This document shows, in pieces, positions 1 to 41,372 of a DNA stretch of 41,372 nucleotides. The stretch is from a candidate division WOR-3 bacterium (GTDB lineage Bacteria; Hydrothermota; 32-111), in assembly GCA_030592285.1 (NCBI GenBank), contig JAUVJU010000002.1, positions 1 to 41,372 on the forward strand. Direction: 5' to 3'. The stretch's first letter is position 1, and each line of letters begins with the position of its first letter. The translations under genes were made by a program, and so were the position numbers. The notes under the pieces are model-generated. The model saw only the letters and a list, made by a program, of their open reading frames with translations. It ran no database searches and was not told the origin of the DNA.

Positions 1-2033
1 AAGGTGATTATAATATTAAACTAACAAGAAAAATGACATATGGAACCTTCAAAAAAGGTTTATTACATTATTATCAAATCTATAATAATTCAACAGAGAC
101 TTTTCAGAATATTTACCAAACATATAATGACGAATATATTCATAAAATTCCAGTATCATTGTTTGATTCAAAATTGTATTTTAGAGTAAAAGTTTTTGAT
201 AAAATTACAGCAGGAGGTTTATATTCAAATACAGTTATAATGTGGCCTCCAGTTGATGGTGATCCAATAGTACAATACACAGATAAAACAGATGCAACAG
301 GATATGCCAATGGAAGAAAAATAGTTGTTGATAGCCTTGAAAACATTCATGTAATTTATACAAAGAGTGATAGCGTATTTTATACAGTTTCATCAGATGA
401 TGGAGAGCAGTGGAACTGTAATGAGTTTATAGGACAAGGATATGCTCCAGCAATTAATTTATTAAATGATGGAACTCCTGTTATATGTTGGGTAAACAAT
501 AACAATATATATAGTAAAAAGAAAATAGCAGATAATTGGGATACAGAATCAACAATATATAGTTCAACAACTGCAAACATTGAATTTCTTTGTTTTGAAA
601 CTGATGTATTTGATAATTCCTATTTAGGATGGGTAGAAGATGGACCCAAAGGAAGTAAAGTAAATATCTCTGATTATGATAGTAAAGAAACAGGAGCAGT
701 ATTAGCTCCTATACCAATAGATGAGGGTGGACAACATGCATTTAAATGTCCATCAATATCAATAAAGGCAAATTCTGATATTGTAATTAGTTGGAGTAAA
801 AATGGAGAAATATATTATTATGATAATGAAACAGGAAAGGAAAAAATAAATTCAATTGAAGGAATAGGAGAACATCCGATAATCAGTTCATATGGTGATA
901 AAACATCAGTAATATGGAGAGAACAATTATATGATGGAACATATAGAATAGTAAAAAGAACAAAAATAGATATTGGCTGGAAAGATATTGAAGTAATAAG
1001 AGAAAATGAAACAAAGGAATTAAACTATCCATATGTGGTAAATGGCTGTCAATATTTATTCAGTAAAGAGAATGAGTTCGGAGATAAGGATATAATACAT
1101 ATTGGTGAATTTAAAGGTGGATGGATAATGGAGTATCAGAATATATCACTGAAATCAGGAGGAGATTCATATCATCCAAGTGCATACTATAGACAGAATT
1201 GGCCTAAAGGTAAACTATATATGTTATGGACTGAGGATATGAGTATTAATCAGGAAAACACCAGAGCATTACCAACATTAATACCAGTAAAATTATATAT
1301 GAAAGATGATATGGATCCAATTGAATACATATATGCAGATTGTGGAACAGAAATGGGAGATGTTTACAATATACAGAAATTTGATACTATATATTATAAT
1401 AATCTACCTGAATATACTGTTGACTATGATAATTATCAACTCAGTTATAGATTTACATCATTGAATCCGGGAAGAAGATATAAGATTAAATTTGTGTTTT
1501 ATCAGAAAAGTGGAGAAACAGTAAGTCAGAGGATTGGAATAGATACAAGGGTTAATAAAGTGAAAAAGATATATAATGATAAGATTACCGAATTAGAAGA
1601 ATGGATACCTAATAGCTGTATCAGAGATGGAGAAATAAGAGTGGATATCAGCAAAATGTCAGGTCCTTATGCAGTATGTTCGGAGATAATACTATATGAA
1701 TTTGAGAAAAATAATGATGAAGAGAAAAATGAACTAAAGAAAAGCATTACAACTCAAAACATATTATCAGAAAAAATAACAATAAGTGAAAATAATTCAG
1801 ATATCAAAATCAGTTTTACTATGAATGATGCGAATAATGTAAAGGTTTCTGTTTTTAATGTATTAGGCCAAGAAATCAAAACATTGATAAATGAACAATT
1901 GAATGAAGGGAATCATACTATTGAATGGAATAAAGAGGATAAGTTTAATAGTAGGATATCCAATGGAATCTATTTTATAATTATTGATACAGAAAAACAA
2001 AGAAAAACAATAAAAACTAATGTAATTAGATAG
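1..2033 (+). CDS. Secreted Asp-box/BNR-like protein with T9SS C-terminal sorting domain (probably 5' partial)
   Basis: The reading frame of the listed ORF (33..2033) stays open back to base 3. The listed Met has no signal peptide, so the gene likely starts upstream of the window. It has an Asp-box-like SSDDGEQW. The C-terminal ~80 aa (KISFTMNDANNVKVSVFNVLGQEIKTL...NGIYFIIIDTEKQRKTIKTNVIR) matches the Por/T9SS CTD pattern seen in three other proteins here. Confidence 0.6.
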   Translation, partial: GDYNIKLTRKMTYGTFKKGLLHYYQIYNNSTETFQNIYQTYNDEYIHKIPVSLFDSKLYFRVKVFDKITAGGLYSNTVIMWPPVDGDPIVQYTDKTDATGYANGRKIVVDSLENIHVIYTKSDSVFYTVSSDDGEQWNCNEFIGQGYAPAINLLNDGTPVICWVNNNNIYSKKKIADNWDTESTIYSSTTANIEFLCFETDVFDNSYLGWVEDGPKGSKVNISDYDSKETGAVLAPIPIDEGGQHAFKCPSISIKANSDIVISWSKNGEIYYYDNETGKEKINSIEGIGEHPIISSYGDKTSVIWREQLYDGTYRIVKRTKIDIGWKDIEVIRENETKELNYPYVVNGCQYLFSKENEFGDKDIIHIGEFKGGWIMEYQNISLKSGGDSYHPSAYYRQNWPKGKLYMLWTEDMSINQENTRALPTLIPVKLYMKDDMDPIEYIYADCGTEMGDVYNIQKFDTIYYNNLPEYTVDYDNYQLSYRFTSLNPGRRYKIKFVFYQKSGETVSQRIGIDTRVNKVKKIYNDKITELEEWIPNSCIRDGEIRVDISKMSGPYAVCSEIILYEFEKNNDEEKNELKKSITTQNILSEKITISENNSDIKISFTMNDANNVKVSVFNVLGQEIKTLINEQLNEGNHTIEWNKEDKFNSRISNGIYFIIIDTEKQRKTIKTNVIR

Positions 2034-2062
2034 AAAAAGCAGACTATATTTGAAGGAATAAA

Positions 2063-2758
2063 ATGAGTAAAACAGTTAAAGCATTATATTTAATCTTCTT
2101 TTTGATTATCATTAATTGTACAATAATGTCTGTAATCAGGGATTCAAATAATATCGGAGATTGGGTAGATATTCCTGAAGTGGGGGATGTATTTGTATAT
2201 GAAGGAATTGAGAGCAATAGAATCAATAATTCTAATATGGGATTCCCTGATGATTATGATGTATATACGATTTTAACAAAAAAGATAATTGAGAAAAATA
2301 TCAATAATAAGGGTTCCGAAATTATGAAAGTAAACGAAACAAAAAGAATTATTATTGATTCATTATCAATAGATACTATTATTACTGATTCAATTTATTA
2401 TATGATAATAAATTATGATAGTAATCAGATATTAACAAGCGAAAATGAAATAGATTATGTGGATTCATGGTATGATAGAATAATGATTGATTGTCCTATT
2501 GAATTAGAACATGAATGGTCTCCATATGGGTGTTTATTTTATGGAACAGAATGTGAAATAGAAGATATTGATTATGGAGTTACTGGAAGCAAAATATCAA
2601 TAATGGTTCGTTGGTTAGGTGAAAAAATGACATATTATGAATTTGATTCTTCATTAGGAATGATAGTAAAGGATTCCGATTGCGGAAGACCTATATATTA
2701 TTATGATAATTTAATTTATAATAGACATTACAAATTTATAAATCATTATAAGGAATAA
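2063..2758 (+). CDS. Lipoprotein, paralog family member 1 (unknown function)
   Basis: It has a signal peptide with Cys (LIIINC) followed by the motif RDSNNIGDWVDIPEVGDVFVYEG, which is shared with 2760..3386 and 20545..21153. Confidence 0.6.
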   Translation: MSKTVKALYLIFFLIIINCTIMSVIRDSNNIGDWVDIPEVGDVFVYEGIESNRINNSNMGFPDDYDVYTILTKKIIEKNINNKGSEIMKVNETKRIIIDSLSIDTIITDSIYYMIINYDSNQILTSENEIDYVDSWYDRIMIDCPIELEHEWSPYGCLFYGTECEIEDIDYGVTGSKISIMVRWLGEKMTYYEFDSSLGMIVKDSDCGRPIYYYDNLIYNRHYKFINHYKE

Positions 2759-2759
2759 T

Positions 2760-3386
2760 ATGAAAAAAGGCATTTTCATTATAATAATTCTGAGTGTACT
2801 ATTCTCCTGCTCATTAATTAACAATAATCAGGAAAGAGATCCCAATAATATATGGGATTGGGCAGAGATTCCCGCAATTGGAACAAAATTAACTTATGAA
2901 TGTACAGAGCAAAAAAATGGTAGTTATTCTGAATATTCATGGATCAAAGAACTTGTTGATACAACAAATCAAGATGGAGTAATACTGAAATGGGATTTAA
3001 TCCTTTATACTGAAGATAATACTGATACTTTTATAACAATAAATTCAATTTATAATTATAATGAAAATATTAATTACGATTCTGTATATCATGATGATTG
3101 GATAACCAATGATTTTCCCGAAGATTTTATTTTAAAAACACCGGTAGAAGAGGAAACAGATATTTGGAGTTATAATTATAAATTTGAGATTAGAGAAGTA
3201 AATGTTGATAAACAAATAAAAGCAGGTTACTTTACTGATTTAGTAAAGCTTGATATACTTATATATCAGGTAGATGTGGGAGATGCTTTTTATTGTCCTC
3301 AACTTGTACAAATAATATATTTCGATATGGATTGTACAAAGTTTTTTGATTGGAAAGAAAAATATGAGCTTGTGAAATGGGAATAG
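2760..3386 (+). CDS. Lipoprotein, paralog family member 2 (unknown function)
   Basis: It has a lipobox (VLFSC) and the motifs RDPNNIWDWAEIPAIGTKLTYEC and ILKTPVEE..W...FEI......AGYFTD, both shared with 20545..21153. It lies 1 nt after the previous paralog. Confidence 0.6.
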   Translation: MKKGIFIIIILSVLFSCSLINNNQERDPNNIWDWAEIPAIGTKLTYECTEQKNGSYSEYSWIKELVDTTNQDGVILKWDLILYTEDNTDTFITINSIYNYNENINYDSVYHDDWITNDFPEDFILKTPVEEETDIWSYNYKFEIREVNVDKQIKAGYFTDLVKLDILIYQVDVGDAFYCPQLVQIIYFDMDCTKFFDWKEKYELVKWE

Positions 3387-3394
3387 AAAAAAGA

Positions 3395-3431
3395 AGGGAC
3401 GGTTGTTTATAAAATGTGAACGACCGTCCCT
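3395..3431 (+). terminator. Long hairpin after the lipoprotein pair, AGGGACGGTTGT...ACGACCGTCCCT
   Basis: The stem agggacggt (3395-3403) pairs with accgtccct (3423-3431) and extends inward through wobble pairs. Only a weak T-tract follows. The stem sequence is the same as the arms of the 16837..17050 element. Confidence 0.5.
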
Positions 3432-3508
3432 ATTTACATATTAACTTTATCTGATAAAATAAAGCACAATGAAATATAATGCTATTATAATATTATTAAG
3501 GGTTATTA

Positions 3509-4636
3509 ATGGATAGTATATTAACCTATGCAGTGATTCTATTAATTGCAAGGATTGTTTCAGAATTTTTTGTAAGGATGAAACTTCCTGCTGTAATTGG
3601 TATTATTCTAGCAGGTATTATTTGCGGTCCTGTTTTACATATTATTCATTTAAGTAATACATTAGAGTTTTTGGCAGAGATCGGAATTCTATTCTTACTG
3701 TTTATTGCAGGTCTTGAAACAAATATCAGTCAAATGAAAAAGCAGGGTAAGAGTTCTATTGTTGCTGCAATACTTGGTGTTTTTGTTCCTCTCTTTCTAG
3801 CTTTAACCTTAATGTTCTTGAAATATGATTTTAAAACATGTTATATGATGGGATTAACCCTTACTGCCACATCTGTTTCCATTACTATTATGACTCTTGT
3901 TGAACTCAAAGCACTTAATACAAGGAGTGGTGTTACAATACTTGGCTCTGCTGTTATGGATGATGTTATTGCAATAATTTTTATGACCATATCAATGATC
4001 TTTATGACCCATGAAGGCAGTTTATTAATAACATTTCTTAAATTGGGCGGGTTTTTTCTATTTGTTGCATTTTATTATCTATTCTTATCAACCTTTTCAA
4101 TGCGAATTGCAAGGCGTTTAAGAACTCCACAATCAATTTTGGGCATTGCAATTATTTTAATGCTTATTATGGGTTTTTTATCAAACAAATTAGGAGTTGC
4201 TGCTATTACTGGAGCTTATATTGCAGGAGTTTCAATTGCAAAAACACCATATAGGCGAAGAATAATTGAAAAGGTGTCCACTATATCAGATACTCTTTTT
4301 GTTTCGGTATTTTTCTTTGTAATTGGGTTAAAAACCACTATTCATTTTGGAGAAATAAATTATTTATTTACATCTTTATTTGTGTTTATTGCAATTGCAG
4401 GAAAACTTCTTGGTTCAGGGCTTGGAGTATTTTTCACCGGCTTAACAATCAAAGAATCATTTAAGGTGGGTTTTGGTATGATACCAAGAGGAGAGGTTGC
4501 CCTTGTAATTGCATCTTTGGGTCTAACTAATCATCTTATAAATCAGCAAATGTTTAATTCAGTTGTAATAATGATTTTAATCACTTCTTTGATTGCACCC
4601 ATTGCATTAAGTATATTATATAAGAAAAAAATATAA
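3509..4636 (+). CDS. Cation:proton antiporter, CPA2 (NapA/Kef-like) family
   Basis: It is a polytopic membrane protein of 375 aa. LFLLFIAGLE and MIPRGEVALVIA are typical of Na+/H+ or K+/H+ exchanger family proteins. Confidence 0.75.
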   Translation: MDSILTYAVILLIARIVSEFFVRMKLPAVIGIILAGIICGPVLHIIHLSNTLEFLAEIGILFLLFIAGLETNISQMKKQGKSSIVAAILGVFVPLFLALTLMFLKYDFKTCYMMGLTLTATSVSITIMTLVELKALNTRSGVTILGSAVMDDVIAIIFMTISMIFMTHEGSLLITFLKLGGFFLFVAFYYLFLSTFSMRIARRLRTPQSILGIAIILMLIMGFLSNKLGVAAITGAYIAGVSIAKTPYRRRIIEKVSTISDTLFVSVFFFVIGLKTTIHFGEINYLFTSLFVFIAIAGKLLGSGLGVFFTGLTIKESFKVGFGMIPRGEVALVIASLGLTNHLINQQMFNSVVIMILITSLIAPIALSILYKKKI

Positions 4637-4647
4637 ATGGAGGATAA

Positions 4648-4995
4648 ATGTATCTTGTTATAATCATTCTAAACAAGGAAGAACACCTTGATGATATTCT
4701 CCAGTCCTTTCTTGAAGTGGGAATAACTGATGCCACTGTTGTTGACAGTCAATCAATGGGCAATGTACTGGCATTTGAAGTTCCTATTTTCGCAGGGCTG
4801 AAATATCAACTGGGTGGTTCAAGACCTTATTCTAAAATGATATTCGCAATATCCGAAGACACGGAATCCGTGGATTATCTTGTTAAGATATTGGAGGATA
4901 CAGGAATTGAGGTCAAAAAGCCAGGTGTTTTGAGAATTTTAACTGTAAAAGTGGGGTCAATGTATGGCAAAGCAGAAGAACTGGATTTTGAATAG
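4648..4995 (+). CDS. P-II-like small regulatory protein (putative)
   Basis: It is 115 aa. The N-terminal beta-alpha-beta pattern (MYLVIIILNKEEHLDDILQSFLEVGITDATVVDSQSMG) resembles GlnB-type P-II folds. A GGAGGA RBS precedes it, 11 nt after the antiporter stop. Confidence 0.4.
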   Translation: MYLVIIILNKEEHLDDILQSFLEVGITDATVVDSQSMGNVLAFEVPIFAGLKYQLGGSRPYSKMIFAISEDTESVDYLVKILEDTGIEVKKPGVLRILTVKVGSMYGKAEELDFE

Positions 4996-6250
4996 TTTAT
5001 TAATCACAATACTGTTTCCAATATTTGTTTATTCATTTATGGCTACTGAGTATATGGATACAGAATTCATTGTGGATGAATGTTCCAATGCATTTGATGA
5101 ACAGCATGTTTATGACTTTTTTAAAGCCGATAATTATATGCTTATATCAGGGGGATGCTATAATATAGAATATTTAGCAGTCAATGATATTATAAAACTA
5201 CATGTTCCTTTAACAAGGAATGTATATTTTGATTTAATAAGAATTGATTTTAATAGCATAGAAACAAGTTATTCACTTTATGGTTATGGATTGAACTGGG
5301 AATTCAATAATTATTTTAATGCAGGGTTTTTAGCAAATCCAACGCATAATAAAAGAGAAAGTGATTTTATGATGAATTTTGGATTTAATGGATTTAATAC
5401 GAAAAATGATCTATATGTTATTCTTGAAAATTTTGATAATAATTATGCACATAAAAACGAGAATGGAAGATATCCATTTCCCCGTAATTACACAGCTCCA
5501 TATATTCCATTTAATACTACTTCATATTTTCCAATTAATTATCTTTTTATTTCAAGTGGTTATTTTAAGAACAATGAATTTTATATGGTATTGAAGAATG
5601 GAACGGGCTTTTCTGCGGATTATTATGAATGGAGTGAAACTGAAAGAAGGGATATATACACTCATAGTGCCGATTCATCTGCCTTATTTTTTAGAGCAGG
5701 TTTAAAAAATACAAGTAATATAAAATCCGTACAATTATTAAACAGGATAATGTTTACAGGTCTTATTATGGATAATACTTTTAATGATTCAATAAATTCA
5801 GATGCTGAGTATGATAGACGCATGACTATTGGTTATGGTATTGAATTAAAAAAAGGTATTTGGAGTTTTCCTTTTTACGGAGAGTATGGATTCAGGGATA
5901 TTGATAATGATACTAATGATATACATAGATTGGATTATTTATTGGGATATGGTGGTTTTGCTGTTAAATTAGGCAATTGGTATATTCAATTAGTTGAAAT
6001 TGTTAATTCATACAATACGGAAATCACTCAGGTAGATAGTTTTTCAATGATCCAAACAAGATTGCAATTAACAGTTGAATACCACTTTAATAAGAATGCT
6101 GTTTTTTCAGTAATAAAGGGATTTGAGACAGATGCTGTGGATTTAAGGCATGGCGGCAAGTATTTTACTTATGATAAAATGTATATGCAACTTTCAATAA
6201 ATTTTGATAATTTTTTTAAAGGAAAGAAAATATGGACAGATTTATTATAG
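4964..6250 (+). CDS. Hypothetical secreted or outer-membrane protein
   Basis: It has an N-terminal hydrophobic segment and is an aromatic/Asn/Gly-rich 428-aa protein. It overlaps both neighbours, consistent with translational coupling. I recognise no specific family. Confidence 0.45.
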   Translation: MAKQKNWILNSLLITILFPIFVYSFMATEYMDTEFIVDECSNAFDEQHVYDFFKADNYMLISGGCYNIEYLAVNDIIKLHVPLTRNVYFDLIRIDFNSIETSYSLYGYGLNWEFNNYFNAGFLANPTHNKRESDFMMNFGFNGFNTKNDLYVILENFDNNYAHKNENGRYPFPRNYTAPYIPFNTTSYFPINYLFISSGYFKNNEFYMVLKNGTGFSADYYEWSETERRDIYTHSADSSALFFRAGLKNTSNIKSVQLLNRIMFTGLIMDNTFNDSINSDAEYDRRMTIGYGIELKKGIWSFPFYGEYGFRDIDNDTNDIHRLDYLLGYGGFAVKLGNWYIQLVEIVNSYNTEITQVDSFSMIQTRLQLTVEYHFNKNAVFSVIKGFETDAVDLRHGGKYFTYDKMYMQLSINFDNFFKGKKIWTDLL

Positions 6251-7494
6251 AAGGTGGAAAAACACTTAAAGGGAAATTAAAGGCAGGTGGTTCAAAAAAT
6301 GCATCACTACCCATTATGGCTGCTTCTTTAATGGCTGAAGGAGAAACAATCCTTCATAATTGTCCTGATGTTGTTGATGTAAGATATATGATGAAGGTAC
6401 TTTCATATCTTGGAGCGGATGTATCAATGAAAGGAAACACTTTGAGGATCAAAGTTCCTGGAAAAATAAAAAATACAGCACCATATGACCTTGTAAGAAA
6501 AATGCGTGCCTCATATTATGTACTTGGAGCATTAATAGGTAAACAGAAAAGTGCTGTTCTTTCTTTGCCGGGGGGGTGTGCTATAGGAGAAAGACCTATT
6601 GATCTACATATAAAGGGATTTAAGTCACTGGGGTGTAATGTGGTATTGAAGCATGGTTATGTATATGTTAAATGCAAGAAATTGAAGGCTAATGAGATTT
6701 ATCTTGAAGGTAAATTTGGTACATCAATGGGAGCAACAATAAATGTGCTTATGGCTGCTGTTTTTGCAAAAGGAAAAACAATTATTAAGGGAGCGGCTCT
6801 TGAACCCGAGATAGCTGATGTTGCAAGCTTTCTTAATAGAATGGGGGCTGATATAAAAGGATTAGATACACCTATACTTGAAATAAATGGAATAGATAAA
6901 TTAGAACCAACAGAATATACAATTCTTTCGGATAGAATTGAATCAGGCACTCTTTTAGCTGCTGCATCAATAACAGGTGGAGAATTAACCCTATCAAATA
7001 CAAATCCTGAACAATACTCAGAGGTCTTGAATAAATTCACAGAAATAGGGGATAGTGTTCAAATTGATGGAAACACAATATATCTTAAAGGAAGTAAACA
7101 GAAAAAGAGTGTAGAAATAGATATAATGCCTTATCCATATTTTCCAACCGATATGCAGGCACAATTTATGAGCATACTGATTAAGGCAAATGGAATTTCA
7201 ACTATTACTGAAAATGTATTTACAAAGAGATTTATGCATATTCCTGAATTGAAAAGAATGGGAGCAGATATTGAACTTAGAGATAATACAGCAATAATTA
7301 AAGGTGTTAAAAAATTATCAGGAGCACCTGTAATGGCATCTGATCTACGTGCTTCTGCTGCACTTGTATTAGCTGGACTTGTAGCAGATGGTGAAACGGA
7401 AGTTAAAAGGATCTATCATATTGATCGTGGATATGAACATATAGAAAAAAAGTTGAGAAAAATTGGTGCTCATATTAGGAGATATAAAAAGTGA
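6232..7494 (+). CDS. murA: UDP-N-acetylglucosamine 1-carboxyvinyltransferase
   Basis: It resembles MurA over its full length: MDRFIIEGGKTLKGKLKAGGSKNASLPIMAA, and the catalytic-Cys loop LPGGCAIGERPIDLHIKG. Confidence 0.95.
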   Translation: MDRFIIEGGKTLKGKLKAGGSKNASLPIMAASLMAEGETILHNCPDVVDVRYMMKVLSYLGADVSMKGNTLRIKVPGKIKNTAPYDLVRKMRASYYVLGALIGKQKSAVLSLPGGCAIGERPIDLHIKGFKSLGCNVVLKHGYVYVKCKKLKANEIYLEGKFGTSMGATINVLMAAVFAKGKTIIKGAALEPEIADVASFLNRMGADIKGLDTPILEINGIDKLEPTEYTILSDRIESGTLLAAASITGGELTLSNTNPEQYSEVLNKFTEIGDSVQIDGNTIYLKGSKQKKSVEIDIMPYPYFPTDMQAQFMSILIKANGISTITENVFTKRFMHIPELKRMGADIELRDNTAIIKGVKKLSGAPVMASDLRASAALVLAGLVADGETEVKRIYHIDRGYEHIEKKLRKIGAHIRRYKK

Positions 7495-8540
7495 ATTCAG
7501 AAAAATCAGTGCTTGTATCCGGAATTCCCATAGGAGGTAAACATCCTATTGTCATTCAATCAATGGTGAATACGATTTTGTCGGACAAAGAGAAAACACT
7601 AAAACAGATTGAATTACTTAAAGATGAAGGATGTCAGCTTATAAGGATTGCTTATTCAGATAGAAAATTTTACAATGATTTTAAATATATTATTGATAAT
7701 GCTACTATGCCTGTTATTGCCGATATACACTTTGATTATAAACTTGCAATTGAAGCAATTGAAGCAGGTGCTTCAAAGATCCGTATAAATCCAGGAAATA
7801 TTAAAAAACGCAATTTAGTTTCTATTATTAAAGCAGCGAAAACAAATAAGGTGCCAATAAGAATTGGAGTGAACTCGGGTTCACTGGAAAGTGAATTACT
7901 AATGAAGTATGGTCATCCTGTTCCGGAAGCATTAGTGGAATCAGCGGTTAATGCAGTTCGTTTTTTTGAAAATAATGACTTTGATAATATTATTATATCA
8001 ATAAAATCATCTGATGTTACCTTTATGTATAAAGCAAATATTATTTTAAAAGAACAAATCCCTTATCCAATACATTTGGGAGTTACGGAGGCAGGAGGTA
8101 TTATTAGAGGTACAGTGAAAAATTCTGCAGGAATTGCCTCTCTGCTGCTTAATGGAGTTGGGGATACTATAAGGATATCTCTCTCTGCATCACCCATTGA
8201 AGAGATAAAGATTGCAAAAATGCTTCTTAAATCATTACATTTATATGAGAATGCACCTGATATTATTGCTTGTCCTACATGTTCAAGAACAACATTTGAT
8301 GTTATATCTATGCAAAGTGAAATAGAAAAGATATTTTCAAGATCAGATAAAAATATTACAATTGCAATTATGGGTTGTGTTGTTAATGGTCCGGGAGAAG
8401 CAAAGGAAGCGGATTTTGGTATAACAGGAACTACTTCACAATGTATTCTGTTTAAAAAAGGCGAGATCATTTTCACAGGGAATAAAGATGCTGTATTAGA
8501 AAAATTATATAAAGAGGTGGAGAAAAATGAGAAAAATTGA
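7491..8540 (+). CDS. ispG: 4-hydroxy-3-methylbut-2-en-1-yl diphosphate synthase
   Basis: The GTG start overlaps the murA TGA (GTGA). Motifs are IGGKHPIVIQSMVNT, the Fe-S Cys ligands CPTCSRT and GCVVNGPGEA. Confidence 0.93.
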   Translation: MNSEKSVLVSGIPIGGKHPIVIQSMVNTILSDKEKTLKQIELLKDEGCQLIRIAYSDRKFYNDFKYIIDNATMPVIADIHFDYKLAIEAIEAGASKIRINPGNIKKRNLVSIIKAAKTNKVPIRIGVNSGSLESELLMKYGHPVPEALVESAVNAVRFFENNDFDNIIISIKSSDVTFMYKANIILKEQIPYPIHLGVTEAGGIIRGTVKNSAGIASLLLNGVGDTIRISLSASPIEEIKIAKMLLKSLHLYENAPDIIACPTCSRTTFDVISMQSEIEKIFSRSDKNITIAIMGCVVNGPGEAKEADFGITGTTSQCILFKKGEIIFTGNKDAVLEKLYKEVEKNEKN

Positions 8541-9567
8541 TACATTGAAGCGGATTCTGAAAAACGATGAAATGATACTTATTGATTCTTCATTTGATGT
8601 TCTATCATTACTGGATATTGATAGATCATATAATGCAAATGAATATGATATGAATCTTCTTGTTGGAAAGAAAAATGTCTATATTATTTGCGAAGTATTA
8701 TTTTATCCATTTATTAAGGACATTAAAAATATAAAGGTAATAAAATGTAATTCAAATAAATATTTATATAATAACAAAACATTTATTCATGATGTAAATA
8801 TTATTTTGCAAAAAGAAAAAATTAAAAGATTGGGATTAGTAAATATCTCTCTTTCTCATTACTATGATAATATAATAACATTTGGTTTCATTTCTCCTCT
8901 CAAAACATTAGGAATTGTGAAAAGGGAAAATGAAATAAAGAAAATAAAAAATTGTGCAGGTATTATGAAGAATATTATTAAAGAAATTCCGGAATACTTA
9001 AAAATTGGGATCACAGATATTGAACTTAGAAATATAGTTGATAAAATGATATATAAAATGGGAGCAGAGAGAAGATTTGTTCCAACTCTTGTTGGATTTA
9101 ATTCAAAGACAATTTATCCTACATTAATTGGTGTAAAATTGAAAAAGGATGATATTATTTTAATAGATTTTGGAGTAATGAATAAAGGAATGGGTATAAG
9201 TATTTCACATTCACAAATATTGAATGGATCAACTTCAAAAACAAGATTAAAACATCTAAAAATTGTTTTAGATGCACTTGAAGTTATGAGATCTATTATA
9301 AAAGAAGGAGTTAATATTTGTGATATTGATATAGAAATGAGGGACTTTTTCACTCAGCATAAACTTGAAAAGTATTTTATTGATTATGCAGTTAAATTAC
9401 CGGGAACCTCTTTTTTTGAGGAAGTGAATTCAATAAAGGAAAAAACAATATTATTTAAGAATTCAATTATAAAATTGAGTTCTTCACTTTTTATCCCTGG
9501 TAAATATGGTTTAAGATGTGAAAATATTGTGCATGTAAAAAAAAGGGGCTGCGATGTTATCTTATAA
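8527..9567 (+). CDS. M24 (Xaa-Pro aminopeptidase/creatinase fold) family protein, metal ligands apparently degenerate
   Basis: The C-terminal half has a pita-bread-like layout (IILIDFGV...GISISHS ... PGKYGLRCENIVHV). By eye, only about 2 of the 5 canonical metal ligands are retained. Confidence 0.5.
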   Translation: MRKIDTLKRILKNDEMILIDSSFDVLSLLDIDRSYNANEYDMNLLVGKKNVYIICEVLFYPFIKDIKNIKVIKCNSNKYLYNNKTFIHDVNIILQKEKIKRLGLVNISLSHYYDNIITFGFISPLKTLGIVKRENEIKKIKNCAGIMKNIIKEIPEYLKIGITDIELRNIVDKMIYKMGAERRFVPTLVGFNSKTIYPTLIGVKLKKDDIILIDFGVMNKGMGISISHSQILNGSTSKTRLKHLKIVLDALEVMRSIIKEGVNICDIDIEMRDFFTQHKLEKYFIDYAVKLPGTSFFEEVNSIKEKTILFKNSIIKLSSSLFIPGKYGLRCENIVHVKKRGCDVIL

Positions 9568-10363
9568 GAAGATAATTGTAATTATTTCTTTGATTATAAT
9601 ATTATCCTGTTCTCAGAACCAATCAATTGAACAATTAATTGAAAACGGGGAATACAAGATAGCCGCAAATCTACTTGAAGATGAAGTACAGAAAGGGAAT
9701 AAACGCAGTGATTATATAATGCTGATGATTGTTTATAATAATAAATTGGAAAGATATCCAGATGCATTAAATACTCTTAAAAAGTATAAAGATCAATTTC
9801 ATAATATTGATGATATCAGAGAATTAGCATCTATAATTTTGACAAATAATGCTGGAGAAATGTTTGTATCAGGGAATATGGATTCATGTCTAACACTTCT
9901 AATTGAATCATCTAAATTTAATAAGAATAATAAAAGAACATACAAATTATTAGCAAAATGTTATGCTAAAGTAGGGGTTCTTGACTCTGCTCAAATATTT
10001 ATAAGTAAGGCAATTGATTTGGATAATAATGATAAAGAATCACATTTAATTAATGGGAATATTCATTATTTGAATAATAATGGCGAAGAATCACAAAGGA
10101 GCTATTTGAGAGCAATTGAAATTGACTCAATGTATTATGAAGCATACATTAATTTAGGTACACTTTACTATAATACTGATAATTACAAATATGCACTTAG
10201 AATATTTAAAAAGGCAATAAATATTGATTCAATGGGGATTTTAGCATATGATTATATTATCAATATTTATTCAGATGCGGATTTACTTGATTCATCCTAT
10301 AAATATGCTAAACTCTTTGAGAATAAAAAGCAGGAATTTTTACTGGAGAATGAGGATAAATGA
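9554..10363 (+). CDS. TPR-repeat lipoprotein
   Basis: It has a signal peptide plus Cys (IILSC) and several TPR-like units (AKCYAKVGVLDSAQIFISKAIDLDNN; YEAYINLGTLYYNTDNYKYALRIFKKAINID). Confidence 0.7.
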   Translation: MLSYKKIIVIISLIIILSCSQNQSIEQLIENGEYKIAANLLEDEVQKGNKRSDYIMLMIVYNNKLERYPDALNTLKKYKDQFHNIDDIRELASIILTNNAGEMFVSGNMDSCLTLLIESSKFNKNNKRTYKLLAKCYAKVGVLDSAQIFISKAIDLDNNDKESHLINGNIHYLNNNGEESQRSYLRAIEIDSMYYEAYINLGTLYYNTDNYKYALRIFKKAINIDSMGILAYDYIINIYSDADLLDSSYKYAKLFENKKQEFLLENEDK

Positions 10364-11769
10364 TTATACCAATAGGCAATTCCGGAAATCTTAAAAGAGC
10401 ACCATTTATTACAATTATAATAATACTCATTAATATTATTGCATTTATTGCAGTTAATGGACGCATTAGTGAAGATAATAATAAAATTATGAATGCATAT
10501 TATGAGTATAGTGATGTTTTATTGGAATATTTAATGAATTATGAGGGCTATACATTTGCAGAATTACTTTCAGACCAGGAGCATTTCAAAAAGCAGATAG
10601 AAAATCCTGAAATAGATTCATTAAGCGTATATTATAAAGCAATCACAGATGCAAAGGCAAAATACGAAAATGCAATGAATGAACATGTATTTAATAGATT
10701 AGGTGTTTCCGGAAAAAATAAAGGTATTATTAATTTTTTAACAGCAATGTTTACTCATGCTAATATATTTCACCTTATTGGCAATTTGTGGTTCTTAATG
10801 CTGCTTGGTGCAAATGTAGAGGATACCTATGGGAGAATGAATTTTCTCATATTCTATATTCTCAGCGGCATTGTATCATCACTTATATTTATACTATCAC
10901 AGGGAGATCCAAATATCCCACTTATAGGTGCATCCGGTGCCATTGCAGGTGTTATGGGCGTTTTTATGGTAAGGCATTTCAAAACAAAGATAAAATTCTT
11001 CTATTTCTTTTTTCCATTTAGACCATTTTTCGGTACATTTAGAATTATTGCCGGTATAGTCCTTCCCCTATGGTTTGTTCAGCAAATAATGGATGCTTCT
11101 GGGCAGAGTGATTCAGGAATTGCATTTATGGCACATATTGGTGGTTTCATGTTTGGTGTTATAATTGCTGTTTTAATTAATTATTTTAAGATAGAAGAAA
11201 AATATATTGCTCCGCGCATTCAGGAATCATCAAATCTTATGGGATTCTCAGTTGAGGAACAGAAGGGATTAGATGCTTATTATGATAATAAATTCAAAGA
11301 GGCATCCTTAATACTTGAGGCACCATTTTTAAAGAAATATAATTATGAGAGTTTTATTCCTTTATTTGAATCATTAACAAAATGTGGTAATAATAGCAGG
11401 GCTGCTTTTATATCGGATCTATATTTAAGCAGAGTAATGAAAGATGGCGATAAAACTAATTTACAGAATATTTTCAGGGAAATGGAAACAAAGAAACTAA
11501 TTGAATATGCTGGTTCAAGTGCATTATTCAAAATGGCAAAGGAATTTTTAGCCTCAGGTTTACATGAAGATGCAAGATACCTATTTACAATTATTATTGA
11601 AAAGGAAAAATTTGGTATTTTGGGAGCTAAGGTGCTAATTTATATTATTAATAATGATATTGGTATTGAAAAAGAAAGGGAATTTTTTAATTCATATATG
11701 GAAAATGCGGATGATGAAACAAAAATCGTTTTAATGAATGCAAAAAGGGGTTATAATGAACAGGAGTGA
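10360..11769 (+). CDS. Rhomboid family intramembrane serine protease with long C-terminal soluble extension
   Basis: The ATGA start overlaps the upstream gene. Rhomboid motifs are HANIFHLIGN, the catalytic GASGAIAGVMG and AHIGGFMFG. About 190 aa of helical, TPR-like tail follows. Confidence 0.85.
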   Translation: MIIPIGNSGNLKRAPFITIIIILINIIAFIAVNGRISEDNNKIMNAYYEYSDVLLEYLMNYEGYTFAELLSDQEHFKKQIENPEIDSLSVYYKAITDAKAKYENAMNEHVFNRLGVSGKNKGIINFLTAMFTHANIFHLIGNLWFLMLLGANVEDTYGRMNFLIFYILSGIVSSLIFILSQGDPNIPLIGASGAIAGVMGVFMVRHFKTKIKFFYFFFPFRPFFGTFRIIAGIVLPLWFVQQIMDASGQSDSGIAFMAHIGGFMFGVIIAVLINYFKIEEKYIAPRIQESSNLMGFSVEEQKGLDAYYDNKFKEASLILEAPFLKKYNYESFIPLFESLTKCGNNSRAAFISDLYLSRVMKDGDKTNLQNIFREMETKKLIEYAGSSALFKMAKEFLASGLHEDARYLFTIIIEKEKFGILGAKVLIYIINNDIGIEKEREFFNSYMENADDETKIVLMNAKRGYNEQE

Positions 11770-12301
11770 AGCATTGGAAATGATACAAAATTCAGTAAAG
11801 AATAAGAACCTGATAAAACATATGCTTGCCTGTGAAGCATGTATGAGGAAAATGGCAGATATTTTTAATAAAGACAAAGATGATTGGGGAATAGCGGGAT
11901 TACTTCATGATCTAGATTATGATAGTACATTTGATAAACCGAAGAAGCATGGATATATTACTGTTGAATTATTAAAGGAAAAGGAAGTGAAACAGGAAAT
12001 ATTAGATGCCATACTTGCACACCCAGGTCATAAAGAAAGAGAAACATTGATTGAGAAAACATTATATGCTGTTGACCCTTTAACAGGTTTAATTGTTGCC
12101 GCTGTTTTAATGCATCCTGATAAGAAAATTGGCAGTGTTGATTTTGATTTTGTTAAAAGAAGATTCAATGAGAAACGCTTTGCTGCAGGTGCAGATAGAG
12201 AGCAAATAAGATCCATTGAGGATTCAGGTATAAATATTGATGATTTTATTTTACATTGCCTAAATGCAATGAGTGAAATTTCAAAGGATTTGGGTTTATG
12301 A
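11756..12301 (+). CDS. HD-domain (HDIG-type) metal-dependent phosphohydrolase
   Basis: It has LLHDLDY and AHPGH motifs. I prefer the ATG at 11756 (MNRSEALEM), preceded by AAAAGGGG, over the listed 11738 start. Confidence 0.75.
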   Translation: MNRSEALEMIQNSVKNKNLIKHMLACEACMRKMADIFNKDKDDWGIAGLLHDLDYDSTFDKPKKHGYITVELLKEKEVKQEILDAILAHPGHKERETLIEKTLYAVDPLTGLIVAAVLMHPDKKIGSVDFDFVKRRFNEKRFAAGADREQIRSIEDSGINIDDFILHCLNAMSEISKDLGL

Positions 12302-13242
12302 AAATTTTAATAACAGAAAAGCTACCTATTAATGTAGAAGAAAAATTAAAAAAATATAATATTGGTGTATTAATTCCCAGAAAGCATCCGGATAAGAATG
12401 AGATGATTAATATTGTGAAAGATATGGATGGCATTATATGTCTTTTAAAAGATAGTATTGTGAAAGAAGTTATTGATGCAGGAAATAAATTAAAGATCAT
12501 TGCTAATTATGCAGTTGGATTTGATAATATTGATATTAAGTATGCAAAAGAGAAGAATATATTTGTAACAAATACACCGGATGTATTAACTGAAGCAACA
12601 GCAGACCTTGTATTTGGACTTCTTTTATCATCTGCAAGACGCATTCCTGAAGCAAATGATTATGTGAGAAAAGATAGATTCAAGGGATGGAGACCTGATG
12701 AAATGCTTGGGTATGATGTTTACTCAAAAACATTGGGTATTTTCGGTTTTGGACGCATTGGGCAGGCAGTAGCAAGAAGAGCAAAGGGATTTAATATGCG
12801 TATTCTTTATACAGCAAGAAGTGAAAAAAATATGCCCTTTAAATGTGAATATGTGGATTATAATACATTGATCAAAGAATCTGATTATATTTCTGTAAAT
12901 GCACCACTTAATAAGGAAACAAAAGGTATATTCAATTACAATGCTTTTAAGCAAATGAAAGAGAATGCAATTTTTATAAATACTGCGAGAGGAAAAATTG
13001 TAAAAGAAAGTGACTTAGTAAAGGCATTAAAAGAAAATCTCATTGCAGGAGCAGCACTTGATGTATATGAAAATGAACCACTTATTGAAGAGGAGTTAAA
13101 AACAATGGATAATTGTATTCTTGCTCCTCATATGGGATCTGCAACAAAGGACACAAGAACTGAAATGGCAAATATTTGTGTAAATGCAATTATAGATGTA
13201 CTAATTAATAAAAAAGGACCAAAAACATGCGTAAATTGTTAA
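12298..13242 (+). CDS. D-isomer-specific 2-hydroxyacid dehydrogenase (glyoxylate/hydroxypyruvate reductase-like)
   Basis: The ATGA start overlaps the upstream gene. Motifs are the NAD-binding GIFGFGRIGQAVARRA, then INTARG, LDVYENEP and HMGSAT. Confidence 0.85.
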   Translation: MKILITEKLPINVEEKLKKYNIGVLIPRKHPDKNEMINIVKDMDGIICLLKDSIVKEVIDAGNKLKIIANYAVGFDNIDIKYAKEKNIFVTNTPDVLTEATADLVFGLLLSSARRIPEANDYVRKDRFKGWRPDEMLGYDVYSKTLGIFGFGRIGQAVARRAKGFNMRILYTARSEKNMPFKCEYVDYNTLIKESDYISVNAPLNKETKGIFNYNAFKQMKENAIFINTARGKIVKESDLVKALKENLIAGAALDVYENEPLIEEELKTMDNCILAPHMGSATKDTRTEMANICVNAIIDVLINKKGPKTCVNC

Positions 13243-13559
13243 TAGTATTAATTATTTTATCATTTATTACAATTAGTGGAAATGAAGCAATTTTTGTGAA
13301 TGATCCATTTTTTTCTCCTGATAAAATAGATCATTTTTTTACTGCAATGGCAATAGCAGCAGGCACTTCAGTATTAACAAGTATAATAATAAATGATAGT
13401 GATTCAAATTTAAAAATTGGAATTGATGTATCTGTACCGCTCACATTATCTATTATTAAAGAAATTTATGATGGCGTCTCTAAAACAGGCGAGGTTTCAT
13501 ATAAGGATTTAATATATGATTTTGTTGGACTTACTGCAGGAATTCTAATAGCGAGGTAA
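13227..13559 (+). CDS. Small membrane or lipoprotein-like protein, possibly YfiM/DUF2279-like
   Basis: It is 110 aa with a signal-like N-terminus. The PDKIDHFF and KEIYDG...SYKDLIYDFVGL pattern is reminiscent of DUF2279. This is a weak call. Confidence 0.4.
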   Translation: MRKLLIVLIILSFITISGNEAIFVNDPFFSPDKIDHFFTAMAIAAGTSVLTSIIINDSDSNLKIGIDVSVPLTLSIIKEIYDGVSKTGEVSYKDLIYDFVGLTAGILIAR

Positions 13560-14130
13560 TTATGTGTTTTTCTTTTCTGCTCCGTCACACAAGTAAACGG
13601 ATAAACTGCTGCGAATTGCAAGCATACAAAACGGTTAATCGCAGATGCTCATCCTCTTTCTTGTCTTCCTCCGCAGAAAATTGTCTTGTTCTGCGTCTTT
13701 CTCTTTGGAAAGGTGAGGACTGTTTACTCTGGGGAGCATAGATGCAACCCGATATTTCTTTCAGAGTTCCCCAGAGTAAATGTGTGAACCTTTTCATCAG
13801 AATTATATTATTCTTTTTCTTTTCTTTCTTTTTTTTCTGCTCCGTCACACAAGTAAAGGAGGTATATTCTGAGTAATTCGAGGAATATATTACGAATGAA
13901 TAATCTGAAAAATATGTTGGAATCTATCTTTATTGATTATGTTATCGCTCCCTCACACAAGCAAATAAATGAACTTGCTGCTCTGTGTATGCCGCAAACA
14001 GGACAAATGAGCAGATGCTCATTATATTGCTTGTCTTCGTCCGCTTTACCAATCCTACTCATGTCAAAACTTCTTTATCCGTTTAATAGATTTTTTATGT
14101 TTAATAGTGTAATGGTTTTTATGATTAAAA
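13560..14130. repeat. Mosaic repeat island I1 (modules X, Z, core hairpin, Y)
   Basis: The 25-nt direct repeat ttttctgctccgtcacacaagtaaa occurs at 13573-13597 and 13833-13857. The motif gcagatgctcat..cttgtcttc.tccgc occurs at 13641-13674 and 14011-14044. There are Y-type palindromes at 13863-13889 and 13897-13925. The same modules recur at 36220-36781 and 40850-41372. Confidence 0.85.
13703..13799. repeat. Core nested-hairpin element, copy A (candidate structured RNA)
   Basis: A perfect 13-bp stem pairs tttactctgggga (13723-13735) with tccccagagtaaa (13768-13780). It sits inside an outer stem of ggaaaggt (13707-13714) with accttttc (13788-13795). A T-rich tract follows on the + strand. A second copy lies at 40936-41031. 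Confidence 0.8.
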
Positions 14131-14142
14131 TAGGAGGTAATT

Positions 14143-14364
14143 ATGTTTGGAAAAAACAAGAAAAAAAAGGATTTTGAAAAAATAAACTTATCTTATCAAC
14201 AGATGTTTTATACAAATGCATTATCCATTGAAGCAATTGTGAATGTGCTTGAGAAAAAAGGTATTTTAAAAAAAGAAGATGTCTTGGCGGAAATTAAAAA
14301 ACTGGGAAAAGAAAGAAAACAGAAAATGGAGGCAATTGATGAAAACATCAAAAAGAGTGATTAA
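14143..14364 (+). CDS. Small Lys/Glu-rich hypothetical protein (73 aa)
   Basis: A strong AGGAGG RBS lies 6 nt upstream of the ATG. The ORF ends just before the aminotransferase start. I recognise no family. Confidence 0.5.
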   Translation: MFGKNKKKKDFEKINLSYQQMFYTNALSIEAIVNVLEKKGILKKEDVLAEIKKLGKERKQKMEAIDENIKKSD

Positions 14365-14365
14365 T

Positions 14366-15535
14366 ATGCAGGAATCACCCATAAGAAAACTTTTGCCATT
14401 TGCAGTAAATGCAAAAGAAAGAGGTATTCATGTTTATCATTTAAATATTGGTCAGCCAGATATTCACACTCCCAAAATTATGATTGACGCAATCAAGAAG
14501 TATAATGAAAAAGTATTAGCATATGGACCATCACAAGGATTAAAGGAATCAAGAGATACTATAAGGAATTATCTTAATAAATATAATTATAATGTAAGCA
14601 GTGAAGATATATTTATTACTACAGGTGGTAGTGAAGCAATAGTTTTTGCTATGATGGCGGTTTGTGATAATAGGGATGAGATTATAATACCCGAACCATT
14701 TTATACAAATTATAATGGTTTTGCTGCAATGGCAGATGTGAAGATTCGTCCTTTAACAACAAATGTTGAAAATGGATTTCACTTGCCATCTGATGAAGAA
14801 ATTGAAAAATTGATAAATGAAAGAACCAAAGCAATATTAATATGCTCTCCAAATAATCCAACAGGTACCGTTTTCACAAGAGAAGAAATTGAGCGGGTAA
14901 TTAAAATTGCTGAAAAACACGATCTATTTGTCTTATCCGATGAGGTTTACAGAGAATTTGTTTTTGATGGTAAAAAACATACATCAGTGTTGGAATTTGA
15001 ATATGCGAAAGAAAGGATTGTTGTGATGGATTCCATTTCAAAGAGATTCTCTGCATGTGGAGCAAGAATAGGTAATATTGTAACAAAGAATAAGGAACTT
15101 ATGAAAGGTATTCTGAAATTAGGACAGGCACGATTATGTCCTCCAACCCTTGAGCAGATAGGAATGATTGAGGGTTATAAATATATGAATGAGTTTATGG
15201 ATGATATGATAAAGGAATATGAAAATAGAAGAGATGTTGTATATGAAGAAGTTAAAGCCATTAAAGGTGTTTTTACTGAAAAACCGGAAGGAGCATTTTA
15301 TTGTATTCTAAAGCTTCCAATTGATGATGCTGATAAATTTGCAAAATGGATGCTTACTGATTTTGAAGTTGATTCAAAAACAGTAATGATCGCACCTGCT
15401 CAAGGCTTCTATGCTACAGAAGGAAAAGGCATTGATGAGGTGAGGATTGCCTATGTATTAAATACTACTGATCTTAAAGATGCAATAAATATATTAAAAA
15501 AAGGAATAGAAACATATAATAAGAGTAGTATGTAA
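14366..15535 (+). CDS. Class I/II PLP-dependent aminotransferase (aspartate aminotransferase-like)
   Basis: It starts MQESPIRKLL and carries NIGQPD and the PLP-lysine motif SKRFSACGARIG. I prefer the ATG at 14366. The listed 14279 start would overlap the small ORF and adds a low-complexity leader. Confidence 0.88.
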   Translation: MQESPIRKLLPFAVNAKERGIHVYHLNIGQPDIHTPKIMIDAIKKYNEKVLAYGPSQGLKESRDTIRNYLNKYNYNVSSEDIFITTGGSEAIVFAMMAVCDNRDEIIIPEPFYTNYNGFAAMADVKIRPLTTNVENGFHLPSDEEIEKLINERTKAILICSPNNPTGTVFTREEIERVIKIAEKHDLFVLSDEVYREFVFDGKKHTSVLEFEYAKERIVVMDSISKRFSACGARIGNIVTKNKELMKGILKLGQARLCPPTLEQIGMIEGYKYMNEFMDDMIKEYENRRDVVYEEVKAIKGVFTEKPEGAFYCILKLPIDDADKFAKWMLTDFEVDSKTVMIAPAQGFYATEGKGIDEVRIAYVLNTTDLKDAINILKKGIETYNKSSM

Positions 15536-15557
15536 TTTATTCACAAAGGAGTAAAAT

Positions 15558-16805
15558 ATGAAAAAGGAATGTTTGAAGAAAACCGATATTGAGATATTTA
15601 ATGCAATACAGAATGAAGAAGATAGACAGAAAGGGAAAATAGAACTTATTGCCAGCGAGAATTTTGTTTCTGATGCAGTGCTTGAAGCAATGGGATCTGT
15701 AATGACAAATAAATATGCAGAGGGCTATCCGAGAAAGAGATATTATGGCGGCTGTGAATTTGTTGATGATGCAGAGGAATTGGCAATTGAAAGAGCAAAG
15801 AAACTCTTTGGAGCAGAGCATGCTAATGTACAGCCACATAGTGGTTCACAGGCAAATATGACTGCATATTTTTCATTTCTTGATCCCGGCGATACATTTT
15901 TTGGTCTCAATCTTTCTCATGGCGGGCATCTTACTCATGGTCATAAAGTCAGTTTTTCCGGCTTTCTTTATAATGCTGTGCATTATGGAGTTGAAAAGGA
16001 AACAGAAGTTATTGATTATATGAAGTTAAAGGAATTAGCAAAAGAACATAAACCAAAAATGATCATAACAGGTGCATCTGCATATCCAAGAACATTGGAT
16101 TTTGGTAAATTCCGTGAAATATGCGACAGTATTGATGCAAAATTATTAGTAGATATTGCTCATATTGCAGGTCTTGTTGCAACGGGACTTCATCCATCAC
16201 CAATTCCATTTGCTGATGTTGTTACATCAACTACACATAAAACATTGAGAGGACCAAGAGGTGGATTAATTCTATCAAAGCAGGAATATGCGAAATTAGT
16301 TGATAAAAAATTATTTCCCGGTATTCAGGGTGGTCCATTAATGCATGTAATAGCAGCAAAGGCGGTTGCATTTAAAGAAGCAATGAAGCCGGAATTCAAA
16401 AAATATCAGGAGCAGGTTATCAAAAATGCAAAAGCATTATCAAATGCATTAACTGAAAAAGGATTCAGATTGGTATCAGGCGGCACAGATACACATCTTA
16501 TGCTTGTTGATTTAAGACCCAAGGGAGTTACGGGCAAAGTAGCCGAAAAAGCATTGGATAGGGCAGGTATTACTTGTAATAAGAATACTATTCCCTTTGA
16601 TCCTGAAAAACCATTTGTTGCATCAGGAATAAGATTGGGTACCCCTGCATTAACAACGCGTGGTATGAAAGAAAATGATATGAAAATTATTGCTGAGTTT
16701 ATAGATAGAGTAATTGTGAATATTGAAAACGAAGAAGAAATTGAAAAAGTAAAAAAAGATGTTGCCGAATTTACTGCAAGCTTCCCATTGGTCCGTGGAC
16801 AATAA
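15558..16805 (+). CDS. glyA: Serine hydroxymethyltransferase
   Basis: It has an AAGGAG RBS. Motifs are [23 protein letters not shown] and the PLP-lysine motif [12 protein letters not shown]. Confidence 0.95.
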
Positions 16806-16836
16806 AGCTAAATATTTAACAAGTATTATTAAATAT

Positions 16837-17050
16837 TAGGGACGGTTGTTCAAATTTTATAAATATTAATAGATATAAAATTTTATAAATATATAAAAAT
16901 AACAATATTTAATGAAAAAGTGACGAATTTACTGTTAAATTATCCAAAAAACGGAAAAAATGTAAACTTTTTACCAATTATTAGCAATATTGATATGATT
17001 TTTAATTTTTTCTGAAATTAGAATTTATAAAATTTGAACAACCGTCCCTA
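16837..17050. repeat. MITE-like element: perfect 28-bp inverted repeats flanking a 158-nt AT-rich spacer
   Basis: tagggacggttgttcaaattttataaat (16837-16864) is the exact reverse complement of atttataaaatttgaacaaccgtcccta (17023-17050). The element sits right after the glyA stop. The arm core TAGGGACGGTTGT also forms the 3395-3431 hairpin. Confidence 0.85.
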
Positions 17051-17111
17051 TTCTTTACTTGTAAAGTATTATAAATACTATAATAAGTAAGTCAGAAAAA
17101 TATTTTTTTTG

Positions 17112-17140
17112 TTGACATTTTCAATTCTCATTCGTATAAT
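17112..17140 (+). promoter_or_regulatory. Consensus sigma70-type promoter, TTGACA-17 nt-TATAAT
   Basis: TTGACA lies at 17112-17117 and TATAAT at 17135-17140, with exact 17-nt spacing. It is about 25 nt upstream of the start codon of the low-complexity protein. Confidence 0.6.
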
Positions 17141-17164
17141 TTATAAAGAACAATGGAGGTCAAA

Positions 17165-18118
17165 ATGAAACGTTTAATGATAATCACACTTCTTATAGTT
17201 TTCGCATTTGTATTTGTGTATCCACAAATAAACACAAGGGATGATAATGTGAAAAAGGAAGAGACAATAAGTAATACTGGGAATGGAAATGGAGAATCCA
17301 AGAGTAAAGATAAAATCAAGAACAAGCAAGAGGAAAAAGATAAGGACAAGGATAAAGATAAAGATAAAGATAAAACCAAGGATAAAATAAAGAATAAGCA
17401 GGAACAGAAAGATGAAGACAAAGATAAGGATAAAGATAAGGATAAAATAAAGGAAAAGACAAAAAAGAAAAAAGATGACAATAACGGAAACAACGGAAAC
17501 AACGGAAATAACGGGAACAACGGTAATAGCGGCAACAATGGCAATAATGGCAATAACGGGAACAATGGTAATAGCGGAAACAATGGAAACAACGGAAATA
17601 ATGGAAATAATGGGAACAATAGTAATAACGGGAATAACAACAACAATAATAATAATAACAATAATAATAATAACAATAATAACAATGGCAATAATGGACA
17701 TCACTATGGGCATGATAAAGATGATCAGGGACATCATTATGGCTGGGATAAGAACAAAGGAAAATATTATTACAGAGGCAGATACTATGGACCACCTCAT
17801 TATGGTGCATCATCAAGTTCATCTGGATGGTGTCTTTTGGGTTGTATGGGCGGAACATTATTTAATTGTGCAGGTTGTCTTGGTGTAACCGGATGTGCAT
17901 CTTGTTTAACACCATCGGCACCCATGATCATTATTGAAATGGATGATAATAAGCATACATTCAAAAAGGCATATGTATCAAAAACGAAAAATTCAAGAGT
18001 AAGATCCGCTTTTACCGGTGGAACAATAGGAACAATAATTAATACAGCTATAATAGTTGCTTTATCTATTAAATATACACAGGATATTAGCAATTGGATT
18101 GGCAATATACGATTTTAA
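17165..18118 (+). CDS. Secreted/membrane low-complexity protein (KD repeats, NGN repeats, poly-Asn, His/Tyr-rich, Cys-rich tail)
   Basis: A GGAGG RBS at 17155-17159 precedes the ATG at 17165. The signal peptide is MKRLMIITLLIVFAFVFVYPQ. It is followed by KDKIKNKQE-KD(KD)n twice, (NGN)n, 18 consecutive Asn and HHYGHDKDDQGHHYGWDKNKGKYYYRGRYYGPPHYG. The tail has GWCLLGCMGGTLFNCAGCLGVTGCASCL and a terminal hydrophobic helix. Confidence 0.65.
   Translation: MKRLMIITLLIVFAFVFVYPQINTRDDNVKKEETISNTGNGNGESKSKDKIKNKQEEKDKDKDKDKDKDKTKDKIKNKQEQKDEDKDKDKDKDKIKEKTKKKKDDNNGNNGNNGNNGNNGNSGNNGNNGNNGNNGNSGNNGNNGNNGNNGNNSNNGNNNNNNNNNNNNNNNNNNGNNGHHYGHDKDDQGHHYGWDKNKGKYYYRGRYYGPPHYGASSSSSGWCLLGCMGGTLFNCAGCLGVTGCASCLTPSAPMIIIEMDDNKHTFKKAYVSKTKNSRVRSAFTGGTIGTIINTAIIVALSIKYTQDISNWIGNIRF
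17306..17694 (+). repeat. In-frame coding tandem repeats (GAT-AAA type, AAC-GGN-AAY type and an AAY run)
   Basis: These are imperfect short-period DNA repeats. They leave all six frames open, which explains the four overlapping listed ORFs. Confidence 0.85.
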
Positions 18119-18343
18119 TCAATAAGAAATATGAATGACAAAGCGAAGAAAAGAACAATACTGGATTCCGTATCAAGTACGGAATGACAAAGAAAGAGAG
18201 CATTGCCCCTACAATATTCCTCGCAATGATCCTTCGGCAAGCTCAGGGCAGGCAGAAAGAGGGCACGGCACGCCGTTCCCCTACAATATTTATCACAATG
18301 ACAGCATTGAAAAAGCGGTGAGTTAATTGCATAGCATTTTTTC
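18119..18343. repeat. Mosaic repeat island I2 (hairpins and short direct repeats)
   Basis: A hairpin pairs attccgta (18165-18172) with tacggaat (18178-18185). gaatgacaaag occurs twice (18133-18143, 18182-18192). cccctacaatatt occurs twice (18206-18218, 18278-18290). There is an imperfect GC hairpin at 18261-18280. Confidence 0.8.
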
Positions 18344-20338
18344 ATGGTAATAGCAAAAATGAATTTTAATCTTATATCAAAACATAAACCATCCGGGGAT
18401 CAGCCAAAGGCAATAGAATCCATATTAGATGGTATTAGCAAAAAGAATAAATTGCAGGTTTTATTTGGCATAACAGGCTCTGGTAAAACATTTACAATTG
18501 CAAATGTAATTCAAAAATTAAATAAACCCACATTAATATTATCACATAATAAAACACTTGCAGCACAGCTTTATGGTGAATTCAAGACCCTGTTTCCACA
18601 CAATGCTGTTGAATTCTTTGTTTCATATTATGATTATTATCAACCTGAAGCATATTTACCTAGTAGAGATATGTATATTGAAAAAGAAGCAACAATTAAT
18701 GAAGAAATTGACAGAATGAGAATGCGAACAACAGCTTCATTATTTGCGAGAAAGGATGTGATTGTTGTGTCTTCTGTATCCTCCATATATACTCTTGGTG
18801 CTCCAAGTGATTATGCAACAGGTATTTTTAGTATTGAAAGAGGTGCAATTATTCCATTTGAGAAATTTCTGGATAAACTTATTACAATGCAGTATGAGAG
18901 AAATGATATTGATTTTAAGAGAGGAAAATTTAGAGTAGCAGGTGATACCATTGATATATTCCCTTCATATACAGATACACCATTTAGGATCATGTTTTTT
19001 AATGATGAGATTGAAGATATTAGGGAGTTGGACTATATTAATAACTCAATAAAAGCATCAATTGAAACGCTTATTCTTTACCCTGCCTCACATTTTGTTA
19101 CTCCACGATGTAAAATAGAAAAGGCAATTGTTGAAATAAAAAGTGAGCTCAAAAATAGAGTTAAGGAATTAAGAAATGATAGCAAAGAATTGGAAGCAGA
19201 GCGATTATGGACAAGAACCAATTATGATCTTGAATTAATGGAAGAAATCGGGTTTTGCCCGGGTATAGAAAATTATTCAAGATTTATTGATGGAAGAAAA
19301 GCAAAACAAAGACCATATACACTGATTGATTATTTTGGGAATGATTTTTTGACTGTCATTGATGAATCACATGTAACATTACCTCAAATCAGAGGAATGT
19401 ACAATGGGGACAGAGCAAGAAAAACCACTTTGATCGAATATGGTTTCAGGTTGCCCTCTGCACTTGATAATAGACCATTAATACTTAATGAATTTGAAAA
19501 TATTACAAATGAAATGATTTGCATGTCAGCAACCCCATCTGTTTATGAAACTGAAAAGGCAGATAATATTATAGAAATGATCATTAGACCCACAGGTCTT
19601 ATTGATCCTCAAATCATTGTGAAACCAGCAGAAAATCAGATAGATGATTTAGTAGAAGAAATCAATAAAATTATTAAAAATGATGAAAGGGTACTTGTAA
19701 CAACATTAACAAAAAAGATGGCAGAATCATTAACAGATTATTTAAAAAATAAAAACATTGATGTAAAGTATATGCATTCTGATATTAATACTATTGACAG
19801 GGTTGATATTATTAGGGGATTAAGATTAAAGGAATTTGATGTTCTTGTTGGTATAAATCTTTTAAGAGAAGGTCTGGATCTGCCTGAGGTCTCACTTATC
19901 GCCATATTGGATGCAGATAGAGAGGGATTTTTAAGGTCAGAAACAGCTCTTATTCAAACAATTGGAAGAGCTTCAAGAAATGTTAATGGAAGGGTTATAT
20001 TGTATGCCGATAATATTACAAAAAGCATGGATAGGGCAATAAACATTACTGAAAACAGAAGAAAGAAACAAATTGAACATAATAGAAAACATAATATTCA
20101 ACCAAAAACAATATGTAAATCAGCTAATGATATTTTGATTATTACAGAAATGGCTTCAAGGAAAAAAGAGGATATAAAAATATTAATAAAAACGGAAATG
20201 ATGTCAAATATTGAGAAATTGGAGATCATAGATAAAATGACAGAAAAAATGCACTCATATGCTGTGGAGCTGGATTTTGAACAGGCAACAAAATACAGGG
20301 ATATGATCAGGGAAGTTAAGAAAAGTATAAGATTATAA
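18344..20338 (+). CDS. uvrB: Excinuclease ABC subunit B
   Basis: Motifs are PSGDQPKAI, the Walker A GITGSGKT, DESHVT and the C-terminal UVR domain (ELDFEQATKYRDMIREVK). The true start may be the second Met, at 18359. Confidence 0.95.
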   Translation: MVIAKMNFNLISKHKPSGDQPKAIESILDGISKKNKLQVLFGITGSGKTFTIANVIQKLNKPTLILSHNKTLAAQLYGEFKTLFPHNAVEFFVSYYDYYQPEAYLPSRDMYIEKEATINEEIDRMRMRTTASLFARKDVIVVSSVSSIYTLGAPSDYATGIFSIERGAIIPFEKFLDKLITMQYERNDIDFKRGKFRVAGDTIDIFPSYTDTPFRIMFFNDEIEDIRELDYINNSIKASIETLILYPASHFVTPRCKIEKAIVEIKSELKNRVKELRNDSKELEAERLWTRTNYDLELMEEIGFCPGIENYSRFIDGRKAKQRPYTLIDYFGNDFLTVIDESHVTLPQIRGMYNGDRARKTTLIEYGFRLPSALDNRPLILNEFENITNEMICMSATPSVYETEKADNIIEMIIRPTGLIDPQIIVKPAENQIDDLVEEINKIIKNDERVLVTTLTKKMAESLTDYLKNKNIDVKYMHSDINTIDRVDIIRGLRLKEFDVLVGINLLREGLDLPEVSLIAILDADREGFLRSETALIQTIGRASRNVNGRVILYADNITKSMDRAINITENRRKKQIEHNRKHNIQPKTICKSANDILIITEMASRKKEDIKILIKTEMMSNIEKLEIIDKMTEKMHSYAVELDFEQATKYRDMIREVKKSIRL

Positions 20339-20430
20339 GAAGGTGGAATCTCCTGTGTCTGCACTAATGATGGGCGAACACACAGGTTCGCCCATACATT
20401 TATTTGCTTTTGTGATGGAGCAGAATAGAA
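20339..20430. repeat. Repeat island I3: GC hairpin plus an inverted X-module fragment
   Basis: A hairpin pairs atgggcgaac (20370-20379) with gttcgcccat (20386-20395) directly after the uvrB stop. tgtgatggagcagaa (20411-20425) is the reverse complement of the X-module prefix ttctgctcc.tcaca. Confidence 0.65.
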
Positions 20431-20487
20431 TTGAATAGCTGATAAGGAAATAATTGATGACAGAGAAAAATCTTTAGTTTTTTAATG

Positions 20488-20515
20488 TTGACTTAAATTG
20501 AATATATACTATAAT
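20488..20515 (+). promoter_or_regulatory. Sigma70-like promoter, TTGACT-16 nt-TATAAT
   Basis: TTGACT lies at 20488-20493 and TATAAT at 20510-20515, about 30 nt upstream of the 20545 start. Confidence 0.45.
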
Positions 20516-20544
20516 TTATTAACAAAAAATAAATAGGAGGAGTT

Positions 20545-21153
20545 TTGAAAAAACACACAATAATAATTATTTGTATTGCAGTTACAATGATTGTAACCAA
20601 TTGTACTATACTGCCATGGGTGCAGGACATTAATAATATCAGGGATTGGGTAACAATACCTGGAGATGGAAATGAGTATAGATATGAAACTAGAACTAAA
20701 TACTATAGTGAGGATAGTTGGCATGATCTTAGTGATTTCACAATAGAAATAACAGATATTGATGAAAAAAGTGATGCTATTTTAATTGAAACAAAATATA
20801 ATGATTCCAATAACAGGGATTATATTATTATTGATAAGGATGAAAATCTTATTGCATATAGTGAAGATGAATATATTGATGAGGATAATGATTTTATTAT
20901 TCTTAAAACACCTATTGAGGTAGGTAATAAATGGTATAATGATGATTATGATTTTGAAATAGATAAAATCGGAGAATCAATGGAAGTGGAAGCTGGAACA
21001 TATAATGATTGTATTGTTATTATATATACAAGTAATAATGCTAATGGAGAGATATGGTATTCTCCTTCAGTAGGAACATATATTTATGATGATTATGAAT
21101 TGGATAGCGGCTATCACTCAATTGTTGAATTGAAACAGATAAGAACAGATTAG
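20545..21153 (+). CDS. Lipoprotein, paralog family member 3 (unknown function)
   Basis: A TTG start lies 4 nt after an AGGAGG RBS. The lipobox-like sequence is MIVTNC. Motifs QDINNIRDWVTIPGDGNEYRYET and ILKTPIEVGNKW...FEI....VEAGTYNDC are shared with 2063..3386. Confidence 0.6.
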   Translation: MKKHTIIIICIAVTMIVTNCTILPWVQDINNIRDWVTIPGDGNEYRYETRTKYYSEDSWHDLSDFTIEITDIDEKSDAILIETKYNDSNNRDYIIIDKDENLIAYSEDEYIDEDNDFIILKTPIEVGNKWYNDDYDFEIDKIGESMEVEAGTYNDCIVIIYTSNNANGEIWYSPSVGTYIYDDYELDSGYHSIVELKQIRTD

Positions 21154-21178
21154 TCCTTTTAAATAAGTGAGGTGATTT

Positions 21179-22894
21179 ATGGAATTATTTTGTATAAGTG
21201 ATCTACCCAAATTATCTGCTGAGAAATATGGTGATAAAACGGCAATGCAAAGTAAAAGCGGAGATGGCTTTAAAACATATTCCTATAATCAAATCAATGA
21301 GTATTCTGATTATATTGCTGAATATCTGTTATCCAATAAAATCAGGAAAGGGGATTCTTTTGCAGTATTAGGAGAAAACAGACCTGAATGGGGTATATCC
21401 TATTTTTCAATTGCCAAAACAGGTGCATATATTATTCCCATAGATTCAATGCAAAAAGAGAATGAAATAAAGACAGCATTATCTTTCAGTAAAGCAAAGG
21501 GCATTATTGTATCTCCGCATTTTCTTGATCTAATAAAGGAAATCAAGGATGAATTACCGCATTTGAAATATGTTATATCTATGGAAAATGTTGAACATCC
21601 ATATGAAATATCATTTGAAGAAGCATTGAAAAATGGAGAGGACTTAAGAGCAAAAGGCAATAGAAGAATGGAAAAAGTTAACTGTGCACTTGATGATGTA
21701 TTTGCTATTATTTTCACTTCAGGAACAACAGGTGCATCAAAGGGTGTAATGCTTACAAATAGAAATGTATCCTATGATGTTATTTTTTCCGAGAAATTGA
21801 TTGAAATAACAGAGGAAGATAAATTTATCTCATTATTACCGCTTCATCATACATTTGAAGCTTCAGCAGGATTTCTCCTGCCAATGACATTTGGATGTAC
21901 AATTACATATGCACGCTCATTAAAATCCAAGGAGATCATTGAAGATATCAGAGATAGCGGATCAACAATGATGCTTGGTGTTCCACTGCTTTTTGAAAAG
22001 ATCATTAAAGGCATAAGAGGAGCAATTAAAGCATCGGTTAGCAAAAGAATGATTGTTGGATCAATGATGGGAATAGGAAGAACTTCGGAAATGTTATTTA
22101 ATATAAAAATGAGAAAAACAATGTTCAAATCCCTTAGAGAAAAATCGGGTCTTGGTACTATACGACTTATGATATCAGGAGGTGCTGCTTTGAAAAAGGA
22201 AGTTGCCGAGGGCTTTGAATCATTCGGATTTACTCTATTTCAGGGATATGGTCTTACAGAAACAAGTCCTGTTGCTACAATTAATCCTGCAAATGCCTAT
22301 AAACACGGCTCTATTGGAGTAGCTCTTGAAGGAGTTAGAATTGAAATTCATAATCCCAATGAAAAAGGAGAAGGGGAAATAAGGATCAAGGGTCCTATTA
22401 TAACAAAAGGATATTTGAATAACAGCAAGGCAACTGATGAAGTTATAAGAGATGAATGGTTTTATACAGGAGATATTGGATATAAGGATAAAGATGAGTA
22501 TTTCTACATTTCAGGTAGAAAAAAAGCATTAATTGTAACAGAGGCAGGAAAAAATATTTATCCTGAAGAGATTGAAGATAAACTCAATGAAAATGAATGT
22601 ATAGAAGAAACCCTTGTTCTTCCAATAAAAAACTCCAAAACAGGAAGAGAAGAGGTTGGAGCAATTATTTATCCCAATCCGGAATTAATTGAAAGAATAA
22701 TGAAAGAAATGTCAGAAAAGGAGGGAGAAGAGAAATTGAGAAGCAGGATTAATAGAGAAATCAAAAAGATTTCATTAAATATGTCATCCTATAAACGGGT
22801 TAAACGATTTGTATTAAGATATGAAGAATTTCCAAAAACATCAACTAAAAAAATCAAAAGATATTTATTTAATAATTTCTCTATTGATATGTAG
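21179..22894 (+). CDS. Long-chain fatty acid-CoA ligase (AMP-binding enzyme family)
   Basis: Motifs are the AMP-binding signature IIFTSGTTGASKGVML, then GYGLTETS and YTGDIGYKD. Confidence 0.88.
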   Translation: MELFCISDLPKLSAEKYGDKTAMQSKSGDGFKTYSYNQINEYSDYIAEYLLSNKIRKGDSFAVLGENRPEWGISYFSIAKTGAYIIPIDSMQKENEIKTALSFSKAKGIIVSPHFLDLIKEIKDELPHLKYVISMENVEHPYEISFEEALKNGEDLRAKGNRRMEKVNCALDDVFAIIFTSGTTGASKGVMLTNRNVSYDVIFSEKLIEITEEDKFISLLPLHHTFEASAGFLLPMTFGCTITYARSLKSKEIIEDIRDSGSTMMLGVPLLFEKIIKGIRGAIKASVSKRMIVGSMMGIGRTSEMLFNIKMRKTMFKSLREKSGLGTIRLMISGGAALKKEVAEGFESFGFTLFQGYGLTETSPVATINPANAYKHGSIGVALEGVRIEIHNPNEKGEGEIRIKGPIITKGYLNNSKATDEVIRDEWFYTGDIGYKDKDEYFYISGRKKALIVTEAGKNIYPEEIEDKLNENECIEETLVLPIKNSKTGREEVGAIIYPNPELIERIMKEMSEKEGEEKLRSRINREIKKISLNMSSYKRVKRFVLRYEEFPKTSTKKIKRYLFNNFSIDM

Positions 22895-23306
22895 TTTATC
22901 AATTGGATGTAATTATTCATTTTATAAGGGATCTTTACCATACAATAATCTAACAATTGATAAGATTATAAATGAAACATACTATACCGGATTAACAGAA
23001 AAAATGGAGAATGGAATTAATTCTATTATTCCTGAATATGGAAATGTTCAGATAATAGAAAATGGTGAAAGCATACTTAATGTTACCATTAATTCATATA
23101 GTAAGATCCCATCAAATTATGATACAGGCGGGAATATCATTGCATATGATTATTCCTTAAAATCATTGTTTGAGATGAATAATGAGAAGCAGATAATTAA
23201 TTCACGCAAAATTTTTTCAGCAGAACAATTGGAGGATGTTTGTCAGGATTCATTGATCAATGAATCAATAAAAATATTCATTGATAGAAGCAGGGAGGAA
23301 ATGTAA
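22821..23306 (+). CDS. Lipoprotein, possibly LptE-like
   Basis: The lipobox LSIGC is followed by NYSFYKGSLP, which resembles the N-terminus of FCB-type LptE. It overlaps the ligase gene by 74 nt, so the start is uncertain. Confidence 0.35.
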   Translation: MKNFQKHQLKKSKDIYLIISLLICSLSIGCNYSFYKGSLPYNNLTIDKIINETYYTGLTEKMENGINSIIPEYGNVQIIENGESILNVTINSYSKIPSNYDTGGNIIAYDYSLKSLFEMNNEKQIINSRKIFSAEQLEDVCQDSLINESIKIFIDRSREEM

Positions 23307-23363
23307 CCTTGACAATATCGTTATATAATGCTATTCTAACGAAAAAATCCATTAGGGGGATTT

Positions 23364-23654
23364 ATGACTAAAACAAAGTCAGATATTATTGATATGATAT
23401 CCGAAAAAACCGGAGTCATTAGAAAAGATGTTTCTCTTTGTATGGAAGAACTTATAAAGATTGTAAGTAAGGTTCTTGAAGAGAGAGATAGGATTGAAAT
23501 CAGAGGACTTGGCGTATTCAAGACAAAAAAACGCAATGCAAGAAAAGCCAAGCATCCCAGAACAGGAGAGACGATTGATGTTCCCGAGAGATATGTCCCG
23601 GCATTCAAACCGTCTAAGCTTTTAAAGGAAAGTGTTGAACAGGCAAACAAATAG
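23364..23654 (+). CDS. HU/IHF family DNA-binding protein
   Basis: It is 96 aa. The arm region is IEIRGLGVFKTKKRNARKAKHPRTGETIDVPERYVPAFKPSK. Confidence 0.88.
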   Translation: MTKTKSDIIDMISEKTGVIRKDVSLCMEELIKIVSKVLEERDRIEIRGLGVFKTKKRNARKAKHPRTGETIDVPERYVPAFKPSKLLKESVEQANK

Positions 23655-23663
23655 GAGGTAGCA

Positions 23664-23759
23664 GTGCCATGCGGTAGGAAACGAAAAAGAAAAAAAATTG
23701 CCACACATAAGAGAAAGAAGAGAAGAAAGGCAATGAGACATAAAAAGAAGAACAGATAA
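23664..23759 (+). CDS. Very small arginine/lysine-rich protein, bS22-like (AURKAIP1/COX24-type) ribosomal protein candidate
   Basis: It is not in the ORF track. An AGGAGG RBS at 23653-23658 precedes a GTG at 23664. The translation is (M)PCGRKRKRKKIATHKRKKRRKAMRHKKKNR, with a stop at 23757-23759. The composition and the KxATHKRKKR core match the tiny basic peptide family found in FCB and actinobacterial genomes. Confidence 0.6.
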   Translation: MPCGRKRKRKKIATHKRKKRRKAMRHKKKNR

Positions 23760-23769
23760 TATGATTGTT

Positions 23770-23842
23770 GCACCCGTAGCTCAATGGATAGAGCAGCGGA
23801 CTCCGGTTCCGCAGGCTGAAGGTTCAAATCCTTTCGGGTGTA
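23770..23842 (+). tRNA. tRNA-Arg (anticodon CCG)
   Basis: I folded a full cloverleaf by hand. The acceptor stem is gcacccg/cgggtgt, the D stem gctc/gagc and the anticodon stem gcgga/tccgc. The anticodon loop is ctCCGgt. The T arm is gaagg-ttcaaat-ccttt. CCA is not encoded. Confidence 0.93.
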
Positions 23843-23850
23843 TATTGCTA

Positions 23851-23879
23851 TTGACTTATTTATAATTTTTATATAAAAT
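23851..23879 (+). promoter_or_regulatory. Sigma70-like promoter, TTGACT-17 nt-TAAAAT
   Basis: TTGACT lies at 23851-23856 and TAAAAT at 23874-23879, upstream of the 23949 gene. The background is AT-rich, so this is weak. Confidence 0.35.
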
Positions 23880-23948
23880 TATATTTAATAAGATAATACA
23901 TTTATTAATAGACAGCAGAAAATTCTTAAACTCAAATTAGGAGGTAGA

Positions 23949-25814
23949 ATGAAGAAAGTTCTATTAACTTCACTTCTAGTTCTTGTAGTCATTTTTGTTT
24001 TTGCAGGTTTTGCAGAACATATGACACCTGAACTGAAAAATGCTAAGCCGGTTACAACAGGTACAAAGGATTCAATTGCCATTGCTGCTGGAGCAACAGG
24101 ATTATTCTATATTAATGGCGGCAGAGGAATTATGCCAGGTGTTATGACCAATATGGCATTTGACACAATAAGCGGTTATGTGCAGGCAATGGTTGCAACT
24201 TGTATGGATGATGTTGCCAACAAACATTCACCGAATTATTCTGTTTCAGCTGATGGCGGCGGAACATGGACAGCTCTTGTTGACCTATTCCCTTCAAACT
24301 GGTCTGATTCTCGTTCACTTTCAGCTATGGCAATATCTGAGGACGGCTATCCTTATGTAGCCGGTGTATGGAGAACTGCAACTACAAGAGGATCTTACTT
24401 TACAACTGATGATCTGGGACCAAATGGCGGAAGCTGGAGAAGTATTGCTCTTCTTAGTGATACAGTAACTTTTTGGAATAATTATCAGTCCATTGCTGTT
24501 AATGCATTAGGAGATAAGGTTGCATTCTTTGGCTGGAATGATTATTGGGCTTATGGAATTAATTCATCAGGTGATTACGGTGGAACATGGGCAACCAATA
24601 CACCCAATTATGATGAATTTAATCCTGACAGCAATCCTAATATGTATGTTTCAGATATCAGCACAATTCGCTGGGGCGGTGGTGATGATGTTTACTGTTT
24701 ATTCGGATTCTGTCCAACAGAAGATGCAGCAAGCTGGGGAACAACTTTTGGTTTATCAAAATCAACAGATGCCGGTGTTTCTTATGGTCCAATTACACCT
24801 ATATTTAATGGTAATTGGTGGCCTGAAGTACCTTCAATCAGTGGTGATACAATGTATTATATTATTGATACTATTGCAAACGGAGTGCCTGATACACTTA
24901 TTGTTAAAGCATGGATTGATAAAGCATTGGGTTACTGGGTTGATGATCAGGGTATTCTTGATGCAAGAGGATACGCTCCTGGATCATGGTGGCATTACTG
25001 GGATTTTGAATATTCAGATGGTTTCTTAATGGCTTGTTTACCATATTCAGATGTAACAATTGATTATGTTATTGATGGAGATCTTCATACATTTATTGAT
25101 AATTGGAACTCTATTATGTTTGGTCATATGGATGTTGGCAGCGGAGAAACCGAATTTTCATGGAATTATCTTGATCTGCATTCACCTGTTTTGGATACAC
25201 TTGGCACTGTTGCCACATGGAGAGGAATATCACCCGCTTCTCAGATTTGCTATGATAATAGAAATGGTGATATGTATATCATTTATGCGGATTATTATGA
25301 CACAGCAACAGGAGTTGCTTCCCATGACTTAATCAGATTTGATGGTGACTCTTTCTGTAGAGCAACAGATCCTCCTGTACTAAATTCAGGAATATCTAAT
25401 GCAATGTCAGCTCCTATTTATCTTGATGGAAGTATAATACATACTCTTTTCAGATCAAATACCGGAGATTCAATTTATTATATTAATGTTGATGTTGATG
25501 CTGTACCGGAATGGCAATTCTTAACAGGTATTGAAGATAGTAGAGAATTTGAGATTAATAATACAGTATTTTCTGTACCTTCCATTATTAGAAATGATTC
25601 AAAGATTTCATTCTCAATAAATGAAACCGGCAATGTAAAGATTGCTCTTTATGATGTTACAGGCAGAGAAGTCAAAGTATTAGCAAACAAGAGTTTTAAT
25701 ACAGGCACACATAGTGTTGCACTTAATGTCAATACAATGACTCAGGGTATCTATTTTGCAAGAATAATAACTGATACAAATAGTGATTCAAAGAAAATTA
25801 TTATTGTAAAATAA
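23949..25814 (+). CDS. Secreted BNR/Asp-box repeat protein with T9SS C-terminal sorting domain
   Basis: It has an AGGAGG RBS and a signal peptide. Asp-boxes are SADGGGTW, SGDYGGTW and STDAGVSY. The CTD is ISFSINETGNVKIALYDVTGREVKVL...GIYFARIITDTNSDSKKIIIVK. Confidence 0.75.
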   Translation: MKKVLLTSLLVLVVIFVFAGFAEHMTPELKNAKPVTTGTKDSIAIAAGATGLFYINGGRGIMPGVMTNMAFDTISGYVQAMVATCMDDVANKHSPNYSVSADGGGTWTALVDLFPSNWSDSRSLSAMAISEDGYPYVAGVWRTATTRGSYFTTDDLGPNGGSWRSIALLSDTVTFWNNYQSIAVNALGDKVAFFGWNDYWAYGINSSGDYGGTWATNTPNYDEFNPDSNPNMYVSDISTIRWGGGDDVYCLFGFCPTEDAASWGTTFGLSKSTDAGVSYGPITPIFNGNWWPEVPSISGDTMYYIIDTIANGVPDTLIVKAWIDKALGYWVDDQGILDARGYAPGSWWHYWDFEYSDGFLMACLPYSDVTIDYVIDGDLHTFIDNWNSIMFGHMDVGSGETEFSWNYLDLHSPVLDTLGTVATWRGISPASQICYDNRNGDMYIIYADYYDTATGVASHDLIRFDGDSFCRATDPPVLNSGISNAMSAPIYLDGSIIHTLFRSNTGDSIYYINVDVDAVPEWQFLTGIEDSREFEINNTVFSVPSIIRNDSKISFSINETGNVKIALYDVTGREVKVLANKSFNTGTHSVALNVNTMTQGIYFARIITDTNSDSKKIIIVK

Positions 25815-25836
25815 GGTTTCATATATTTAATAAAGA

Positions 25837-25867
25837 GGGGATAACGGGAGTTGTCCCCCTTTTTCTT
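25837..25867 (+). terminator. Rho-independent terminator
   Basis: The stem ggggataa (25837-25844) pairs with ttgtcccc (25851-25858), with one G-U pair. The loop is cgggag, and cctttttctt follows. Confidence 0.7.
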
Positions 25868-25896
25868 AACCTTTTTAATCAACAAGGAGAGTAGGT

Positions 25897-28800
25897 ATGT
25901 TCCTAAAAAGAGGATTTCTCTACTCAGTAATTATTTTACTTGTAATACTATTTTCCATTAATATGTATGCAGGAGTTACAGGTAAAATTACAGGTAGAGT
26001 TATTGACAAGCAGACAAAGGAAGGGCTCCCCGGTGTTAATGTTATTATACCGGAACTACAGATAGGAGCTGCTACTGATGCTGATGGTTATTACTTCATA
26101 CTTAATGTTCCTGTAGGACAATATTCAGTAACTGCACAAATGATAACCTATGCTTCAGTAATAATGGAGCAGGTTAGGGTTAGTGCGGATATTGCCACAA
26201 CTGTTAATTTTGCTCTTGTTCCACAGGCAATTCAGGTTGAAGGTGTAACTGTTACAGCAAAGAAAAAACTTGTAGAAACAAATATTACATCAAAACAGAG
26301 AACCATTGACCAGGAATTTCTTAGTGAAATGACAGGAAGTGGTGTGATGGAAGTTGTTGCTACAAATGCCGGTATTTCCGGCGAGGGTAATAATTTGCAT
26401 GTAAGAGGCGGAAGAACAGATGAGGTTGGATATATGGTTGACGGTATGTCAATTACTGACCCTGTAAATAAATCCCTTGGAGCAACAATAAACAGAAATG
26501 CTGTTGCTGAAATTACAGTTATGACAGGTGGATTTAGTGCTGAATACGGTGAAGCAATGTCAGGAATTATTAATATTGTTACCAAGGAAGGCGGAAAGTC
26601 ATATAATGGTCAATTGAAATATGAAGGTAATTCATTTCTTCCAGAAGCAATGAATTATGGAGATAATAGAATGGAATTTTCTATTGGCGGTCCTGTTATT
26701 ACTGAGAATATAAGATTCTTTCTTTCAGGCGATGTGAGTTCAACAAATGACTGGTCTCCAAGATTTATTGAAACACCCGATTTCTTTTATACAGGAGACA
26801 GTGCTTTTGTATGGGGTATTCCCACCTATACAGGTACATATGAATATGATTCTATAGGAGATTCAATGTTATGGGTGATTGATGAATCAATTACAAATTA
26901 TGTATGGTCTGACGAAGATGTTCCATATTTTGAATTTAAATATGACACTCTATTTTCAGACAGTTGTGAATGGGTATATGATACTACAATAATTGATTCT
27001 TTAACATTAGCAATTGATTCAAGTTATTTACCTGTATCAATAATTTGGTTCAGTTATCCTGGTATTGACACTGTTCTTGAAAACAGATATGGACCAAATT
27101 ACTGGGACAATCTTGGACCAGCAATGCCTCATCATAAATCACATGAGTATCATGGACAATTAAAATTCACTATTAAACCAACAAATAATTTAAAGATAAA
27201 TTTTGGTGGATTTTTCTCACATCAATCTCTTCAAAGTTATACAAATTCTTTGAAATATAATTTAGAAAAATTTAGATCACAAAATAAAGATGGTTATCAG
27301 GTAAATTCTGTTATTAATTGGATGCTTAATGAAAGAAATTTTCTTACTGTAACAGGTAATTATTTTTATACAACAACAACAAGAGGTCCTGATTTTATTG
27401 ATCCCATCTATTATTATAATGAAGATAATAATTTGGATAGTTTTGTACCGGAAGGACCAGTAATTCCTGAATGGTATGAATTTTGGAAACCATATGTACT
27501 TACTGATACTGTAATGTTTAAAGAATTGCCCAATAATAATGATAAATGGAAATACAATTCTCCATGGGGTTATTGGAATTCATCAATGTATAGAACACAA
27601 TATATATATCCCAATTATTACGGAGCTATGAGTACAAGATATTCCAATTATTGGGCTATAAAAGCCGATTGGACAAGTCAGATTGGCAGATTCCATGAAA
27701 TGAAAACAGGCTTTGAATTTAAAAGATTTGAACTATTTCAATGGGATCTATACTTACCATGGGATCCCAATCCATTTGAAGACAATTATCATACATATCC
27801 CATACAAATGGCTGGCTATGTGCAGGATAAAATGGAATTTGAAGGAATGGTTGTTAATCTTGGTATAAGATTTGATTATATTGCTTCAAATACACCTTAT
27901 TATGTAGATCCTCTTAATGTTTTAGAACCAATTTATACTGACTCATTTGTTGTAGATGCAATTACTGGGGATACAACATTTGTAGGTAGTTTTGCAAATA
28001 CAGATCCAGAGGATCCTGATTGGAATGTGCAGATTGCACAGCCAAAATATCAGATCTCTCCACGACTTGGTATATCACATCCAATAACAGAAACATCTGT
28101 ACTGCATTTCAATTATGGACATTTTTTCCAAACACCTCAAATGGATTATCTATTTAGCGGTATTGGTTTTGATATTTCTAAAAGAGGAAATGCTGTTATT
28201 GGCGATCCCAATCTTGGTGCAGAAAGAACTATTGCCTATGAACTTGGTATTGCAACTCAGATAGGTGCAGATATGGCTATTGATTTTACTGCATATTATA
28301 AAGATATTTTTGGGTTAATTGGAACAAGACAGGTTTTTTCAATACCACAGACATATTATGCATATCAGAATGTAGAATATGGTAATGTAAAGGGCTTTGA
28401 AATTGCATTCCAAAAGGGCGGTAAATACTTTTCAGGAAATATTGCCTATACGCTATCATTTGCAAAGGGAACAGCATCAAGTGCATGGGAGGGCTATACT
28501 ACCAATTATTATTATAGCGATCCTGTAACAGGCGGTGGTTTGGAATTACCAAAGATTCCTTATTATTTGAATTATGATCAGAGACATCTTTTAAACTTTG
28601 TTTTAACATTTAGAATGCCTGAAGGTGAATTACCTATATATGCAGATAATTGGTCACTTACTTTGAATAATTCAATTGCATCGGGTTCGCCATATACACC
28701 TGAGAATCTAAAAGGTGAGATTACAGGCACAAAGAATTCGGAAAGAATGCCTTGGACAATTAATTCAGATTTAAAATTTAGAAAGGGATTCACATTAGGT

Positions 28801-29109
28801 CCTATTACACCGAATTTTTATATTCAGGTATCAAATCTATTAAATATAAAAAATGTTACTTATGTATATGTAACAACAGGTTTACCTGATGAAAATGGAG
28901 AAGTTGCAACATGGAGTGCAAATGATTTTCCTGAAACTTATATAGGAACACCTGGCTATGATGTAAGAAGAGACCTTGATGGTGATGGCATTTGCACATC
29001 TGAAGAGTATTATACTGCTGCTGTTGCATCATATAAAGATCAAATTAATGACCCAACAAATTTCTCCGCTCCGAGAATAGTTACAATCGGATTGGAATTC
29101 TCGTTTTAA
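25897..29109 (+). CDS. TonB-dependent outer-membrane receptor with N-terminal carboxypeptidase-regulatory-like domain
   Basis: It has a signal peptide. The CarbopepD_reg-like segment is ITGRVIDKQTKEGLPGVNVII...DGYYFILNVPVGQYSV. The plug motif is LHVRGGRTDEVGYMVDGMSITDP. It is a long barrel ending in the aromatic terminus LEFSF. Confidence 0.85.
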   Translation: MFLKRGFLYSVIILLVILFSINMYAGVTGKITGRVIDKQTKEGLPGVNVIIPELQIGAATDADGYYFILNVPVGQYSVTAQMITYASVIMEQVRVSADIATTVNFALVPQAIQVEGVTVTAKKKLVETNITSKQRTIDQEFLSEMTGSGVMEVVATNAGISGEGNNLHVRGGRTDEVGYMVDGMSITDPVNKSLGATINRNAVAEITVMTGGFSAEYGEAMSGIINIVTKEGGKSYNGQLKYEGNSFLPEAMNYGDNRMEFSIGGPVITENIRFFLSGDVSSTNDWSPRFIETPDFFYTGDSAFVWGIPTYTGTYEYDSIGDSMLWVIDESITNYVWSDEDVPYFEFKYDTLFSDSCEWVYDTTIIDSLTLAIDSSYLPVSIIWFSYPGIDTVLENRYGPNYWDNLGPAMPHHKSHEYHGQLKFTIKPTNNLKINFGGFFSHQSLQSYTNSLKYNLEKFRSQNKDGYQVNSVINWMLNERNFLTVTGNYFYTTTTRGPDFIDPIYYYNEDNNLDSFVPEGPVIPEWYEFWKPYVLTDTVMFKELPNNNDKWKYNSPWGYWNSSMYRTQYIYPNYYGAMSTRYSNYWAIKADWTSQIGRFHEMKTGFEFKRFELFQWDLYLPWDPNPFEDNYHTYPIQMAGYVQDKMEFEGMVVNLGIRFDYIASNTPYYVDPLNVLEPIYTDSFVVDAITGDTTFVGSFANTDPEDPDWNVQIAQPKYQISPRLGISHPITETSVLHFNYGHFFQTPQMDYLFSGIGFDISKRGNAVIGDPNLGAERTIAYELGIATQIGADMAIDFTAYYKDIFGLIGTRQVFSIPQTYYAYQNVEYGNVKGFEIAFQKGGKYFSGNIAYTLSFAKGTASSAWEGYTTNYYYSDPVTGGGLELPKIPYYLNYDQRHLLNFVLTFRMPEGELPIYADNWSLTLNNSIASGSPYTPENLKGEITGTKNSERMPWTINSDLKFRKGFTLGPITPNFYIQVSNLLNIKNVTYVYVTTGLPDENGEVATWSANDFPETYIGTPGYDVRRDLDGDGICTSEEYYTAAVASYKDQINDPTNFSAPRIVTIGLEFSF

Positions 29110-29124
29110 TAATTGGAGGAATGT

Positions 29125-32100
29125 ATGAATAGATTATTTAAAACAATTTTATTAATTTCTATTATTGTTCTTCTCATTCTTCCATTATTTGCCCGCACTG
29201 CAGCTGATGCAGATGAGATGGGTAGAAAATGGAGTATGGAATGGGCAGACATTGGTCAGTTAAATATGACTATAACCAATTATGGTATACTTGGTCATAA
29301 TGTGCTTACTGGCAGTTCTGGAGGATACTGGCCTACAGGTTATCCTGCTGAAAATTATATATTTGGTTCTGGAATATGGTTAGGAGCCCTTATTGATACT
29401 GGCTTTAAAGTGATTGATGGAGATACGATCATATTGAAAGATACACTAGTATCTATTGGCTATAATCCGAATTCTGCTTCCAGTGAAATGGTTCCAGGCG
29501 ATGGTTCGGATGCTCCTGCATATTCAAATGAGTATGAAAAAGTTTATAAATCAACATCCAACTGGCCCCCCTGCAATGCTGCTGGTGATGTAATATTTGA
29601 TTCTACTGTATCAATGCAGGATACATATTGTGAATATTCTGATAAGGATCCATCAGCACATTTTCATGAAGATAATTTGCCACTTGGTTTTGAGATCAGA
29701 CAATCAACCTATGCATGGGTAGGACCATTAAAAGAAGATATTATTTTTGTGGTTTTTAGAATCAAAAATGCAAGAGAAGATGGAAAACAATTAAACAAAT
29801 GTTTTATGGGAATAACAACTGATTGTGATATAGGAAATGAATCAGGAACAGCAGCCAATGACCTTTTGGGATTTATTGATACAATGACATTGGATGGTGA
29901 TACGGTTGTTACACAAATGAATCTTGGTTATCAATTTCAATTGGAATCTGAAGCCGGCTGGGCTCATGATCCTGGTGTGGTTGCATATAAATATATGGAA
30001 TCACCAATTGCAACTGAAGAAATTGATGTTTATCATGATGGTTCTGTTGTTATTACTCCCGGATATGATACTATCATAAATGAAAGCACAGGAGAAATCA
30101 TTGAAATAAAGGCACGCGAAATAGGAATGACAACATTCAATCATTTTACACTTGCAACAGATCCAACAACAAAACAGCAAAGATATCAGGTAATGGCGGG
30201 ATACAATCATTTGAATTGGGATCCCAATAATCCTGAATCGGCTTTTAGTCCTTTCCCTGACTGGGGCAGCAATAATGCCGGTTATCCGGGGCAGAATATG
30301 GATCCATCTCTGGCAGGAGATAAAAGATATATAATGGCTTCAGGACCCTTTAGTTTACCTAATGATTCAACAGTAACTGTTGTTATAGCTATAATGGTTG
30401 CAAAGACCATTAATGAACTGTTACCAAAGGCAATTACTGCACAATCAGTATATGATGCTGGATTTAAGGGACCTGTGGCTCCTGGTATGGTGAATTTTTC
30501 AGCAAAGGGACTAAATAAAAAAGTAATGCTGTATTGGGATAATAGTGTTGAAAAAATTGCTGATCCATATTATGAAGATGCAGGTGATCCGGGTGATTCT
30601 TTATCGCCGAATCTGCTCTATAACCCAACTTACAGAGAGTTTGATGTTGAGGGTTATAAAATTTACAGATCAAAGACCGGGGCAGGCGGTACATGGGATA
30701 TGCTTGCTCAGTATGATCTGATAAATGAATTCACAGCAGTAATTTATGATTCAACAATTACATATGATCAATTTGGAGCACCAACAATTACATATCTTTA
30801 TGAATCACTTGGAACAAATACAGGTGTACCATATTTTTATATTGATTCAAATCTTGTAAATGGAATATCATATCATTATATGATAAATGCCAATGATTAC
30901 AATTTTAATTCATACCATGTTCATGGTACTGATACAACCCCTGCTGAACCACTTTTCCTTGAAGGTGCAGGAAAGGATATTACGACAATACCAAGAATGC
31001 CTACATTGAATTATATTGCCCCAACTTATGATATTGTTATTCAAAGTACTTTTACAATATTTGAATATGATGGTGATACAGTAAAACCTACTAATATTAC
31101 TATTCATCCTGTTGATCAAAATAAATTGGACATAAGTGTTAATCTGATTGTTGATACATTAATAGGAAAAATGCCAGAAGGCACTTATTTTGATTTGAAA
31201 TTTGTAAATATTGGAACTACAGGTACACATCCTTTTTACACATATTCTTTGTTTAAACATATTGGCGGTAATGCAACAGGTACTTTGATTGGTTCAGCAA
31301 TCATGGGAATGGAAGATTATTCTTTTGTAAATGATGAAAATGATCTTCAAACAATATGGAAACGAAAAAATTCAAGTGCAAACACTTCGGATGGTATTGC
31401 CTTTGATATTAATGATTTTGAAATTGATCCATCAATATGGCCGGCAACGGATTCTTTATTGAATGTTAAAACCTATGGAGCATATAATGAGTCAATTATT
31501 AAAATGGGTTTTGTTCCTACTGCAAAAATATTTTTCAGCGGTTCAAAATGGTATCAAATAATATGGAATGAAGTAACAATAAATGATACAATAAATTTAA
31601 CTTGCGAAATTTGGGATAAACAAAACAATAGAGAAATTCCATATGACTCATCTTCAATAGGAGATTGCTGGCATTTCAATAATTCTACAACCAGTGGACC
31701 ATATGAGCAATATATGAAAGAGAATTCAGTAACAAATGTTAGATTAGGATTATATTTACCCTATATTAAAATGATGTTTAATCAGACAACAAGACCATCA
31801 CCAATGAATTGGGCAGATAGACCTGCTGATGGAGACATTTGGGATATATTAATTAATATTCCTGATACAACAACATATGAAATGCCTCCTTTAGGAGCTG
31901 AATTTACAATTAATTTCACACCTTGTGAATTTGGAGATATTGCTGACTCTCAACTCAACAATATAAAGGTTGTACCTAATCCTTATGTAGTAAGATGTGA
32001 ATTTGATCTGGATTATACTTATAGAAAAATTTACTTCACTAATTTACCAAATGAATGTACTATTCATATTTATACACTTTCAGGTGATAAGATAAAAACC

Positions 32101-32295
32101 ATTGAACATAATACTGAATTCTACAGATATAAGTCAGCAACAGATTCAACACTTGTAAATGATATAACGGATGGTGCAGCATCATGGAATATTCTTACAA
32201 ATAATGACCAGATACCGGCTCCCGGTTTATATCTATACAAGGTCATTACTCCATCGGGTGCATCTATTATTGGTAAATTTGCAATTATTAAGTAG
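29125..32295 (+). CDS. Large secreted protein (1056 aa) with FN3-like segment and T9SS/FlgD-like C-terminal sorting domain
   Basis: I prefer the ATG at 29125, after a GGAGGA RBS; the listed 29113 is TTG. The signal peptide is MNRLFKTILLISIIVLLILPLFA. An FN3-like segment is FDVEGYKIYRSKTGAGGTW. The CTD is VVPNPY...CTIHIYTLSGDKIKTI...GLYLYKVITPSGASIIGKFAIIK. Confidence 0.7.
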   Translation: MNRLFKTILLISIIVLLILPLFARTAADADEMGRKWSMEWADIGQLNMTITNYGILGHNVLTGSSGGYWPTGYPAENYIFGSGIWLGALIDTGFKVIDGDTIILKDTLVSIGYNPNSASSEMVPGDGSDAPAYSNEYEKVYKSTSNWPPCNAAGDVIFDSTVSMQDTYCEYSDKDPSAHFHEDNLPLGFEIRQSTYAWVGPLKEDIIFVVFRIKNAREDGKQLNKCFMGITTDCDIGNESGTAANDLLGFIDTMTLDGDTVVTQMNLGYQFQLESEAGWAHDPGVVAYKYMESPIATEEIDVYHDGSVVITPGYDTIINESTGEIIEIKAREIGMTTFNHFTLATDPTTKQQRYQVMAGYNHLNWDPNNPESAFSPFPDWGSNNAGYPGQNMDPSLAGDKRYIMASGPFSLPNDSTVTVVIAIMVAKTINELLPKAITAQSVYDAGFKGPVAPGMVNFSAKGLNKKVMLYWDNSVEKIADPYYEDAGDPGDSLSPNLLYNPTYREFDVEGYKIYRSKTGAGGTWDMLAQYDLINEFTAVIYDSTITYDQFGAPTITYLYESLGTNTGVPYFYIDSNLVNGISYHYMINANDYNFNSYHVHGTDTTPAEPLFLEGAGKDITTIPRMPTLNYIAPTYDIVIQSTFTIFEYDGDTVKPTNITIHPVDQNKLDISVNLIVDTLIGKMPEGTYFDLKFVNIGTTGTHPFYTYSLFKHIGGNATGTLIGSAIMGMEDYSFVNDENDLQTIWKRKNSSANTSDGIAFDINDFEIDPSIWPATDSLLNVKTYGAYNESIIKMGFVPTAKIFFSGSKWYQIIWNEVTINDTINLTCEIWDKQNNREIPYDSSSIGDCWHFNNSTTSGPYEQYMKENSVTNVRLGLYLPYIKMMFNQTTRPSPMNWADRPADGDIWDILINIPDTTTYEMPPLGAEFTINFTPCEFGDIADSQLNNIKVVPNPYVVRCEFDLDYTYRKIYFTNLPNECTIHIYTLSGDKIKTIEHNTEFYRYKSATDSTLVNDITDGAASWNILTNNDQIPAPGLYLYKVITPSGASIIGKFAIIK

Positions 32296-32303
32296 GAGGA
32301 TTG

Positions 32304-33365
32304 ATGAAAAAATTAATTACACTAACTATTGTCCTCTTATTTGTTGTTACTTCGCTAATGGCAACCAATGAAGGTACTGCGGGAGCACAGTTTTTAAAGA
32401 TGATGGTTAGCGGAAGAGCAACTTCAATGGGAGGTGCATTCACAGCACTTGCTGATGATGCCTCAGCACTTTATTATAATCCTGCAGGACTTGTTAGATT
32501 AAATAAAAATGAAATACTTTTTAATTATTTAAAATGGCCTGCTGATATAGGTTTTTCTTATATTGGAATGGTATTTCCAATGGGTGTTAATGGAGCATTT
32601 GGAATACAGGCAGGATTATTGTCTGTTCCATCAATGGAGGTTACAACAATTGAGAGTCCAGAAGGAACAGGCGAATATTTCAGTGTTTCAAATTATTATG
32701 TAGGATTATCCTATTCAAAATACTTTACTGATAAATTATCGGTTGGTATTACAGGAAAATTTGTTCAAGAAATCATATATGATGCTTCTTCAACAATGAT
32801 GGCAATTGATCTTGGTGCAACCTATTTAACCGGTTTTAAATCATTAAGAATAGGTATGGCAATCAGGAATTTCGGTTCCGATGGTCAATTTACAGGCGGT
32901 ACGATTTTACAGGAACAGTATCAAATATGGAATGATGGTCAACAGTTTGTTAATGTATCTCTTGTAACAGAGCCATATCCATTACCATTGAATTTCAATG
33001 TTGGTATTGCTTATGATTTTCTTGAAGGTCCAGACAATTTTCTTACCACTACTTTTGATTTCCAAAATCCAAGTGATGGTGATGAGATTTTAAGAATTGG
33101 AACTGAATACAGTTTTCAGAAAATGGCATTTCTTCGTTTCGGCTATATAGTTGATTATGAAAGAATTTCAGAAATGCTTTCTGGAGAAAAGGTGCTTGGA
33201 GCATATACAACAGAGGAAAAAATTCAGGGATTTACAGCAGGTGTTGGATTCAATACAGCTATTACAGGCTTTAATGTTGGAGTAGATTATTCATTCACAG
33301 GAATGGGACTTCTTGGTGATGGCTTTATGAATGGTCACAGGGTCTCTCTTACAGTAGCATTCTAA
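32304..33365 (+). CDS. PorV/PorQ-family (UPF0164-like) outer-membrane beta-barrel protein
   Basis: An AGGAGG RBS precedes it, and I prefer the ATG at 32304. After the signal peptide comes GTAGAQFLKMMVSGRATSMGGAFTALADDASALYYNPAGL, typical of the PorV/PorQ family. The C-terminus is LTVAF. Confidence 0.7.
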   Translation: MKKLITLTIVLLFVVTSLMATNEGTAGAQFLKMMVSGRATSMGGAFTALADDASALYYNPAGLVRLNKNEILFNYLKWPADIGFSYIGMVFPMGVNGAFGIQAGLLSVPSMEVTTIESPEGTGEYFSVSNYYVGLSYSKYFTDKLSVGITGKFVQEIIYDASSTMMAIDLGATYLTGFKSLRIGMAIRNFGSDGQFTGGTILQEQYQIWNDGQQFVNVSLVTEPYPLPLNFNVGIAYDFLEGPDNFLTTTFDFQNPSDGDEILRIGTEYSFQKMAFLRFGYIVDYERISEMLSGEKVLGAYTTEEKIQGFTAGVGFNTAITGFNVGVDYSFTGMGLLGDGFMNGHRVSLTVAF

Positions 33366-33376
33366 CATTTTTTAAT

Positions 33377-33405
33377 TTAAGGGAGGACAAAATGTCCTCC
33401 CTTAA
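33377..33405 (+). terminator. Perfect 13-bp hairpin after the PorV-like gene
   Basis: ttaagggaggaca (33377-33389) pairs with tgtcctcccttaa (33393-33405) around a 3-nt loop. No clear U-tract follows, so intrinsic-terminator function is uncertain. Confidence 0.45.
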
Positions 33406-33520
33406 AATTACAAGTAGCAAGAAAGAAATGAATAGCCAATAAGGTTATTCCGAGTAAATCACAGGAATAATTATTGCTGCATCCGATAAAGTGGATTCGC
33501 AATGACCAAGAAAATACTAT

Positions 33521-35356
33521 ATGAGAATTTTCTTAATACTTTTTTTATTACCAATCATAATATATTCATCAACAAATATTTCTATTTTTGCAGCTGCTGA
33601 TAATTCACTGTATTACACTTTAAATAACAATCTTGAATCAATCAGAAAGGGAACAGAAAACATTGATGATATTACAGTATTTATTTTGGCAGATACACCA
33701 TTTTCAACATATCATATAAAAATATTTAATGGTTATATAGATACCCTATCAGTAACAACAAATATAAATGCAGGTAATAGCGAGACAGTAAAGGATTTTT
33801 TTATTAATAGTTTTAATGCTTATAAAGCGGATAAAAATATTGTTATAATGTGGAGTCATGGAACTGATTGGTATGAATCAAAATCAATCTTAAATGATAA
33901 TAATCCAATGGATTATATTTCTATTATAAATGGTGAATTTAGGAATATATTTGAATGTATTAATAGATCCATTGGCAGAAAGATTGATATGATAATATTT
34001 GATGCCTGTGATATGCAATCAGCAGAGGTCCTTTATGAATTAAAGGACTTTGTGAATGTCTCAATAGGCAGTCAAATAAGAAGCCCATATAATGGTTATC
34101 CCTATGAGAGTATGATGAAAATATTTCATAAAGAATCTGATATATATGCTGCAGGTGAATGTATTGTTGAATCATTTTTTGAATTATACTTAGATTCATT
34201 GGATTCATTACAGGTATCTTTAGTTGATATTACAAAAATTAATGAGATCATAAATGATGGAATTGAATATGGCATAGATTCTTTTAATAGAACAGGAGTT
34301 CTTGATGTTTCATTTCCTCAGGAAATATTATCCGAATGTGTTTATAATAGAACAGATAGGGTAAACATTACAGGGCTTAAATTGTTTTTTCCTGAGGATT
34401 ATAAATCATTTAAGTATTATTATGAGGATTATATAAAACTCAGTATTGATAATGACTATAATATTATAAAAAATGAATTTCCATATTATTCTACAAATGA
34501 TCTAATTCCTCCACTTGCAATTGATTCATTTGATATTATTAGTAAAGGGTATTCAAACTATCAATTATTATTTAATGTTCCATATGATTTTAATGATTTG
34601 AGAGGATACAATATTGACTTGATTAAGATTGAGGATATGCTCAATTATGATTTTAATGATACCATCATTCCATTTTATGGTGATTACTCACCCTATGAAT
34701 ATACCAGTAAACCATATTCTATTTTAACAGATACATTTTACATTGATACTACTATACCATTTAGTAGTTCCATTATTAGTTTGAATGTAAAAGGTATGTC
34801 TGACACATCATTTGTTCGGATAGTGTCAGATTATAGAGAAGATACATTAATGGTTCATAATAACAGAGATTGGAAAACGATAAATGGATTTTGTAAAGGT
34901 AATAGTATAAAAATTATTTATTCAGGAAAAGGTGATAAAGCATATTTTGATGATATTTCAATCTACTTAGGAAATGAGCCATATAATATTTTTAGTTCTA
35001 ATAATAATAATTTATTTCATAAATTAGAGCAGGGTGATTATGCTGTAATTGTTAATGCAGTGGACATAAAAGGTAATATATGTAATACTGGCAGTATATA
35101 TGAATTTACAGTGATTGATCCATTGAAACCCTATGTTTATCCAAATCCTGCAAGTGATTTTATTAATATTAAAACAGATATTATTGGTGACTATGATATA
35201 AATATATTTTCATCAGACGGAAAGAATATTATAAATAGAACAGGACAAACAGATAGCGGAATTATAAGAATTGGATTTGATAACTTGAATTTAAAAACAG
35301 GTATATATTTTTTTACTATTAATTCAAAAAAAGGAAAATTTGCAATTACAAAATGA
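33521..35356 (+). CDS. Clostripain-like (C11 family) cysteine peptidase with T9SS C-terminal sorting domain
   Basis: The His/Cys dyad context is IVIMWSHGTDW and MIIFDACDMQSAEVLYEL. The CTD is YVYPNPASDFINIKT...INIFSSDGKNI...GIYFFTINSKKGKFAITK. Confidence 0.7.
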   Translation: MRIFLILFLLPIIIYSSTNISIFAAADNSLYYTLNNNLESIRKGTENIDDITVFILADTPFSTYHIKIFNGYIDTLSVTTNINAGNSETVKDFFINSFNAYKADKNIVIMWSHGTDWYESKSILNDNNPMDYISIINGEFRNIFECINRSIGRKIDMIIFDACDMQSAEVLYELKDFVNVSIGSQIRSPYNGYPYESMMKIFHKESDIYAAGECIVESFFELYLDSLDSLQVSLVDITKINEIINDGIEYGIDSFNRTGVLDVSFPQEILSECVYNRTDRVNITGLKLFFPEDYKSFKYYYEDYIKLSIDNDYNIIKNEFPYYSTNDLIPPLAIDSFDIISKGYSNYQLLFNVPYDFNDLRGYNIDLIKIEDMLNYDFNDTIIPFYGDYSPYEYTSKPYSILTDTFYIDTTIPFSSSIISLNVKGMSDTSFVRIVSDYREDTLMVHNNRDWKTINGFCKGNSIKIIYSGKGDKAYFDDISIYLGNEPYNIFSSNNNNLFHKLEQGDYAVIVNAVDIKGNICNTGSIYEFTVIDPLKPYVYPNPASDFINIKTDIIGDYDINIFSSDGKNIINRTGQTDSGIIRIGFDNLNLKTGIYFFTINSKKGKFAITK

Positions 35357-36219
35357 TAAGTATAATAATTATTAATTATAACGGAAAACGGTTTATAACA
35401 CCTCTGATAAAATCGCTGCAAAATCAATCATATAATGACTTTGAAATAATTATAATTGATAATAATAGTGAAGAGGCATTATATTGTGATTATATATTCA
35501 ATTTTGAAAAAATAAAATTTATTAGTCATAAAAAAAATTGTGGGTTTCCATATGCAGTTAATCAGGGTATAAAAATTGCATGTTCTGAAAATATTGTACT
35601 TCTAAATAATGATATATATCTTGATGAAAAATTTCTTGAAAATGCATTCTATCATTTAAGTAATAGTACTAAAACATTTTATGCTCCATTGGTTCTTAAT
35701 TATACAGGTTCATTCATTGATTCAGCGGGTGATGGCATTAATAGGGAAATGAAGCCATTTAAAAGAATGCATAAGGAAAAAGCAAATAAAGAAATTGAAA
35801 AAGCAAATGTAATGGGATTTTCTATGTCTGCCTGCTATTTTAAAAGGCATGATTTTAATAGAGTGGGAGGAATGAGAAATAAATATTTTCTGTATTTTGA
35901 GGATGTAGATTTTTCAATGAGAGCATTATCAAAGGGATATAATATAGAATTTCAGCCAGATACAGTATGCTATCATTATATATCAGCTGTAACAAAGAAA
36001 TTAACGGGAAATGATTATTCTCCGCTGAAAACATTCTATGAGGCAAGAAACAGGATACTGCTTTTAAGGAATTTGAAACCAATAAGTTTATTTATCAATA
36101 TGCCGTTTATCCTTAAAGGAACTTTCTCATCAATTATTTTTCATAGTATTAAAACAGGTTATGTATTTGATTATATTTCAGGTATTATTAATGGTACAAA
36201 TACCTCGAGGTATTTATGA
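35353..36219 (+). CDS. Family 2 glycosyltransferase
   Basis: The ATGA start overlaps the upstream gene. Motifs are ISIIIINYNG, FEIIIIDNNS and YFEDVDFSMRA. Confidence 0.85.
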   Translation: MISIIIINYNGKRFITPLIKSLQNQSYNDFEIIIIDNNSEEALYCDYIFNFEKIKFISHKKNCGFPYAVNQGIKIACSENIVLLNNDIYLDEKFLENAFYHLSNSTKTFYAPLVLNYTGSFIDSAGDGINREMKPFKRMHKEKANKEIEKANVMGFSMSACYFKRHDFNRVGGMRNKYFLYFEDVDFSMRALSKGYNIEFQPDTVCYHYISAVTKKLTGNDYSPLKTFYEARNRILLLRNLKPISLFINMPFILKGTFSSIIFHSIKTGYVFDYISGIINGTNTSRYL

Positions 36220-36781
36220 AGTATTTACTGATTGTTTTTAATTGCTCTGGGTTTTGTCATTGCAATGAACGAAACGATGGGGTTGAAGATTCGCCGTGTC
36301 GGGGATTTGCTGTGCTGCAAACTCGCCGTGGTGAGGTGAGGCGAACAATCTCCTTATTGACTATTCATTCTTTTCGGATCCGTCACACAATCAACGGATG
36401 TCACATTCTGAATAAATTGAAGAATGTATTAAATATTAACAATTATTTACATTTTATTCTTTCTCGCTCCCTCACACAATCAATAAGAGAAGCTGCAGCG
36501 AGTAGAATAAATGCCATTTGTACCAAAGATGTACATTCCGAACAATTTGAGGAATGTATTGATTATATTGATTGTCTTTGTCCGCTTGAATCCGTTTTTA
36601 TTCTGAGTAATATTGCTTTTATTGTTTGTCTTCCTCCGCAGAAAAGATACATTCTGAGGAATTCGAAAAATATGTTTGTAGGGACAGGGCTTGACCTGTC
36701 CACCAATATGTGCGTCATTAATAATTTGAGGAATATGTTGGAATCCAGTATTATCTTTGTAATTGGGAGAAACAATAGCGT
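36220..36781. repeat. Mosaic repeat island I5, inserted between two glycosyltransferase genes
   Basis: The X hairpin pairs atccgt with acggat (36378-36399), and a second X lies near 36462-36500. Y palindromes lie at 36403-36427, 36532-36558, 36649-36675 and 36719-36747. The Z module tgtcttcctccgcagaaaag is at 36627-36646. There is a GC hairpin, gggacagggcttgacctgtcc, near 36681-36701. Confidence 0.85.
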
Positions 36782-37582
36782 ATGAAGTACTCATTTATAA
36801 TTCCTGTACACTCACATTCAATTGATCATTTTTATAAATTTCTTGAATATGACAATGTAGAATTGATCTTTGTATTAACCAAAAAACGATTTATAAAAAA
36901 GCAGAATAGAGTAACAATAATTAATATGATAAATGCTGGTTATGGAAAGGCAGTTAATACAGGTGCAAAAATAGCGAATGGTGAATATTTAATAATATGT
37001 AATGATGATATAATTCCGGACGATCATTTCATTGAGAATCTAAAAAAGGAAACTAATAATATTATTGTTCCAACTATTTTTTCTATTTCCGGTAAAATTG
37101 AAAGTAAGGGCTCATATTTAAGTAGATTTTACTATGCGATTCATAATAGAAATGAAAAATTTGAAGGAAATCAACAATTGATAACAGGATCAATGTTCAT
37201 AATCAAAAAAAGCATTTTCATTGATAATGGATGCTTTGATGAAGATTATTTTATATATTATGAGGATACTGATCTTTCAATGAAAGATGGAATTAAGGGA
37301 AAAATAGTCATTTCCAATAAATTAACTGCAATACACAAACATTCATTCTCAGCATCAAGGATAAAAAGATATTTTTTACAGAGAAATAGACTTCTTTTTC
37401 TTATAAAGCATATTCATTTATTCGGAATTTTTAAAGTAGCGAATCTTTTTATGCTGGATTATGAAATAATGTTTTTACAGGTTTTAATTCATAGATCAGT
37501 ATTTCCTATTCAGGCACGCATTGATGCCTTAAAATTAATGAGAACATTTTATAGAAAAGGAAAGTATGAAAATATTCATTGA
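36782..37582 (+). CDS. Family 2 glycosyltransferase
   Basis: Motifs are YSFIIPVH, LIICNDDIIPD and YYEDTDLSMK. Confidence 0.75.
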   Translation: MKYSFIIPVHSHSIDHFYKFLEYDNVELIFVLTKKRFIKKQNRVTIINMINAGYGKAVNTGAKIANGEYLIICNDDIIPDDHFIENLKKETNNIIVPTIFSISGKIESKGSYLSRFYYAIHNRNEKFEGNQQLITGSMFIIKKSIFIDNGCFDEDYFIYYEDTDLSMKDGIKGKIVISNKLTAIHKHSFSASRIKRYFLQRNRLLFLIKHIHLFGIFKVANLFMLDYEIMFLQVLIHRSVFPIQARIDALKLMRTFYRKGKYENIH

Positions 37583-38588
37583 TTGTACAAGTATGGAAAA
37601 GGGCGGAGGGGTTGCTCATTATATAAGAAACATAATTAATTGTATGCCTCATAGTATTGAGATTGTTGCTGCTATGAAGAAGAGAGAATGTTTTGAAAGA
37701 CATCATATTAAGCAAATAATTATTCCATTTTACAATGTTTTTTCACGAATTATTTATGAACATATTATATTTTCAATAATTGCATTAGTAAATAAATGTA
37801 AATGCTTCTTTTCACCCAAATCATATACTCCTATACTAAGAACAATGCCTGTAATTACAACAATACATGATACTATTCCAGCATCGGACTTGTCCGGTGA
37901 AAATTGGTATACACGGCTTTACTGGAAAATACAATTACATAGTACATTCAAATTGAGTTCGGGATTGATATTTATTAATGAAATGGTTAGGGATATTGCT
38001 TTTAATGATTATAGAATAAACAGAAAAAGTAAAAACTGTATAATATATAATGGGTTTGATACATATAGGAAAGGTATGGGGGAAGAAAAGTATATTTTGA
38101 TTCCAGGAACATTAAAGAAAAGAAAAAATAATATTTTAGCAGTTAAATTAGGAATTGCTTTAAAAAAAATATTCACTGATAAAGAAATCATTATTACAGG
38201 TAGAAATGATAATAAAAATATTGAAAGAGAGATTGAAGAATTATCATCTGAAATAAATATTACAGGCTATGTTAATAATGAAAAAATGGAATATTTTTTT
38301 AATAATGCTTTTGTTATTATATATCTATCTTCTGCTGAAGGATTTTCGCTGCCAATAGCCGAAGCATGCTATTTGAATAAGTCCGTAATATGTTCTGATA
38401 TACTCATTCATAAATATATTTACAATAATTATCCAATATACTATAATACAGAGAAGAGTATTGAAAACAATATAACTCATATAAAGGAAGAATTAATCCA
38501 TTATGAAAAAAGGGAATGCAAAAATCAAACAACATGGAAAGAGTCCTCAAAAAGCACAATTGAATTCATTGAAAGAATTTCTTATTAA
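37566..38588 (+). CDS. Family 4 (GT-B, group 1) glycosyltransferase
   Basis: It starts MKIFIDCTSMEKGGGVAHY and has the EGFSLPIAEA motif. Confidence 0.75.
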   Translation: MKIFIDCTSMEKGGGVAHYIRNIINCMPHSIEIVAAMKKRECFERHHIKQIIIPFYNVFSRIIYEHIIFSIIALVNKCKCFFSPKSYTPILRTMPVITTIHDTIPASDLSGENWYTRLYWKIQLHSTFKLSSGLIFINEMVRDIAFNDYRINRKSKNCIIYNGFDTYRKGMGEEKYILIPGTLKKRKNNILAVKLGIALKKIFTDKEIIITGRNDNKNIEREIEELSSEINITGYVNNEKMEYFFNNAFVIIYLSSAEGFSLPIAEACYLNKSVICSDILIHKYIYNNYPIYYNTEKSIENNITHIKEELIHYEKRECKNQTTWKESSKSTIEFIERISY

Positions 38589-40287
38589 ACATAAATTACT
38601 TACAATAATAATTGCTGCTGTAATCATGTCTATACCTTATTGGCAATCAGTGAATTATCCCTTTCAATATGATGATATTCCAACGATTTTTGAAAGCACG
38701 GGAACAAGTAAAATTACTGATGTTTTCAAAGTGCGTTTATCTGAAAGACCTATTAGGAAAATATCATTGATAATTGATAGACAGTTATTTAAGGATAATG
38801 TGATATTTTATAGAATAGAAAATATTATTATGTTTATAATGTGTTTGATTCTAACAGGTATGTTCATATATCTTATAACAGATTCATTTTTATTTGTGAT
38901 TTTTAGTATGACTGTATTTGCATTTCATCCTGTTCATGCATCAACACTGTTAATAGTAACACACAGAAAGGAAATGTTTTTATATATCTTTTCATTATTA
39001 ACATTTATAAGTCATATTAAAAAGAAATATGTAATAGCCATTATATTTTTTATTCTTGCAATAATGTCAAAAGAAACAGCAATAATGCTTCCAATTATAC
39101 TTCTTATGTATGATTTGATATTTAGAAAGAAACTCAATAAAAAGTATTACATTGTTTTTGGAATAATATACTTAATGGGTATTATTGTTTTACTGTTTAA
39201 TTCTAAAACAGGATTTTATCTACCTAATATTACTAATATGAATGAATTCCTGAAAAGTAACCGTTTATTCAAGGAATTACAATATTATCATATTATTCTT
39301 ATTCAGCCATATCTATTTATTATGTATATATATAAACTGATTTTCCCAATTAATCTTTCAGTGGATTATTATGTACCCATTAGTGGTGGTTACTATGCAT
39401 TGAAAATAATAATGGGATTATTATCATTATTATATGTATATTTAATGTATAGATTCAGAAAGAATAAGTTCATTTTGTTCTCAATGGTACTATTTTTTCT
39501 TTCATACCTACCATTATCAAATTTAATTCCTGTTCTCAATCTCTTATCAGACAGATACTTGTTTTTTCCTTCAGTTTCTTTACTTATTTTACTTTATGCA
39601 ATACTTAGAAAATTAAGAAACAATAAATGGATATGGATAATCCCAATTATATATCTTGTACTATTAATGATATATATCCCAGTTTTCAAAACAGAAAAAT
39701 CATTATGGCAATATACTGTTAAGAAAAACCCCGGCTCTGTTGTAGGAAATAATAATCTTGGTCTTGAATATTTTGAACAGGGTGATGTAAAACAGGCATA
39801 TTTTTATTATAGAGAAGCATTAAAATACAATGATGAGTATGTTAATGCAATAATAAATATTGGAACACTTTATGCACATAATAATGATCTAATAGCAGCG
39901 AAAAAATATTTTAATCAGGCAATAGAATTGGAGGATTATAATATTAAAGCATTATACAACTTGGGACTTGTGCTGATAAGGGAAAATAATTTCTTTGAAG
40001 CAAGAAAAGTAATGGAAAAGATCATAGGTATTTCACCAACCTCTCGTTTGGCTCATAATAATTTAGGGGCAATATACTTTAGGGAAGGTTCTACATCTGA
40101 ACTTAGTGCAAAGATAAATGTAACTATATTCAATTTTCCTATGGCTGCTGTATTTTTTAATGAAGCAATTTTATCTTATTTTGAAGCGGATAGTATATTT
40201 AGAACTGGTATAGCTGTTTCAGGAGAATCTCAATTGATGTTAAAAAATCAGAATATGATTTGGGAAAAAATAGGAAAGGGGAAATGA
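38503..40287 (+). CDS. Polytopic GT-C-type (PMT/TMTC-like) membrane protein fused to C-terminal TPR repeats
   Basis: The first-loop acidic motif YPFQYDDIPTIFES resembles the F-x-x-DD motif of TMTC/PMT_2 enzymes. It has about 10 hydrophobic helices followed by TPR units (NNLGLEYFEQGDVKQAYFYYREALKYND...). The start overlaps the upstream gene by 86 nt and is uncertain. Confidence 0.6.
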   Translation: MKKGNAKIKQHGKSPQKAQLNSLKEFLIKHKLLTIIIAAVIMSIPYWQSVNYPFQYDDIPTIFESTGTSKITDVFKVRLSERPIRKISLIIDRQLFKDNVIFYRIENIIMFIMCLILTGMFIYLITDSFLFVIFSMTVFAFHPVHASTLLIVTHRKEMFLYIFSLLTFISHIKKKYVIAIIFFILAIMSKETAIMLPIILLMYDLIFRKKLNKKYYIVFGIIYLMGIIVLLFNSKTGFYLPNITNMNEFLKSNRLFKELQYYHIILIQPYLFIMYIYKLIFPINLSVDYYVPISGGYYALKIIMGLLSLLYVYLMYRFRKNKFILFSMVLFFLSYLPLSNLIPVLNLLSDRYLFFPSVSLLILLYAILRKLRNNKWIWIIPIIYLVLLMIYIPVFKTEKSLWQYTVKKNPGSVVGNNNLGLEYFEQGDVKQAYFYYREALKYNDEYVNAIINIGTLYAHNNDLIAAKKYFNQAIELEDYNIKALYNLGLVLIRENNFFEARKVMEKIIGISPTSRLAHNNLGAIYFREGSTSELSAKINVTIFNFPMAAVFFNEAILSYFEADSIFRTGIAVSGESQLMLKNQNMIWEKIGKGK

Positions 40288-40296
40288 TTCCCCTTT
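40275..40296. terminator. Hairpin terminator between convergent genes
   Basis: aaaggggaa (40275-40283) pairs with ttccccttt (40288-40296). The loop atga contains the stop of the + strand gene. On the - strand it is followed by cctattttttcc. Confidence 0.6.
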
Positions 40297-40297
40297 A

Positions 40298-40786
40298 TTA
40301 ATCAGTTTTCATTATATGATAATCAAAATATTTAGTAGTCTCCTTACCATAAGTAATATCTTTAATAGTAATATAAACCCTCATATTAACTTCTGTCCAA
40401 TCATTTTCATCCATTTCATCATATACTTCTGTGGGAAATGGGAATTCATAATTGTATAAGGTAAGAGTGGATTTGTCAGTCATTTCTCCATTTACCCATT
40501 CGGATCCTGGAAATGATAATCTTAGATCATTATTATTTCCGCCCCAATAGTATAAACGATTATCATTGTGCAGATATTCCATTTCAATTCTTGTTAGATA
40601 AGCATCAACACTTGATATATTGGTCATTACTACTGTTGTAACAGGCACTGATACTGTGGTGATATCAACATAGCATCCAATTGGATCATAATCATCAATT
40701 ACAAAATCCGGTGCTGGTGTTATCATTGCACATGATGCAATTGTTATTAGCATAATACATAATATTAATAAGCTATTTTTCTTCAT
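40298..40786 (-). CDS. Lipoprotein (unknown function)
   Basis: It has an AGGAGG RBS on the - strand (40794-40799). The signal peptide with lipobox is MKKNSLLILCIMLITIASC. Confidence 0.6.
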   Translation of the reverse strand: MKKNSLLILCIMLITIASCAMITPAPDFVIDDYDPIGCYVDITTVSVPVTTVVMTNISSVDAYLTRIEMEYLHNDNRLYYWGGNNNDLRLSFPGSEWVNGEMTDKSTLTLYNYEFPFPTEVYDEMDENDWTEVNMRVYITIKDITYGKETTKYFDYHIMKTD

Positions 40787-40806
40787 TAAACCTCCTATTT
40801 TTATTA

Positions 40807-40834
40807 ATTATATATAATATATATATATTGTCAA
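40807..40834 (-). promoter_or_regulatory. Sigma70-like promoter, TTGACA-16 nt-TATAAT (minus strand)
   Basis: On the - strand, TTGACA lies at 40834-40829 and TATAAT at 40812-40807, upstream of the 40786 start. Confidence 0.45.
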
Positions 40835-40849
40835 GTTAAATATAGTAAT

Positions 40850-41280
40850 AATTGATTATATTGGTTGCCCTCCTCCGCAGAAAAGATTCTTATCCTTATT
40901 GTTTATCTTTATCCGTTTCTGCTCCTAATGTTTTTCTTTGGAAAGGTGAGGACTGTTTACTCTGATGAGCATAGAAACAACCCGATTTTCTCTCGGAGTT
41001 CATCAGAGTAAATGTGTGAGCCTTTTCATCATGATTATTCTTTTTATCTTTTCCTGGCATGCCTATGGCATGCTACCTCACACATTCAATGGAGGTACAT
41101 TCCGATAATTTGAGGAATGTATTACGCATTATTTTAACATCTATTGTTTATCTTTTCTACTCCGTCACACAACCAAATAAAATGGTGGGCGGGTTTAGAA
41201 CCAATATATTCTTCGGATTACTCAGAATATACCCCTACAAACACAATGAATTTATAAATGATCAAAATTCACAGATGCAT
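40850..41280. repeat. Mosaic repeat island I6 (Z, core hairpin copy B, X, Y and other modules)
   Basis: The Z module ccctcctccgcagaaaag is at 40868-40885. The core is at 40936-41031. The X hairpin pairs tacctc with gaggta (41074-41097). The Y palindrome is at 41096-41121. A second X lies near 41150-41185 and an inverted Y near 41206-41232. The order is colinear with 13662-13895. Confidence 0.85.
40936..41031. repeat. Core nested-hairpin element, copy B (candidate structured RNA)
   Basis: A 13-bp stem pairs tttactctgatga (40956-40968) with tcatcagagtaaa (41000-41012). Relative to copy A, GG/CC has changed to AT/AT on both strands, which preserves pairing. The outer ggaaaggt/gccttttc stem and the T-rich 3' flank are conserved. 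Confidence 0.8.
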
Positions 41281-41372
41281 ATTCCGAATAATCTGAGGAA
41301 TATGTTGATTCCGAATAATCTGAGGAATATGTTGATTCCGAATAATCTGAGGAATATGTTGATTCCGAATAA
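41281..41372. repeat. 27-bp tandem repeat array (3 full units plus a partial one, runs off the window)
   Basis: The unit attccgaataatctgaggaatatgttg occurs at 41281-41307, 41308-41334 and 41335-41361. A partial unit covers 41362-41372. All full copies are identical. The unit contains the Y-type palindrome attcc...ggaat. Confidence 0.9.

Follow-up and report, generated by a model that had tools for sequence, protein, structure and literature searches.

The hairpin H is best explained as a non-coding module of lineage-specific, mobile, non-autonomous intergenic repeats in a narrow WOR-3-like clade, a reading to which we assign a probability of about 0.68. The H family is new, the kind of element is already known and the phylum is poorly known. 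The window, which is the whole stretch of 41,372 nucleotides that was analysed, is chromosomal DNA of roughly 31% GC whose proteins are closest to those of candidate division WOR-3. H occurs in multiple copies which were observed in intergenic positions only, and in the window it forms one module of co-oriented short-repeat clusters that fill three intergenic gaps (Table 1). The modules within each cluster run in a near-uniform direction.

Table 1. Positions of hairpin H, its companion modules and their boundaries, in the window unless another contig is named
Feature	Position	Strand	Remarks
Left 13-bp direct duplication (GAGGTAATTATGT)	13553-13565	+	flanks cluster 1
Repeat cluster 1	13566-14133	+	between two genes that abut in relatives
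PQ hairpin, cluster 1	13570-13685		first module of the cluster
H copy A	13703-13799	+	outer stem 13706-13714 with 13788-13796; 137 bits with covariance model R1
H copy A, inner stem	13722-13737 with 13766-13781		16 bp
Solo P arm, cluster 1	13834-13856		follows H
R palindrome, cluster 1	13857-13892		follows the solo P arm
Second PQ hairpin, cluster 1	13938-14055		diverged; followed by the tail of the cluster
Right 13-bp duplication (GAGGTAATTATGT)	14134-14146	+	the 73-aa gene downstream has its ribosome-binding site and ATG here
Repeat cluster 2	36340-36760	+	between two glycosyltransferase genes; P, R and Q modules, no H
Promoter TTGACA-16-TATAAT	40834-40807	-	perfect
Repeat cluster 3	40850-41372	+	Q arm, H copy B, P-like module, R modules, R tandem array
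H copy B	40936-41031	+	outer stem 40939-40947 with 41020-41028; 122 bits with covariance model R1
H copy B, inner stem	40955-40970 with 40998-41013		carries the compensated pairs as AT/AT
R tandem array (ATTCCGAATAATCTGAGGAATATGTTG)	41281-41372		27-nt unit, 3.4 copies, perfect; runs off the window end
PQ hairpin, L008	8465-8580		
PQ hairpin, L016	1421-1537		
PQ hairpin, L018	1646-1760		
PQ hairpin, L001	1935-2050	-	

The original prediction of two nested hairpins holds at the positions given in Table 1, where copies A and B are about 90% identical and differ by 9 substitutions and one indel when aligned end to end. In both copies an outer stem of 8-9 bp is followed by a small asymmetric internal loop and then by the inner stem. 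The compensatory change that had been proposed was observed as described: GG paired with CC in copy A is replaced by AT paired with AT in copy B and the 13-bp inner stem (TTTACTCTGGGGA/TCCCCAGAGTAAA in copy A; TTTACTCTGATGA/TCATCAGAGTAAA in copy B) is perfect in both, reaching 16 bp if G.U pairs are counted. The enclosing outer stem also pairs as suggested, with one or two wobbles, between GGAAAGGT and ACCTTTTC (copy A) or GCCTTTTC (copy B), and the CAGAGT motif does occur twice in copy A with CGGAGT at the proximal site of copy B. The T-rich tract said to follow each copy is present but does not abut the helix; it begins ~20 nt further on and belongs, as a pyrimidine leader, to the repeat module that comes next (P). 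A 21-mer common to both copies has two matches in the window against 0.00 expected, and H gave plus-strand RNA folding z-scores of -4.3 and -3.4, with weaker values for the minus strand. On account of both results, the recurrence of H in the window is not due to chance.

Five further copies were found outside the window. An exact 21-mer scan over one genome per species gave three, all in a single related MAG (L001, L002 and L003), and the orthologous contigs of relatives gave two more: the H of L008 is the ortholog of copy A and that of L009 is diverged and lies on the opposite strand. The total is therefore seven copies, i.e. two in the window and one each in L008, L001, L009, L002 and L003, which represent five independent versions. 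When about 150 kb of sequence was searched with a covariance model, no full copies beyond these seven were found, although a fragment of the 3' part of H was located in L008 at 7082-7134. A 19-mer scan of metagenomes returned two matches, both of which are chance matches in GC-rich coding DNA. No match was found in viral contigs searched with H, R and Q patterns or in plasmid and phage collections, and an ortholog of copy B was not recovered among the relatives, whose contigs stop at cluster 3.

H forms a single uninterrupted hairpin with a length of 97-135 nt. Six of the seven copies have the same 29-nt 5' arm, whereas the loops vary. An extra loop hairpin of 20-50 nt, which lies between two CCCGA/CCCG repeats, is found in the H of L001, L009, L002 and L003 and in neither copy of the window; as judged from these sequences, the window copies look like deletion derivatives that lack it. 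In L001 the outer stem contains two mismatches, and in L009 wobbles maintain its pairing. The H of L002 and that of L003 each have one R element in the loop and another in place of the 3' outer arm.

Our alignment of the seven sequences shows pairing in 91% of the cells compared with 31-53% when the partners were slid. Three pairs of the inner stem were observed to change on both sides: A-U becomes G-C in L009, a second pair occurs as G-C, A-U and G-U, and G-C becomes U-A in copy B. Several one-sided changes, including those at 42/145 and 37/150, are compatible with wobble pairing. Whether additional copies would break or preserve the stem had been put forward as a test in the original prediction, and the further copies add two compensated inner-stem pairs. 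The covariation is supported only modestly by the statistics (29-39 of 500 shuffles score at least as high) because just five independent sequences contribute. The G.T wobbles are found on the sense strand of H, with 2-5 in each copy, while A.C mismatches are almost absent, and the sense strand gives the better RNA fold by 8-16 kcal/mol over the antisense strand. The structure of H is thus strand-specific, which speaks against a cruciform of double-stranded DNA or a plain inverted repeat bound by a protein and fits either an RNA or one DNA strand that folds while single-stranded.

H shares its clusters with two other modules. PQ is a second hairpin of about 110 nt with P (CTCCGTCACACAA) and Q (TTGTCTTCCTCCGCAGAAAA) as its two arms, and it also covaries, since 9 of its 30 predicted pairs were changed on both sides among six copies. 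R (ATTCYGARTAATYYGARGAAT) is a 21-nt palindrome of the form ATTCY-N11-RGAAT which consists of arms of 5-7 bp and an 11-nt centre; eight matches were found in the window with 0.1 expected. An R-related repeat reads as the start of a short ORF (ATGAATAATYTGARRAATATGTTGGAATC, MNNL[KR]NMLES...) at 13896-13933 and 36717-36754 of the window and at 1575-1640 of L016, and this ORF start probably arises from the repeat itself and does not mark a gene. The content of cluster 2 differs in the relatives L016 and L017, and the contig L015 ends there. Cluster 3 begins just beyond the perfect sigma-70 promoter of a minus-strand gene. Canonical sigma-70 promoters (TTGACA-16/17-TATAAT) at 40807-40834 (-) and 17105-17135 (+) were seen to bound clusters, and the repeats halt just outside them. 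The contig probably broke at the R tandem array, which runs off the window end. L004, L015, L018, L020, L021 and the window itself all end at repeat clusters, which is the expected behaviour of an assembler at high-copy repeats.

A comparison of relatives indicates that the clusters are inserted, lost and rearranged over short distances. Relatives preserve the order of the genes around copy A; the comparison covered the 97% relative (L008) and two relatives whose aminotransferase is 91% (L009) and 80% (L010) identical. Cluster 1 occupies 568 nt in the window and 444 nt in L008, and in both it lies between two copies of the 13-mer GAGGTAATTATGT; it is absent from L009 and L010, in which the flanking genes are 2-3 nt apart (...GAGGTAATTATGTTTGG...), and the empty site of L009 has just one copy of the 13-mer. 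In L002 an insert that contains R, located at the 5' end of H, is bordered by a 15-bp duplication (CCTCTTTGGAAAGGT). The 13-bp duplication surrounds the whole of cluster 1 and not H alone. L002 and L003 have 217 identical nucleotides in common, and the ends of this block coincide with module ends. The repeat set in the gap downstream of SHMT differs from genome to genome: the window and L018 carry a 230-nt inverted-repeat element, L008 carries minus-oriented P, Q and R with an H fragment, L009 carries plus-oriented R, P and Q, and the 80% relative has only an ordinary GC hairpin terminator and no repeats. None of the repeat modules was found in the 17-kb loci of the 80% relative.

Other variable features were noted. 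The 230-nt element lies at 16830-17057 of the window and has 71-nt inverted-repeat arms that are 76% complementary, with ends AGGGACGGTTGTTCAAATTTTATAAA.... The aminotransferase/SHMT gap is a variable site which is empty in the window (15535-15558) and occupied in L008 (4172-5557), L010 (11194-12234), L009 (5040-5422) and L018 (1607-1830); its contents in the relatives are a Schlafen/AlbA_2-HTH gene, an MscS channel gene, a minus-strand H or PQ. A motif GTTACCAWTAAAAAATGTYCCC... was found at cluster edges in L002 (6310-6350), L003 (4095-4135) and L020 (about 20-60, minus strand), and in L020 it stands where the window has cluster 3.

These observations can be combined into a model for the spread of H as a mobile repeat. 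H, PQ and R would together build the co-oriented mosaic arrays. By analogy with known systems, one strand of H would fold when single-stranded and would be recognised by a trans-acting enzyme encoded elsewhere, which may be a transposase, a recombinase or a nuclease. Only those copies that still pair would propagate, and this would produce the compensatory pattern, to which template-switch repair of the near-palindrome probably adds. Effects on neighbouring genes, if any, would be secondary. No transposase, recombinase or RAYT gene was found among the ORFs scanned in the 41-kb window and the loci of the relatives, and the neighbours of the H copies are housekeeping genes that encode SMC, a histidine kinase, an IF-2B-like protein, adenylate cyclase, an anti-sigma factor and similar proteins; H would thus be non-autonomous. 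The alternative raised in the original prediction, a structure selected at the DNA level such as a transposon end, is largely supported as far as a mobile element is concerned, but H is not located at the ends of a transposase-bearing unit. Several points weigh against the mobile reading: no mobilising enzyme was found in the sequence scanned, the 13-bp duplication encloses all of cluster 1, the covariation statistics are modest, and one block of cluster 1 is nearly invariant between two strains (see below). In addition, target duplications of 13-15 bp do not agree with the IS200/IS605-RAYT mechanism, which would otherwise be the best one for strand-specific hairpins.

Several families of known repeats resemble H in part. 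MITEs such as Correia/CREE, ERIC and RUP are imperfect palindromes of about 100-150 bp which are non-coding, intergenic and strain-variable and which show a direct duplication at insertion. H has about the same length, inverted-repeat arms (imperfect, with roughly 40 nt at the 5' end and as many at the 3' end), no coding capacity, an intergenic position, a variable presence and a duplication at insertion, so that it has the short, non-coding form with terminal inverted repeats that defines these elements. It differs from them in that the duplications were shown for the whole of cluster 1 and for an R-containing insert and not for H alone, and in that no parent insertion sequence with ends matching H was found in phage and plasmid collections or viral contigs. 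Furthermore, the conserved asymmetric internal loops and one-strand wobbles of H are needless for double-stranded repeats bound by a DDE transposase. REP and REPIN elements and the BIMEs of E. coli are likewise extragenic, hairpin-forming, non-coding and clustered, and compensatory changes are common in REPIN hairpins (PMC3116915) as they are here. The strand-specific structure of H is also as expected for the recognition of single-stranded DNA. However, H is a single continuous hairpin which contains no internal inverted doublet of 20-40-nt REPs and no GTAG-type 5' motif. The 13-bp and 15-bp duplications that flank the inserts are another difference from the REP/REPIN-RAYT system, where no duplication is expected; flanking duplications of 13-15 bp are not known as a feature of IS200/IS605-type transposition.

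The architecture matches that of the NIME arrays of Neisseria, in which a roughly 20-bp palindrome separates many module families of 50-150 bp and which differ between strains (PMC1797815). The palindrome is the target of a recombinase and its longer form is the target of the single-strand nuclease Ssn (PMC11893778). Both systems consist of intergenic arrays with a roughly 20-bp palindrome between modules, namely dRS3 (ATTCCC-N8-GGGAAT) in Neisseria and R here, and in both the content and length of the arrays vary between close relatives; the arrangement of short palindromes between diverse 50-150-bp modules in strain-variable intergenic arrays is thus found here as well. The sequences are different, since R (ATTCYGARTAATYYGARGAAT) does not match dRS3, and the phylum is another one. 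In addition, the H and PQ modules are long covarying hairpins, and neither a dRS3-type phage recombinase nor an Ssn nuclease was found in the sequence examined here. Integron attC sites were considered and rejected: the ends of H (GGAAAGGT...ACCTTTTC) lack the GTT/AAC cores (RYYYAAC ... GTTRRRY), and the two window copies are 27 kb apart among housekeeping genes with no cassette array.

The original prediction favoured a small structured RNA that ends in a terminator-like helix, and this is not supported: no Rfam match, promoter or canonical terminator was found, the orientation of H is mixed, and the clusters are present or absent among close relatives. Its remark that H could not be matched to an RNA family does stand, as an Rfam scan of the window at the gathering threshold gave only a tRNA. 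This tRNA-Arg (CCG) at 23769-23843 is the sole Rfam or ARAGORN match in the window. Permissive Rfam scans gave only sub-threshold matches to eukaryotic families (microRNA precursors, snoRNAs and a lncRNA) and to two unrelated prokaryotic sRNA families, and promoter and terminator scans at H called neither a promoter of its own nor a canonical terminator. Nevertheless, H might be a functional RNA transcribed from the sense strand. It could act as a small RNA or, in cis, as an mRNA element with a role in processing, stability or regulation, and it would be multi-copy because it travels with the repeat clusters. The compensatory changes in the inner stem, the G.U pairs confined to the sense strand together with its better RNA fold, and the location of copy A in sense orientation inside an operon would all agree with this, as would the ortholog of copy A with its PQ neighbour, which has one difference in 300 nt against about 5% in the flanking genes. 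We nonetheless consider such an RNA unlikely. Two sites have H in the same direction as the flanking genes and two have it in antisense, while the context is divergent or unknown at a further two, and H shows no bias in orientation relative to GC skew; this mixed orientation speaks against a terminator or a cis-acting mRNA element. The broken outer stem of L001, the split loop and R-derived 3' arm of L002 and L003, the loop hairpin that comes and goes between copies, and the site of copy A that is empty in close relatives with nothing substituting for it are also difficult to reconcile with a conserved RNA. A role as a transcription terminator or as a hairpin that protects mRNA 3' ends, as proposed for some REP elements, is very improbable. 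The stem is long and stable with pyrimidine-rich DNA downstream, and copy A and the H of L001 are co-oriented with their genes, but H lacks the GC-rich stem with a U run within 0-2 nt that characterises an intrinsic terminator, the T tract ~20 nt past the helix is part of the next module, and the terminator scan did not call H. Moreover, the genes around copy A are translationally coupled in relatives, half of the H copies are antisense to or upstream of genes, and downstream of SHMT the 80% relative relies on an ordinary GC hairpin as its terminator. A coding region or in-frame insertion was ruled out, as no ORF is conserved and no reading frame is open across all copies of H. A hammerhead ribozyme was also rejected: CUGAUGAG in copy B is core-like by eye, copy A has CUGGGGAG at this place and no stem II fits.

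H could instead be passive filler with no selected structure, comparable to the RS spacers of NIME arrays, with the R palindrome as the active site. The matched arms would then be produced by template switching within a near-palindrome during replication, whereby one arm is copied onto the other, and not by selection on pairing. The correction of quasipalindromes by template switching is an established process. The difference between copies A and B is a dinucleotide in each arm (GG to AT and CC to AT), for which one conversion is simpler than four point mutations; R is the module for which nesting, tandem amplification and a position at rearrangement breakpoints were observed; and damaged copies of H persist. 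Template switching should perfect the arms, however, and in all copies the G.T wobbles and asymmetric internal loops are conserved. The identity of the 29-nt 5' arm in six of seven copies beside variable loops and the wobble-compatible single-site changes at 42/145 and 37/150 are likewise not expected of filler. This explanation therefore appears doubtful to us, and the mobile hairpin module remains our preferred reading.

An odd feature of cluster 1 is the near-invariance of its PQ-H-P block. Positions 13560-13860 of the window and 2216-2516 of L008 differ by one mismatch in 300 nt (99.7% identity), whereas the flanking genes of the two genomes, aligned over about 4,480 bases, show 218 mismatches (94-98% identity), three of which fall in the last 60 nt before the block. 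At the flanking rate ~15 differences would be expected in 300 nt, and the Poisson probability of one or fewer is near 1e-5. The right half of cluster 1 is scrambled between the two, with 79% identity and large indels. The block may be invariant because it is strongly constrained, because the repeat alone was recently converted or transferred, or as an effect of assembly, and the invariance could be the result of purifying selection on a function and not of selfish spread. One proposal is that H and PQ are structured nucleic acids with a function in a repeat-based system of WOR-3-like bacteria that has not been described. They could be, for example, recognition or guide-like hairpins for a trans-acting recombinase or single-strand nuclease (by Ssn/NTS-like or bridge-RNA-like logic) which would control array recombination. 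This proposal would explain why the block is almost invariant despite the ~5% divergence of the neighbouring genes, and we regard it as quite unlikely. If the invariance does reflect function, the hairpins would be candidate recognition elements of an enzyme.

An uncultured, AT-rich WOR-3-like lineage thus carries dense and fast-changing mosaic intergenic repeats that are built like those of Neisseria and enterobacteria. Such clusters can land between genes that are coupled in translation, they break up the metagenome assemblies of the clade and they supply strain-level markers. A different type of repeat was noted within a coding region of the window: the ORF at 17153-18118 contains long tandem repeats of 9 nt and 12-18 nt (Asn/Gly-rich and Lys/Asp-rich) with a weak match to collagen repeats, and the contig L018 ends within the same tandem repeats.
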